Shown here piece by piece: positions 1-64,000 of a stretch of DNA of 64,000 bases. The DNA is taken from the NCBI GenBank assembly GCA_004431415.1, contig QPMI01000651.1, positions 62,001 through 126,000 of the forward strand, read 5' to 3'. The stretch's first letter is position 1; each line of letters starts with the position of its first letter. The notes beneath the pieces are model-generated. The model saw only the letters and a program-made list of their open reading frames with translations. It searched no databases and was not told the DNA's origin. The stretch is from Cyanophora paradoxa CCMP329 (Eukaryota; Plantae; Glaucophyta). Both the position numbers and the translations under genes were made by a program.

Positions 1-3000
1 CGCGTGCGCTTGCCTTTCGGGACATTTATTTTCACCCGATCGCGATTTTGACAACGCGTGCGCAGGACGGCGTCTGGTTCGAAAATTCGCTCTTGCAATG
101 CTGAAGAGCTCGAGCTCGCGATGTAACTGACCCGGTTTCCAGGTTCACGATTCCCACAAATGTCGCCGACAACGTCAACAGCGCGGTGGTACTCCTTCCT
201 GACGAAATCAAGGCGAGCATTTCTAGAAGTATAGATGCGTAGAATTGAGCGTGCACATGTCATTTCTGACTGGTACGCGGGCAGAGATTCGTGCCGAAGG
301 ACGGGAACGACGGCACGTATAAATATTGATCGAATTTTGACTCGTTACCGTCTGCACACTAATCGAACCTGAGCAGGTTTCGCCGTTTCGGTCCTCACGA
401 TGAGCAAGCCTCCCTTCGCGCCGGTCTACAAGGGGCCCGCAGGTGCTGTCGTGGGCACCGCTCGCATTTCCGGCCTCTTCGTGGACATTACGGTCCTGGG
501 CGTCCCAATTTCCGGCATCAACCCGGAGTTTCCCATCATCATTGAGGTGGGCGCACGGCTGGTTTTCAGTGGATCGCTGCAATTGTTCGGTTCCTGACGC
601 GTGGAACGCATACAGATTCCCTACGCCCAGGGAGTCGAGAGGCCGACGAAGCAGCAGGTGCGGTTTCAATGTCGCCAGATGCAGGGTAACACAGTGGGCG
701 CTCATTTTCGCACGGCTGATCGCGTCTGTTGTTATGTAGTACCTGCTCTTCTGGAACGGTGCGGTTGCATTTCGTCTTTCCTTCGCTCCGATGAGAGCTC
801 TCTAATCGAATCACCGCAGTGACATCGGAGAGCTGGGAGCCGTGCGACCCCTACGGCACGGGTCTCAACATGGCGGTGAGCTTTGGGCGTCGTCTAAGTC
901 GAAAGCTCGTTCACTGAAACATTTCACTGAAAGCTCGGCGATCCCAACGTCATCACGCGTGGCTCCGGCGACGTGCGTGCCCATTCAGCCTTCCGGAAGT
1001 ATAACGCTGAAAAAGTTTTCGCGATGCAGATCTTCTTCAAGGACGGCACCTACTACGCCCGCGGCCGCTGCACGCACCTTACGACGTTCACCGTCGGCGA
1101 GATCGAGCTGAACACCTTCAAGTCGAACGTGCCCGCTCTCGGCTCGGCGATCGGCAACGGCAACATCGCGCCGCCCGACCACGAGACCTCGAAGAGCAAC
1201 AACAGCCAGGTCCGCGTCCGCCGGCGCCCGCCCCTCTCGGACGCGCCCGTGTTCGAGCCCGGGCCCGGCGCCGCGCAGCTGGCGTTCATCCTCCCGCTCG
1301 CGTTCGGCATCGGCGGCGTGGCGCTGCTCCTCACCGGCCTCGCCGTCGCCAAGGCCAAGGGCGTCCTCCCGAGCTGGGGGCCCAAGTCCTCCTCGCCCTA
1401 CACCCCGTACTCCGGCCCCGAGCCCGGCGCCGGTGCCGGCGCTGGTGGCAACCCGTTCAACCCGCCGCGCAACGTGGGCGCGTTCCCGTCGCCGGACCAG
1501 CCGGGCGGCACCACCGTCACGTGGAGCAAACCAGAGACCGCCAGCTCGAACCCTCCCTCGCAGTACGAGGCGAGCGGCGCTTTTCACCCAAGCGCCGATC
1601 AAAGCTCTGCTGACACGCGCCGCAGATCTGGTCGTCCGACCCCAGCGGCCGCCCCGGCAGGAAGCTCGGCTCCGTCCCCGCGGACAGGCTCAGCTACACC
1701 CTCCCGGCGGCCCTCGCCGGCGTGCCCATCATCGTCCGCGCGGTCGACCCCGGCGGCCGCTTCGCTGACGCGCCGCCCGTCTCGCCCGACCCCGCCGGGG
1801 CGCCGGCCGCCCTGCTGCCGGGCCGTTCGACCCGCGCAACGTCCGCTCCATGCCCGCCAGCGAGCCCGCCCCGGCGAGCCCGCCCCGGCCCCGTCCTCAC
1901 GTGGAGCCCGCCCGAGGCCGCCAGCTCCGGCGCCGAGCCCGTCGCCCAGTACCAGGTCGGTGCCGCATGCGCGCAGCGGAGGCGCCCGGGGCCGAACTCG
2001 AGGCTTTGCTGACGCGGTTGGTTCGCGCAGGTGTGGGCTGCCGACCCCGCGGGGCGCCCCTCGACCCTCCTCGGCACCGTCCCCGGCGACGCGCTCTCCT
2101 ACGTGCTCCCGACCGCCGCCGGCGCCGTCGGCGGTGCTTTCGTCGTTCGCGCCCTCGGCAAGTCCGGCCGCAGCGGCGAGAGCGGCCCTATCTCGGGCCG
2201 CCCCGCCGCCGTCGACGCGGCTGCGGCGCCGGCCCGCGACGCCCCGTCGAACCTGCAGCTGACGAGCGTGACCTCGGGCATGCTCGGCGGCACCAGCGGC
2301 CGCCTCAGCTGGGGCCGCCCCGCCGCCGGCAACCCCGCCCAGTACCTCGTGCTGCAGGACGGCAAGCCCCTCGAGGGCGTGGCCGGCGACCGGACCTCCG
2401 CGCCCGTCTCCGACCTGCCCCGCGACCGCCCGGCGGTCTTCCAGGTCGTGCCCCTCGACGAGCGCGGCGCAGCCGGGACGCCCTCTTACCCGCTCACGGC
2501 CGGCCTGGCGAGCGACCCGAGCTCCGGCATCAACCTCACCGCCGCGCCCGCCAACCGCGACGCCTCCAGCGCCCTCCTCGCCTGGAGCGCCCCGTCTGCC
2601 GCCGCCGCCGCCGGCCTCGCCGCGTACTCGGTCCTCGCCGACGGCCGCGAGATCGCTCGCGTGCCCGCCACCGGCGCCGGCACGACGTCCTACGTCGCCC
2701 GCGGCCTGCCGCGCGGCTACGAGACCCGCTTCTCCGTCGTGCCGCTCTCGTCGCTCGGCGGCCCCGCCGGCCCCGCGTCGGACGTCGTCCCGCTCAGCCT
2801 CGCGCCCGGCAGCCCGGCCTCGACCGCGCCGACCGACCTGCAGCTGACCAACGTCTCGACCGGCATGATGGGCGGCAACTCGGGGACCCTCAGCTGGGCC
2901 CCGCCCAAGTCGGGCCCCGTGCAGTCGTTCGTCGTGCTGCACGACGGGCGGGTGGCCGGGCAGGTGCCGGCGCGGGAGAGCAGCCTCGCCCTCACGAACC

Positions 3001-4840
3001 TCGACGACCGCGACACCAGCGTCTTCTCCGTCATCCCGATCTACGCGAACTCCGTCGCCGGAGTCGCCTCCGCCCCCCTCTACGCCGGCATCCCCGCGAA
3101 CCCGGGCGCCGGCATCACGCTCACGGCCGCCCCGGCTTCGGGCTCGAGCGCCCGCCTGTCGTGGAACCGGCCGCGCGGCGGCGGCGCCTATGGCCCCATT
3201 TCGCAGTGCGTGATGCGTTCTTTGCGGGCGTTCGCTTGGATTGTCTTGTCTTGCCGATTGATCTCGGGCGTGCAGGTACGGCGTGCTCCGCAACGGGCAG
3301 CAGATCGCGACGGTGCCGGCGTCGGGCGCCGACATGAACACGTTCGTGGCCTCGGGCCTCCAGCCGAACTCGACCTCGGTCTACTCCGTCGTGCCCCTGT
3401 CGCCGTCCGGCAGCCCGAGCGGCCCCGGCAGCGCGAACGTGCCTGTGCAGGCCCCGCTCTCCTCGTACGGATTCGACGGCGCTGGCACTCCGTTCGCCGG
3501 CCGCGGTGGCGTCGCCCCATCGCCCCCCTCGAACCTGCAGCTGACGGGCATCTCGGCGGGCGGCATGGGCGGCGCCTCCGGCACCCTCTCGTGGAGCCGC
3601 CCGGCCTCGGGCGCCCCCGAGAGCTACCAGATCCTCATGAACGGCGCTCCCGCCGGCTCTGTCTCGGGCGGCAAGACCTCGGTCACCGTGTCCGACCTGC
3701 TGGTCGGCGGCATCACGAGCCTCAGCGTCGTCCCCGTCGGCGCCGGCGGCGTGCGCGGCGCGGAATCGGCTCCGCTCGTCGCCGGCATCCCGTCGGACGC
3801 GGGCTCCGGCATCGCGCTGACGGCGGCGGCGGCCGGCGCCTCGAGCGCCCGCCTCGCGTGGACCCGCCCGCGCGGCGGCGCCTACGGCCCGATCTCGCAG
3901 TGCGTGTGAATTGCATTCGCGGCCCGCGAAATGCGTCGCCCGCGACTCGCCCCTCACTGGACCGCGTTGTCGCAGGTATGCCGTCTTCAGCAACGGCCAG
4001 CAGATCGCGACCGTCCCGGCGTCGAGCTCCGCCCTGACCACGTTCACGGCGAACAACGTGCAGCCCGGCGCCGCCTTCTCGGTCGTGCCGCTCACGGCGG
4101 CCGGCGAGGCGAGCGGCCCCGGCAGCCTCGACGTCCCGCTCTCGGGCTCCGGCGGCGCCGGCCTCGGCGCCCCGTCGGCCCCCTCGAACCTGCAGCTGAC
4201 GGGCGTCGACTCGGGCCTCATGGGCGGCACCTCGGGCACCCTCTCGTGGAGCCACCCGGCCTCGGGCGCCGTTGAGAGCTACCAGGTCCTCATGAACGGC
4301 GCCGCGGTCGGCACCGTCTCGGGCGGCAAGACCTCGATGAGCGTCTCGGACCTGCCGCGCGGCGGCGTCGCGAACCTGAGCGTCGTGCCCATCGGCGCCG
4401 GCGGCGTGCGCGGCGCGGCGTCGACCCCGCTGTACGCCGGCATCCCGTCGGACCTCGGCGCGGGCATCGTGCTGACGGCGGCGGCGGCCGGCGCCTCGAG
4501 CGCCCGCCTCGCCTGGACCCGCCCGCGCGGCGGCGCCTCCGGCTCCGTGTACCAGTGCGCCGAACGGTTTTCGAGGGCTCGCGCCACGCCGGGGCTGACG
4601 CATCGGCTGTTTCGCGCGTGCAGGTACGGCGTGCTCCGCAACGGGCAGCAGATCGCGACGGTGCCGGCGTCGGGCGCCGAGACCAACGTGTTCACGGCGA
4701 CCGGCGTGCAGCCCGGCTCCGCCTTCTCTATCGTGCCCCTCTCGGCGACCGGCAGCCCGAGCGGCCCCGGCAGCGTTGAGGTGCCTCTGTCGATGACTGG
4801 AGGCGGTCGGCAGACTTTCACATCCGGATCCTTCTACTAG
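1..4840 (+). CDS. 3' part (5' end outside window) of giant single-pass receptor, copy A: GPS motif, TM, cytoplasmic FN3-like repeats; multi-exon
   Basis: Spliced exons give YLLFWNVTSESWEPC...YARGRCTHLTTFTVGE (GPS HL|T, 1069-1089) and a TM LAFILPLAFGIGGVALLLTGLAVAKAK (~1279-1358). These are followed by repeats of PSNLQLT..G.MGG.SGTLSW..P....Y.VL.NG. Stop TAG ends at 4840. Near-identical to the reverse complement of 7092-11962. Confidence 0.8.
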
Positions 4841-5140
4841 ATCAATTGCAACACTCTATACCTTAGCTAGCAATTGCAAACCTAGAGCAATTGTGTTCTT
4901 TCGACGCTTTCGTAAACGTTTATCGTATAGCTAGATCTATCACTTTAGCTAGAGTCGCATGTTTGGCTGACCGCCGACGCCGGACTCAAGATCTAGAGCA
5001 GCATATTCGAGTTCAAATAAAGCTCGGAGCATGTGCGACTTGTATGAGCCTCAGAGCAGCATGTCCGAATAAAGCTAGCGCTAGTAGGTTGTTAAAGATA
5101 GCCCGACCAGACAATTTTGTAATGAATCCGAACTGGCATG
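1..5140. repeat. Left arm of large inverted duplication (extends beyond window start)
   Basis: Position 1 pairs with ~11962 and the stop codon at 4840 pairs with 7092. The 3' flank 4983-5100 (gagcagcat...aataaag, twice) pairs with ~6785-6890. Confidence 0.95.
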
Positions 5141-5939
5141 CATATGTAATTATCAGCAATGCAATCAATTTTAATACTCGGCTCAGCTTCATTTCATTCT
5201 ATCGCGATCGCTGGCTTTGTATACGAATGAAATTGGAGCAGGACGGCCGCCGGCCGCGGCGCCATGGCCCTGCAAACTTGTATGCGGCAAGCATGGTGGC
5301 CTTCGGCGCGTTTTTGCAAGCCTGGCGTTCACGCGTACGCTTCTTGTCCAGCTGCAGCCGGCGCCAAGAGCATTTACTGACTTCGTCATTTTCTCGCAAT
5401 TTTTCATCGGATCACTCCATGGGTCAAACTGCTGGCCTTCAGACGGGCCCCGCGCGCTATGACTAAACCCCCCGCTCCGGGCCCGTCGGCACGGTGCCCA
5501 AACAGTCTGGGGTTCTTGGCGGCCGGGCCGCCCGGGCGGCGGGCGCCCGGCGGTGCCGTACTACGGTAGCCGCGGCCCGGGGGACTCGATCGCAAGGCGG
5601 TGAATCGCCGGCGAATCGGCGGCGATCGGACGGAAAAATGCCTAGATTAAAAAACTAAAAACACGCAAAAAAACATATACCTCCGGTATATGCACCCGGC
5701 AGCCAATCGGGAACCGTCGCCGTCGCCGTAGACGGGCCAGTTGGCAACATGCTAAAATACCCGGTATCAGAGTCGACGTCGTTCAGACTTCTATACACCG
5801 TAATACACGTGACTACTATCGCGCAGCGGGCGCCGGCGGCCGTCCTACTCCATTTGAGTTCAGACATAACTGTAAAGTCCGATACACAATTAGAATTATA
5901 AGTAATTTTTTTGGTGAATTACCGGCCACAGTCTCTAGA

Positions 5940-6710
5940 CACCAGCACTGCGGGGGCTGCCCAGGGGGCAGAGGGACAAAAGAAGCAAAGTAACTACAAG
6001 AGCACGAAGAATGACAAGACAAAGAGCCAAAACCGACAATAAAAAAAGGAAAGACACAGAGACAGATCGGGAAGAGACGATAAGTGAACCGGACCGAGCA
6101 GATCTAGTGACAGAGGATGACAGACACGAAGGAGAGCGAGAGCTAGAGATACCATCAACATCTCTGAGGGTACCACATCACTAACAAGCGGATGACAGAA
6201 TTGAGAAAGATCAATCACAGGAAGCAGACACGTAAGAGGAACAACAAGACGACGGGGAGGCTGAGGCGAAGCAGGACGACGCGAAAGGGCAGAGCTACGG
6301 CACGAGGAGGACACAGAAGGCGGATCAGGCGGATCAAGAGCAGGCAAAAGGACAGTCAAAGGAATCACTAAAGCCGGTCGGCGCCGAGGCGGGCAGTCAA
6401 ACTGCAAACGACGGCGAACGATAGGTCGAGCACGAGGACTGGCAATGAAACTATAGCTAATTCTAGCATCAACACCGGCGGGATGCAACCAGCAAAGCAA
6501 AAGATGAAGCCAGAGGCGGCGGCTCGGGACCAAGAACAAGGGCCGGAGGGCCCGGCCCGGCCCGGCAAATCGCAGGAGGGAGCCAGAAGGAGACGCAGGC
6601 TCGGTAAGCCGGCGACGAGTGCGACCACGAGTCTGGGAGGAGACTACGGTGGCGCGAGCCCCCCGTAGGTAGTAATATTGAGAGATAACATGAACAGAGT
6701 AATCACTATT
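5940..6710. mobile_element. Dispersed repeat / putative non-autonomous element in the palindrome spacer
   Basis: agcactgcgggggctgcccag (~5944-5964) recurs as its reverse complement at ~21378-21398. The block cgtaggtagtaatat..agagataaca..agtaatcac (~6664-6706) recurs inverted at ~21469-21506. The + strand is strongly purine-rich and there is an imperfect terminal hairpin ctacggtggc-gcga-gccccccgtag (~6644-6668). Confidence 0.45.
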
Positions 6711-6739
6711 CGCCAGTCCATTACGAAATAGTCCGTTCA

Positions 6740-9700
6740 GTCCATTTCGAAATCGTCCGGCAAGCTATAGCTACGAGTCCTACGACAACCTGACTAGCGT
6801 TCATTTATTCGGATATGCTGCTCCGAGGCTCATCATAGTCGCACGTGCACATGCGCCGAGCTTTATTCAGATATGCTGCTCTTGAGTCAGTCGCACATGC
6901 GATTCTGGCAAGTTTCTATAGCTGGCAAATAGTGCGAAATTGTCGAAAGTACATAATTGCAAGGGCTAGACGTTGCAAGGTCCGATATATAGCGACAAGG
7001 CACGTCAATCTAGATCTGAAACAGTACCATGCACCTCAAATTACCTCTGTAGACTAGTTGCGCTAACAAGCTATACCATGCTGCAATTGATCTAGTAGAA
7101 GGACCCAGACGTGAAAGTCTGCCGGCCGCCACCAGTCATCGACAGAGGCACCTCAACGCTGCCGGGGCCGCTCGGGCTGCCGGACGGCGACAGGGTCACG
7201 ATCGAGAAGGCGGAGCCCGGCTGCACGCCGGTCGCCGTGAACACGTTGGTCTCGGCGCCCGACGCCGGCACCGTCGCGATCTGCTGACCGTTGCGGAGCA
7301 CGCCGTACCTGCACGCGCGAAACAGCAAATGCGTCAGCCCCGGCGTGGCGCGAGCCCGCAAAAACCGTTCGGCGCACTGGTACACGGAGCCGGAGGCGCC
7401 GCCGCGCGGGCGGGTCCAGGCGAGGCGGGCGCTCGAGGCGCCGGCCGCCGCCGCCGTCAGCACGATGCCCGCGCCGAGGTCCGACGGGATGCCGGCGTAC
7501 AGCGGGGCCGACGCCGCGCCGCGCACGCCGCCGGCGCCGATGGGCACGACGCTCAGGTTCGCGACGCCGCCGCGCGGCAGGTCCGAGACGCTCATCGAGG
7601 TCTTGCCGCCCGAGACGGTGCCGACCGCGGCGCCGTTCATGAGGACCTGGTAGCTCTCAACGGCGCCCGAGGCCGGGTGGCTCCACGAGAGGGTGCCCGA
7701 GGTGCCGCCCATGAGGCCCGAGTCGACGCCCGTCAGCTGCAGGTTCGAGGGGGCCGACGGGGCGCCGAAGCCGGCGCCGCCGGAGCCCGAGAGCGGGACG
7801 TCGAGGCTGCCGGGGCCGCTCGCCTCGCCGGCCGCCGTGAGCGGCACGACCGAGAAGGCGGCGCCGGGCTGCACGTTGTTCGCCGTGAACGTGGTCAGGG
7901 CGGAGCTCGACGCCGGGACGGTCGCGATCTGCTGGCCGTTGCTGAAGACGGCATACCTGCGAAAACGGAGGCCAGTGAGAGGCGAGTCGCGGGCGACGCA
8001 TTTCGCGGGCCGCGAATGCAATTCACACGCACTGCGAGATCGGGCCGTAGGCGCCGCCGCGCGGGCGGGTCCAGGCGAGGCGGGCGCTCGAGGCGCCGGC
8101 CGCCGCCGCCGTCAGCGCGATGCCGGAGCCCGCGTCCGACGGGATGCCGGCGACGAGCGGAGCCGATTCCGCGCCGCGCACGCCGCCGGCGCCGACGGGG
8201 ACGACGCTGAGGCTCGTGATGCCGCCGACCAGCAGGTCGGACACGGTGACCGAGGTCTTGCCGCCCGAGACAGAGCCGGCGGGAGCGCCGTTCATGAGGA
8301 TCTGGTAGCTCTCGGGGGCGCCCGAGGCCGGGCGGCTCCACGAGAGGGTGCCGGAGGCGCCGCCCATGCCGCCCGCCGAGATGCCCGTCAGCTGCAGGTT
8401 CGAGGGGGGCGACGGGGCGACGCCGCCGCGGCCGGCGAACGGAGCGCCAGCGCCATCGAATCCGTACGAGGAGAGCGGGGCCTGCACAGGCACGTCCGCG
8501 CTGCCGGGGCCGCTCGGGCTGCCGGACGGCGACAGGGGCACGACGGAGTAGACCGAGGTCGAGTTCGGCTGGAGGCCCGAGGCCATGAATGTGTTCATGT
8601 CGGCGCCCGACGCCGGCACCGTCGCGATCTGCTGACCGTTGCGGAGCACGCCGTACCTGCACGTCCGAGATCAATCAGCAAGACAAACAAAACAAGCCAA
8701 GCGAACGCCCGTGAAAAAAACATCGCGCACTGGGCAATAGGACCATAGGCGCCGCCGCCGCGGGGCCGGTTCCACGACAGGCGAGCGCTCGAGGCCGAAG
8801 CCGGGGCCGCCGTGAGCGTGATGCCGGCGCCCGGGTTCGCGGGGATGCCGGCGTAGAGGGGGGCGGAGGCGACTCCGGCGACGGAGTTCGCGTAGATCGG
8901 GACGACGGAGAAGACGGTGGTGTCGCGGTCGTCGAGGCTCGTGAGGGTGAGGCTGCTCTCCCGCGCCGGCACCTGCCCGGCCACCCGCCCGTCGTGCAGC
9001 ACGACGAACGACTGCACGGGGCCCGACTTGGGCGGGGCCCAGCTGAGGGTCCCCGAGTTGCCGCCCATCATGCCCGTCGAGACGTTCGTCAGCTGCAGGT
9101 CGGTCGGCGCGGTCGAGGCCGGGCTGCCGGGCGCGAGGCTGAGCGGGACGACGTCCGACGCGGGGCCGGCGGGGCCGCCGAGCGACGAGAGCGGCACGAC
9201 GGAGAAGCGGGTCTCGTAGCCGCGCGGCAGGCCGCGGGCGACGTAGGACGTGGCGCCGGCGCCGGTGGCGGGCACGCGAGCGATCTCGCGGCCGTCGGCG
9301 AGGACCGAGTACGCGGCGAGGCCGGCGGCGGCGGCGGCAGACGGGGCGCTCCAGGCGAGGAGGGCGCTGGAGGCGTCGCGGTTGGCGGGCGCGGCGGTGA
9401 GGTTGATGCCGGAGCTCGGGTCGCTCGCCAGGCCGGCCGTGAGCGGGTAGGAGGGCGTCCCGGCGGCGCCATGCTCATCGAGGGGCACGACCTGGAAGAC
9501 CGCCGGGCGGTCGCGGGGCAGGTCGGAGACGGGCGCGGAGGTCCGGTCGCCGGGCACGCCCTCGAGGGGCTTGCCGTCCTGCAGCACGAGGTACTGGGCG
9601 GGGTTGCCGGCGGCGGGGCGGCCCCAGCTGAGGCGGCCGCTGGTGCCGCCGAGCATGCCCGAGGTCACGCTCGTCAGCTGCAGGTTCGACGGGGCGTCGC

Positions 9701-11962
9701 GGGCCGGCGCCGCAGCCGCGTCGACGGCGGCGGGGCGGCCCGGGATAGGGCCGCTCTCGCCGCTGCGGCCGGACTTGCCGAGGGCACGAACGACGAAAGC
9801 ACCGCCGACGGCGCCGGCGGCGGTCGGGAGCACGTAGGAGAGCGCGTCGCCGGGGACGGTGCCGAGGAGGGTCGACGGGCGCCCCGCGGGGTCGGCAGCC
9901 CACACCTGCGCGAACCAACCGCGTCAGCAAAGCCTCGAGTTCGGCCCCGGGCGCCTCTTCTGCGCATGCGCGCATGCGGCCGACCTGGTACTGGGCGACG
10001 GGCTCGGCGCCGGAGCTAGCGGCCTCGGGCGGGCTCCACGTGAGGACGGGGCCGGGGGCGGGCTCGCCGGGGGCGGGCTCGCTGGCGGGCATGGAGCGGA
10101 CGTTGCGCGGGTCGAACGGCCCGGCGGCAGGGCGACCGGCGCCCCCGGCGGGGTCGGGCGAGACGGGCGGCGCGTCAGCGAAGCGGCCGCCGGGACCGAC
10201 CGCGCGGACGATGATGGGCACGCCGGCGAGGGCCGCCGGGAGGGTGTAGCTGAGCCTGTCCGCGGGGACGGAGCCGAGCTTCCTGCCGGGGCGGCCGCTG
10301 GGGTCGGACGACCAGATCTGCGGCGCGTGTCAGCAGAGATCTAAATTAAACGGCGCTTGTGAAGCAATCGCCGCTCGCCTCGTACTGCGACGGGGGGTTG
10401 GAGCTGGCGGTCTCGGGTTTGCTCCACGTGACGGTGGTGCCGCCCGGCTGGTCCGGCGACGGGAACGCGCCCACGTTGCGCGGCGGGTTGAACGGGTTGC
10501 CGCCAGCGCCGGCGCCGGCGCCGGGCTCGGGGCCGGAGTACGGGGTGTAGGGCGAGGCGGACTTGGGCCCCCAGCTCGGGAGGACGCCCTTGGCCTTGGC
10601 GACGGCGAGGCCGGTGAGGAGCAGCGCCACGCCGCCGATGCCGAACGCGAGCGGGAGGATGAACGCCAGCTGCGCGGCGCCGGGCCCGGGCTCGAACACG
10701 GGCGCGTCCGAGAGGGGCGGGCGCCGGCGGACGCGGACCTGGCTGTTGTTGCTCTTCGAGGTCTCGTGGTCGGGCGGCGCGATGTTGCCGTTGCCGATCG
10801 CCGAGCCGAGAGCGGGCACGTTCGACTTGAAGGTGTTCAGCTCGATCTCGCCGACGGTGAACGTCGTAAGGTGCGTGCAGCGGCCGCGGGCGTAGTAGGT
10901 GCCGTCCTTGAAGAAGATCTGCATCGACAAAAGCCTTCATCATTATAATATTAATTCCGGAAGGTTGAACGGGCACGCACGTCGCCAGACCCGCGCGTGA
11001 TGACGTTGGGATCGCCGAGCTTTCAGTGAAATGTTTCAGTGAACGAGCTTTCGATTTCGACGACGCCCAAAGCTCACCGCCATGTTGAGACCCGTGCCGT
11101 AGGGGTCGCACGGCTCCCAGCTCTCCGATGTCACTGCGGTGTTTCGATTAGAGAGCTCTCATCGATATCGAAAGACGAAATGCAACCGCACCGTTCCAGA
11201 AGAGCAGGTACTACAATAACAACAGACGCGATCAGCCGTGCGAAAATTAGCGCCCACTGTGTTACTCTGGCGACAATGAAACCGCACCTGCTGCTTCGTC
11301 GGCCTCTCGACTCCCTGGGCGTAGGGAATCTGTATGCGTTTCACGCGTCAGGAACCGAACAATTGCAGCGATCCACTGAAAACCAGCCGTGCGCCCACCT
11401 CAATGATGATGGGAAACTCCGGGTTGATGCCGGAAATTGGGATGCCCAGGACCGTAATGTCCACGAAGAGGCCGGAAATGCGGGCGGTGCCCACGACAGC
11501 ACCTGCGGGCCCCTTGTAGACCGGTGCGAAGGGAGGCTTGCTCATCGTCAGGACCGAAACAGCGAAACCTGCTCAGGTTCGATTAGTATGCAGACGGTAA
11601 TGAATCATAGCTATAGCCAAATTTGATCAATATTTATACGTGCCGTCGTTCCCGTCCTTCGGCACGAATCTCTGCCCGCGTACCAGTCAGAAATGACATG
11701 TGCACGCTCAATTCTACGCATCTATACTTCCGGAAGCGCTCGCCTTGATTTCGTCAGGAAGGAGTACCACCGCGCTGTTGACGTTGTCGGCGACATTTGT
11801 GGGAATCGTGAACCTGGAAACCGGGTCAGTTACATCGCGAGCTCGAGCTCTTCAGCATTGCAAGAGCGAATTTTCGGACCAGACGCCGTCCTGCGCACGC
11901 GTTGTCAAAATCGCGATCGCGATCGGGTGAAAACTAAAATTTCCGTAAACAAAGCGCACGCG
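6740..11962. repeat. Right arm of large inverted duplication
   Basis: Reverse complement of 1-5140. Exons are nearly identical; introns are more diverged. Confidence 0.95.
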
Positions 11963-14900
11963 GTCGGGGGGATCAGGGAAGCAGACTGTACGCCGCAGAA
12001 GGCGCACTCAGTGTCAGCAATGTGAGGGAATGCAAATAATCTCAAATGTGCATGTGGACGCACTCTTGCCAGCAGTCTGATGTTAAAAACGTCCAAGGAC
12101 GCGCGTCAGGAATATATATATAATTGTGCCGGATGTTTGTTCTATTATTGCGTATGCGCACCAGTGCAGCCTCTTCAGCGGCGTTCCTCTTCATACCGTC
12201 GCCGCACGGCATGCAGCTGGGAGTTGAGTCAAGTGAGCGGTTTGCGATCGGACGATCGTGATGATGAATATTCAAAACTTAAGTACAGACGTGCGCTCGA
12301 CGCACCCGGATCGCGCCTTGATGAGGTTGCTGAGGACGTCCTTCAGGGGAGAGGAGGTTCCTTTGCCGGCTGTGGCGTCCAGGCCGGTTGCCGTGCTCGG
12401 CGTCCAGCTGTCGGAGGCGATAGCGCTCGACATCGTAGCGGCCGCCTGCGGGTGCGGGCGCCGCCCCGGGCCAGGGCGGTGAGATCGCGCTCCGCGCACC
12501 CCGACTCGAATGCATCACGCACCCCGCCAAGCATCTCGGCGAAGCGATCCGCAGGGATCGAGCAGGGATCAAAGTCGGGGTAGCATCCGTACAGGAGTTG
12601 CTCCGCTGAGTAGCTGCGGAAACACGCAACGGCAACGTAAGCAAACCCCCGTAAATCGCTGGATCGAGGGCGGTGCAATTACTTCAGATATCTGCACGAG
12701 GGCGAAGATCAAGGGCAAATCACAATGCTAATTCGACGTTTCGCACTTGGCAACGAGGCGGGAAAAGGCGCGGATGGTGCCGATGGCGGGGGCCGCCTCC
12801 GCGTATGAGGTGCCGTTCATGTCCTTCGTCGCCGCGCACGTGTCCCGCAGGAGCGCGTCGCTCAGGGCCTTCGCGCACTCCGACTTGCCCGGGTTCGCTG
12901 TGGGGCACTTCAAGGTGTCCGAACACACTACGACGGGACCAGCGCACCCGCGTCCTCCTCGAGCAACTGGCTCGTGACGGCCGAGACGGCCTGCAGGATG
13001 CTCTGGTCGTACTGCTTCTTGGTGATGGCGCCGGCGGCGAGCTTGGCGTCCAGGTCCGCCTTCCGCTTCCTGTACAAGTCGCACGCGGAGCCAGCCGGCG
13101 GTGAGGCGACGGTCGCGCTCGTCTGGCAGTCTGCGGGCCGCGGCAAGCGATCGCCAGCCAGGCTTCAGTCTTCGAAAGCTATAGAAGGTTCGTTGAAGGC
13201 AAACGCGGAAGGCACCGGCGCAGCTGCGCTCCTTGTCGCAGATGGTGATGACGAGGGGGACCTGGCCGACGGGGAAGGAGAGCTCCGCGAACGAGCCGCT
13301 GTACTGCGTGGGCGCCACCGGCAGGCCGTTGCGCTGCGCGCGGCGCGGTTCAGACTCGAAAGTCCAGCGAAATCACATGCCGCGGCCGGCCTCGGCATCC
13401 TCACCTTGAGGGTGTAGGAAAGGGGGAGCGTGTCGTTGTCCGAGACCGTCCAGCCCTCGGCCGTCACAGTAAATGTATCCTAAAGGCGAGTTTTAGAGCT
13501 GAAACACCCTCCGTATCTACAGTATCTAGCCATGGTTGAGTATCTAGCCGTTCTCAGTATCTAGCCATGGTTGAAGGCACCTGAAGAAGGATGCCATTCG
13601 CGGGCGTGACGGAGCACTTGCCAGGCTTGGGAGGGCCAATGAGGCTGTGAAGCGAGGTCACCGAGCAGCTTAATCGGATTTCAACGAATTCGAAGAGTTA
13701 CCGGACGCGAATCTCGTCGAACACAACCTCATCTTGCGGAGCGTTCGGGTACGATGCCACGCAGCGCTGCGCAACGCGGATGATTGTGAGCACAAAAGCG
13801 ATGCACTGTTTCAATCAGAACGTCTCGCTCACAAGAAGGTACAGCTTATCTGCGAGTTGAGCAATGAGCGAACATGCATCGATGCGCGTATACGAGGCTC
13901 ACCGTAAACCAGCTTGGGGCGCTTCTCGGGGCTGAAGACCATGAAGTTCTCCGCCTTGTTGGCGCCCGCGTTGAGGTAGGTGAGGATCTCCGCGAGCTCG
14001 GGCTCCTTGTTCGGCGCGACCCACGACATGACCGCCACGCTCGGCCAGCCTGCGACCCGGTCAGAAGCCGCCGTTCGCGGGTGCGGGACGTTCTCGAGAT
14101 TTTAGATCTAGATCGCGCACTGGGGTCGGGGTCGACGCGGGAGCGGCAGCGCATGGTCAGCGTCTTGGAGTCGGTGAGCTTGGTGGGGTCCTTGAGGCTG
14201 GAGGTCTCCGTGTCGATCTTCACGACGGGGAGAACCTTGTCGAGGACGTTGATGGTGATCGAGGTGGTGTCCTCGGCCCAGCCGGCCCCCGGGCAGGTCG
14301 AGTTCACGCGCAGGTAGAGCGTGTACGACTTGCCGAACGCGAAGTTGGCTGCGCGCGACGAAAGCACACAACGTAAATTTTCAAAAACGCGGCTACATAT
14401 ATAGTCGATCGGATTGCCGCGGGACGCACGGATGGCGGGAGCAGGGGCCGGCGCGGTGCTGGTGGCGAGCGGGACCGTCTTCTTGTCGGCGCCGAAGGCG
14501 GTCTCGAAGAGCACGGTCGAGGCGCCGTCGAAGGGCTCTCCCTTCGGCACGAGCCGCCACTGGTACTCGTACGTAGCGGTCTTCGAGCAGGATGGGTTGT
14601 ACGATCTAACGCGAGCGCCAGCGGTGAGACACGCTGCGAGCGCTAGCATTTGACTTCAGGGATGCTTACGGGGAGCCGTCGACGACGAAGGATGCATCGC
14701 GGCCGACGCTGCGGTCGCCTCCAGCGATGGTCGCGGTGAGGACGGTGGGCAGTCCGTCCGCGCCGGGGGGAGGGCGGGGCGCGGGCGTCGGAGGAACGGG
14801 TGTCGGCCCCGTCGCTGGAGGAATCGGCGACGGCGTCGGTGTCGGAGGAGCCGCGCAATACGGAATCACGGCCTGGAACGCCACCGAGTTCTCCTGGAAG

Positions 14901-17900
14901 CCGCCGAACTTGTTGAAGGCCCGAAGGTACGTGCGGTACCACTTGCCGCAGACGAATCCCTCGACGGGGCAGCTCGGGCTCATGTCGTTCGTCATCGCCG
15001 CGCCGGCCTCTCCCTTCGCGACGCCGTCCACGGTGCAGATGCGCTTCACGTGATCGCGCGTGGCGGACGGCGCGTTGGCGGTCGAAGAAATCTGCGTTCA
15101 ATCGCATCAATTCGTTAGCGCGTACGTGTGTGGAATACCAATCGACGGATGTCCCATTGCCAACCTCAAAAATGGTGAGACTGTAGCCAACGGGAGTGAG
15201 CCCAGTCGCGGGATTTGTCCAGCCAGCTGATGGATGCATATGGTTCAGCGTTACCAACCAAGTAAAGGCTTGAGCAGATCCAAGCACGCCCACCGGTCAG
15301 GCCAGTCATCGTGACCGGAGGCGCGACAAATCTGTAGGGGTCCTTGAAGCCGAGGATGTCGGCCCTCCTGAAGCCCATGGCAAACTGAAGAAAGGAAAAG
15401 TTTGAGTTGGCCTTCCGGAGTCCATGAACGAGATCTCGAAATGCATCGATTCTGGGCGGAGGCTATAGCTACGTATACTCACCCCGATGCTGACAGCGTC
15501 ACCAGACTCCAGCCAGCCGCCATTCCGCTGACCGAAGGAGAACCAGACCTGACCAGAACCAGAATCAACGGTCGAGCTCGGCAACGGGGCAGCGCGATCG
15601 CATATGAGGGCAGACCCCAATCACGCTATCCGCGGCGGCGGTCGCTCCAACGTTTACTCCAAGGTAAGGGTTTGCAATCGGATCCCTGATCTTCTCATTG
15701 AAGGTTCTGGTTGCAAGGGGTGTTAGCGCAACGAAAAACGCCACATGTCGCTTAGACACTACTGCAAGCGACGAACCGGGTTCCAACAGAGTCGACAGCC
15801 GCATTCGAGTATCCGACGCGCGCCCTGACGTCTTCGGCCACGTATCCGATTTCGCAGCGCTCTGTGCTCGCTCTAAGCGCGAATGCATTCCGATTCTTTT
15901 CTTTGCCTTATAGTTACCTGCCACGATTCCCGAGGCAATGTTTCCCGCAACGGTGCCGGACGCCCCGGTGTAGGTGGAGCCCGCGGGCTGGGCCAGGATC
16001 TCGTTCTTCGTCTCTACGAACACGCGCACGAGTTAGCCCCACCTCTACGATGAAGATATTGAGATCCATCGCGCCGAGAGATCAACAAAACTTTGCGATT
16101 CTATCTCTAACGCGTGAAATTACCGAAGAAATCTTTGGTAGCCCAGTTTAAGTCTATTGCTTCGTACTCTTGCTTGCCCGGCCCCCAGTAATCAGTCGCA
16201 TCCGCGTCATTGGCGTTCACCTTGTCTGAGACGAGCACGAGGCAGAACCAGGTTATGAAAGCAACAAAGGAAATTACTGCTTTAACATCTCTTCCTGCTC
16301 ACCGGCTCTCCAAGCCCCCAAATTCTCTAGATCGGAATACCTGCCGGCAGCTGTGCGCGACTGCCCCTGATCTGCGGAGTGGTTTCAAGTTCAAATGCAT
16401 TAGTATTTGTTCGTGCAAGTGGATCTAGATCTTCAGCATCCGCAAACCCGGATCGATGTCGCGAACTGCACGGAACGGACCACTCAGATGAGAGGGCAAG
16501 CTGTTTTCCATCACACGATTTCGAGTAGAAGTGACTGACCGTAGTATGGAAGCTGCGTCGCCGGAGATCCGTCGCCGTTGCGAATCACGACGTTCACGTA
16601 GACTGCAAAATAATGTCCGTGCAATGCTTTCAGTGCAAAATACGAATATGGGCGATGGCGAAACTGGCTGTTCTCGCGGCGGCGCACTCATCATGTCAAG
16701 CGGCGGCGTCTGGTCATCCGTGTTGAAGAAGTACCTGCAGTCGGAGAATTCGAACGCAATGAACAGGCGGCCTCGTATATATGCAAGCCGACAGCTGCGG
16801 AGCGTGGGCAACGCACGTGTGCTCTACGGAAATGTTGTTGACTGGGTGGAAGGCGCGGTGGACGACGGTTACGCCGGTCGAATCTGTGGCCCTGCTGACG
16901 ATTGTGCCGTTCAGGGCAGCCCTGTTGAGCTGGCCCGGTGCGATCTCTCGGGACGCTCCGGCGTTCTGGAATTCGTCTGCTCCGAGCTTCACGCCCCATC
17001 TGCCAAAGAAAATTGAATTTAATTTTTCGCCGCGCGTTTTACATATATAAGTATACCATAACGCACCCCTCGAACTGCATGTGCGCGGAGCAAGTAAGCA
17101 ATTACCCGCGAAATGCGTGTGAGTGCGCAATTCGAAGTAAAGTCCGTGCAAATGACGAATTCGAACTCGAACGTACCGGCAAGCCTCTGATAATCCACAA
17201 AAGCACGCATTCAAAAGTTTCGTGAGATCATGCCGCAGACTGCTAAAACGAGCACTTATTATTATGTAAAATTTGCGCACGGGATAAAGTAGTCGCTGCG
17301 AAAGCAACGGTCAGTCTTCCGCCAAACGGAAGCAGAATTGCGCAAGGCTTTGACATGGAGGACCAGGCGCACCCGCAGTAAGCTATCTGCTGGCCCGTCT
17401 CCTGAGAGCCTTCGATGTAGTCATCGGTCGCGGGCCAAGAATTCCATCTTCGCCACGTGAGCCCAGGGAATGCGACGCGTGCGCACGATCGCAAGCTGCG
17501 AACCCGTCCTTGTCGACGTCGACCATCAAGCCGACCGCGCTGTGGCGCATTGCCGTGTATCCGCGGGGCCTGCGAATTCCCGCGGGCCGTTCGGCAAGGC
17601 CTTTACAATCGTACGCGTAGTGCGTGCTCGTACCAGGAATCCGGGGGGAGGCTGAGGGTGCCCAAGCTTCCCTCGTTGTCGTGGATGGCCGTGAGGATGT
17701 ACTTCGTGACCTGCGAGGGTCGCCGTGCGCGTCACGGATCATCGGATTGCACTTGCACTTGAATTCGAAGCAAGCTTAAGGTATCTGTCATCAAGCGTCT
17801 CACTATGTACGTGTCGCCGGTGGTGGTTCCCCCGACAGCGATGTCTTTCGCTAGATACGCCCCGGGCTCTGGAAGGGACACCGCGAGGTTTCCGCGGATT

Positions 17901-20745
17901 TCAAACAACGGGCTGCGATGCGGGTGGAGGGAATAAATATACTGATGAGAACCGATGGTCGTGGGCGCTTGATTGCCCGCGGGAGCCGCGCTCGCACCGA
18001 GAGAAGAAGTAGGTCTGCCGAGTTACGTACGCCTCGTCCGCGTTCCAGACCGTGGCGCCACCGCGGTCACCGTTGTACTTCGACGGGTGCTGCGCGACGT
18101 CGAGGCAGGCGTTGTAAGGCTTAAGAACTGAGGCATATTCGAGATTGAATGACATATACCGAAAACATGAGTTCGCCCATGCTCTGTCAAGATTGAAAAT
18201 CGCGAACGGGTCAGAACAGAGATCGATATAAAGGGATTGACGCGTGGAAAGCGCATACGTGACCCAACCAGCGTCTGAGGGCCGAGTATATACGCAAATA
18301 TCAGCCTGCTATATCGATATCGCATTGGAGAAGTTTTCAAAGACGCACGGAAACATGCTGCCGCCTTGGGGGCGAGGGGGGCCGTCAGCCGAAGACTTTG
18401 CGGGACTAGAAGCTTAAAATCACGAACCCACGAGCGGCTTGTAGGAGGCCACGTTAGCGCACTCTTCGGGGGCGCAGCCAGGTCGGGGTTGATTCAAGTT
18501 CGGTCTCTTCCCCAGGAAATTCATGAGTCCGACCTGGCGGTCGCTCCCAGCCGAGTTTCCGAAACCCCAGGCTGAGGAGAACCAGACTCCGTGCGTGTGC
18601 ATCCCGCGCATGTCGTTGGCGTCAGCGCCATCGAGCCCGTAGGAGTTCATCGCCATCTACGGAAAACACATCGAGCGTTCGCAATCGCATTCCTAAGTCT
18701 GAAAACTCCAGGTAGATAAATTACTCACACTGAAGAGCTTGCCATCTGTCCTATTGATCCTGAGGCACCACTGCGGGTCCATTCAACATCGTCACAGGTA
18801 CAGAAATCATTCAGGACCAACGCACCCCCTCATTAAGTGTGATGGGTGCCTGCAAAGGATTATTAATATTTCTACTGCGGAAAGAGCAATTGAAACCGCA
18901 TAATCACCGAGCACTGAGCGTACACGTCGAGGGTGTTTGTGGTCGTCCACCGATCCGCCGTATTCACAGACACGTCCGCTGGAATAAGTGCGATTGGATT
19001 CGTCATCATAAATATAATCTGAAGTTCGTAGGGCGAAGAAACTGTAATTGCAAACCACAATGCGCGATGAGTGGATAGCTCCGAGGGGTAACCTACAGCC
19101 GCGAGCAAAGCGATGTGTGCACAAGCATGCGGTATTTTTTCATAATTAGATATCTTTGAGACACGCACGTCAAGAGGGAACGGCCAAGGCCGGCCAGACT
19201 CGGTGTTCTTTTTAGGCCTAGTAAACCGCACGAACGAAACCTGCATCCAGAAATGTAACAAAAGGCTCATTTACAGGTTCCCCGTATATTTAAAGTTCAC
19301 CTGGTAGGTCGCTGCCTCGTCTGTTGCCACGAACCCGGACCCGTCTGCGGGCTCCTTAAAACCGAGCTTGCCAGTCGGGTAGTACATGGTCCAGTAAACC
19401 TGCGCGCAGGCCCGCCAGGCAAAATTCAGCATCGCCGACTGCGCACTCGTGTACGCATGAGCTCGACCAGCGCACACTGGAGACGTTGACGGGAATATTG
19501 GTATACGTCTGAGGCGCGTTTAAAATATTTCGATTATGCAGGAGATCAAGCACGAAACTAGCTCACCTGGCACCTACGCGGAAATTACGTATACGTATAC
19601 CGTTAATCAGTAGTCAAAACAATTGCAACAGTTTAACTTGTATGGTCAAGAAAACTCGCACCAAAACCTGTAATTAAAATAAATTCACATCAGCTTGGCA
19701 TGCATGCGGAATTGACGCGCAATTGCAAATCGACTCACCAATCCCGTTGCGGGCCACGCTGCCAGGACTGAAGAGTGCACCCGCTGCCAATCACCGAAGG
19801 ATTGTTGGTGCTGTCAGTGCTACACCTATACGAACGCATTGCTCCATCCTTGATCGTTTGCACGGCTCGATAGAACGTGCCCCCCGTGCCTGTTATGGTC
19901 CTTGCAGTCTTCAAAGATCTCGATTCAGAGGATTGAATGATTCACAATTGCAAACGCAACTTCGAGATCGTACCTCAACGGCCCAGGTACCTGGTTTCGA
20001 AGAAACCAAAGAATTGGGTCCAATTATCAATACATAATGTCTGCAAGCTCATGCATGATCATACCGATGTATCCTTTGCCGTTAGCATTGGTGAGAGTTG
20101 TGCTGTCCGTCCCGCTTCCATCCGTTCCCGTAGTCCTGCAAAATTGTACATTTCGCTTGTTAGATCTTTCAACGCGCACCCGCGCGAAGAGGATCGTGCA
20201 CGTGCGCACCCCGTAGCCAACGTGTAGGTGGACAAAATGGCTTCCGATTGCACACGTACGCGTCATGGTCAATGCCAGCATGACGCACGCAAGGGCATGC
20301 TGTGATCAAATGCGTATCAATCACCTTTCGTTCCGGGTAGGCCGGTGGAATTCATCAAATGCGGCCGCCCTTGGACGCCGCTCCGACCTACCGACGCTTC
20401 GGTTTTAATGGCGGTGCCGGCGCGCGCGCGCGCAAGCGACAGTCGAGCAGCGCGCGGACCCATGTCCTTGGCCTGCTTCTCGGGGCCGGTCTTGGGAGTA
20501 CTGGTGGTTGAGTTGGTGCTGTTGTCCTCCAGGAGGTGCCTACGCTCGACGACGACATCGCCTGGCAAACCAACTTCCGACCGCAACTTCTCCGGGTGCA
20601 CTCCAGAGCTCGTGGGCAGGCTCTCCACCGCGAAGGCCGCCCAGCTGCAGGTCGCCACGAAGACGGCAGCAACGGCTAGCGCGAGCAGGTGCCAGCGCAA
20701 TCCGCGGTCGACTGACGGCCGCAGCGCCTGGCCGCTCCGCGCCAT
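7092..20745 (-). CDS. Giant multi-exon type I membrane protein, copy B: signal peptide, large unknown ectodomain, FN3, Pro/Thr linker, REJ, GAIN/GPS, 1 TM, ~10 cytoplasmic FN3-like domains
   Basis: ATG at 20745 gives MARSGQ...WHLLALAVAAVFVATCSWAAFA (signal) and an RRHLLE processing-like motif. Exons with GT/GC-AG borders run on the minus strand down to 7092. REJ-like motifs: LTATIAGGDRSV...VVDGS.SYNP (~14760-14590) and PPKPGKCSVTPANG..DTFTVTAEGW...PLSYTL (~13640-13405). CTHLTTF at ~10858-10880, TM at ~10600-10670. Continuity of the 15.4-20.7 kb exons with the rest is inferred from same strand and no evident intergenic gap. Confidence 0.7.
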
Positions 20746-21869
20746 TCGGGTTCGGAACACTAATCTGCTGTCGATCCTTCGTGCCGTGCGCGCGGGGCGA
20801 TTTAAAGCCGCGATTGAGGTACTACAGTACCGGTCGCGCTGCCAATGCCGAATTCGAAGCGGACGCCGAAGCTCCTCTGTGATCTAGCTAATACTAGTAG
20901 TAGTAGCTATAGATCTGGAACCTGGATTCTGGATCTGATGAGCTCAGCGGCTTCGTGCCGGCGCTGCGGCCGCTGCCGCCGACTCGCCGAGTTGGCGCCG
21001 AGAGGTTCGGAGAGGGCGACGAGTCCGGGAACCCCACTGGGCCAAGCGCATGCGCACTGAGTCACATTACACTGTGACAAGGCATATATTTATGTCAACG
21101 TGCACCCTGAGTCTTGACTCTTGCATGAATGATCATGTACACCGTACGTATCCGGCGTACTGGTATGCAGTGGTATCTTAAAACTTATTTTGAAAAGCTT
21201 TAGTTTTTATTACTAAGTTAGTTATATTATGCGGCATGGCAGCGCGCCCGCGGCGTGCCGGCGGCGCCGCGCGTGCACGTGATATATATACAAAGTACAA
21301 AGATCCGGTACTACCGGCTAGTACCGGGTAGTACAAATTTTTAAGGCTTGCAATTGAGATACTATGATATTGTAAGCCTGGGCAGCCCCCGCAGTGCTAC
21401 TTGCGCTCGTACGCGTAGACTCTGAGACGGGTATTAATATAGACGTACGCGGATAGACTGTGCTATTTGTGATTACTTCTGTTATCTCTTTATATTACTA
21501 CCTACGACAGACCCGTCGACAGGCTACGGGTGGCTCGCCCCGCCTCAAAACGAAGATAGACTGTACCTGAAGGGGGTATACCATAGTACCGCCTGTGCGG
21601 AGCAGGCAGCAGCTCGTCTAAATTTTTCCACATTTATCGTGGATGTCCCCATTTATCGTGGTGGATGGGCAAACGTCTTACAGTAACGGATTTATTAATA
21701 GCCTTCCAGTAACGGCCTCCCCCGCGGAAATGCCGGAAATTCAACCATGAGTGTATATATAAAATACTATAACACGCAACAACTGTGACAACACTCACTG
21801 CAGCTGGTAATATAGCCTGGTATGCGCAGTCACTGAGTGACTGTGACACTAGCTATACTACCGTCGGGC

Positions 21870-22650
21870 ACTAAATTACTGCGGCGTTAATTAACGCGGT
21901 TTCAAAAATGGCACTCCTCTAGCTGAGCGAAATACCGCGGTACCAAATTAACGCGGTTTTAAAACTTTGAGGCTTGTATGGGGCAGTAATTTGATGGGGT
22001 ACTGTATGGGGCGACTTCTCAGCAGCAAATTACCGCGGCACCAAATTACCGCGTTTTAACAAACTTTTGGCGCGTTAATTTGGTACCGCGTTAGTTAAGT
22101 GCCCGCGGTACTTAAGTGCCCTACGGTAGGGGCAGAGGCGACGATACAATCTCTGAATTCGAAAGCGAAACGCCAACTGAAGACTGGACACGCACTGCTG
22201 AATTAAGAGTACCCTGCGTGTCAGAGTACGGCCGCCGGGCCTGGCGCCCGCCGGCGGGGCCGCCGCCCGGCCCGCCCGGCCCGGCGGCCGTGCCGGCGCG
22301 GCCCGGCGCCGGCCGCGGGCCCGCAGCCTGGCGGCCCAGTGGCCCAGTGGCAGTGGGACCTGAGTAGGTGCACGTGGCAGTGGCGGCAGTGGCGGGTCAA
22401 TCCGCGCCGATTCCGGGGTCACGAACTCGAAATATTTTAAATTGCCGCAGCGCCGCGGCGCCGGCCGGCAGAGATTCCCAGTACCGGTACCGCGGCCGCA
22501 GGCCCGCGCAGCGGCGCGTTAATTTATAGACCCTGGCCCGAGTCCCCCGACTCGGGCCGAAGCCTGCCCGAAGCCTGGGCTGAAGGTGGCCGCCACTGGC
22601 CGGGCCAAAATACTACGCCAGTGCGTTACCAAATTACCGCGTTATCTTAG
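21870..22650. repeat. Array of AAATTA(C/A)CGCG(G) motifs (~38-bp unit x3 direct, one inverted, one distal)
   Basis: Units at ~21873, ~21930 and ~22027, inverted at ~22072, distal at ~22626. Confidence 0.7.
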
Positions 22651-23562
22651 GGGTATACGTAGTCCCATCTCCGCTACACAAAAGCCCCGCGAAGCCTGAG
22701 CTGCCTGACCTACTAAAGTTTTACCAGCTGCTAAAGTGGCAGTTTTGGCGAAGTACTAATTATTTTCCTGTACTAAATTAACTAGTTCTCTAGTCACTGA
22801 GTAGTGCCACAGTGCAGCCACACTGCCACATCGGCCGGCCCACACGGGCCACACGGGGCCCACACCGTCACGTCGGCGTGCCACACGCGTACGGTATCAA
22901 TCTTTTGCACGGACTCAAAACTCGTTTGCACGTGCAAAAGAAAAACAAACAGACAATTAAAGAAAGTTGCAACGGTTTTCGTTCGAAAAACAACACAAAA
23001 ACAAATTGCAACGGCTTCAAACTGGGTCCCGGAGCCTGAAGAATCTGCCGTCCGACGCCGACGGTCTACCCTGAGACTACGTATACCCCTCCCGGGCCGC
23101 GGGCCCCCTTAAGCTTGACGCTTGCTACATATACCCCGCGCCGGCGTGGCCGGCGCGGCCGCGTCGCCGCGCGGGCCGCGCGGTCTCTCTTATATATATT
23201 TCGTACGCAGACTCTCAGAGACTGAGACGTGTCAGAGTCTGAGAGACTGAAACTACCCCGCGCCGGCCGCCGCGGCCCGCGAATTCGAATTTGATCTAAG
23301 GGCGCACGACGTCACGGTGTACCCCCCAATTTCTTCTTCCAGAGGCCGGTCGACGTCTACGTACTTTAGCTATCAGCGGTGCGCTCAGTCTGTTTGCACA
23401 ATCGAAAGCCGAGAGCGCTAGCGTGCCGAGCCGAGACCGGCGGTCGTGCTGCAGCTTCTAGATCTCTCCGGCTGCGCGCCGCGCACGCGCTCGACCGGCT
23501 GGCATAAGCGTGCGAGCGTACGTGGCAGCAACTAGCATAAGGAGCTCGAAAAGCACGGCGGA

Positions 23563-26106
23563 ATGACCGCGCCTTCGCCAATCCACGTGTCGGCGCAACC
23601 GCCGGCGGTGGCCGCGGCCGCTGCTTCCGCGGTGGCGGCCGCGGACGGCGGCAAGATCGCTGAGAGAGCGCTGCAGGTACGGTTAGAGACGCGCTTGCTT
23701 GGTCCGCCTCGCCGTGCGCGCGAGCGGTTGCTGACGTGCACATGCATGCACATGTACAGCCGCGCGGGCAGCCGGCGAAGGCGCCGGTCGCGGCGCGCGG
23801 CTTCCCCCACGACGCGGTCGTGACCAACAACCTCGATCTCTTCGTCATCGGTACGACGCCGCCGCCGCCGCGCGCCGCCGCCGCCGCACTTGCATGCATG
23901 CGCATATGACCGCACGTGCGCGCGCGCGCGCCGCGGGCCGCTTGGCCGGCATGCGCAGGCAACTGCCAGGTTGCGGCGCTCATCGACGCCCACGGGCGCT
24001 ACGTGTGGATGTGCCTCCCGTCCTTCGACGGTGCGCACTGCTCGGACGCCGGCCCCGCATGCGCCGCGGCCGGCCGGCGAGCTCGAGCGGGCGGCCGCGG
24101 GCGGCAGGCGATCCGGTCTTCAACTGCCTCGTCAACGGCGGCCTCCCGGAGCCGATGAAGGGCCAGCGGCCCCGCCCCGAGCCCCGCGCCGGGCCCCCGC
24201 CGCCCCCGGCCCCGGGCCCCGCCGCCGGCTTCTTCGACGTCTGCGTCCAGGACCTCGCCGCCACCGAGCAGGGGTACCCCCGCCCGCCCCCGCCCCGCCC
24301 CCGCCGCCCCGTGTCGCACCCCCCAACACCCGCGGCCCAGGTACCTCCCCAACACCGCGATCCTGCGGACCGTCTTCCGCGACGCGCACGGCGCCCAGCT
24401 CGAGGGTGCGGCCCCTGTACCCCGCCTCTCTGGGCCGTCCGGTTGATTGCGTACTCCAGTCCTCGACTTCGCTCCCCGATTCTCGCACTACGGGCGCACG
24501 TTCCGGCCCCAGCAGGTGGCCCTGTACCCCGCCCGGCGATCCAGCACCTCCCCGGCCGCCTCTCTCACCTCCCCCCCCCCTCCCCCCCCACCAGGTTGTT
24601 CGCATCCTGCGGCCGCTGACCTCAAAGCCCTGCCGCATCGTCGTCCGCCTCCGCCCCGTGTGCCCCGACCCCCCGCCCTCGCCCCCGTACGCCCCGCCCT
24701 CACGCGCCCCCCCCGCAGACCTTCGACTACGGTGCCACAGCCCCCGTCCGCGTCGCGTGCGCCCGTACCCCCCCCCCCCCGCCCCCTCCTCCCCCCCCCC
24801 GACCCTCCCCCCAGGGGGAGCAACCACGTGCGCTTCATGCACGCGGACACGAGCAAGAACCTCCGCGCCACCGTGGAGGTCCGTACCCCCTTAGTCTTTC
24901 CTCCTCGTACCCCTCCGACTTCGTCCGCCAGGGCGTGGCGTCGCGGCTGCTGATGGACGAGGTGCCCTTCCTCTGCGTCGAGCCCGCCACCCTCGTCCTC
25001 GGGCCCGACGAGGCGCGTACCCCCCTCCCTTGTCCCCCCCCCGCACCCCTGGAGCTTCTGCTTCCTGAGCCCCGCGGCAGCCGCTGAGCAAGGCTCCGCG
25101 GGAGATCGGGCGCGAGTTCCTCGAGGAGACACGCCTGTACTGGCGCGAGCACGTCCGTGTACCCCCCTCAGCTCGCCCCAGTAACCCCCTCCCCCCGACC
25201 CCGCGCCCTGCGCCCGCGCGCGCCGCAGTACTCCCGCTTCCTCTCCATTCCCCTCGAGTGGCAGGACGCGGTACCCCTCCCCTTGACCGCTCTTCACCGT
25301 TCTATCGGCTCCCTCCAACGTCCCGGGGGTACAGGTGATCCGGTCGGCGATCACGCTGAAACTCTGCTGTTACGAAGCCACCGGCGCCGTCGTCGGTCCG
25401 TTTGCTCCGCCTTTCCAGTACCCATCCCTCTAATCCCCCCCCCCCCCCACACACACACACACCCCAAAACCAGCGGCGCACACGACGTCGATTCCCGAGG
25501 CGGGCGATTTGGCCGGCCGCTGCTGGTCCGTAACCGGTACCCCCGCGCCCTCCTCCCCACCCTGGCCCGATCCGGTACCCCCCCCCCTCCAGGGACTACC
25601 GCTTCAACTGGCTCCGCGACTCGTTCTTCACCGTCACGGCCCTCTCCCGCCTCGTGCGTACCCCTGCCTCGGAGCTCAGGTGCCTGTTCGGGTCCGATCC
25701 CGTACCCCCCACCCAGGGCGACACGAAGACGATGGAGGACTACCTCCGCTACATCACGAACCTCGTCGCCGGTTCGAGCCCCGGGCAGGCGTTTTCGGCC
25801 GGCCGTGCAGGGGTACCGATCGGTTTTCGGCGCAGCGTCAGAGGACGGGTACCTGCAGCCGCTCTACGGGCTCGGGCTCGAGTCCGGCTCGGCCCTCGAC
25901 GAGAAAATCTGTACCTCCCTCGTCGGTGCGTGAACCCCCGAGCACAAAGCGGAGTAGGTCTGTCTGAGGCGGGGCAGGGTACCGCGGCCAGGGCCCCGTC
26001 CGCATCGGCAACGCCGCCTACACCCAGGTACCCCCGTCGCTTCTTGTACCCGTCGCCTCTCATCCCCCCCCCCCTCTCCAGGTCCAGAACGACGTCTACG
26101 GCGCTG

Positions 26107-26142
<36 letters not shown>

Positions 26143-27862
26143 TTAAGCCCCGGCCCAGCCCCCTCCGTCGCCGCCGCTCCGTGCTGTGCCCCCGGCCGCT
26201 GCGCCGACGCCTGCTGCCCGCGGCAGTGGTGCTGGCGTGTACCCAGGCATTCTTCGACGCACGCCTCTCCAAGCGCGCCCCCCCGCTTCCCCCCCCCCCT
26301 TCCTTCTGAGGCCGTACCCCAGGCCCGGGGACCGCGACCTATTCGAGTCGCTCGAGCGCCTCGGCGAGCAGGTCTGCGGCCCGTACCCCCGCCCTTCCTC
26401 GCGACTGAGCCCCGGGCAGGCCGCCGCCCGCTTCAACGTGCCCGACGCCGGTACCCGCTCGGTCCTCCGACCTCAAAAAGTTGTTTAGCTGCCTCCTGAC
26501 TTGGGCTTAGGGATCTGGGAGTTCCGGGCGGCGGAGCAGCCTGTGCACACCTTCTCGGCGGCGATGTGCTGGGCCGCCTGCGACCGGCTCGCCCTCGTCG
26601 CCCGCCGCCTCCAGGCGCGCCCGCCGCGCGCCCCCGCCCCCGCGCCCGCGCCCGCGCCCATCGCCCTCGGCGAGCGCCTGAGGCCGGGCGGGGGGGCAGC
26701 TGGAGGAGCGCGCGGAGGCGTGGCGCAAGCGCGCCGACGCCATCAAGGCCGAGATCGAGGTACCCCCCGGGCCCTCCCCCTCGCCCCGAGCGCACCCCAC
26801 GGCCGGGCAGGCGCGGGCGTACGACGCGGAGCGGAACTGCTTCGTGGAGGCCTTCGGGGGGCGTGAGCTCGACGCCTCCCTCCTCCTCCTCACCGTGCGC
26901 GGCCCCAGCCCGAGGGGCGGCGCCCCGGCCCCCGGCCCCCGGCCCTCCACTCTGGCGGACGGGCGCGGCCCTCACTCGCGCAGGAGCTGAAGTTCGTGTC
27001 GGGTGCGGACCCGCGCTTCGTCGGGACGGTCGAGGCCATCGGGCGCGAGCTCCGCTCCGGCGACCACGTCTTCCGGTGCGCCCGCCTTGCCTCGAATCCT
27101 GCAGCCTAAGAAGCCCAAGAGGCCTCTGAGAGGAGCCCGTGCTCGGGTCTCGTGTGGGGTCGCCCTGCCCTGCAGCCGCCCCCGCGGTCTGCAGCCGGGC
27201 CTGACACGCCGGCGGCGCGGGGCGCAGGTACAAGTTCAAGGACGACTTCGGTTTTCCCGTGCGCCTTTCTACCCCTCCCACCCAGCCATCCCCCCGGGCG
27301 CCCCCCCCCCCCCCCCCACTCCGCGCCGGCCGGACGGAAGGGGGCGGCGGGGCCCCTCCCTGCAGGAGAACGCGTTCACGATCTGCACCTTCTGGTACAT
27401 CCTCGCCCTCGAGGCCATCGGCAGGCGAGCGCTCCCGGCCCGGGGCCCCCGCCCGGAGCCGTAGAGTCCCCTCCGCCTGCCTCGTTTCAGGCTTCGCTGA
27501 CTGGCGGGGCTTTGGGGGACGTTGACAGGCGCGACGAGGCGCGGGGTCTCTTCGAGGCGCGCCGTGCCGGCCTCCCACCTCCCCTCCCCCCCGCGCCCTC
27601 GCCGAGCGCCCCTCGCTGATCATGAGCAGGGCCTGCTGGCGTGCGCGAACGCGGCGGGGATCTTCTCGGAGGACATCTGTTGCGAGACCCGCGAGATGTG
27701 GGGCAACTACCCCCAGGCCCGCGCCCCCCGCCCCCACCCCGTCCGGCCCCTCCCGGCGCAGCTGACTCCGGAGTGGGGCGGGGCGCCGCGCAGTCGTACT
27801 CGGCGGTGGGGGTCATCCTGTGCGCCATGCGCCTCTCGGCGAGCTGGGACACCGTCCTGTAG
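23563..27862 (+). CDS. Glycoside hydrolase family 15, trehalase/glucoamylase-like (proteobacterial-type); multi-exon
   Basis: Spliced motifs: LDLFVIGNCQVAALID..WMCLPSFDGDPVF, YLPNTAILRT, DFAPRF, RSAITLKL, TTSIPE, DYRFNWLRDS, LQPLYG, GYRGQGPVRIGNAAY.QVQNDVYG, IWEFR (acid Glu), HTFSAAMCWAA, LDASLLL, DPRFVGT, FTICTFW, GIFSED (base Glu), WGNYPQSYS. Confidence 0.93.
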
Positions 27863-28021
27863 CCCGCAGACGCGCCCGCGAGGCCGACGTCGACGGGCAC
27901 CCATCGGAGCTCGAGCACGCGCGGCCGGCTATAACCATCTCGTCACGATACATGCAGTCTCGTAAATAAATAAATAAAGAGAAAGAGAATAATATAAGGT
28001 AAAAATAGAGAAAGAGAATAA

Positions 28022-28540
28022 TGTGGTGCCTGGGAGCGGGCGCCGTCGACGAGGAGGCGCTCGAGGGCAGAGCCCTTGTCCGCCCCCGACGCCCGCGCCT
28101 GCGCGAGAGGGAGCCGCGGCTTCGGCTGCAGGCTGCAGAGCGAGGAGAGGGGGAGGCATGGGCGGGGCGGGGCGGGCCTCGAGGATCTTGGCGCCCGGGA
28201 TGGTGTCGAAGTGCTGGTTGCGGTTCATCGCGTTCAGCGTGTGCAGCAGCTGCGCGGCGCCGCCCCTCAGGGACGCAGTGCCGGGCGGGGCGGGGGCGGG
28301 TGCGGGCCTCGCGGGCGGTCCAGGCGGCGAAGGCGGGGTCCGCGGCCGAGCGGTAGTGCCACACGATCGCCGACTCCTGCGCGGTCGCAGCGTCAGAGCG
28401 GGTCCGAGGGGACCGGCCGCGGGCGGGCGTAGGGCGGGGCGGGCCTTCTAGTTGACGAAGGGGCCCGGGATGAGGGCACCGTGCATCACCTACCGCACCT
28501 GCGGCTGCATGCGCCCCCGGGCCCGGGCTAAGGCACGAGC
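28022..28540 (-). pseudogene. Inverted, intron-containing fragment of the TPP domain of the TPS-TPP gene at ~50940-51435
   Basis: The reverse complement matches exons ESAIVWHYRSAADPAFAAWTARE / LLHTLNAMNRNQHFDTIPGAKILE / ARASGADKGSALERLLVDGA plus their introns. The upstream exon carries TAG stops (gtgcggTAGgtg; gtcaacTAGaag). Confidence 0.9.
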
Positions 28541-29063
28541 GTGCGGCGTGCGCGGACGCGCGCGGACGTGACGGCGCCGGCGGAGCCAGAGTTCCATGCG
28601 GCATGAGCGAGCCTTCTGCGCATTGATAGCACAGGCTAACTAGCATGCAGACAACGCAAGAGCGGACGACGCACGACGCTGCGGACGACACACGGCGCTG
28701 CGGACGACGCAGCTCGATGCGACGCTCCCGGCTAAGCGTTCGTGTTCCACTGCGGAGCTTCTAAGCGTTCTTGGTCCACTAGGCGTCAAAAGTGCTGCTT
28801 TTAAGTGCAGCACTCCGGGGTACTGCAAGCAAGTGTTCCGGGTACCAGAGCTCCGCTGGTGGAGCCAAGCAACCAGGTGCCGCCGAGGCGCCAGCTGTCG
28901 CCTTTTTTACACTAGAGAGCGAGGCGGACTCGCTAGCGAAAAGCGGGCTATCATGCAGCAGCGTTGACGCACGAGCCGTCCATTCTCGCTCTCATTTTGA
29001 AGCCAGGCAGGAAGCGAAGGCGCTAGGAGAGCTTGCTTTCTGGTAGGAGCGTAAAAGCGAGCG

Positions 29064-30022
29064 ATGGCAGACGAGCCCGTGGGCGAGGCTGTCGATGCAG
29101 CGGAGGTAAAATCTCCCATCCCGCGCGGTTGCGAACAACTCCGAAAGCCCGGAGATGGCAAAAAATTCGCGATAGTGCGCGTCTCGTCGCTCTCCGACCG
29201 ATGTTCCGGCGCGCAGCACCTCGAGGACGCCGGCGATGTGCAAGAGACGCTCGAGGACGCCGCGCCGTCCACGGAAGATGCCGCCCTGGCAGCAGAGGGC
29301 CAGGGCAGCTCCGCAGCAGAAGATGGCGCGGTTTCCCACGACGTGGGAGCCTCGGGCCCTTACGACGACGCTCCGATGAGCGAAGCCGCGCAAGGATCGC
29401 AGCCGGACGGCGGTGACATGGGCAGGCCAGCTGGCAGCGACACGCAGTCTCCGGCTCCGGTAGCAGCAGACGGTACTCTTGGCCCGGTTTTGACGGTGGT
29501 GCGCCCTGCGACCCATAGCGTAGCCCTAGCAGCGCACGCAGTAGCAGTTGCAGTTAGCAGCGGTCCCCCCGCCTTAGCGTTTCGCTTCCGGTGCGGCGAG
29601 CTGATTGCGGCGAGCCGGCTCAGCTGCGCGTGCAAGGCGTGAACGGCGCGACGGAAGCGGAGGTGAAGCGCATCTTCGAAGCCTACGGCCGCGTCGAGCG
29701 CGTCGAGCTGCCGACTCCGGACCTCGCCATCGTCCGCTTCCAGAAGCCGCGGCAGGCGCAGAAAGCGTTCGAGAAGGAGAATGGCAACCCTGTCCGCCGC
29801 AACGGCCCCGCGATGCGCATCGAGTTCGAGCGGGTGCGCCGGGCCGCCGCAGCCTGCAGGCAGCCGCCGCCGCCCCGCCGGCCGACGAGCCGCGCGGCAG
29901 CCCGACCGCAGCCGGCACCTCTGGGTGGGGAACCTCGCCCTGTCCGCCACCGAGGGCGAGCTGCGGCAGCTCTTCATGGAGTTCGGACCCTTGGCCGACA
30001 TCAAGGTCGACCGGGGCCCCGC

Positions 30023-30053
<31 letters not shown>

Positions 30054-33000
30054 TGACGCTTGCGCAGCTGACGCGGGCGGGGGAGCGGGCCTCGGCGTTC
30101 GTCGACTTCGGTGCTGCGGAGCACGCGGAGCGGGCGCTGCGGGAGCTCAACGGGAGGGATGTCCAGGGTCGCTCCATCCGCATCGAGTTCTCTACCAGCG
30201 GCGCCGCCCGGGTCCGCGCACGCAGCCCGCCCGTCGCGCGCGCCCCGCCCCGCGCGCGGCCGCTCAGACGCGCCGGGGCAGAGCCAAATGGCGGAGGACG
30301 ACCCGGGCGGCCAGGAGCACACCCGCCACCTCATCGTCCGCCCCGCCCCGCCCCGCCCGCCCGCGCCCGCCGCCCCGCGCACACGCACGGCGCTGACTTC
30401 TCCGCCCCTCCTGCAGGTCTCGAACCTTGCGCGGGGGGTGCAGGAGTGGGAGCTGGAGCGCGAGTTCCGAGTCTTCGGGGAGGTCATGGTGCGCCGAGGG
30501 GAGGCGGCGCCGGGCGCTCCCGCTGGGCCCGGCCGGGCTGACGGGGCGGGGCGGGGCGGGGGACAGCACACGGAGATCGTGCGGGGCGCGGCGGGCGAGG
30601 GCGGAGAGCCCGGGGAGGCCTCCCATGCCCTCGTCTCCTACCGCACCATCGCCCAGGTGGAGAGAGACGTCGCCCCGGGGCCGCCCCGTCCGAACCTGAG
30701 CGGGGCGGCGCAGGCGGTGAACGCGCGGACGAAGCTGCAGAACGTCAAGATCCAGGGCTCGCCCCTGCACATCAAGTTCGGCAAGGGCAAGCCCTGCCGC
30801 CACCTCTGGATCGGCAACGTCAACGCCTCGGTGCGCCCCTGCCTCCCCGCCCGCTCTCCTTTCCCCAATCTTCCGGACGGCCGCCTGACGCGCCCGAACA
30901 GATTACGGAGGCGTTCCTGCGGGAGGAGTTCGGGCGATTCGGCAAGGTCGAGAACATCGTGCGCCGCCGCGCCCCTCGCCGCCCCCTCTCCCTCCCTCCC
31001 TCACCCCCCGGCAGTCGATCAAGCACGCGACGTCGTGCGCGCTGCTCTCGCTCGAGCGGACGGAGGAGGGCGAGGCCGCCTTCGAGGCCCTCAACGGCAA
31101 GCCCCTCGGCGGCTCCATCATTAAGGTTTGTTTCTCGAGGGCGGAGGAGCGGCTGCCGGATCCATCTGATCTGATCTGATCTGACCTGCGAACCAGATCG
31201 ACTACTGCGAGCGCAACGAGCGCCGCCCGCCCGTCATGCGCGGCGGTGGCGGCGGCGGGCCGCCGCCCCCGCGCGGCGGGCCTCACCCGGGCGCCGGCCG
31301 CGGCGGCCGTGGCGGCTGGGAGCGCGACCGCCCCTTCGAGGGCGGGTGGGACCGGCCGGGCGGCCCGCCGCCCCGGCGGGGCCCGCCCCCGCCCCCGCTC
31401 CCGCCCCCGCCCCCCGCTGGCTCGCGGAGGAGGAGGAGGAGGAGGAGCTCCGCCGCGTGGTGCGCCGCGCCGCGCCGTACCCCCGCCCGCCTTCCCCCCC
31501 CCCCCCCCGTCTGATCCCCCCGGAGGTGTACGACATGCTGCTGGACCGCGGCCACGGCCGCTTCGCCGCCCTCCGCCTCCCCGAGGCACTCTCGGTCCGC
31601 CGTACCCCCCCTCCCTCCGCCCTCCCTTCCGCCCCGCCACGCGTGCCTCACGCGGGAGGCTCCTAGGAGCTGGCGCGGCGCACGATCCGGGACGGGAGCA
31701 GCGCCCTGCGGAGCCTCGATCGGCCACGCTACGGCGGCCTTGCCCGCTTCTGCTCCCGGTCCGCCCGGCCCGGCCCTGTACCCCCCAACGCCCGCCGCGC
31801 GCCGGGGCGCGGCTTAGCGTGCGGGGCGGGGCGGCAGGTTCCCGCACATGTTCCGGGTGCACCCGGAGGCCCCCGGGGGCGAGCTCATCATCGAGCTCGA
31901 GGCCGAGCGGCCCCCGCCCCGCGACCCGTACCCGTCCGCCCAGCCCCGCGCCCCCGCCCCCGCCCCGCTCCCCTCTGAGGCGCCCCCGCAGGCCCCGCGG
32001 CGAGCCGCCCGGTGCCTACTCGGCCTACTTCGGCGGGTACCCCCCGGCCCCCCCGCGGGAGTACGGCGGCGGCTTCCGCGACGGCCCGCCCCCGCCCCGT
32101 GACGCCCCGCCCCCGCCGCGCGCGGGGTACGGCCGCGGGCCGCCCCGCCCGCGTACCCCCGCCGCCCCGCGCGGACCCCTACCGGACGTCGCCCGTGCCC
32201 CTCCCGCCGCGGGGTACGGCCGCGGCCCGCCGCCCCCGGACCCCCGCGACATGCGCGGCGACCCCGGGGGCCCGACCCGCGGGGGTACGACCCGCGGGGC
32301 TACGACGCGCCCCCGCGCGGGGGGTACGATGCCCCTCCTCCGCGGGGCTACTACGACGACCGCGGCCCGCGGGACTGGGACCGCGGCGGCTTCGGCGGCC
32401 CCAAGCGTCCCGCGGTAAGCACCGTCGCGGCCCCGTACCCCTCCCCGCCTTGATCCCGCGTCCGCAGACGATCGCGACCCCGGGTACGACGCCCGCGGCC
32501 GGTGCGCGGCTCCCGTGCCGCCGCCCCTCCGCGCGCGCCGCCGCCGCTGACGGGCGCTCGGCGCAGGGGCCCCCCGATGCCGGATCCGCGGCGCTCGCCC
32601 CCGCGGCGGGAGCGCGCCCCTCCGCCGCCCGATCTCCGCGATCGCGACCGCGACCCCAAGCGCCGCCGCGAGGGTACCCCTCCCCGACGCCCCCGCCCCG
32701 CCCCGCCCCGACGCCCCTCCTCACGCGCCCCGCCTCAGATGAGCCCATGGCGGGCTCGGGCGGCCCCGCGGGGTATCGCAGCGAGCCGGCGAGGTGACCA
32801 GAGAGAGCCCCGCCCCACTTTTCCCGGTCCGCCTGAGTCTTGTCTTGCAGGGGGTACAGGGACGAGCGCGCCGGCGGGGCCCCGACCTCGCTCCTGAAGG
32901 GCGGGCGCCCCGTCGCCCCGGTCGAGATCGTACCCCTCCCCGGCGAGGGCGCCCTCCCCGCCGGCTCCGTCCCCCCCACCGTCGACGTCACCAACCGCGT

Positions 33001-33452
33001 ACCCTTCGACGCCATCCAGGTACCCCCGCTTCCAACGAAGCGATTTTTCTTCGCCTCTCTTGCTGAACCGTACCCCGCTAGCCGTACCTGAAGGCTGGCA
33101 TCCGCGCCCGCGTCGTCCTCTCCCCTGGTACCCCGGCCCGCCTCGCCGTACCCCCCTTCAGCGTGCCTGAGCCGGGGCGCAGGGGCGGGCGAGCAGGCGG
33201 CCGACGCCCTCGCCCTCTTCGCCGACTACTTCGTCAGCAAGGTGAAGAGCAGTACCCCCCGCCGCCTCGTCCTCCTCCCCCTCATTCCGTGACCCCGCTC
33301 CCCTCCCCCCTCCGCAGGAGCGCGTGGGGCTTGCGACGGTGGGGCAGACGACGCTGTACCTGGTCCCCTCGGGCCTGCCGGTCTCCTCGCAGGCGTTCGG
33401 CCCCGCCGCGCAGCAGCCCGGGAACGTCTTCGCCCTCCTCGTCCTCAACTGA
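29064..33452 (+). CDS. RNA-binding protein with 4 RRMs, RG/P-rich middle and C-terminal SPOC-like domain (FPA/SPEN/RBM15-like)
   Basis: RRMs: SRHLWVGNL..F..FG..SAFVDF..A..AL..LNG..IRIEF; TRHLIVSNL; PCRHLWIGNV..LREEFGRFG..IDY. C-terminus DVTNRVPF...FADYFVSKERVGLA...TLYLVP...VFALLV resembles SPOC. Stop TGA at 33450-33452. Confidence 0.8.
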
Positions 33453-34399
33453 GCGCCCGCAGCCGCCGCCGCCGCCCCCCGTAGCGCGTAGCGTCGTCGC
33501 CAGGAGCCGAGCCGTAGCTAGGAGCCTAGCAATTGCTAGGAGCCTAGCCGTAACTAGGCCCCCTCCGGCAGTGGGCGAGCTTGGCTCGGCCCGCGCGTCA
33601 GGCAGCAGCGGGGCCCGTGTTGTGCGATTTGTGCTCCTGACGATCTGCATAGCTGGTAGCTCAGCAGCGGCTGGCCGCGCCGCAGCCTGGCAGCTGGCGC
33701 GCGGGGCGGCAGCCCCGCCTGCGGACGGGACAGCTGATCATGAGCAGTGAGCGTTGCGAGCCGAGCGCGCGCAGCGGGGCCAGGTGCAGCGCTTGGATGC
33801 GAAGAGGGCGAGACGCGCGCAGCCTAGCAGCTCTCCCCGGGGAATCCCTGCCCGGCTCCCGATCTGGGCTGGGGCCCGATGTGAAGCTCGGAACGCCGCC
33901 TGAACCGAGCGGCGGCGGCGGCGGCGGCCTCGCTGCCTGGAGAGAAGAAGCCGACCGAGCAATGACGAGCATTCCCTGATCCAGCCATCGAGAACCTCTC
34001 CACTCCTCTGCTCCGCAGGGACTCGCTTGTTGCACTTCCGATTCGCTTCTAGATTTCCCGGTCCTGCTTCAATCCTTCAAAGGCTTAATCATAAGCTTCT
34101 GCACTTCAAGGCTTTCTCCCAGGCGAAGCAGTTCTTAGTCGCATATTAAGTGAGGGGGGTGCGGGGGGGCTTGTTCCCATGCCGGGCTGCTTGTTGATGA
34201 ATCGGACGGTGTTTGGGCTGCCGCAGTCCCATCAACTGCAAATTGCAGAAAGACGCGCTCCCGGGCTCCCGCGGCGCGCGTTGCAGGAAGAGTGGCGGTC
34301 TCGTTCGCGACATTAAATATTACCTACGGACTGCGCATGCACGAGTCACTGCATTTGTGCATTTTCAGTGACGTACTGCTCTAACTACAGGCAGGCCGG

Positions 34400-37300
34400 G
34401 CCTAGGGGCGGGTCTGGGGGTACTTCAAGCGCGACCGCGACTTCTCGCATAGACCCGGAGCTGCTGCCACGGTGAGGAGGCCGCCGGCTCACGTCCCCCT
34501 GGGGGAAGCAGGCCGAGGCCAGGGGGGCCCCTCGGGGGCGGGGACGGCGCCCCAGCCGCGGCGGGGCCCGCGGAGGTGCTGGTTGGCGGGGGCGACCGTC
34601 ACCAAGCAGTCCCCTTGAATACCTCCGGGGCTTCGAAGATCTTGTCCGGGGCCGCAGCTGGGCCGGGCGCCCCCACCGCTGGCGCTGGCTCGGGGGGCGC
34701 GCCGAGGGGCGGCCAGGAGGCGGGATGGGCGGGGGAGGGGTAGAGGGTGTGGGATGGGGCCCCCGGGAGGGCGGGGCGGGGTGGCGGCGTGGGGCACGAG
34801 GGGGCCGGGAGCTGCTGGCTCGCGGGGGCGGGCGCCACCGAGCAGTCCGCCTTGAACACCTCGGGGCCTTCGAAGATCTCATCCGCGGGTGCAGGCGGGC
34901 CGGACCCCGCCTCCGCTCGCGCCGTCTCGGAGGGCTCGCCCAGGGGCGGCCCGTGGCGCGGGCTCGGTGCGGACGGGGCGGGAGGGGCGGGAGGGTACGG
35001 GTACACGTAGACGGGGCGCACAGCGAGCTCTGGAAGCGCGGGGCCCGGGGCCGCGAAGAGGGGGAGATCGAGGGCGGGGAAGTTGAGGGAAAAGGGGCGG
35101 GCGGGGGCGGGGCCGGCTCGCCGCGCGGCGCCCTGCGGGCCCTGCGGGCGGGCCTGCCGGTCCCGCCCTCGAGCCCGGGGGGATTGAGCTCCGCCGCGGG
35201 CCCGGTCGCGGCCCCGGCCTCGGGGAGGGCGGACGGCCCGGCGGACTCCCCTTCGAGGTCGGCGCGGCGGCGGCGGGCGCGGGCCTTGGGCCCGGCGGCG
35301 GCGGCGGCGGCGGCGGCGGCCGGAGGCGGCGGAGAAGGCGAGCGGGCGGCGGGGGGCGTGGAGGGGCGACTGGAGAGGGCGGGGACAGGCGGGGAGTCCG
35401 CAGGGGAGCCCAAAGACGACGAGGAGGGGGCGCGGCTGGAGGGGGTACGGCGGCGCCGGAGACGTAGAGGCGCTCGAGGTGCACTGAGAGGTCCATCGAG
35501 GCCCGCACCGCCTCCCCGAACTAGGGGGGGGGGGGGGTACGCGTGTCAGGCGGCGGGGTGGGTGGGCGGGGGGGGGGGGGGGGGGAAGGGGGGGGGGCGG
35601 GGGGGCGGCGGCGGGGCGCGACAGCGCGGACGAACCAGGGTGGCCTTGAAGGGGTCGGGAGCCGTGCGGAAGTCCTCCTCGATCATCTACCCCCCGAGAC
35701 CCGGGCCCGGGTCGGCACGAGCTCGCGGGGGGGTACGAGTGGGCGGGCGTGGGGGGTACCTGGGCGGAGAGGGCGAGGGGGCCGTCGGGCGAGTCTAGAC
35801 CCGAAGAAGTCCAGTCCCCTGGGATGACACCGGACGGGACGGGCGCGAGGCCGGCCGCCGGCGCCGGCGGTCGCCGCTCCGGAGGCTTGCCCTGCGCGGG
35901 GCCCTCAGAGGGCGGCGCGGAGGGGTAGAGCCTGGGAGGGGGAAGCGGCGGCGCGCCTCGAGGCCCATGAGCCCCCAGAAGAGCTCGTTGGGGCACGCCC
36001 GGTTCGCCTCGTCGCCGGCGCTGGCCGCGGCGGAGGCGGCCGGGCGGCACGAGAGGACGACGAAGGGCGAGGCGTCCGGGCCCTCGAGCGAGGTGCCCAG
36101 GCCGGCGCCGAGGCCGGCCGGGGCCGAAGCGCTGCCCGAGGCGAAGGAGCGGGGGCGGAAGCCAGCGGCCTTTGGGGCGCGCCCCGCCCCGCCGGCCGCC
36201 GCCAGGTCCGAGAGGATGACCCGCTGGAAGCCGAACTGCGCGGGGACGGGCGTCGGGGCCGGGCACGGGAGCCCGGTTCGGCTCGCCGCCCGGGGCGGGG
36301 CGGGGCGGGCGGACGATGTTGAGGGCGGTGGAACGGGCGAAGATCTGCCGGACGATAGAGGGCGCGAAGAAGCGCACGATCGGCAGCGTCGCCTGCAGCC
36401 TCTAAAGCTTCAGGCCGGAGGAGCCAGGCCCGTAAGGGCCCCCATGCACGTGTACGTGCACCCCGCGCACCTTCTCCTGCCAGCTGTAGGTGAGGCGGCA
36501 GCCGCTGGGCGTGGGCCGGACGTGCCAGTAAGAGAGCGCGAACGACTTCTCCAGAAAACGCCGCGTCGACCTGCCGCCAGACCCCCGCGGCGCTCAGGAT
36601 GCGGCGGGACGGAGGCCTAGGCCGGCGTCTCTGTCCATGGGCAGCGGGCGCGGGGGCACCAGACGCCGTCGGCGCGGCGGTCGATGGCGACCTTCACCGC
36701 GAGGCAGGAGCCGTCGCGCAGCCGCCGGTTCGCGAAGCACACGACCGTGTTCACCCGCCACGCTGCGCGCCGCCGCGCGGGGCGAGGGGTGCGCGGTCGG
36801 CGGGGCCGGTCGCGCGGAGAGCGGGCGGGGGCGAGTCGGGAGGACGGAGGCCTAGGGCGCACAGTAAATGAGCTGCTGGTGGTCGAAGACGATGACGGCG
36901 CCCATCCCGTCTGCCGCCCGCCCCCGCTCGCCCTCGCCCCGCCAGCGGCGACCGCGGGCGGGGGCGCGCGGGGGCGGGGGCGGGGGCGGACCGGGGTCAC
37001 TGGGGTCGGGGTTCTTCAGCCGGGCGATCTCCTCCTGGCTCTTCGTATACGCGTTCACCTGAGGCAGCGACCGGCGCCGTGAGCGCTGGCAAGGAGGCGC
37101 ACGTGTACAGGCGGCCGGGGGGCACCTCGCAGGCGCGGGACTGGGCGACAACGCTCCGCACGGCGAAGTGGAGCGGGACGTCCAGGTCCAGGCCCCCGCG
37201 GTAGACCGTCAGCGCCGGCGCCCGCTCCACCTCCCTGCGCGCCCGCCCGCCCCGCGCCCCGCTCGCACCGGTGCCGCGGCTGACCGCGACCCGTAACCGA

Positions 37301-37640
37301 TATCGCGCAACCGCGACCGCTCGCTCGCGCACCTCGCCTCGACGACCAGATCGCCGTACTCCACGACCGCCTTCCACTCTGCAGGCGCGTCTGCGGTCGG
37401 CGCGCGCGTGGCGGTACCGGTGCGCGTGAGGCTAAAGCTTGGATCGATCGATATCGCGAGCTACAGCTGCAGGGGTGGGAGAGGCAGGGCTACGGATATA
37501 TAGCTGGCTACGCACAGAGCTGGTCCAGCACTCGTTCGAAGACCTGTGAGGAGGATGCGCGCGTGAGCGGACGCTTAGAGCGCGCAGGGACCCCACGTCC
37601 ACGCGCCTCGTTGAGGTGCTCCAGGTCGTAAGGCTCCATG
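34400..37640 (-). CDS. Hypothetical multi-exon protein with Pro-rich C-terminus (boundaries uncertain)
   Basis: Splice-bounded, codon-biased exons: EWKAVVEYGDLVVE; PALTVYRGGLDLDVPLHFAVRSVV; VNAYTKSQEEIARLKNPDP; GMGAVIVFDHQQLIY; WRVNTVVCFANRRLRDGSCLAVKVAIDR; FGFQRVILSDL; VRASMDLSVHLERLYVSG. No family recognised. Confidence 0.55.
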
Positions 37641-38224
37641 CCGGCGCCGCCGCGCGCGTCGCCGCGCGCGCGCGGCTAGGCTGCAGCTGATGCTGCCTCG
37701 CAGGCTCGCTGCCTCGCTCCGATCCGTTGCTCTCGCTGACTGTCACGCGTGCGCCGTGATCATGACGTGCTGCCAGGCTGGCGATATATATCGATGGTCA
37801 CCAGTTCTGCTGGTACCGGTCACTGTGGTCAGCTGCAGGCTCACAGCGAGAATCATTTCGGGTACGATTTCGGCGAATGCCGAAATGAGCTATCCCCCGC
37901 CGAAATCAGCTCCAGATAGCAGGCGCCGTCGGACATAGAAGCGGAGGCGTAGGAGGCGAGGCGTAGCGACAGCTATGTTCTGGAAGCAGTTTCAACGGTG
38001 TCTGTGCCCTCGCGCACCGGCACCAGTGGCGCGAGTACGATCGCCCTACAACGTGTCGCTCCGCGCAAGCTAGCCCGTCAGAAGACATGCAAAAGCTTCG
38101 GAGAAGTGCTTTCGTCCTAGCCTAGCCGCGCGCGCTCGTGATACTGCGGTAGTTGCTCACTGGAGCCGATGGCCTACAGCTGCAGCTGTATAGCGCGTTA
38201 TCTAGGCACATCATGCCCCGCTCG

Positions 38225-38975
38225 CCCCGCCCTGCCGCTGCGCGCCCCGCCTCGCCGACGGGGCTGAGGCCAGGTCCGCGCCGCCCCCGCCGCCTTCCCG
38301 CCCGCCGCGAGCTGCGCTGACGCCCGCGCACAGGCCGGATCGCGCCCCGCGCCGGCCCCTGCCCGCCCCGCCCCGCCGCGGCGCGCCCCGCCTCGCCGAC
38401 GGGCTGAGGCCAGGTCCGCGCCGCCCCCGCCGCCTCCCCGCCCGCCGCGAGCCGCACTGACGCCGCGCACAGGCCGGATCGCGCCCCGCGCCGGCCCCTG
38501 CCCGCCCCGCCCCGCCGCGGCGCGCCCCGCCTCGCCGACGGTGCTGAGGCCAGGTCCGCGCCGCCCCCGCCGCCTCCCCGCCCGCCGCGAGCCGCGCTGA
38601 CGCCCGCGCACAGGCCGGATCGCGCCCCGCGCCGGCCCCTGCCCGCCCCGCCCCGCCACGGCGCGCCCCGCCTCGCCGACGGGGCTGAGGCCAGGTTCGC
38701 GCCGCCCCCGCCGCCTCCCCGCCCACCGCGAGCCGCGCTGACGCCTGCGCACAGGCCGGATCGCGCCCCGCGCCGGCCCCTGCCCGCCCCGCCCCGCCGC
38801 GGCGTGCCCCGCCTCGCCGACGGGGCTGAGGCCAGGTCCGCGCCGCCCCCGCCGCCTCCCCGCCCGCCGCGAGCCGCGCTGACGCCCGCACACAGGCCGG
38901 ATCGCGCCCCGCGCCGGCCCCTGCCCGCCCCGCCCCGCCGCGGCGCGCCCCGCCTCGCCGACGGGGCTGAGGCTG
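38225..38975. repeat. GC-rich tandem repeat, ~141-bp unit, ~5.3 copies
   Basis: ctcgccgacgg(g/t)gctgaggc recurs at ~38251, 38392, 38531, 38672, 38813 and 38953. Confidence 0.95.
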
Positions 38976-39984
38976 ACGCCGACGGAGCCCTCGGTGGTCT
39001 CCCTGCGTTCCGCGTTCCGCGGTCCCTCTGGCACCAGGTACGCGCGCGCCTCAGGCTGCGCCACGTTAGCTAGCAATGCTTGCTAGCAAGCGCGCCAGGC
39101 CGGTCCATCCTATAGCTTCCCGTCCCGCGCTGAGCTTTAGGCACCGCGCCTTGCCTTGACTTCGCGCGTGCAGGCGCCTGGCGGCACCGCGGCACGCGCA
39201 ACGAGGCGCCGCGGATGTAGTGGAGCACGTGGAGCGGCGCCGGCGGCTGGGACAAGTGGGCGATGGCGCTACGCGGATGGCGCTGCGAGCTAGCTAAGAG
39301 TTGGTCAACGAGGCGCGATGTAGCTGTAGCTAGCTAGCTAGCGAGACCATAGGCATCTGATAGCTAGCTAGCTAGCTAGAGAGTGAGTGCAATCGAGATT
39401 GGCTGCTCGCTGGTGGGCGCGCGGCGCGGGCGCACGGGTGCTCCGGTCACAGGCCTGCGAGATAAGCTTAAATAAGCTTAGCTGCCTGCCGAGATGAGCT
39501 TAAATGGTATTTCGGGCTCATTCTTGCATTGGACTTTCGCAAAGATGCTATCTCGGGTTTTACTCGAGCTCAACCCGAGCTGATTCTTGCTGTGGGCTGC
39601 GCTACCGCTGCCTACAGCTACGCGTACGCCGCCTACACGCGGCGCTGAAGAAGCGCGTGGATCACGGTGGATGGACTCCGGGAGCTGCTAGCTGCGCCGC
39701 TGCATGCTCAGCTGCATCATCAGCCTGCATGTCGCTCAGCCTCAGCGACCAGTATATACGTACCCGTCGGCGGGGGGCGAATCGACCAAAAGGCAACATC
39801 GATCGATCGATCGCGATATCGATATCGATCGCGATCATGTCGTTCCCGACCGTGAACGGGCGCCGCGTCGACGTCTTTTGTTCGAATATTCCGAATATTA
39901 ATCATTCCCGATCCTTCGAATTCATGATGCTTCGAATTCAGCTCGATATCGACTCGGCGAGGAGCCCCTCAGGCTGGGCCTCAG

Positions 39985-40500
39985 CCCCTCCAAGTTGCTC
40001 CAACTTGAAGGCTCCAAGTTGGGCTCCAAGCCTCCAACTACCGTACTACTAGTAGTAGTACTTGGCAACTCAGTGACTGGGCCAACTGAGTCCGGACTCC
40101 GGATCCGGAGGCTCCAGCCTCCAACCTGCTCCAAGTCCCGGAGTCCTTCGCCGGACCTTCAAGGCTTCGGTTGCGACAAGTTGCGCCGACAACTTGCGAC
40201 TCTCTAAGTTGCGAGTCCTCCGGGACTCCTCCCTCCAACTTGCTCCAAGTTCCGGATCCGGATCCGGACGTACCCCCCCCGGCTGGGGCCGGCTCGCTCC
40301 CCGCCGAATTCGAATTCCTCCCGGGTCCGGCATCCTCGGATCATCATGGCATCCTCCCCCGCGGCGGGCCCCGCCGCGGCCCGCGGGCCGCCGGCCCCGG
40401 CGCCCCGCGGCCCCCGCGGCCGCCCCGCGGCCGGCCCCGCGGCCGCAGTGTGCGTTCAACTGCCAGGCTGCGTTGCCGAGTTGGAGACTTGAAGTCATTA
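39985..40500. repeat. Low-complexity CTCCAA(G/C)TT / AAGTTG stutter region
   Basis: ctccaagttgctccaacttgaaggctccaagttgggctccaagcctccaact and related motifs continuing to ~40490. Confidence 0.6.
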
Positions 40501-40573
40501 TTGCAATAAAGGGTCTGAAATTACTCTGAATGCACAGCCGAAATCATTGAATGGTTTTATGATTAGTCGGCGA

Positions 40574-43500
40574 TCACGCCAAGCTTAAGTCGGCGAGGCG
40601 GGCGAGGAGGCCCCGCACGGCCCCCGCGTCCCGCAGCCGCAGCGCCCCGGCCCCGGCCCCGGGCCCCTGCGCGCGCCCCGCCGGTCCCACCTGCGCAGAG
40701 GGGGAGCGAGCGCCTCGGCCACGGAAAGGGCCGGAGCGGCGGGGGGGCGGGGCACCTGGCAGGGAAGTGGGGCACGCCGGCGGCGGCGGCCCACTCGGCG
40801 GCCGCCGCCTCCACCTCCGCCCACTCCGCCCCGCCCCCGACGCTCACCACCGCCCGCACCTGCCGCCCCCGCTAAGGAGAAGGAAACGGGCGCCGGGGCG
40901 GGCGGGGATCCGGTCCCGGATCCGGTGGCGGGGGCGGGGGCGCACGCCGGGGCCCTCGCGGAGGTCGGCGAGGAGGGCGCGGACAGCGGCCGCCTCCGAC
41001 GCCCCCCGCGCCTTCACCGTCACCGCCGCCCGCTCCGACCGCACCTGAGGGAGGGAGAACGGTCGCCCGCGGGCGGGGGCGGGGGCGGGGCGGGGGTACG
41101 GCGCACGACGTCGGCGTGGGCGTTGGCGAGGGTCGCCCCCAGCACGTCCGCCGCCTCCGCCGCCTGCCGAGGGGCGTCGCGCGGGCGGGCCGGAGAGCGG
41201 GGCAAGGAAAGCGCGGGTAGGGGGCGGACCTGCCAGGCCCCGAAGTCCGAGTCGGCCGCCCTGGCGCGGGACGGGGCGGGGCAGGTCAGCCTGGCAGGAA
41301 ACGAGGGGGATCCCGGAGGAGGAGGGGCCAGGGAGGGCGGGCACCCGTATCGCCAGACCAGCGCCGCGTCCTGGACCTGCGCGAGCGGACGAGGGCGCGG
41401 GCGGGTGCAGCGTTAAGGGCGGAGAAGGGGGAGCCGGAGCGGGCGGGCGGGGCGGGCGGGCCTCGAGGGAGGAGCCCGGGGTGCGCTCGGCGTAGGTCTG
41501 TAGGATGGCTGCCGCGGGGCCCATCCACGCCTGCCGCGCCGCCCCCGCGGGGGGGCCCACCTCCCGCCACCCGCTCCCCCGCCCGGGGCCCTGCGCAAGC
41601 ACCGAGTGAGAGGGCGAGGCGGGGCGGGGGGCGGGGCGGGGCGGGCCTTGACGCGGGAGCCGTGCTCGGCGACGAGGGCGGCGCCCGTCTCGCCGAGCCA
41701 CGCCTCCAGCAGCCGAGCCGGCCTCTCGCTGCTGCGCGCGCGGGGCTCAGGCGCGGCGGCGAGGCGCTGGGCGGGGGCCTGGCGGGCGGGCCTGCAGACG
41801 AGGAGGGGGACGCCGCGGGCGGCGAGGGCGGCGAGGAGGCCCCGCAGCTCCCCGTCCGGCGCCGCCAGCTCCTCCACGTCCTGCGGGGCCCCGGGGCGGG
41901 ACGGGACGGGACGGGCGCTTCAGCTTTACTTTGCGTGGGCCGGGCCGGGGCGCGCCTGCGGGTCGACGAGGGCGCCGTCGTACTGCAGCAGCAGCGCCGG
42001 CTGCGGCTGCGGGGCCGGGGCGGCGGAGCCCGGGCGGCGGGGAGGGCGGCGGCGGCCGGCGGGGCGAAGGCGGCGAGGAGGCGGGCGAGGTCGGGGGCCC
42101 CGGAGCCGGCCCCGAACCCCGTGGCGGCCCCCGGGGCGCCCCCGCCGGGGCTCCCGAGCCGCCCCTCCGTTGGCTCCCTGCGAGGCGGAGCGGGGGCTCG
42201 AATCACCACTCGAGATTGAACGCGTGCGGAGGAGGGCGGGGCGCACGGGGCGAGGATGGCCTCGATCTGGGAGCGCGCCCAGCGGTCCGCCGTGTGCGAG
42301 AGGATGTGGCCCCGCATCGCCGCCTGCATGCGCGCGCCCCGTCAACAAGCGAAGCAAACCGGCGGAGCGGGGCTGGGCGGGCGGTGCGGACGGCACGGCG
42401 GGCGCGCTCGGCGTCGGGCATCTCGAGCGCGGCCTCCAGCGCCCGCGCCGTCTGCGCACGCACGCGCGGCTCAGCCTCAGCCTCAGCCTTTGAAAGGCAC
42501 GCTCTAGATCTCTGCTTGCACACCCCCTCGGTGTCCCAGGGGTTGACGCGGAGGGCGTCGGCGAGGGACTTGGCCGCCCCCGCGAACTCCGAGACCACCA
42601 TCGCGGGGGGCGCCGAGCCGGCGGGCCGCCCTGCCCGACAAGCCGCCTCAGCGGAGGAGGGGCGGGGCCGAGTCGGGGCCGGGGCGGGGTCGGGGGCGGG
42701 GGCGGACGTGCGGAGGCGGCGAGGAGGAAGGCGTGCGGGGAGAGATTCATCCCTGCCGCCCCCGCCCCCGCCCCCGCCCCGCTGTCAGCGCCCGGGCCGA
42801 GGGCGCCTTATAGTTGGCGGGGGCTGGGGCGGGGGCGGGACCGTCGCGGAGGGGCGTGGCGAGGAAGACGTCCGCGTGCGCGAAGAGCGACGCCTGCGCC
42901 GCCGTCGGCCCGGCCCCGCCGACGGGTCGAGGCGGGGCAGCGGCGCGCGGGGCCGAGGCGGCACCTGCTCCTCCCGCGAGAGCGTCTGCGCCCGCGCGCG
43001 GGCCGGTGAGGCAGAGCCTGACGCGGAGCCGGGGCGATGGTGGGGGGTGGGGGGGGTACGGCCCCACCCGCTCGAGGTAGAGGATGGGGCTGAACTCGGG
43101 CGTCGCGCAGGCCCCGTTGATGCGCCCCACCTGCCGCCCGGCCGGGGCCGAGGCCGAGGCCTAGGCCTCAGGAGAGCAGGCGATCGAGATCTAGAGGCCT
43201 CGGGAGGAGGGGCGGGCCATCTCGGTGATCTGGCGGCGCAGTCGCGCGTAGCCGACGCTCCCCCCGTCCGACCCCGACGGCTCCGTCACCTAAGATCGAG
43301 CCGCCGCCGCCGCTGAGAGGCGGAGGAGCGCGGGGGCGGCTCGGGGGCGGGCAGGCGGGCCTGGACGAGGAGGACGCGGCCGCGCCACTTGCCGGCGTCC
43401 CGCAGCAGCATCGCCTCGAACGCCAGCAGCTGCCCCCGCCCCGCCCTCAGCGAGCCGGCGAGGGGCGAGGGGCTGGGGCGGAGAGGGCGCCGGCGCGCGC

Positions 43501-45930
43501 GCCTTGTGGGGGATCCCCTTGATGAAGTCGAGCTCGTCCCAGCCCACCACGATCTGAGCGCGGGGCGGGGTCGGGTCGCGATCGGGCCGAGCAGGGGGCC
43601 CGTGGCTCGGGGCAGCGGGCAGGGGCGGGCCTTGAGGTCGGGGCGGCGGCGGAGGAGGCCGGCGAGACCGCGCAGCTCGCACGCGGGCGCCGGCGAGGCG
43701 CGGGCCGGCGAGGCAGGGCCGGGCCCCTCCTCGTCCGCCTCCGCGTCCACCTGCCGGCACCGTGTCGGTGCGGAGCGGGGCGGGGCGCAGCGGAGGCGGG
43801 GCGGGGAGGGGCGGCACGGAGGAGTCGAGGGCGAAGACGGGGACGGAGGGCCCGATGCCGATGGGCGAGACCACCACCCGCGTCACCCGGTGCGCCCCTG
43901 CGGTCCGATCCGCACATGTAAGCGAGGGCGGACCGAGAGGCCGGGGCGGTGCACCGGAGAGGGAGTGGACGAGGCCCGGACAGCCGCCGGCGACGGCGCC
44001 CTCGACGCGCAGCAGCCGCGAGCACGCCGAGATGAAGTGCCGGCTGCCCCAAATCAAAGCTTAGCGGGGCTCAAGGGGAAAGGGGGCCTAGAAAGGGCGG
44101 GGAGGAGGGGGAGGGCGGGGACCTGTCGTCGTAGGTGTTGAAGGAGACGACGTTGGCGCCCAGCAGCCCCCGCAGCAGCTGCGAGGCCTGAGCGGGGCAG
44201 GGCGGCTGGAGCGGGGGGTGGGGGGGGGGGGGGGGGGGGGGGGGGGGGGCGGGCCTCGCAGCGGACGGGGCTCATGCGGAAGACCTCGAGGGAGGGGAAT
44301 GGGCTGTGCATGAAGATCCCGATCCGCGCCTGCGAACGAAGGCGTTGGGGGGGGAAGAGGCGGAGGAGGGGTACGGGGCGCACGGAGTCGCCGACGCGGC
44401 GGCGGAGGATCTCGGGGAGGAGGAAGAGGTGGTACCCGTGCGCCCTTCGAGGCCCCGGGCGTCAGGAGGGACGGGACGGGGCCCGGGGCGGGGGCGCGGG
44501 TACCAGACGATGTCGCCCTCTTCGTACACGTCCGCAATCGCGTTCGCCAGCTGCCGGCGGCCCCGCGGGGCCGAGTCAAGGGACGGACGCGGGGGCCGAG
44601 AGGGGGGGGGGAGGAGGGGGGAAGAGGCCACGCTCGCGATCGGCGGCCGGGGAGGGGGGGGGGGGAGAAGGAAGAAAGGGGGCCGGGGCCGGGGCGGCGC
44701 ACAGCGGTGTTCATCTCGACGTAGGACTGCCAGTGGCCGCGGTCGTAGAGGGAGCCCGAGGAGCCCTGCTGCAGAAGCTGGTGCAGCAGCGGCCACAGCA
44801 TCTGACGCGAAGGGGAGGCCGCCGTGAGCCGGCGAGGGGCGGGGCGGGGCGGGCGGGAGGAGCGCCGGCCCCGAGGGCGGGGCCGGAGATCTCTTAGATT
44901 TGATCCGAGGCGGACCTGCTTGCAGAAGACGCCGTAGGCGGAGGCCTGGAGCTCGGAGGAGACGAAGGCGGGGACGGCGCCGTGCTCGGCCCGGCAGCGC
45001 TCGGCCAGGGCGCGGCGCCGGGCGAGGGCCCCCGGGACGGCCTCCTGCGGGTCCACCGCCGTGCCCACGAAGACGCACTCGGCGGGGAGCATGCCCCGCA
45101 CGTCCATCAGCACCTGCTCCACCTGCGAGCGAAGAAAGATCAGATTGGATTCGAGAGGGCTTGATCTGAACGCACCGAGTCCATGGCGGTCTTGACGTGC
45201 TCGGCGCCGGGGGCGCTCAGGAAGGCCTGCGGCAGCCTGCGGGCCGGGGCGCCGCCGGCGGCGCGGCGCGGTGAGAGGAGGGGCTGGGGCGGGGGAGGCG
45301 CGTTGCTGCGCGGGCGGGCGGGCGGGCCTGTGCGTGACGACGATGATGCGGCCGGCCGGGAAGAGGCTGTGCGAGGTCGGCGAGCGCCTGAGGTCGGACA
45401 TCGGTCCTGCGCGCGGTTGCATGGTCGGACTCAGAATCCCGCGCAAAAGCGGCGTCCGCCAACGTCGGCGGCGCGCAAGCGCCGGGCGCGCCTGCGGCCG
45501 AACGGAGGCCGAGGTCGAGATCTAGAGCTCGAGGGCTCTGGGCGACGCCGTTCGACGAGGCGCGTGAGTCGCGACCCGCACGCAGCACAGCAAGATGCCT
45601 CTGCAGGTCGCTGATCATCTGCACCAGGCTTGCCTCCTCTGCGCGCGTCAGCGAGAGCGCGTCAGCGAATTCGAACGTACGCATATGCATGCGCGTCGCG
45701 CGCGCAGCTTCTCTGCGACGAAGCGAGCTGCGAGCTGCTGCGATGCCGGAATGCGCACCGAGGAAGAGATCCGCTGCGACGCCGGCGAGCGGGTCCTCGC
45801 CTTGCAGCTGCCCGACCGTGCCCATGCCCGCCGCGCCGGCCGCTCGGCCGTCCTGCTGCGCCGCGAAGGGCATTCCGTCGCGCAAGGCCGCGGCTGCTGA
45901 TGCGCGCTCGCCGTCCGCAGTCGCCGTCAT
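40574..45930 (-). CDS. Degenerate trehalose-6-phosphate synthase/phosphatase (GT20 + HAD) paralog, probable non-catalytic subunit
   Basis: Spliced motifs: FCKQMLWPLLH, GDIVWVHGYHLFLLPEILR, ARIGIFMHSPFPSLEVFR, LLRGLLGANVVSF, IVVGWDELDFIKGIPHKLLAFE, VGRING, ADVFLATPLRDGMNL, VVSEFAGAA.SL..ALRVNPWD, LLLQYDGAL, LVAEHG, YAERTPGSSLE, ADSDFGAWQ. Predicted stop TGA at 40574. Confidence 0.88.
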
Positions 45931-46086
45931 GCGCGTGGCAAGCTCGATGCACGAGAAAATTCGGCGTCAGCCTGGGGTACAGGGCATTGGAAGCTGCATC
46001 AGCGTTGAATAGGGAGCACGACTACGGGTACGTACACGCGCGAAGGAGAAGCCAGAACGTGGAACAGCGCGACGCCGATCTGCGAG
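45931..46086. promoter_or_regulatory. Putative bidirectional promoter between the two TPS-TPP genes
   Basis: Only ~156 bp separate the divergent predicted ATGs (45930 and 46087). Confidence 0.45.
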
Positions 46087-49000
46087 ATGGGCCGGCCGGA
46101 CAGCCCCGTGCTCGTGGAACCTTCTTCCGGATCCACGCGGATGCCCCGGGCGCGCAGCGCGAGCTCCGACCGCGGAGTCGACGCGGCTTCCGCCGGTAGC
46201 AGCTCTCCGGCGGCGGGATTGACTCCGGCAAGCTCGGCCGGCCGCATGCCTGTGCCGCCACTCCCGACACTCGGCGAGGACGCGGCTTACACGGACCCCG
46301 TCGAGCTCCAGATCATCGGACGCATCCAGGAACTGTGCGTGAGACGACTCCGACTTCGCGCCGCTCTCCATTCGCGCGCGCGCGCGCCGACCACTTCGCC
46401 TCTCCCCGGCCCGCGCGCAGGACGCAGCGGCTCCAGAATGTGCAGCGGCAGCTCCACAGCACGGGCCTCCGCACGGCAACGCCTCCCTCGGGCTCGCCGC
46501 GACTCACGCCGAGAGAGATCTCCGCGGCGGCGAACGACCGCGAACCGTTCGCCTTCGAGCTCGCCTCCGGCGGCGCCTCGCCCCGCCCCGTCGACGTCGC
46601 CGCCTACGGCCCCGTCGGCGGCGCCGAGCCGCGCGCCTTCCGGCCCCACTCGCAGCCCGTCGTGTTCGCCGGCGCGGCCGCCGGCGCCGGGGCCCAAGAC
46701 CTTACAAGGCTCGCCGCCTTCCCCACGGCCGGCCCGCCGCCGCCGCCGCAGAGCCCGGCGCCGCCGTCCTCCTGATCGCGATTCCCTCTGCAGCCTCCTG
46801 AACAACCGCCGCCTCCTCGTCGTCGCGAACCGCGCGCCGGTCACCATGGCGCGCCCCGCTCTCCGCTCTTCCCCCCTCGAGCTTGCAGTCGCGATCGTCG
46901 GCCCTGAACCGAGCTCGCCGCGCAGGCGAAGAACAAGGAGACGGGCGAGTGGGGCTACAAGAACTCGTCCGGCGGCCTCGTGAGCGGGCTGGCGGGCATG
47001 CACGGCCACGACTACGTATGGGTCGGCTGGCCCGGTGCGCCCGCCCCGCCTCCTCCCTTCGTTTCGCTTCCTCTTCGAATTCGATCCCGTCCGCGAAACC
47101 CCTGGCTGAATCTGCGATTTCCGCAGGGCTGGAGGTGGCGGCGGAGGAGCGCGGCGGGGTGACGAAGACCCTCTTCGAGAAGCACCGCTGCCACCCCGTG
47201 CGCCCCCGCCCCCGCCCCCGTCCCCGGCGGCCTCCTGAGCGATCACGCTCACGGGACGTCGGCGGGCAGGTGTACCTGGCGGACAAGCTCGCCGACTCCT
47301 TCTACAACGGCTTCTGCAACGAGATCGTGCGCCCCGCCCGCCGCCGGCCCCGGCCCCGCCCTCGCTTGAGCTTCCTGTGCCTTCTTCGAGCGCGCTGACG
47401 TCGACCTGCAGCTCTGGCCCCTCTTCCAGTGCGCACGTGCACGCCGTCGCCTCTCGCGCGGGCCTGGGCCCCGCCGCCCCGCCCTCGCCTCACCTCCCCT
47501 TCGGGCAGCTACGTGCCGCTGCAGACGTTCACGCGGACGGACGTGGAGGAGGAGAAGAAGTTCAGCTCCCGCCTCTGGGATGCGTGCGCCCGCCCGCCCG
47601 CACGCCCGCCCGCCCCCCCGCACGCCCGCGCCCCCCCTCGGCCCTCCCGCCTCTGATTCACGAACTCGCGCCGCTCGCTCCTGCGCCGCGCCCCTCGGGC
47701 AGGTACGTGCGGGCGAACGAGGAGTTCTGCGAGGCGGTCATGCAGATCTACGACCCCGAGCGCGACATCGTCTGGGCGCGCCCTCCCGCCCCGCCCCCGC
47801 CCCCTCTTTCGAGCTTTAATTTGAGCTCTTTCCTTTGTTCCCGCCTTCCCGCCGCCACTCTGCAGGTCCACGACTACCACCTCATGATGCTGGTGCGCAT
47901 GCGCCGCCGGCCCCGTCCCGGCCTCCCCCCTTCCCGTCCGACAAGCCCGCCCGCCCCGCCCCAGCCCGCCATGCTCCGCAAGCGCCACCCCGAGATGCGC
48001 ATCGGGTGCGCGCCCCTTCGAATTCCGCGCCCGGCCACCCCGGTCCCTTCCCAACTCCGACGGCGGAACCAATCGTGTGCCCCCGCAGCTTCTTCCTGCA
48101 CATCCCCTTCCCCGCCGCCGACGTCTACCGCGTCCTCCCCTGGCGCGCCGAAGTCCGCACCCGTACCCCCCGCCTCACCCGTCTCGCTTGCGTATCCCGC
48201 CTGCCTTACGGTCCCTCTCCTCCCCCCCTCCGCAGGTTCTCGAGGGGGTAGTGCAATCGGACCTCGTCGGGTTCCACAGTGCGCTGCTGCCCGATAAAAT
48301 TTTGCCCCGCGGGAATCGAACTCGGGTCGCCCGCAGCCTTCGAGTACGCGCGGCACTTCCTTTCCTCCTGCGACCGCGTTCTGGGGCTCCAGCCCAGCCC
48401 CACCTGGGTCCAGGTGAACCGTACCACCTCTAGATCTTCCCCCCCCCTTTTGAATTTGACTCTTCGGGCCAGACCGCGAGCGGGCATCTCGCCTCCGTCG
48501 GGATCTTTCCCATCGGCACCCCCCTCTGTTTTCGTCATGTGGCCCCTGTACCCTCTTTCTGATCGTCGACGTCCCCCGCCCGCAGGCATCGACTACCTCC
48601 AGTTCCTGAACGCGCAGCAGAAGCCTTCCGTCCAGGCTCGCCCCGTACCCCTCCCTTCCCTATCATGTACCCTCGGCGACTCTTCTCCCCCCGCTCCGCA
48701 GGCGCGCATCGCGCAGCTGCTGCGCACGTTCCAGGGCCGCAAGGCGCGTCCGCCTCCCTTGAGCTTCACCCCTACCCCTCACTCCCCGCCTCATGCAGGT
48801 CATCCTGGGCGTGGACCGGCTCGACTACATCAAGGGTGCCCCTAGGCCTCCGCCCCCACCTTCAACTTCGTCGTCCTCAGATCAGATCGGATCTGATCTG
48901 AGCGGGCAGGGCTGCCGCACAAGCTGCGGGCCTTCGAGGCGCTCCTCGAGCGCCACCCGCGCTTCCGCGGCCGCGTCGGTACCCCCCCCCCCCCCCCCCG

Positions 49001-52000
49001 CCCCGCCCCGCCCGGGAGCTCGGGCCGCCGTGACGCGTGCGGGCCGGTGCGGCAGTGCTGATGCAGATCGCGATCCCCTCGCGGACCTCGGTGGACGACT
49101 ACCGCCAGCTCACCGCCGAGGCGCGCCTTTCCTTCGTTCCTTCCTTGAAGTTCCTCGGCTCTGCCTTCGAAGAAGAAGAAACTCGCCGCTCAGCTCCTGC
49201 GGCGCAGGTGAACGAGCTGGTGGGGCGCATCTCCTCCCGCTTCGGCACCCTCGACTACTCCCCCATACAGTACCTCTACCAGGCCCGCCCCCTTAGAATC
49301 ACGCGCGGCCCCCCGCCCCGCCCCGCCCGCGCGCCCCGCCCCAGCTCGAGACACGTACATCGACCTGACCTTCGGGGCTGTGGCGGCGGATGCAGTCGGT
49401 GAACTTCGACGAGCTGACGGCCCTCTACACGTGCGCGGGGGAGTCTCCTCTCTTCCCTAGAGTCGCCTCTCCTCTCGCCGCCTCACACGGCCTCGCGCCC
49501 GCGCAGGATGGCGGACGTGCTGCTGGCGACGAGCCTCCGCGACGGCATGAACCTCGTCGTCCAGGCCCGCCCCCGCCCCCGCCCCCGCCCCGCCCAGCGG
49601 CCTCGAGCGCTGAGGCGCGGCGCGCAGGAGTACATCGCGTGCCAGCAGGAGCGCCACGGCGTCGTCGTCGTCTCCGAGTTCGCCGGCTCCGCCGGCAACC
49701 TCTCCACCGCCGTCCGCCCCGAGCCCCGCCCCCGGCCCTTAAGAAGCATCGTCCGATTTTGATCTTTAATTTGTCGGGCAGCTGCGGATCAACCCGTGGA
49801 ACACGGAGGAGACGGCGGGGGCGGTGGCGCGGGCGCTCGACATGCACCCCTCCGAGCGCGCCGCCCGCCACACCCACGCCTTCCGGTGCACCCTCGCCCT
49901 CGCCCTCAGCTCAGCTCCGCTCTGTCCTCAGCTTATATTAGCTCCGCTCTGCCCCGTCAGGCACATCTCGAAGCACACGTCGTCGTACTGGGGCACCTCC
50001 TTTGTCTGCGAGCTCCTCCAGGTCCCCCGCCCGAGCCCCGCCCCCGCCGCCCCTTCGGACTATGAATTTTACGAACGCGCCGCTGACGCGCGGCCTCTTC
50101 TCCTCAGGTGGCCGACATGGCTGAGGAGAAGGCGCGCGGGGCCCTGCCCCGCCCCGCCCGTGCGGCCTCCGAGGCCGGGCGCGCCTGCTGATGGGGCGCG
50201 CAGGCGATGCAGACGGCGCCGCTGAGCGCGCGGGCGGTGCGGGAGGCGTACCGCCGCTCCTCCCGCCGCCTCATCTGCCTCGACTACGACGGTGCGAACG
50301 AAGGGAGGGGGGTAGGGGGAACGGGGAGGGCGCTCGACTGACCGATCGGCTCGCCTCGCTCGCCGGCAGGGACGCTGGTGGGCTTCTGCGCGCGCCCCGC
50401 GGACGCCCTCCCCAGCCCAGCCCTCCTCGAGGTACTCCCCCCCCCTCCCCCTGGTCCGAAGTAGGCTTCGAAGGCTTACGCTTGGCGGGCAGGCGCTGGG
50501 GCGGCTGTGCGGGGACGGGAGGAACGCCGTGTACGTCGTCTCGGGGCGCGACCGCTCCTTCCTCGAGTCCACGTCCGTCCCCTCCCCGCCCCGCCCCGCC
50601 CCGCCCCGCGTTTCCTTACGATCGGACGGGACTGGGGGCGGGGCCAGGATCGGGCACCTCCCCGTCGGCATCTTCGCCGAGCACGGGTGCGCCTCGAGCT
50701 CTGGCCCGACACGCCGCCCCCGTTCTCGCTCTCCACGGCGCTGACGCCGTGCCGGCGATGGGGCGGCGCAGGTGCTACTTCCGGCCGCCGCCGCCCCCCG
50801 CGGGGCCGGGCGCGCCCGGCGAGGGGCGGGGCGACCGCGAGGCGTGGGAGGACTGCCGCGCCCGCAACCTCGCCGACGGCACCTGGAAGGCACGCGCCCC
50901 TCGCCTCCGCTCCCCTTCTCCCTCTCCCTTCTCCCTCCTTAACCCCGGGCGCAGGAGCAAGTGCGGCAGGTGATGCAGGACCACGGCGCCCTCGTCCCGG
51001 GCTCCTTCGTCGAGGAGAAGGCCCGCCCGCCCGCCCCGCGCCCCGCGCCCGCGCCCGCGGGTCCGCCTCGTCTTAGGCTCACTCTGAAGCGGCCGCGCAG
51101 GAGTCGGCGATCGTGTGGCACTACCGCTCGGCCGCGGACCCCGCCTTCGCCGCCTGGACCGCCCGCGAGGCCCGCCCCCGCCCCGCCCCCTCTCCGGCCC
51201 TGCGACCCTGAGGGGCTCCCCCGCGCAGCTGCTGCACACGCTGAACGCGATGAACCGCAACCAGCACTTCGACACCATCCCGGGCGCCAAGATCCTCGAG
51301 GCCCGCCCCGCCCCGCCCTCCCACTTTTCTCGCCCTGCAGCTGACGCCGCGGCGCCCTCCGCAGGCGCGGGCGTCGGGAGCGGACAAGGGCTCTGCCCTC
51401 GAGCGCCTCCTCGTCGACGGCGCCCGCGCCCAGGCCGGTGCGCGTCCACTCCGCCTTAGCTTGCTCCCCCCTTTCCCTCCCTCCTCCTGCCCCGCCCGCT
51501 GCCCGACACGTGTGCTGGCCCCCGCAGAGGAGGCGGCGGCCGAGGGCCGCGCCCAGTACGACAGCGGCGGCGAGGCCCTCCCCGAGATAGGGTACCCCCT
51601 TCGCCCCGTTACCCCCGTCAGTTCCTTCCGGGTCCGACGCCCGCGGGGGTACGCGTGCGCGGCGCGCAGGTACGACTTCGTTCTCTGCGTCGGCGACGAC
51701 CGCACCGGTGCGCCCGTCCCGCCCCGCCCCGGCCCGCCCCGCCCCGCCCCTCGTCCGACTCCATTTCCCCCGTCTCAGATGAGGACATGTTTGAGGCGGC
51801 GAGCCACTGGCTCGAGCAGGCGGGGGCCGCCAACCCCAAGGCCCCCCTCCGCGTCTACTCCGTGCGGCGCCCCTTCCTTTTCACCCCTCCCACCCCGTTC
51901 CCCTCCTCACGTTCGAGAAGGTGTGCGTGGGAAAGAAGGCGAGCGCGGCGCGGTACTACCTCCCGGGCCAGCCGGCCGTCGTCCCCTTCCTCGCCTCCCT

Positions 52001-52664
52001 CCCCGACCCCGGCCCCGGCCCCGGCCCCGGCGCCGGGCGCGGCCCCGCCTCTCCCGCCTCCGCCGACTCGCCCTTCGAGCTCGCCGGCTCCGGCTCCGGC
52101 GCCGGCTCCGTGGAGGGCGAGCGCGAGGCCGAGGGCGAGGCGGAGGGGGAGGGCGAGGGGGCGCCCGCCGTTCTGCGCGGGCGGCCCCCCCGCCGCAGCG
52201 CCTCCCCCGCCATGCAGGTCCGGCCGTATCCCGCCCGGTCTCCCCCGGGGTCTGCTTGTAATTGCCGTACCCCCCAGGTGGCGCGGATGACGCGCTCGTG
52301 GTCGACGCCCGAGGGCCTGCTCCTGCGGCGGGCGGCGCACGTGCAGGCCTCGCCGGGGCTCGGGCCCCACGCCCCGCCCCGCGCGCCCTCCGTCTCCCCG
52401 CTCCCCGAGGAGGGCCCCGCCCCGCCCCGGCCGGCGCCGGCCCGCCGCCTTCGCCCCGGTCCAGGCCCCGGCCCCGGCCCCCGGGGCCAAGCCGGCACCC
52501 TCGACCTTCCTGCAGCCGCCGCCGCACCGGGGGCCGGGCCACGTGGCGGGGGCGCTGCGGAAGACCCTCTCGCTGGCCGAGGGCCTGGCGATCGGGGCGG
52601 GGGCGGGGGCGGGGGCGGCGGGGCCCTCCGACGGCCTCCGCCGCGCCCTCGACGCCATCTTTGA
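46087..52664 (+). CDS. TPS: Bifunctional trehalose-6-phosphate synthase/phosphatase (GT20 TPS + HAD TPP), catalytic motifs intact; >30 introns
   Basis: RLLVVANRAPV, SSGGLVSGL, WVGWPG, FYNGFCNEILWPLFH, WVHDYHLMMLP, FFLHIPFP, ILGVDRLDYIKGLPHK, IAIPSRTSVDDY, TSLRDGMNLVVQEY, SEFAGSA, INPWN. TPP part: LDYDGTL, VVSGR, AEHG, WHYR, DKG, GDDRTDEDMF, VGKKASAARYYL. Confidence 0.95.
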
Positions 52665-53089
52665 GGACTGAGCTCGAGCTCGAGCTCGATCGCGCAGTTA
52701 TTAATTGTACACGCCTACTATCCGAATTCGAATAAGGCTATAATAATGAAGAATTAATCGAAATAATTGGACGTACAGAGATCTAGATACGTATACGTAT
52801 ACAAAGCGCGCGAACGCGAAGCCGTAACGACCTTTGAAAAACCCACACATAAGCTACAGGTGAACTACATAATTATAATTACTAATGTAAGCGATCGCGA
52901 GCGCTACGTATACACACTCGATATACAAACACATCCGGACACTGTCAATCGTCCAATACAATAAGTCTGCCTGACTCGGTTCTATGCAGCCCCGTCCTCA
53001 GCGCAATCCGGGCCCGGCCGCGGCCGCTGGCCATGGGCTGGCTGGCGGGCAGCGGACGGGGCGGCCGCGGCCCGCGGAGCGGCGCCGGC

Positions 53090-56000
53090 TTAGAAGCGCG
53101 TGTTCGTGGGCTCCATCTCGTACTGGAAGGAGGGGCGGCCGGACTGCGGCGGGCGCTCCCGCGGGAGGCCCGAGCTCGGGCCCCCGCGGCCCGGCGGGTA
53201 GGGCGCCATCGACATCGGCGGGGGGCCGCCGGCGCCGGGGCCGCCCCGGGGGGACTGGTGGTGGGGGAAGCCGGCCCGCGAGGGCGCCCGGTACGGCCCC
53301 TCGCGCTCCTCGAAGTCGTAGTCGCGCTCGTAGGGGCCAGGATCGCGGTCGGGCCCCGGGCGGCGGTAGGCGGCGGGGCGGGCGGCCGCGCCCTCGTCGT
53401 CCAGGTTGATCACCACGTTCGTGTACTCGTTCGTCGGCATCGGCATCGGGCCCCCGCGCGGCGACTTCGAGCCGAACTGCGCAAACTGTACATTTGAACA
53501 CAAATGCGATACCGAGCCCACCGAAAAGAAATTTTGGGATGGCACCTGCGCGGGCGGCTGCTGCCCGCCGGGAAGGACAGGCCGGAGCTTGCCGACTGGG
53601 ATCGTCTTCGCCCCTGGCCCGGCATTCGGGACCGCTGCGCCGCGCCCAAAAATTCGTGATCAGGATCCGGAGGGCAGGGTGCAAAGCTTCAGGGGGAGGG
53701 CGGGGGCGCACGGGTGCGGGCGCCGGCGCTGCGGGGCGTCTGGCGGCCGTCGGCGTACGGGGGCGGGGGAGGGCCCGCGCGGTCGTTCTCCTCGTAGTAG
53801 TCGTGGGGCACCATGGGGCCCCGCCGGCGCTCGCGATCGCGATCGGGCCCCTCGTCGCGCCAGTCCCGCTCGCGATCGCCGTACGGCTGGGGGCCCCGGG
53901 CGCGGGGATCGCCGGGGCCCCACATCGGCCCGTGGCCGGAGTCCGACGTCGACCCGTCCGCGTCGTGCGAGCCGCCGTACGCGTGCGCCTGCCCGCTCTC
54001 CCACTGAGGCGCGGAAGTCAGCCGTCGACTCGGTGATCGATATCACGAAGCTTCATCGAGGGGCCGGCCGCGGGGCACCTTGCCCTCTCCGCCCGCGGCC
54101 ATCTGCATCTGGTCCTCCTCGTCCTCGATGCCGAACTTCTCCTTCTCGATCTTCTTCTCCTCCTTCTTGATCTGCGATTGCGTCAGCAAGAAGCTGCCAA
54201 GAGCTCGATCGCGAGTCCGTATAAACTCCTGTCCCGCGTATATATAAATTACGCCCGGGCCGCGCACCCGCTCGGGGTGCATGCGGATCTTGCCGGCCTC
54301 GTCCAGGGCCACGCCGTCCGACGCCTGCGGGACGGTTTGAATCGAATTCACGGTTCAAATATAATAGAGTGCCGCCCGGATTCGAACTCGCGCACCCGAA
54401 CGTACTTGACGCCGTTCTCGTCCTCGAAGAAGACGGCCTGCGTACCCGTCCCACGATCGCGATCGATCAGGAAACGCACTGCAATTTCAGGAATTTCTGG
54501 ATCAGGCGCCGGCGGGGCTCGGGGGCGGGACCTCCTTGGAGAGGCGCTTCTCGATGTCGGCCTCGTACTTGTTGTCCTCCAGCTTCAGGTAGATGAACCC
54601 GAAGACAACCTTGGCCGTCAGCTGCGCGGCTCCGGGCCCGGCCGTCAGATCCAGGTCTAGAGGAGGCGGCGCCCCGGGCGCGGCGAGGGCGCGCGGGGGC
54701 GCACGTCCGTGAAGGTGAGGATGATGATCTCGACGTCGGGGTTCAGCACACGGACGCCCTCCGTCCTGCCCGGGGCGGCCGCAGCCGCCGCGATCAGCGC
54801 TCCGACTTCTCTTCTCAGGACCAGGCCCAGGCCCAGCTGCAGGGGCGCACCCGACGACGAAGATGACGGGGTAGACGTGCCACGTGGCGATGAACAGGGC
54901 CATCAGCCCGCGGAACAGGTTGCGGTCCTGCCGATCGCGAGACGCCGCGGTCAGGCGCAGCCGACCCGGAGCGAGGACGGGCCGGGGGCCCGGGACGTCG
55001 ACCTTGTCGGTGGGGAGGAGGCGGAGGGTGCGGGCGTAGCCCTGGTAGAGGATGAAGAGGAGGACGAAGAAGAAGAGGCACGAGAAGACGTAGAAGCCCC
55101 AGCGCATCGGGGCCGGGCAGAGCGCGCTGAACAGGCCCGTCGCAATCATCAGGAAGTCCGCGAAGACGAGCCTGCGAAATTAATGAAGGTGAGAAATTCA
55201 GCGTGTGCTGCGGGCCGGGCCTGGCGGCGTTGACGTTTGATCACGCACGTAAGCTTGACGGCGAAAGGCCGCTCGCCGAGCTCGGCCAGATCGATGACAA
55301 GGCTGCGCAGGAGCGTTGCGATCAGATCGGAGCAGTGGAGTGGCGCCGGCGGCGCCAAGCGCGACAGCTGCAGGTCGCAATACACAAATATGTACAGCAG
55401 TGAGCTTACAGTGGCGTTGTGATAGACCAGTCCAAGTAGCGAGCCTGCGCGTGAGAAAGCGGCGACGTGAGCTCGGGGGGCAGCTACAATTGCAACATAT
55501 CAGAAATTGTTCAAGGGCGTTCGCGATCGACGTCGACGCACAAAATTGACACTGCGATGAGGACCAAAAGGCCAGAGCATTTACGGTTAGCGATGAATAT
55601 CGAAATTTTAAATTATTATCGATGCGGCCGCGGGCGTCTGAATTAAGCTATTACAGCAGCACGCACGTGTAGCCACTGCATTCAAACGAAAGTGACGGAT
55701 CAGTAAGAGCTTTTGCAACAATTGAAATTAAAAGACACGACGCACTTCACGTTGATGACCCCCATTCCATTTGCGTTCGCGTAGTAGCTGCGGAAGATCG
55801 ATCGTGATCAAAAACCGCTTCTCTTTTTCAAGAACTGCCAAATTAAGATCCGATCCGTACCCAAGGGCAGCAATAGCGACGCAGAAAAAGTTCAGAACGT
55901 AGTGCTCTCGCTTGCCGTTCAAGAAGAAGAGGGCTCTGAGAGAAAAGATCACTCGAGCTAGCGCTCGCACTCGTGGTACAATTGCAAGAACTCACACGAA

Positions 56001-56381
56001 GCAAACTGTCGCCAAAGCGAATACCGAGAATCTGCGAAAGATTGATCGTCGGATCATTGCTATTTATGTGGCACGTCGGACCGCGGCCGCCGCAAGGTGC
56101 ATGCATTAGCCGCGCCGCGGCGCGCACGGCCGCCAGCACTCGCTATAGCGTGGGCGCGGACGCGGCACGGGCCGGGCGCACCCGATCCAAAGAAACACGG
56201 CCTGGATAGTCGGCGGGGGTCCTGGGATGATGGGGTCGGAAGTGGATGTGGGTATCGTAGCTGCCAAGTCTGTCTCCGCGCCCAGCACGGCGGATTGCGA
56301 GAGCCGCGCGGCAACCAGGACAGCTGCCAGCAACTCCGCCGCGCCGCTTCGCGGCCGCGGCCAGCCAGCTGCGGGATGCAT
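53090..56381 (-). CDS. Microbial (type 1) rhodopsin with bacteriorhodopsin-like DTD proton-pump motif, N-terminal extension and long low-complexity C-terminal tail
   Basis: Helix C ARYLDWSITTPL|LVIDL (R82, D85, T89, D96 equivalents). Helix D LVFADFLMIATG. Helix F FIATWHVYPVIFVVG. Loop and helix G GTEGVRVLNPDVEIIILTFTD|LTAKVVFG (E194, E204, D212, retinal K216 in exact BR register). Tail exons continue to a TAA at 53090. Confidence 0.92.
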
Positions 56382-57542
56382 GTCGTGTGCGAAGCGCCGC
56401 AGTGCGTAGCGCTGTATGTAGCTAGCTGGAAGGCTGTCTAGATCTGCTCAGCTGAGCCGCTGTGCGCCGGAAGTCTCTGTGTGAACGCGCGAGCTTTTAA
56501 ATGCCTGAGGCTGCTGAAGGCTGAAGCTGCTGCTGCTGATGCGCTGCAGCTGCGAGCCTGCGACCAGTACTAGTAGTCCTCTAGTGCGACGGCGGCGGTC
56601 GCTGCTTGCTGCTGCTGCTGCCGGCGAGCCTGCCGCCGCCGCTGCTGCGCATTAGCAGCGCATATATGCTTTAGGGAGGGCTCCGCTCATCAAGGCTCAT
56701 CATGACATCAAAGAGCCATCATCAGTGACAGCTCGCGACATTTTTAATTATGATTTACAACATATCATTGCCGTACGCGTGTACCGTACTACGGTACCGT
56801 AGTACGCCGCACTTTACGGTAGGACGTCGGTGAGTCGACGCCGAGTCGTCGCCGACTCGACGGTGACTGGCACTGACTGCATTGTCACGTGCACTGCAGT
56901 CCAACTTTAAACTGGGAGTCTGGGACTCCCACTCATACTAGTACTATGATAAGAGTCACAAGTTCTCACAACCGTTGAACTAAGTAAAGCTTCTGACTCA
57001 GTGAGTCCGCCACATGATTGCCCATATCATTGCTGCGCAATATTAACTTTTTAATTTAAGTTAAAGCGCATGCGGCGACGCAGCGGCGTGCGGCCGCTGC
57101 GGAGCCTGCGGCGTGCCGGCCGCCGGGCGCCGGCCCCGCGGCGCCGCCGCGCCGGCTGAGTTGCTGTCAACGCCCGGCCGGCGCCGGCCGCGGGCGCCGG
57201 GCGGCCCCCGCCGCGGCCGGGCCGGGCGGGCGTCCGACGGTCACCGGGTCGCGCCCGTCGCCGGCCCAACGTTATAATTAACGGAGCCCTCAGCCATGGC
57301 CATGCCGCAGTGCGCCTCTTCGAATTTAAAGTCACTGAATCAGCTTCCGGAAGCCACATTTAGCACTAGATTGGCCATTGAGACCAATACACATCATGAT
57401 CTGACCATCCCAGTTTGCATGTATGCGATCCACCATGACGGCATCATCCATCAATGCTGCGTACCGCGAACAATATTATTAACGCCACAATTGCGCACAC
57501 AGCGGCACAAACAGTGACAAACTACGTGCGAATGATTTAGCA

Positions 57543-59759
57543 ATGATGCGTCGTTTTTCTTCTCAACTTGAACGACTGTTTTTTCAGACTCGAAAAAAGC
57601 AAGCCGGGGTATCAATATACAGCTCTCGGGTACACCGCACTTCGTTCGCAGCAGCCCGCGCCAGCCTTCGTCCGGGATGCTGCGGCTTGCGAGCGGCGGC
57701 CTCGTCGCGGTTCACAGGTGAGGAAAGGCCCGCTCGCACTGGGCGCCCCCCGGGATCGCTGACGCTGCTTCGCCGTCTTTCCAGAGCCTCGGGCGCCGCG
57801 AGGGGCGCGCCCGGTGCGCTGCATGCTGCAGCATCGGCGTGGAGCGAGCGAATCCGCAGCGAGCGAGGGCGCGCGCGCCTCCTCCGGAACGCGGCGCCCG
57901 TGGCGTTCGCCGTCTTCACACCCGTCCAGCGGGCGCGGCTCGAGTCGCCCAGCGATGCGGTAGCGAGCGAGGCGTTGGAAGGATCCGCGCCGGCCGAGGC
58001 GAAGCCGGAGCTCGCCGACGCGCCGGCACCCGCCGCCCCGGCCACCGATTCTGCGGCAGAGGCGACAGCTCAGCTAGCGTCTGTCGCGGCGCAGCCGCAG
58101 CCGGAGGTCGCGCTGGAGGCGGCCGCGGCGGCCGGGGCGCCGCACGCGGCAACGGCGCAGTCGACCGCCGACATCCTCGCGGCGGCCGCCCAGTCGCCGG
58201 CGGCGCTCAAGGCGAAGGCGGAGGCGGCGGCGGCGGTGGCGACGGCGACGGGGGCTGTGGCGGCGGCGGCGGCGGTGTGGCCGCCGGCGGTGCGGCTGAC
58301 GCCGGTGGGCCTGATGGAGCCGCTGATGGCGGTCATCCACGAGGCGTGCGGGCTCCCCTGGTGGGCCACCATCATCGGCACCACCCTCATGGTCCGCCCC
58401 CACCCGAGCGCCTCGCCCCGCGCGCGCTGAGCCGGGGCGGGCTCGCCGGCAGGTCCGCGTCATCATGCTGCCGGCCTTCGCCTCGCAGATCCGCTCCAAC
58501 AACCGCCTCCACAACATATACCCCGAGATCTCCAAGTACCAGGAGCTCGTGCGCGTACCCCCCTGCCGCGCGCCCCAACCCCCCCCCTGAACGCCCCGCC
58601 GCCCCCCCTTTCTCGCAGACCAAGAAGTACGGGTACTCGGACCCCGAGAAGGACCCCGTCAGCTTCCACAAGGGCAAGCAGGCTGTCGCCGACATGCAGG
58701 TACCCCCCTCCCCGCTTGCTGCTCGCTCCCCCGCGCCGCTCAACGATGACGCCGTACCCCCCGCAGCAACTGTACCAGCGGGAGGGGGTGAGCCCCATCA
58801 AGACTCTGGGCGTCGGCATCACCAGGTGCCGAGCCGCCACTCCCAGGAACACACTACCCCCCCCTGAACCCGGTACCCCAGCGCCGCTGTCTTCATGACG
58901 TTCTTCTTCTCGCTCCGCTCCCTCGCGGACAACCCCCTCTCCGGATTCGCGACGGTACCCGACCTCTCGTGATCCCGTACCCCTCTCCCCGCCTCGACCG
59001 GCGCCCCAGGGCGGCCCCGAGTCCATCGCAGTCCTCCGCAACCTCGCGGCGGTACCCCCCCTTTCCCCCCCTAGGCCCCCGGCCTCCGACGCGGTACCCC
59101 CCTCCCGCAGGGCGACCCGACGAGGATCCTGTTCCCCGGCCTCTCCGGCCTCTCCTTCCTCGGCGTCGTCCTCGCCGGTGGCGAGGTCCAGGCGCGCCCT
59201 CGTACCCCCCCCGCGCTTCCCCCGCCCCCCGCGTTCCGAACGCGGTACCCCCCTCCCCCCCGCGCAGACGCAGCAGTCGGTGACGCAGCGGCGCATCATG
59301 GTGGGCCTCGCCCTCCTCATGGGCCCCGGCATGGCCATCCTCGCCCCCGACATGCCCCTGGTACCCCCCTTCCCCCTCGCGTCGAGTACCCCCCGCCGAC
59401 TCCCCCCACCCCCCCCCGGGCAGGGCGTGTACATCTACTGGATCACGTCGAACCTCTTCACGCTCCTCCAGACGCGCGCCTTCCAGACGGAGGCCGTCCG
59501 CAAGTTCTTCGACATCCCCGAGCGGGTACGCCTTCCTCCTCCCCGGCTCCCGGAGGAGGGGGGTACGCGCTCTCCTCGGCCCGACGCGGGCCCGCCCCCC
59601 TCCCGGGAGCAGAAGCAGCACCCGGGGATGAAATCGGGGATGGAGTCGCTGGCGGAACTCTTCAAGTCGAAGGAGAGCGACGAGGCGGTGGCCGCGACGA
59701 CGGGCACCGCGACGCCCCCCGCCCCGCAGCGGATATTCCGGCCCAAGCCCCGCTCCTAG
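57543..59759 (+). CDS. OXA1: OXA1/YidC/COX18-family membrane protein insertase, probably mitochondrial
   Basis: TPVGLMEPLMAVIHEACGLPWWATIIGTTLM|VRVIMLP, APVFMTFFFSLRSLA, LRNLAAGDPTRILFP, GVYIYWITSNLFTLLQ. The Arg/Ser-rich N-terminus resembles a presequence; the start is uncertain. Confidence 0.85.
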
Positions 59760-60169
59760 ACCCCCGCTCCGCTGCCGCGCATGCAGTAGGCCGCAGCCCT
59801 CTTCCGCTCGGGGTTGTAGCAGTGTATACGTAGAAGCATTCGAATTTGCAACTCAGATCTCACGTGGGTTGGGCACAAGGGACCAAGTAATTGATATGGA
59901 TACAATTCATTACATCGATAGTAATTGGTATCGATATATACAATTCATACGCATAAGCGGGCGCCTCTTACGTATATACGTCCAACCCAACGAAGTCACT
60001 GCCCACCGCTCAGGGCGGTGGCGCCACGAGCGAAAGAAAAAGATCGCCGAGCGGCTTCGCTGAAAAGAACTCTTTAGCAATCGCAATTGCAACTGATGCG
60101 GGCACGAGAAAGCATGCGAGCTACATAGACATTAGCGAATACTGCGGTAAATAAACGAAAGGGAATATA

Positions 60170-62363
60170 ATCTTTAGGCTGGCGGCCGGAGGCGCCGGGG
60201 GCCGGGCGGCTGCGCGGGCAGCAGAGAAAGAAAGGTTCCCGCGAGCGGCGACCGGCCGGGGGGCGGGCGAGCGGGCGGCGCCCGGCCGCTACGGCTCGCG
60301 CCGCTTGATGCGGCTCCTTGGGGAGCGCCTGGGCACCGCGCCCTTGCCCCCCGCGGCGCCCCCGGGGCCGTCCCCCCACCGCCCCCGCCGGCCCCGGCCC
60401 CGGCCCCGACTTCGGCTGCGGCCCCGGCTCGCCGGCGGCCGGCTTGGCGCCGGCCGGCTCGGCACTCTCTGCGGGCGGCGCGGCCTCCTGGCCCGCCTGC
60501 GAGGGCGCTCCGTCAGGCACCCGCAGGAGGAGGAAGAAGCACCCACCCGCCTTCCTCGCAAACCCCCGCCCGCACCTTTCGGCCAGCGGCGGCGGCGGCG
60601 GCGACGGAGCGTGTGGCCTCCCTGTACTGGAGGGCGGAGTAGAGGGCGGAGCCGGCGATGGCGAGGGCGGTGCCGAGGGCGTTCAGCGGGGACACGGGGT
60701 TCCGGAAGATGAGGAGGGAGACCACTGCGCGGGGTCGGGCGGGGCGGGGCGGGGCCGGCGCGGGGCGGCGCGCGTGAGCGGCCGGCAGCAAGAGAGAGGC
60801 CCGGGAAGCTAGGAAGCTGGGCAGCAAGCGGGGAGGGGCGGGGCGGGCACCGATGGTGAGGGCCTCCTTTGCGTTGCCGGCGACCGTGATCGAGAGCGCC
60901 GACGTCACCTGAGGCCGGCCCGGCGCCCCGCGTCAGACCCGGGCGGGGGGGGGGGGGGGGGGGGGAGGGGGGGATGCGGGGGTACCTGGTTGTAGCGGAA
61001 GGAGGCGTAGTTGAGCCAGAGGGACGCCCCCGCCGAGAGCGCCACGTACAGCGCCGCGGAAGGCGGCGGCGGGCCCTGCGCCCCCGCCCCCAGCTCAAAG
61101 AGGGAGGGGGGGGTGGGGGAGGACGGGGGGGACCAGGCGGGCGAGGCGGGCGGCCTCGCCGGAGGCGGCGATGGCGGGGAGGAGGAGGAGGAGGGAGGGG
61201 AGGGCGGCGCGCTCGAGGAGGTCGAGCGGGTGCAGGCGGTACGCCCCCGTCAGGAACTTGTTCGAGTAGATCGCCTGCGAGGGGCAGGAAGGCTCAAGCG
61301 AGACAGAAGGAAAGAAGGAAAGAAACGGCTTAGGTTGGCCTGCCTTCAGGGAGGCGAGGAGGACGGTGGCCATCATGAGGGCGAAGCCGAGGGCGTGGAA
61401 GGCGATCTCGCCGTAGGCCGCCAGGCACACCCCCGCCAGGATCGGCACCAGCGAGAGCTTGACGCGCTGTTTTGGGGGGTGAGGGGCGGGGGAGGGGGCG
61501 GGGGCGGGGGAGGAGAGGGGGAGGGGTGGAGCACGAGGGGGTACGTCTTGCCGAGGACGAGGCGGGAGAGGAGGACGGTGACGGAGGGTACGAGGGCGCG
61601 GCAGATCTGGCTGAACGAGACCGTGACGTAGCGCAGGCCTGCCGCGCAGGGCGCGCGGCGTCAGGAGTCAGGCGGGCCTCCCGCCAGGAAGGACTGGCGC
61701 GGGGACGGGGGGTACCGGCGTTGCCGAAGACGATGTTGGCGGCGAAGAGGACGGAGAAGAGCAGGAGGAGGGCGCGGCCCTGCGCGGGGCCAACGCTCGG
61801 GCTCGAGGCTTGGGCTCGCGCTGGGCTCACATCGGAGGGCGGGCGGGCGGGCGGGCGCTCGAGCGGACCCTGGAGTCGACGTGGCGGCGCTCTACGAGGC
61901 CGGCGAGGCGCACGTAGAGGAGCGTGAAGAGGGCCTGCACGGCGAGGTGCACCGCCGAGAGCGTCAGCGGGAACTTCCACCCCCCGAAACGCTCGTGGAA
62001 GACCGCCTGCGCCCCGCGCCGCGCCGCCCGCGTCAGTGACTCGGCGCGTGCTCGCGGCGCGGGCCGCTTGCTTCGCGGCGCGCGCGCCTTGTTGAGAATC
62101 GTGGTGGCCCTGTCGGGGGCGGGCCGTCAGCGCGGGAGCGCCAAAAGGAACGAAAGCTAAGCATCGCACATGTTAGCGAGGAGCCAGTTGAGCGTCCATG
62201 CGAACACCTGCGCAGCTCGCGAGGCATATGTGGGCAGTTGAGCAAACTCGACAGCCGCCGCAAGCTAAGGTGGGCGCTCCGAGCATTCGACCCGGCGCCG
62301 ACGCACCACGATCGGCCTAACTGGCGGGCCGCTGCCCGCTGGAGGCGCGAGCACGCCAGCCAT
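60170..62363 (-). CDS. Triose-phosphate/nucleotide-sugar transporter family (TPT/SLC35E-like) protein
   Basis: WLLANMATTILNK, KFPLTLSAVH, LFAANIVFGNA.LRYVTVSFSQICRALVP, SLVPILAGVCLAAYGEIAFHALGF, LNYASF..VTSALSITVAGNAKE..VVSLLIFRNPVSPLNALG. The 3' end is approximate. Confidence 0.88.
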
Positions 62364-63421
62364 CGCCGTTCTTCCTCTGGCGGACGCCGGGCGAACCAAC
62401 GGTCAAGGCACAGCGTTCATGAAACTTGTAGCTACGGAATCGACGTCTAGCTTCGACGGGCAGCAATCCAGGTTGCTTGATCTGGGGTACGGGTTTGTCT
62501 TTCTGGGGGTACGAGCGGCGAACAGCCTTGAAATTGCAATTGCTACTCGCGACCGCGTCGATCCGCCGGCGCTAGCGCCGCGCGCCTCGAGCTCGTCACT
62601 GACTCAGTGAGTCACTGCTGCGGCGCCGCGCCGCCGGCGTCGACGTCGACGTCTGCGCATGCGCATGCCGCAGTGCGCATGCGCATGCAGTCCGGCGCCG
62701 CGGCCCGGCGGCGCCCGGGGAAAAAAGTGTGGTAAACTTTTAAAACTAGCACGCCGGCGGCCTGTGCTCGGGCTCTGACGTCGACTGGGTCGGCCGCCGG
62801 ATGGAAACGGGGTAGGAAGTCTAGGGACAGCGAGCTTGAGGCCTAGGTCGAGGGGCGCGCGCGCGCGGGCCCGCGCGCGGCGTCGGGTGCTGCGCGTTCG
62901 CGCATGCACAGCTGCACGCGGCGCCGCATGCACAGCTGCACGTGCACGCAGCAGCTGGCGCCCCCAAGTCCAGCACCTCCCGATCTCTTGCATTAGCACA
63001 CAACACAACTACAATGAGTTTCACATCGCCCAATAAATCTCTCCGACTAGATACTATCGAGGACCGTCGTATGCTGTGCTTTAGAAAGTACAAAATGAAC
63101 GAAAGGTTTGAAGGTTTCGTGTCTAGATATCTAGCTAAGGAGGTTTCTACCTAATACTAATGATGTGGAAGCTAGCTGTATCGATTTCTAAACTAACCTA
63201 AACTCCCGGCTACGAGGTCCTATCTCTACAAAAGACTCCCAATCATGGTACGTCCGCCGCCAGCGCTGCCCAAGGGCCTCGCCGCGCCGTGTGCCAGGCT
63301 CCTCGCCAGCCCCAGTAGATTGGGCTACTGGCCGCCTCCTGCCGTCGCCTCCGCCGCCTCCAGTTGTTGGTGTTGCGTCCTCCGGCCCCGCCCCCAGACC
63401 GCAATCCCCCCGTGTCTCCCT

Positions 63422-64000
63422 CTAGCGCGGGCGCGCCCTTTTTGTGCCCACGCCCCAAGCATACCTGTTCGTATGGTCGTACACTTGCATGGCCGCCGAA
63501 GCCCGGACCCAGCCGTAGTCGTCTGGCGGGCAGCTCAGGTGTGAGAGGGCTAGGGTTTCCCCGCCCTGGTGGCGGGACTCGAGGGCACCGCACTCCCTGC
63601 AGCGTTCCCGCTGCCGGGGCTCCGGATCCGCGCGCTTCCTGCGAGCGTTGCCAGCCGTATCGTCAGGCGGCGCGTCGGCCTCGCGGTCGCGCGCCCCAGT
63701 GCGCTTCGCCTTGGCGCGACGTTCTTTCATGACCTTCGTGATCCCGCACGCCTTCTCCCACTCCGCGTACGCCTGGCATCTGGCGGCCCACGTTTTATGG
63801 GCCTGCTCGCCTATGGCCGTCGCCAGCTTGCGCACGACCTGGGCAGCTTTCTTGGCGTCCGGGACGGTCTCGCGGACCATGTCGGTGAGGCCCGCCGGGG
63901 CAGCCCCCGTAGCACGCACATCTGCGCCTGCCGTTCAGCCGCCGTGAGCGTCGGGTCGTTGACTCTCGTGACCTTCAGGGATCTGGAGAGCGCGTGTGGC
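63422..64000 (-). mobile_element. Probable C-terminal end of a non-LTR retrotransposon ORF (continues beyond window)
   Basis: Intronless ORF with KTWAARCQAYAEWEKACGITK and CRECGALESRH, resembling the post-RT C-terminal region of LINE-like elements. Probable frameshift in a G-run at ~63905. AT-rich flank at ~63000-63240. Confidence 0.45.

Follow-up and report, generated by a model that had tools for sequence, protein, structure and literature searches.

A predicted single-pass REJ-GPS protein with a tail of ten FN3 repeats encoded in the genome of Cyanophora paradoxa

REJ and GAIN/GPS modules have been described chiefly in animal polycystins, sperm receptors and adhesion GPCRs, and the protist cases are scattered. 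GAIN is a fold of approximately 320 residues composed of a helical subdomain A and a beta-sandwich subdomain B, in which the GPS strands are embedded. Sea urchin REJ proteins are not known to carry a series of folded domains behind their transmembrane (TM) helix. The GAIN paper reported that REJ/GAIN-type modules range from Tetrahymena to mammals (PMC3321182), and the sea urchin report describes SpREJ1, SpREJ8 and SpREJ9 as REJ and GPS proteins with one TM (PMC1934368). Because these three proteins have one TM, a single-pass REJ-GPS protein is not new in itself. An earlier note on this DNA did not recognise the architecture. Its unusual element is the long run of FN3 domains that follows the TM; the layout of a one-TM REJ/GPS protein with an FN3 tail was not found in the literature searched.

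In this study, a stretch of 64,000 nucleotides of the glaucophyte Cyanophora paradoxa (the window) was analysed. The minus strand carries over 30 short exons between about 15708 and 7092. They encode, in this order, the Pro/Thr stalk, a REJ domain, a region that is first helical, then beta-rich and has a terminal GPS-like motif, a single TM helix and an FN3 tail. The best explanation, to which we assign a probability of roughly 0.58, is one many-exon gene for a type-I single-pass protein of the PKD1/REJ kind, with a REJ-GPS ectodomain, a TM helix and ten intracellular FN3 domains. The predicted length of approximately 2000-2250 aa made the previous description of the protein as giant an overstatement.

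In the public annotation of C. paradoxa, model g22185 (P0004, 1229 aa) was 100% identical to the minus-strand exons and runs continuously from the beta subdomain through the GPS, the TM and the tenth FN3 to the stop codon (7092-7094). P0004 starts inside the GAIN-like region, and homology to the paralogue P0003 (tig00000131_g7474) extends, still in the same exon, upstream of its annotated Met (FAVSVLT-M...), which indicated that the annotated start was an annotation artefact. The public annotation left the ectodomain exons unjoined to P0004. The window exons from 15708 to 10918 were stop-free and colinear with P0003, and the exon path from 12161 to 11569 was ambiguous in a guided exon search. 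Two splices of the exon model used here have GC-AG ends: after FN3-1 the GT-AG alternative of the public model also keeps the frame, and for the splice at 11644 no frame-keeping GT alternative was found. The authors of the genome paper stated that C. paradoxa gene models require manual curation because of the great number of short introns (PMC6704402), and the present locus is a concrete example of truncated public models.

A candidate first exon, an ORF at 20745-20588 on the minus strand, has a signal-peptide-like start (MARSGQ...HLLALAVAAVFVATCSWAAFA|VE) with a hydrophobic peak of KD 2.23 and a predicted cleavage at AFA|VE. A gap of 5 kb separates this ORF from the first exon downstream with homology support (15708), as against a mean intron of 86 bp in the genome (PMC6704402); the coding potential between the two is weak, and low upstream of 15100. 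One gene from 20745 to 7092 had been proposed; the exons from 15708 to 7092 were supported and the joining of the 20745 ORF was not, so that the signal peptide is a candidate. The most upstream homology-supported exons (15708-15453, minus strand) are beta-rich and weakly matched P0003 residues 14-76 (tblastn E 0.04-0.09). They are followed by a large exon (15091-14670; coding score 72; homology to P0003 residues 115-234) that encodes a Cys-containing beta module, the Pro/Thr stalk (~14762-14854) and, with GGDRSVG, the first part of the REJ-like region. The stalk was found as described, whereas the supposed ectodomain FN3 proved to be this beta module, which had no family match in Pfam.

The REJ domain (14605-13205, minus strand) is encoded by exons at about 14605-14430, 14348-14121, 14049-13910, 13766-13702, 13644-13581, 13479-13381 and 13333-13205. 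These exons were colinear with the REJ region of P0003 at 41-56% identity (linked tblastn E=4.6e-53). The Pfam REJ profile (PF02010) matched residues 298-543 with E=1.3e-21 (77 bits, cutoff 25), a score that belongs to P0003, whereas the window gene was matched exon by exon. Two adjoining window exons matched the adjoining profile positions 313-330 (E 0.14) and 332-354 (E 0.0085). Moreover, the protein-language-model neighbours of the P0003 ectodomain were REJ(+GPS) clusters (score 0.89, 193 shared features). Taken with the Pfam match and the colinearity, the exon-level matches bear out the REJ-type motifs seen previously.

Downstream, on the same strand, exons 13122-12948, 12897-12747, 12613-12523 and 12445-12306, homologous to P0003 residues 532-703, encode a helical, Cys-containing region that resembles GAIN subdomain A. 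The expected first half of the beta subdomain falls on the micro-exons of the ambiguous path (12216-11569), of which 12216-12162 (CMPCGDGMKR) and 11671-11644 (RFVPKDGND) were paralogue-supported. The second half and the first half of the GPS (11568-10981) were placed by the exact P0004 map and splice sites on exons 11568-11399, 11329-11288, 11210-11192 (YLLFWN) and 11134-11078 (VTSESWEPC...), and an optional 39-nt exon (11019-10981) matches 'LGDPDDPKKPGD' of P0003. Two AlphaFold models of the GAIN-like region, with low mean pLDDT of 46 and 39, showed helices and then nine strands, the last of them after HL|T; in the model of the P0003 equivalent, the helical region formed five helices, two with pLDDT >90. 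The best two Foldseek hits were the GAIN-containing CELSR1 and CD97 at non-significant E values of 0.11 and 0.26, and VIA gave Z 4.9 for CELSR1, 4.6 for BAI3 and 4.2 for CD97, below the Z of 6.4 of unrelated beta sandwiches. Neither the Pfam GPS/GAIN models nor PDB sequence searches gave a match. Profile matching, which the earlier note had suggested for REJ, GPS and fn3, thus succeeded for REJ (on P0003) and fn3 (on P0001) and failed for GPS.

The GPS-like motif (FWN-x5-W-x2-C ... C-T-H-L|T-T-F) is spread over the micro-exons 11210-11192, 11134-11078 and 10918 onward, which P0004 joins identically. Its end, IFFKDGTYYARGRC-T-H-L|T, is encoded at 10918-10865 on the minus strand; cleavage is predicted to separate the Leu of codon 10870-10868 from the Thr of codon 10867-10865. 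The core C.HL[TS].F occurred in the window only in the two gene copies, compared with 0.005 matches per shuffled window. The GPS signature read from the sequence was therefore upheld as a GPS-like motif. It retains His-Leu|Thr, two Trp and the Cys pair equivalent to C820-C834 of latrophilin; both partners of the C801-C832 pair are missing together, leaving two of the four canonical Cys (PMC3321182). The stalk from HL|T to the TM spans ~65-70 residues, as opposed to 18 in P0003, and this outer stalk carries a 50-aa insert with RVRRR.

The single TM helix (LAFILPLAFGIGGVALLLTGLAV, then AKAKG) is encoded at 10669-10601 on the minus strand and has a Kyte-Doolittle value of 2.29 over 23 residues, in accordance with the reported helix followed by basic AKAK. 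Its ILP.AFGIG core was invariant in five family members, and its Gly-rich face is conserved across the family. On the FN3 side lies the juxtamembrane motif P-Y-x-P-Y-x-G (10549-10532), with Y153, P155, Y156 and G158 invariant in alignment A5. Hydropathy analysis found no second strong TM in the protein, and hence no extra TM that would bring the FN3 array back to the side of the REJ domain. A 7-TM domain after the GPS was absent (no 7tm Pfam match, one hydrophobic helix), as was a PLAT/LH2 or 11-TM channel-like end (no PLAT match, a single TM in P0004 and P0003). Nineteen Cys precede the TM, whereas the 1035 aa downstream of it have none; the helix is followed by Lys, and all paralogues have basic residues there. 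Furthermore, REJ and GPS are extracellular in all characterised proteins (PMC3321182; PMC1934368). The positive-inside rule, the Cys distribution and this analogy together suggest that the FN3 tail is cytoplasmic.

The tail (10498-7095, minus strand), delimited by Pfam fn3, repeat alignments, hhalign and the exact P0004 map, is Cys-free and ends with ...TSGSFY. Its exons run to 10379 or 10385, from 10317 or 10281 to 9982/9985, and over 9905-8731, 8656-8033, 7955-7378 and 7308-7095. Two C-type repeats are followed by four A/B pairs, in agreement with the approximately ten FN3-like repeats counted previously. Pfam fn3 (PF00041) matched the twin model P0001 with E=1.7e-31 and seven of the ten repeats singly (repeats 3 and 5-10; E 1e-4 to 1e-2). 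Of the remaining three, repeat 4 aligns with the B-type repeats, and repeats 1-2 were linked to the others by hhalign only (72%, E=3e-5). A RIMBP2-like Ig model weakly matched some repeats, and no integrin family match appeared in any Pfam scan. The tail has few charged residues, is rich in Ser-Pro/Gly and contains four NxS/T sequons.

The window gene has an inverted twin on the plus strand (1-4864; public model g22184, P0001), which lies tail to tail with it and is truncated by the start of the window. By blastn, window 1-4864 is the reverse complement of 11962-7068 with 96.1% identity. The twin has three 1-nt deletions, by which ~30 codons are scrambled. Over 1129 codons of the GPS, TM and FN3 exons, 38 synonymous and 20 non-synonymous changes gave a dN/dS of 0.20, which argues for functional coding sequence and demonstrates purifying selection on the gene. 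The twin and its dN/dS are newly described here.

Some of these data could be read differently. It is, in our judgement, unlikely that the region is something other than a single functional gene: the ectodomain exons would be decayed or separate, with a P0004-like product or nothing made, or both twins would be unexpressed relics of a recent duplication. In line with this, the four runs found to contain this stretch are genomic DNA and none is RNA, and the public annotation begins both twins at an identical internal Met; the ambiguous path 12161-11569, the low coding potential upstream of 15100 and the deletions of the twin point the same way. However, the dN/dS of 0.20 covers the GPS, TM and FN3 exons, P0003, annotated as a single protein, is matched by over 25 stop-free exons in colinear order, and a product from Met 11545 would start in the middle of the beta domain without a signal peptide. 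The need for manual curation also weakens the annotated start as evidence. Alternatively, the architecture may be real and the GPS-like region a non-cutting structural relic in an uncleaved adhesion or anchoring molecule. This is possible but doubtful, as P0003, P0004 and P0001 have the same His-Leu-Thr and the same hydrophobic strand (TTFTVG) at a surrounding identity of 47-55%; it would account for the single canonical disulphide of two, the missing Pfam GPS match and a stalk of 70 aa instead of ~20, with an RVRRR site that another protease could cut, and BAI3 illustrates that a GAIN domain may remain uncleaved (PMC3321182).

A reversed topology, with the FN3 repeats outward and REJ/GPS in the cytoplasm, or a hydrophobic stretch that does not span the membrane, appears highly improbable. 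FN3 domains are commonly extracellular, the signal peptide is a candidate only, and the tail, low in charge, Ser-Pro/Gly-rich like many surface proteins, carries four sequons. Against these points stand the extracellular REJ and GPS of characterised proteins (PMC3321182; PMC1934368), the Cys-rich and Pro/Thr-rich part before the TM with Cys absent after it, the basic residues after the helix in all paralogues, and the hydropathy of the helix itself.

For the preferred reading, a type-I REJ-GPS protein with an intracellular FN3 tail, we infer a single transcript, autoproteolysis and an adhesion or mechanosensory role. The outside would comprise, in order, the N-terminal beta module, the Pro/Thr mucin-like stalk, REJ, the GAIN-like region with the GPS and the ~70-aa stalk; the inside would comprise PYxPYxG, a Gly-rich linker and ten Cys-free FN3 domains, ~35-40 nm if extended. 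An external partner might bind or pull on the ectodomain. The GPS, if active, would cleave HL|T, the two halves remaining non-covalently associated, and force or shedding could then put the membrane-anchored half into another state. The chain of FN3 domains may serve as a tether or docking scaffold to cortical structures, for instance the sub-plasmalemmal alveoli. Speculatively, and with little expectation that all of it holds, glaucophytes may possess a family of self-cleaving REJ-GAIN receptors whose cytoplasmic FN3 chains are length-defined, titin-like tethers from the plasma membrane to the alveolar sacs; if so, a mechanical coupler was made from polycystin and fibronectin parts without a channel or GPCR module.

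If the preferred reading is true, it would extend the known range of the REJ/GPS cassette to Archaeplastida, show that the cassette can function in a polypeptide containing no channel or 7-TM module, and add a fresh case of intracellular FN3 use. The window gene is a compact member (10 FN3, ~2000 aa) that is comparatively easy to clone and tag, and therefore cleavage and topology are practical to test.

Among known systems, SpREJ1, SpREJ8 and SpREJ9 share with the window gene a large REJ ectodomain, a GPS just before the sole TM and the absence of a channel module; their host lineage is animal instead of glaucophyte, and the consulted part of the sea urchin report mentions no folded-domain array behind the TM, where the window gene has 1035 aa with ten FN3 (PMC1934368). 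C-type lectin, EGF and PKD repeats were not detected by Pfam in the window gene or P0003. Polycystin-1 and PKDREJ likewise have REJ and then a GAIN/GPS region right before TM1 with an HL|T motif, but the window gene has one TM instead of 11, keeps a single GPS disulphide of the two, and lacks both a PLAT/LH2 domain behind TM1 and the six final, channel-like helices. Adhesion GPCRs (latrophilin, BAI, CELSR, CD97) share the His-Leu|Thr GPS-type motif and the hydrophobic strand near the membrane, and the helix-then-beta order of the P0003 AlphaFold model resembles theirs. Unlike them, the window gene has a putative GAIN fold and lacks a 7-TM domain, so that a tethered-agonist mechanism would have no obvious receiver. 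Integrin beta4, titin-type proteins and RIM-BP, which use cytoplasmic FN3 as a scaffold or elastic link, may be functional analogues; their ectodomains are unrelated and sequence kinship stops at the FN3 fold. The C. paradoxa paralogues (P0003, P0012, P0013 and P0006-P0011) share the TM motif ILP.AFGIG, PYxPYxG and the A/B-type FN3 repeats in the same TM-then-FN3 order. P0012 and P0013 begin at this TM motif and run on into FN3 arrays, and P0003 also shares REJ and the GPS motif, with all four elements within one public model. The window gene differs from these relatives in its short array of ten FN3, its 50-aa RVRRR stalk insert and its arrangement as an inverted pair.

The REJ-GPS-TM-FN3 architecture of the minus-strand gene at about 15708 to 7092 is real as far as sequence and gene models go, and the gene, of PKD1/REJ type, belongs to a C. 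paradoxa family. The DNA of the window was GC-rich and eukaryotic, and GC3 marked minus-strand exons sharply from about 15100 down to 7092, with a patchy signal further upstream. Two C. paradoxa proteins of EukProt, both assigned to contig tig00021532, were encoded in the window. P0004, the public model g22185 of this gene (1229 aa), mapped residue for residue to ten exons between 11545 and 7095 on the minus strand, and the exons of P0001 (g22184), the model of an inverted twin, were mapped to 400-4837 on the plus strand. Exon models were obtained with a simple dynamic program on codon bias and splice sites, guided by the paralogue P0003 (tig00000131_g7474), and the searches of the gene used single exons or public protein ids as queries. 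The resolved introns measured 61-160 nt, with GTGCG-type donors and CAG acceptors, and their shortness agreed with the mean intron of 86 bp in the C. paradoxa genome (PMC6704402).

The exons from 15708 to 10918 were stop-free and colinear with P0003, with an ambiguous exon path within 12161-11569. The start methionine of both public models was identical and internal (11545 on the minus strand, 400 on the plus strand), lying in the middle of the beta domain, and homology to P0003 extended upstream of it inside the same exon. As far as the weak underlying searches indicate, the public proteome appears to lack the ectodomain (15708-11569). Upstream of 15708, coding scores were low and the exon chains of two ab initio runs disagreed; these chains were set aside because they differed between runs. 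The stretch of about 5 kb at 15700-20600 (minus strand), with lower GC (0.5-0.55) and a patchy, weak coding signal, separates the candidate signal-peptide ORF from the first supported exon, which is unusual given mean introns of 86 bp.

A 39-nt exon at 11019-10981 was skipped by P0004 and matched P0003, and the frame was kept with or without it. Behind the first FN3 half, the splice of the public model is a GT-AG intron (10384..10282) that deletes a conserved FN3 strand. The alternative, a GC-AG intron at 10378..10318 with the donor GCGAGC, is preferred in our model, since it retains the conserved strand 'YE-IWSSDPSGRPGR' of repeat 2 and P0003. Both options are in frame, and the continuity from TM to FN3 is therefore independent of the choice. 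A second GC-AG candidate, with the donor GCACGT at 11643 (minus strand) after exon 11671-11644, was likewise among the splices that best preserved homology. An Rfam search of the window returned no match.

For the part before the membrane helix, the REJ assignment of the earlier note was borne out. Residues 298-543 of P0003 matched Pfam REJ (E=1.3e-21), the colinear exons of the gene shared 41-56% identity with this region, and two adjoining exons each matched adjoining REJ profile positions independently. Moreover, the protein-language-model neighbours of the P0003 ectodomain were REJ(+GPS) clusters of ciliates, rotifers and euglenozoans. The Pro/Thr stalk that had been read from the sequence was plainly present in exon 15091-14670; the FN3 placed in the ectodomain by the same reading found no family match in Pfam searches of single ORFs and exons.

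The GPS signature, likewise proposed beforehand, was found split over micro-exons (...YLLFWN / VTSESWEPCDPYGTGLNMA / IFFKDGTYYARGRCTHLTTFTV), with splicing exactly that of P0004, and the motif of P0003 was nearly identical. The core motif occurred only in the two gene copies within the window, where shuffled windows expect 0.005 matches each. In latrophilin, the GPS contains the disulphides C834-C820 and C832-C801 and is cut at L837/T838 (PMC3321182). One cysteine after the second Trp and one two residues before the His were kept in the present gene, and both partners of the second pair were absent together, as would be expected of a genuine GPS in reduced form. In the outer stalk, 70 aa lie between HL/T and the TM in this gene vs 18 aa in P0003, and the extra part at about 10700-10720 (minus strand) includes the polybasic stretch RVRRR, where a protease of the kexin/furin type might make a second cut.

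The putative GAIN fold of the region around this motif was addressed by profile and structure searches. Pfam GPS/GAIN gave no match with single ORFs and exons of the gene or with the public models, the GPS region had no match among PDB sequences, whether the query was a single sequence or a profile, and an ESM Atlas search with the GPS-TM exon gave no usable match. AlphaFold was run twice on the GAIN-like region of P0003, and both models were of low confidence because the alignments held only about two distinct sequences. The better of these low-confidence models had helices first and then nine strands, of which the last lies after HL/T. Foldseek ranked the GAIN-containing CELSR1 (E 0.11) and CD97 (E 0.26) as its top two matches, and VIA-align scored GAIN chains at Z 4.2-4.9 against this low-confidence model, below unrelated sandwiches at Z 6.4. 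From its context, a GAIN fold is likely before the TM, as a prediction.

The single membrane passage held. P0004 contained one strong hydrophobic segment (residues 172-194, Kyte-Doolittle 2.29), its other peaks of 1.6-1.7 were FN3 strands, and none of the ectodomain exons attained 1.7. The helix core ILP.AFGIG..LL..G (10601-10669, minus strand) and, some 18 residues past the helix, the motif P-Y-x-P-Y-x-G (10532-10549, minus strand) were invariant in the same five family members, including P0003 and the paralogues P0012 and P0013, which hints at helix-helix packing and, on the FN3 side, at a signal for docking or sorting.

The tail of 1035 aa had no Cys and was 54% Gly/Ala/Ser/Pro; 19 Cys were counted in the exon model between 15690 and the TM. 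Ten repeats were counted in the tail, in line with the approximate number read from the sequence alone: two of C type (NPF.PRNV...W..PE...YE/IW), then four pairs of A type (APSNLQLT...) and B type (GI.LTAA...RNGQQIATVP...). Repeats 3 and 5-10 matched Pfam fn3 individually, repeat 4 aligned with the B type, and repeats 1-2 were joined to the others by hhalign with 72% probability. A tandem repeat search at the DNA level found none within the array, whose repeats have diverged too far.

The twin at 1-4864 (plus strand) was the reverse complement of 11962-7068 with 96.1% DNA identity (blastn), and 148 sites tell the copies apart. The two copies lie tail to tail across a 2.2-kb spacer, and the twin continues past the window start. 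Over 1129 comparable codons, the copies differed by 58 changes, of which 38 were synonymous and 20 non-synonymous (dN/dS 0.20). Under neutral drift, about 42 of the 58 changes would be non-synonymous (72% of sites being non-synonymous), and this comparison of the copies thus points to selection acting on the GPS-TM-FN3 coding sequence after it was duplicated. The twin carried three 1-nt deletions at about 1797-1883 (plus strand), equivalent to 10146-10058 (minus strand), which jointly restore the frame but garble some 30 codons where FN3 repeat 2 begins; its minus-strand counterpart was intact. The deletions may reflect true decay of the twin or assembly errors in homopolymers. A search of sequencing runs returned four that contain the stretch (X1-X4, 2012), all genomic contigs spanning introns with no splice joints, and no RNA-labelled run. 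Some of the 2012 DNA contigs did not match the minus-strand copy exactly, in several cases over intron sequence near the differences of the twin, and these contigs probably derive from the twin; if so, the twin pair would not be an artefact of long-read assembly.

An exhaustive phmmer search with the GPS-TM exon against 1.84 billion representatives recovered only P0003 and P0001 as genuine relatives, the latter 99% identical to the query and representing a cluster that also contains P0004. P0002, from the same search, was discarded as a low-complexity repeat artefact. A word-index search with the tail added at least nine more proteins of C. paradoxa, together with one distant protein of generic FN3 type. 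P0012 and P0013, both among the nine, open with the same TM motif and run on into FN3 arrays, so the TM-then-FN3 order is a family trait; in none of the nine listed did a signal peptide precede these FN3 repeats. Word-index searches with the ectodomain gave P0003 itself or nothing among the matches listed; they missed known relatives too, and their blanks carry no weight. At the search sensitivity used, the family looks lineage-restricted.

We infer that the REJ side lies outside and the FN3 tail in the cytoplasm, since REJ and GPS are extracellular wherever studied (PMC3321182, PMC1934368), Cys and Pro/Thr are abundant before the TM, and the helix is followed by Lys in every paralogue. A candidate signal-peptide ORF at 20745 (minus strand) is a hypothetical part of the gene. 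C. paradoxa has flattened alveolar sacs right beneath the plasma membrane (PMC6704402), and, speculatively, the FN3 chain of 35-40 nm could span to them.

A literature search found, among the papers listed, none pairing Cyanophora paradoxa with fibronectin type III, and neither fibronectin nor polycystin appears in the genome paper (PMC6704402). Single-pass REJ+GPS proteins are known, namely SpREJ1, 8 and 9 (PMC1934368). Compared with these proteins as described there, the present gene belongs to a different lineage, lacks PLAT and has a long folded FN3 array behind the helix.
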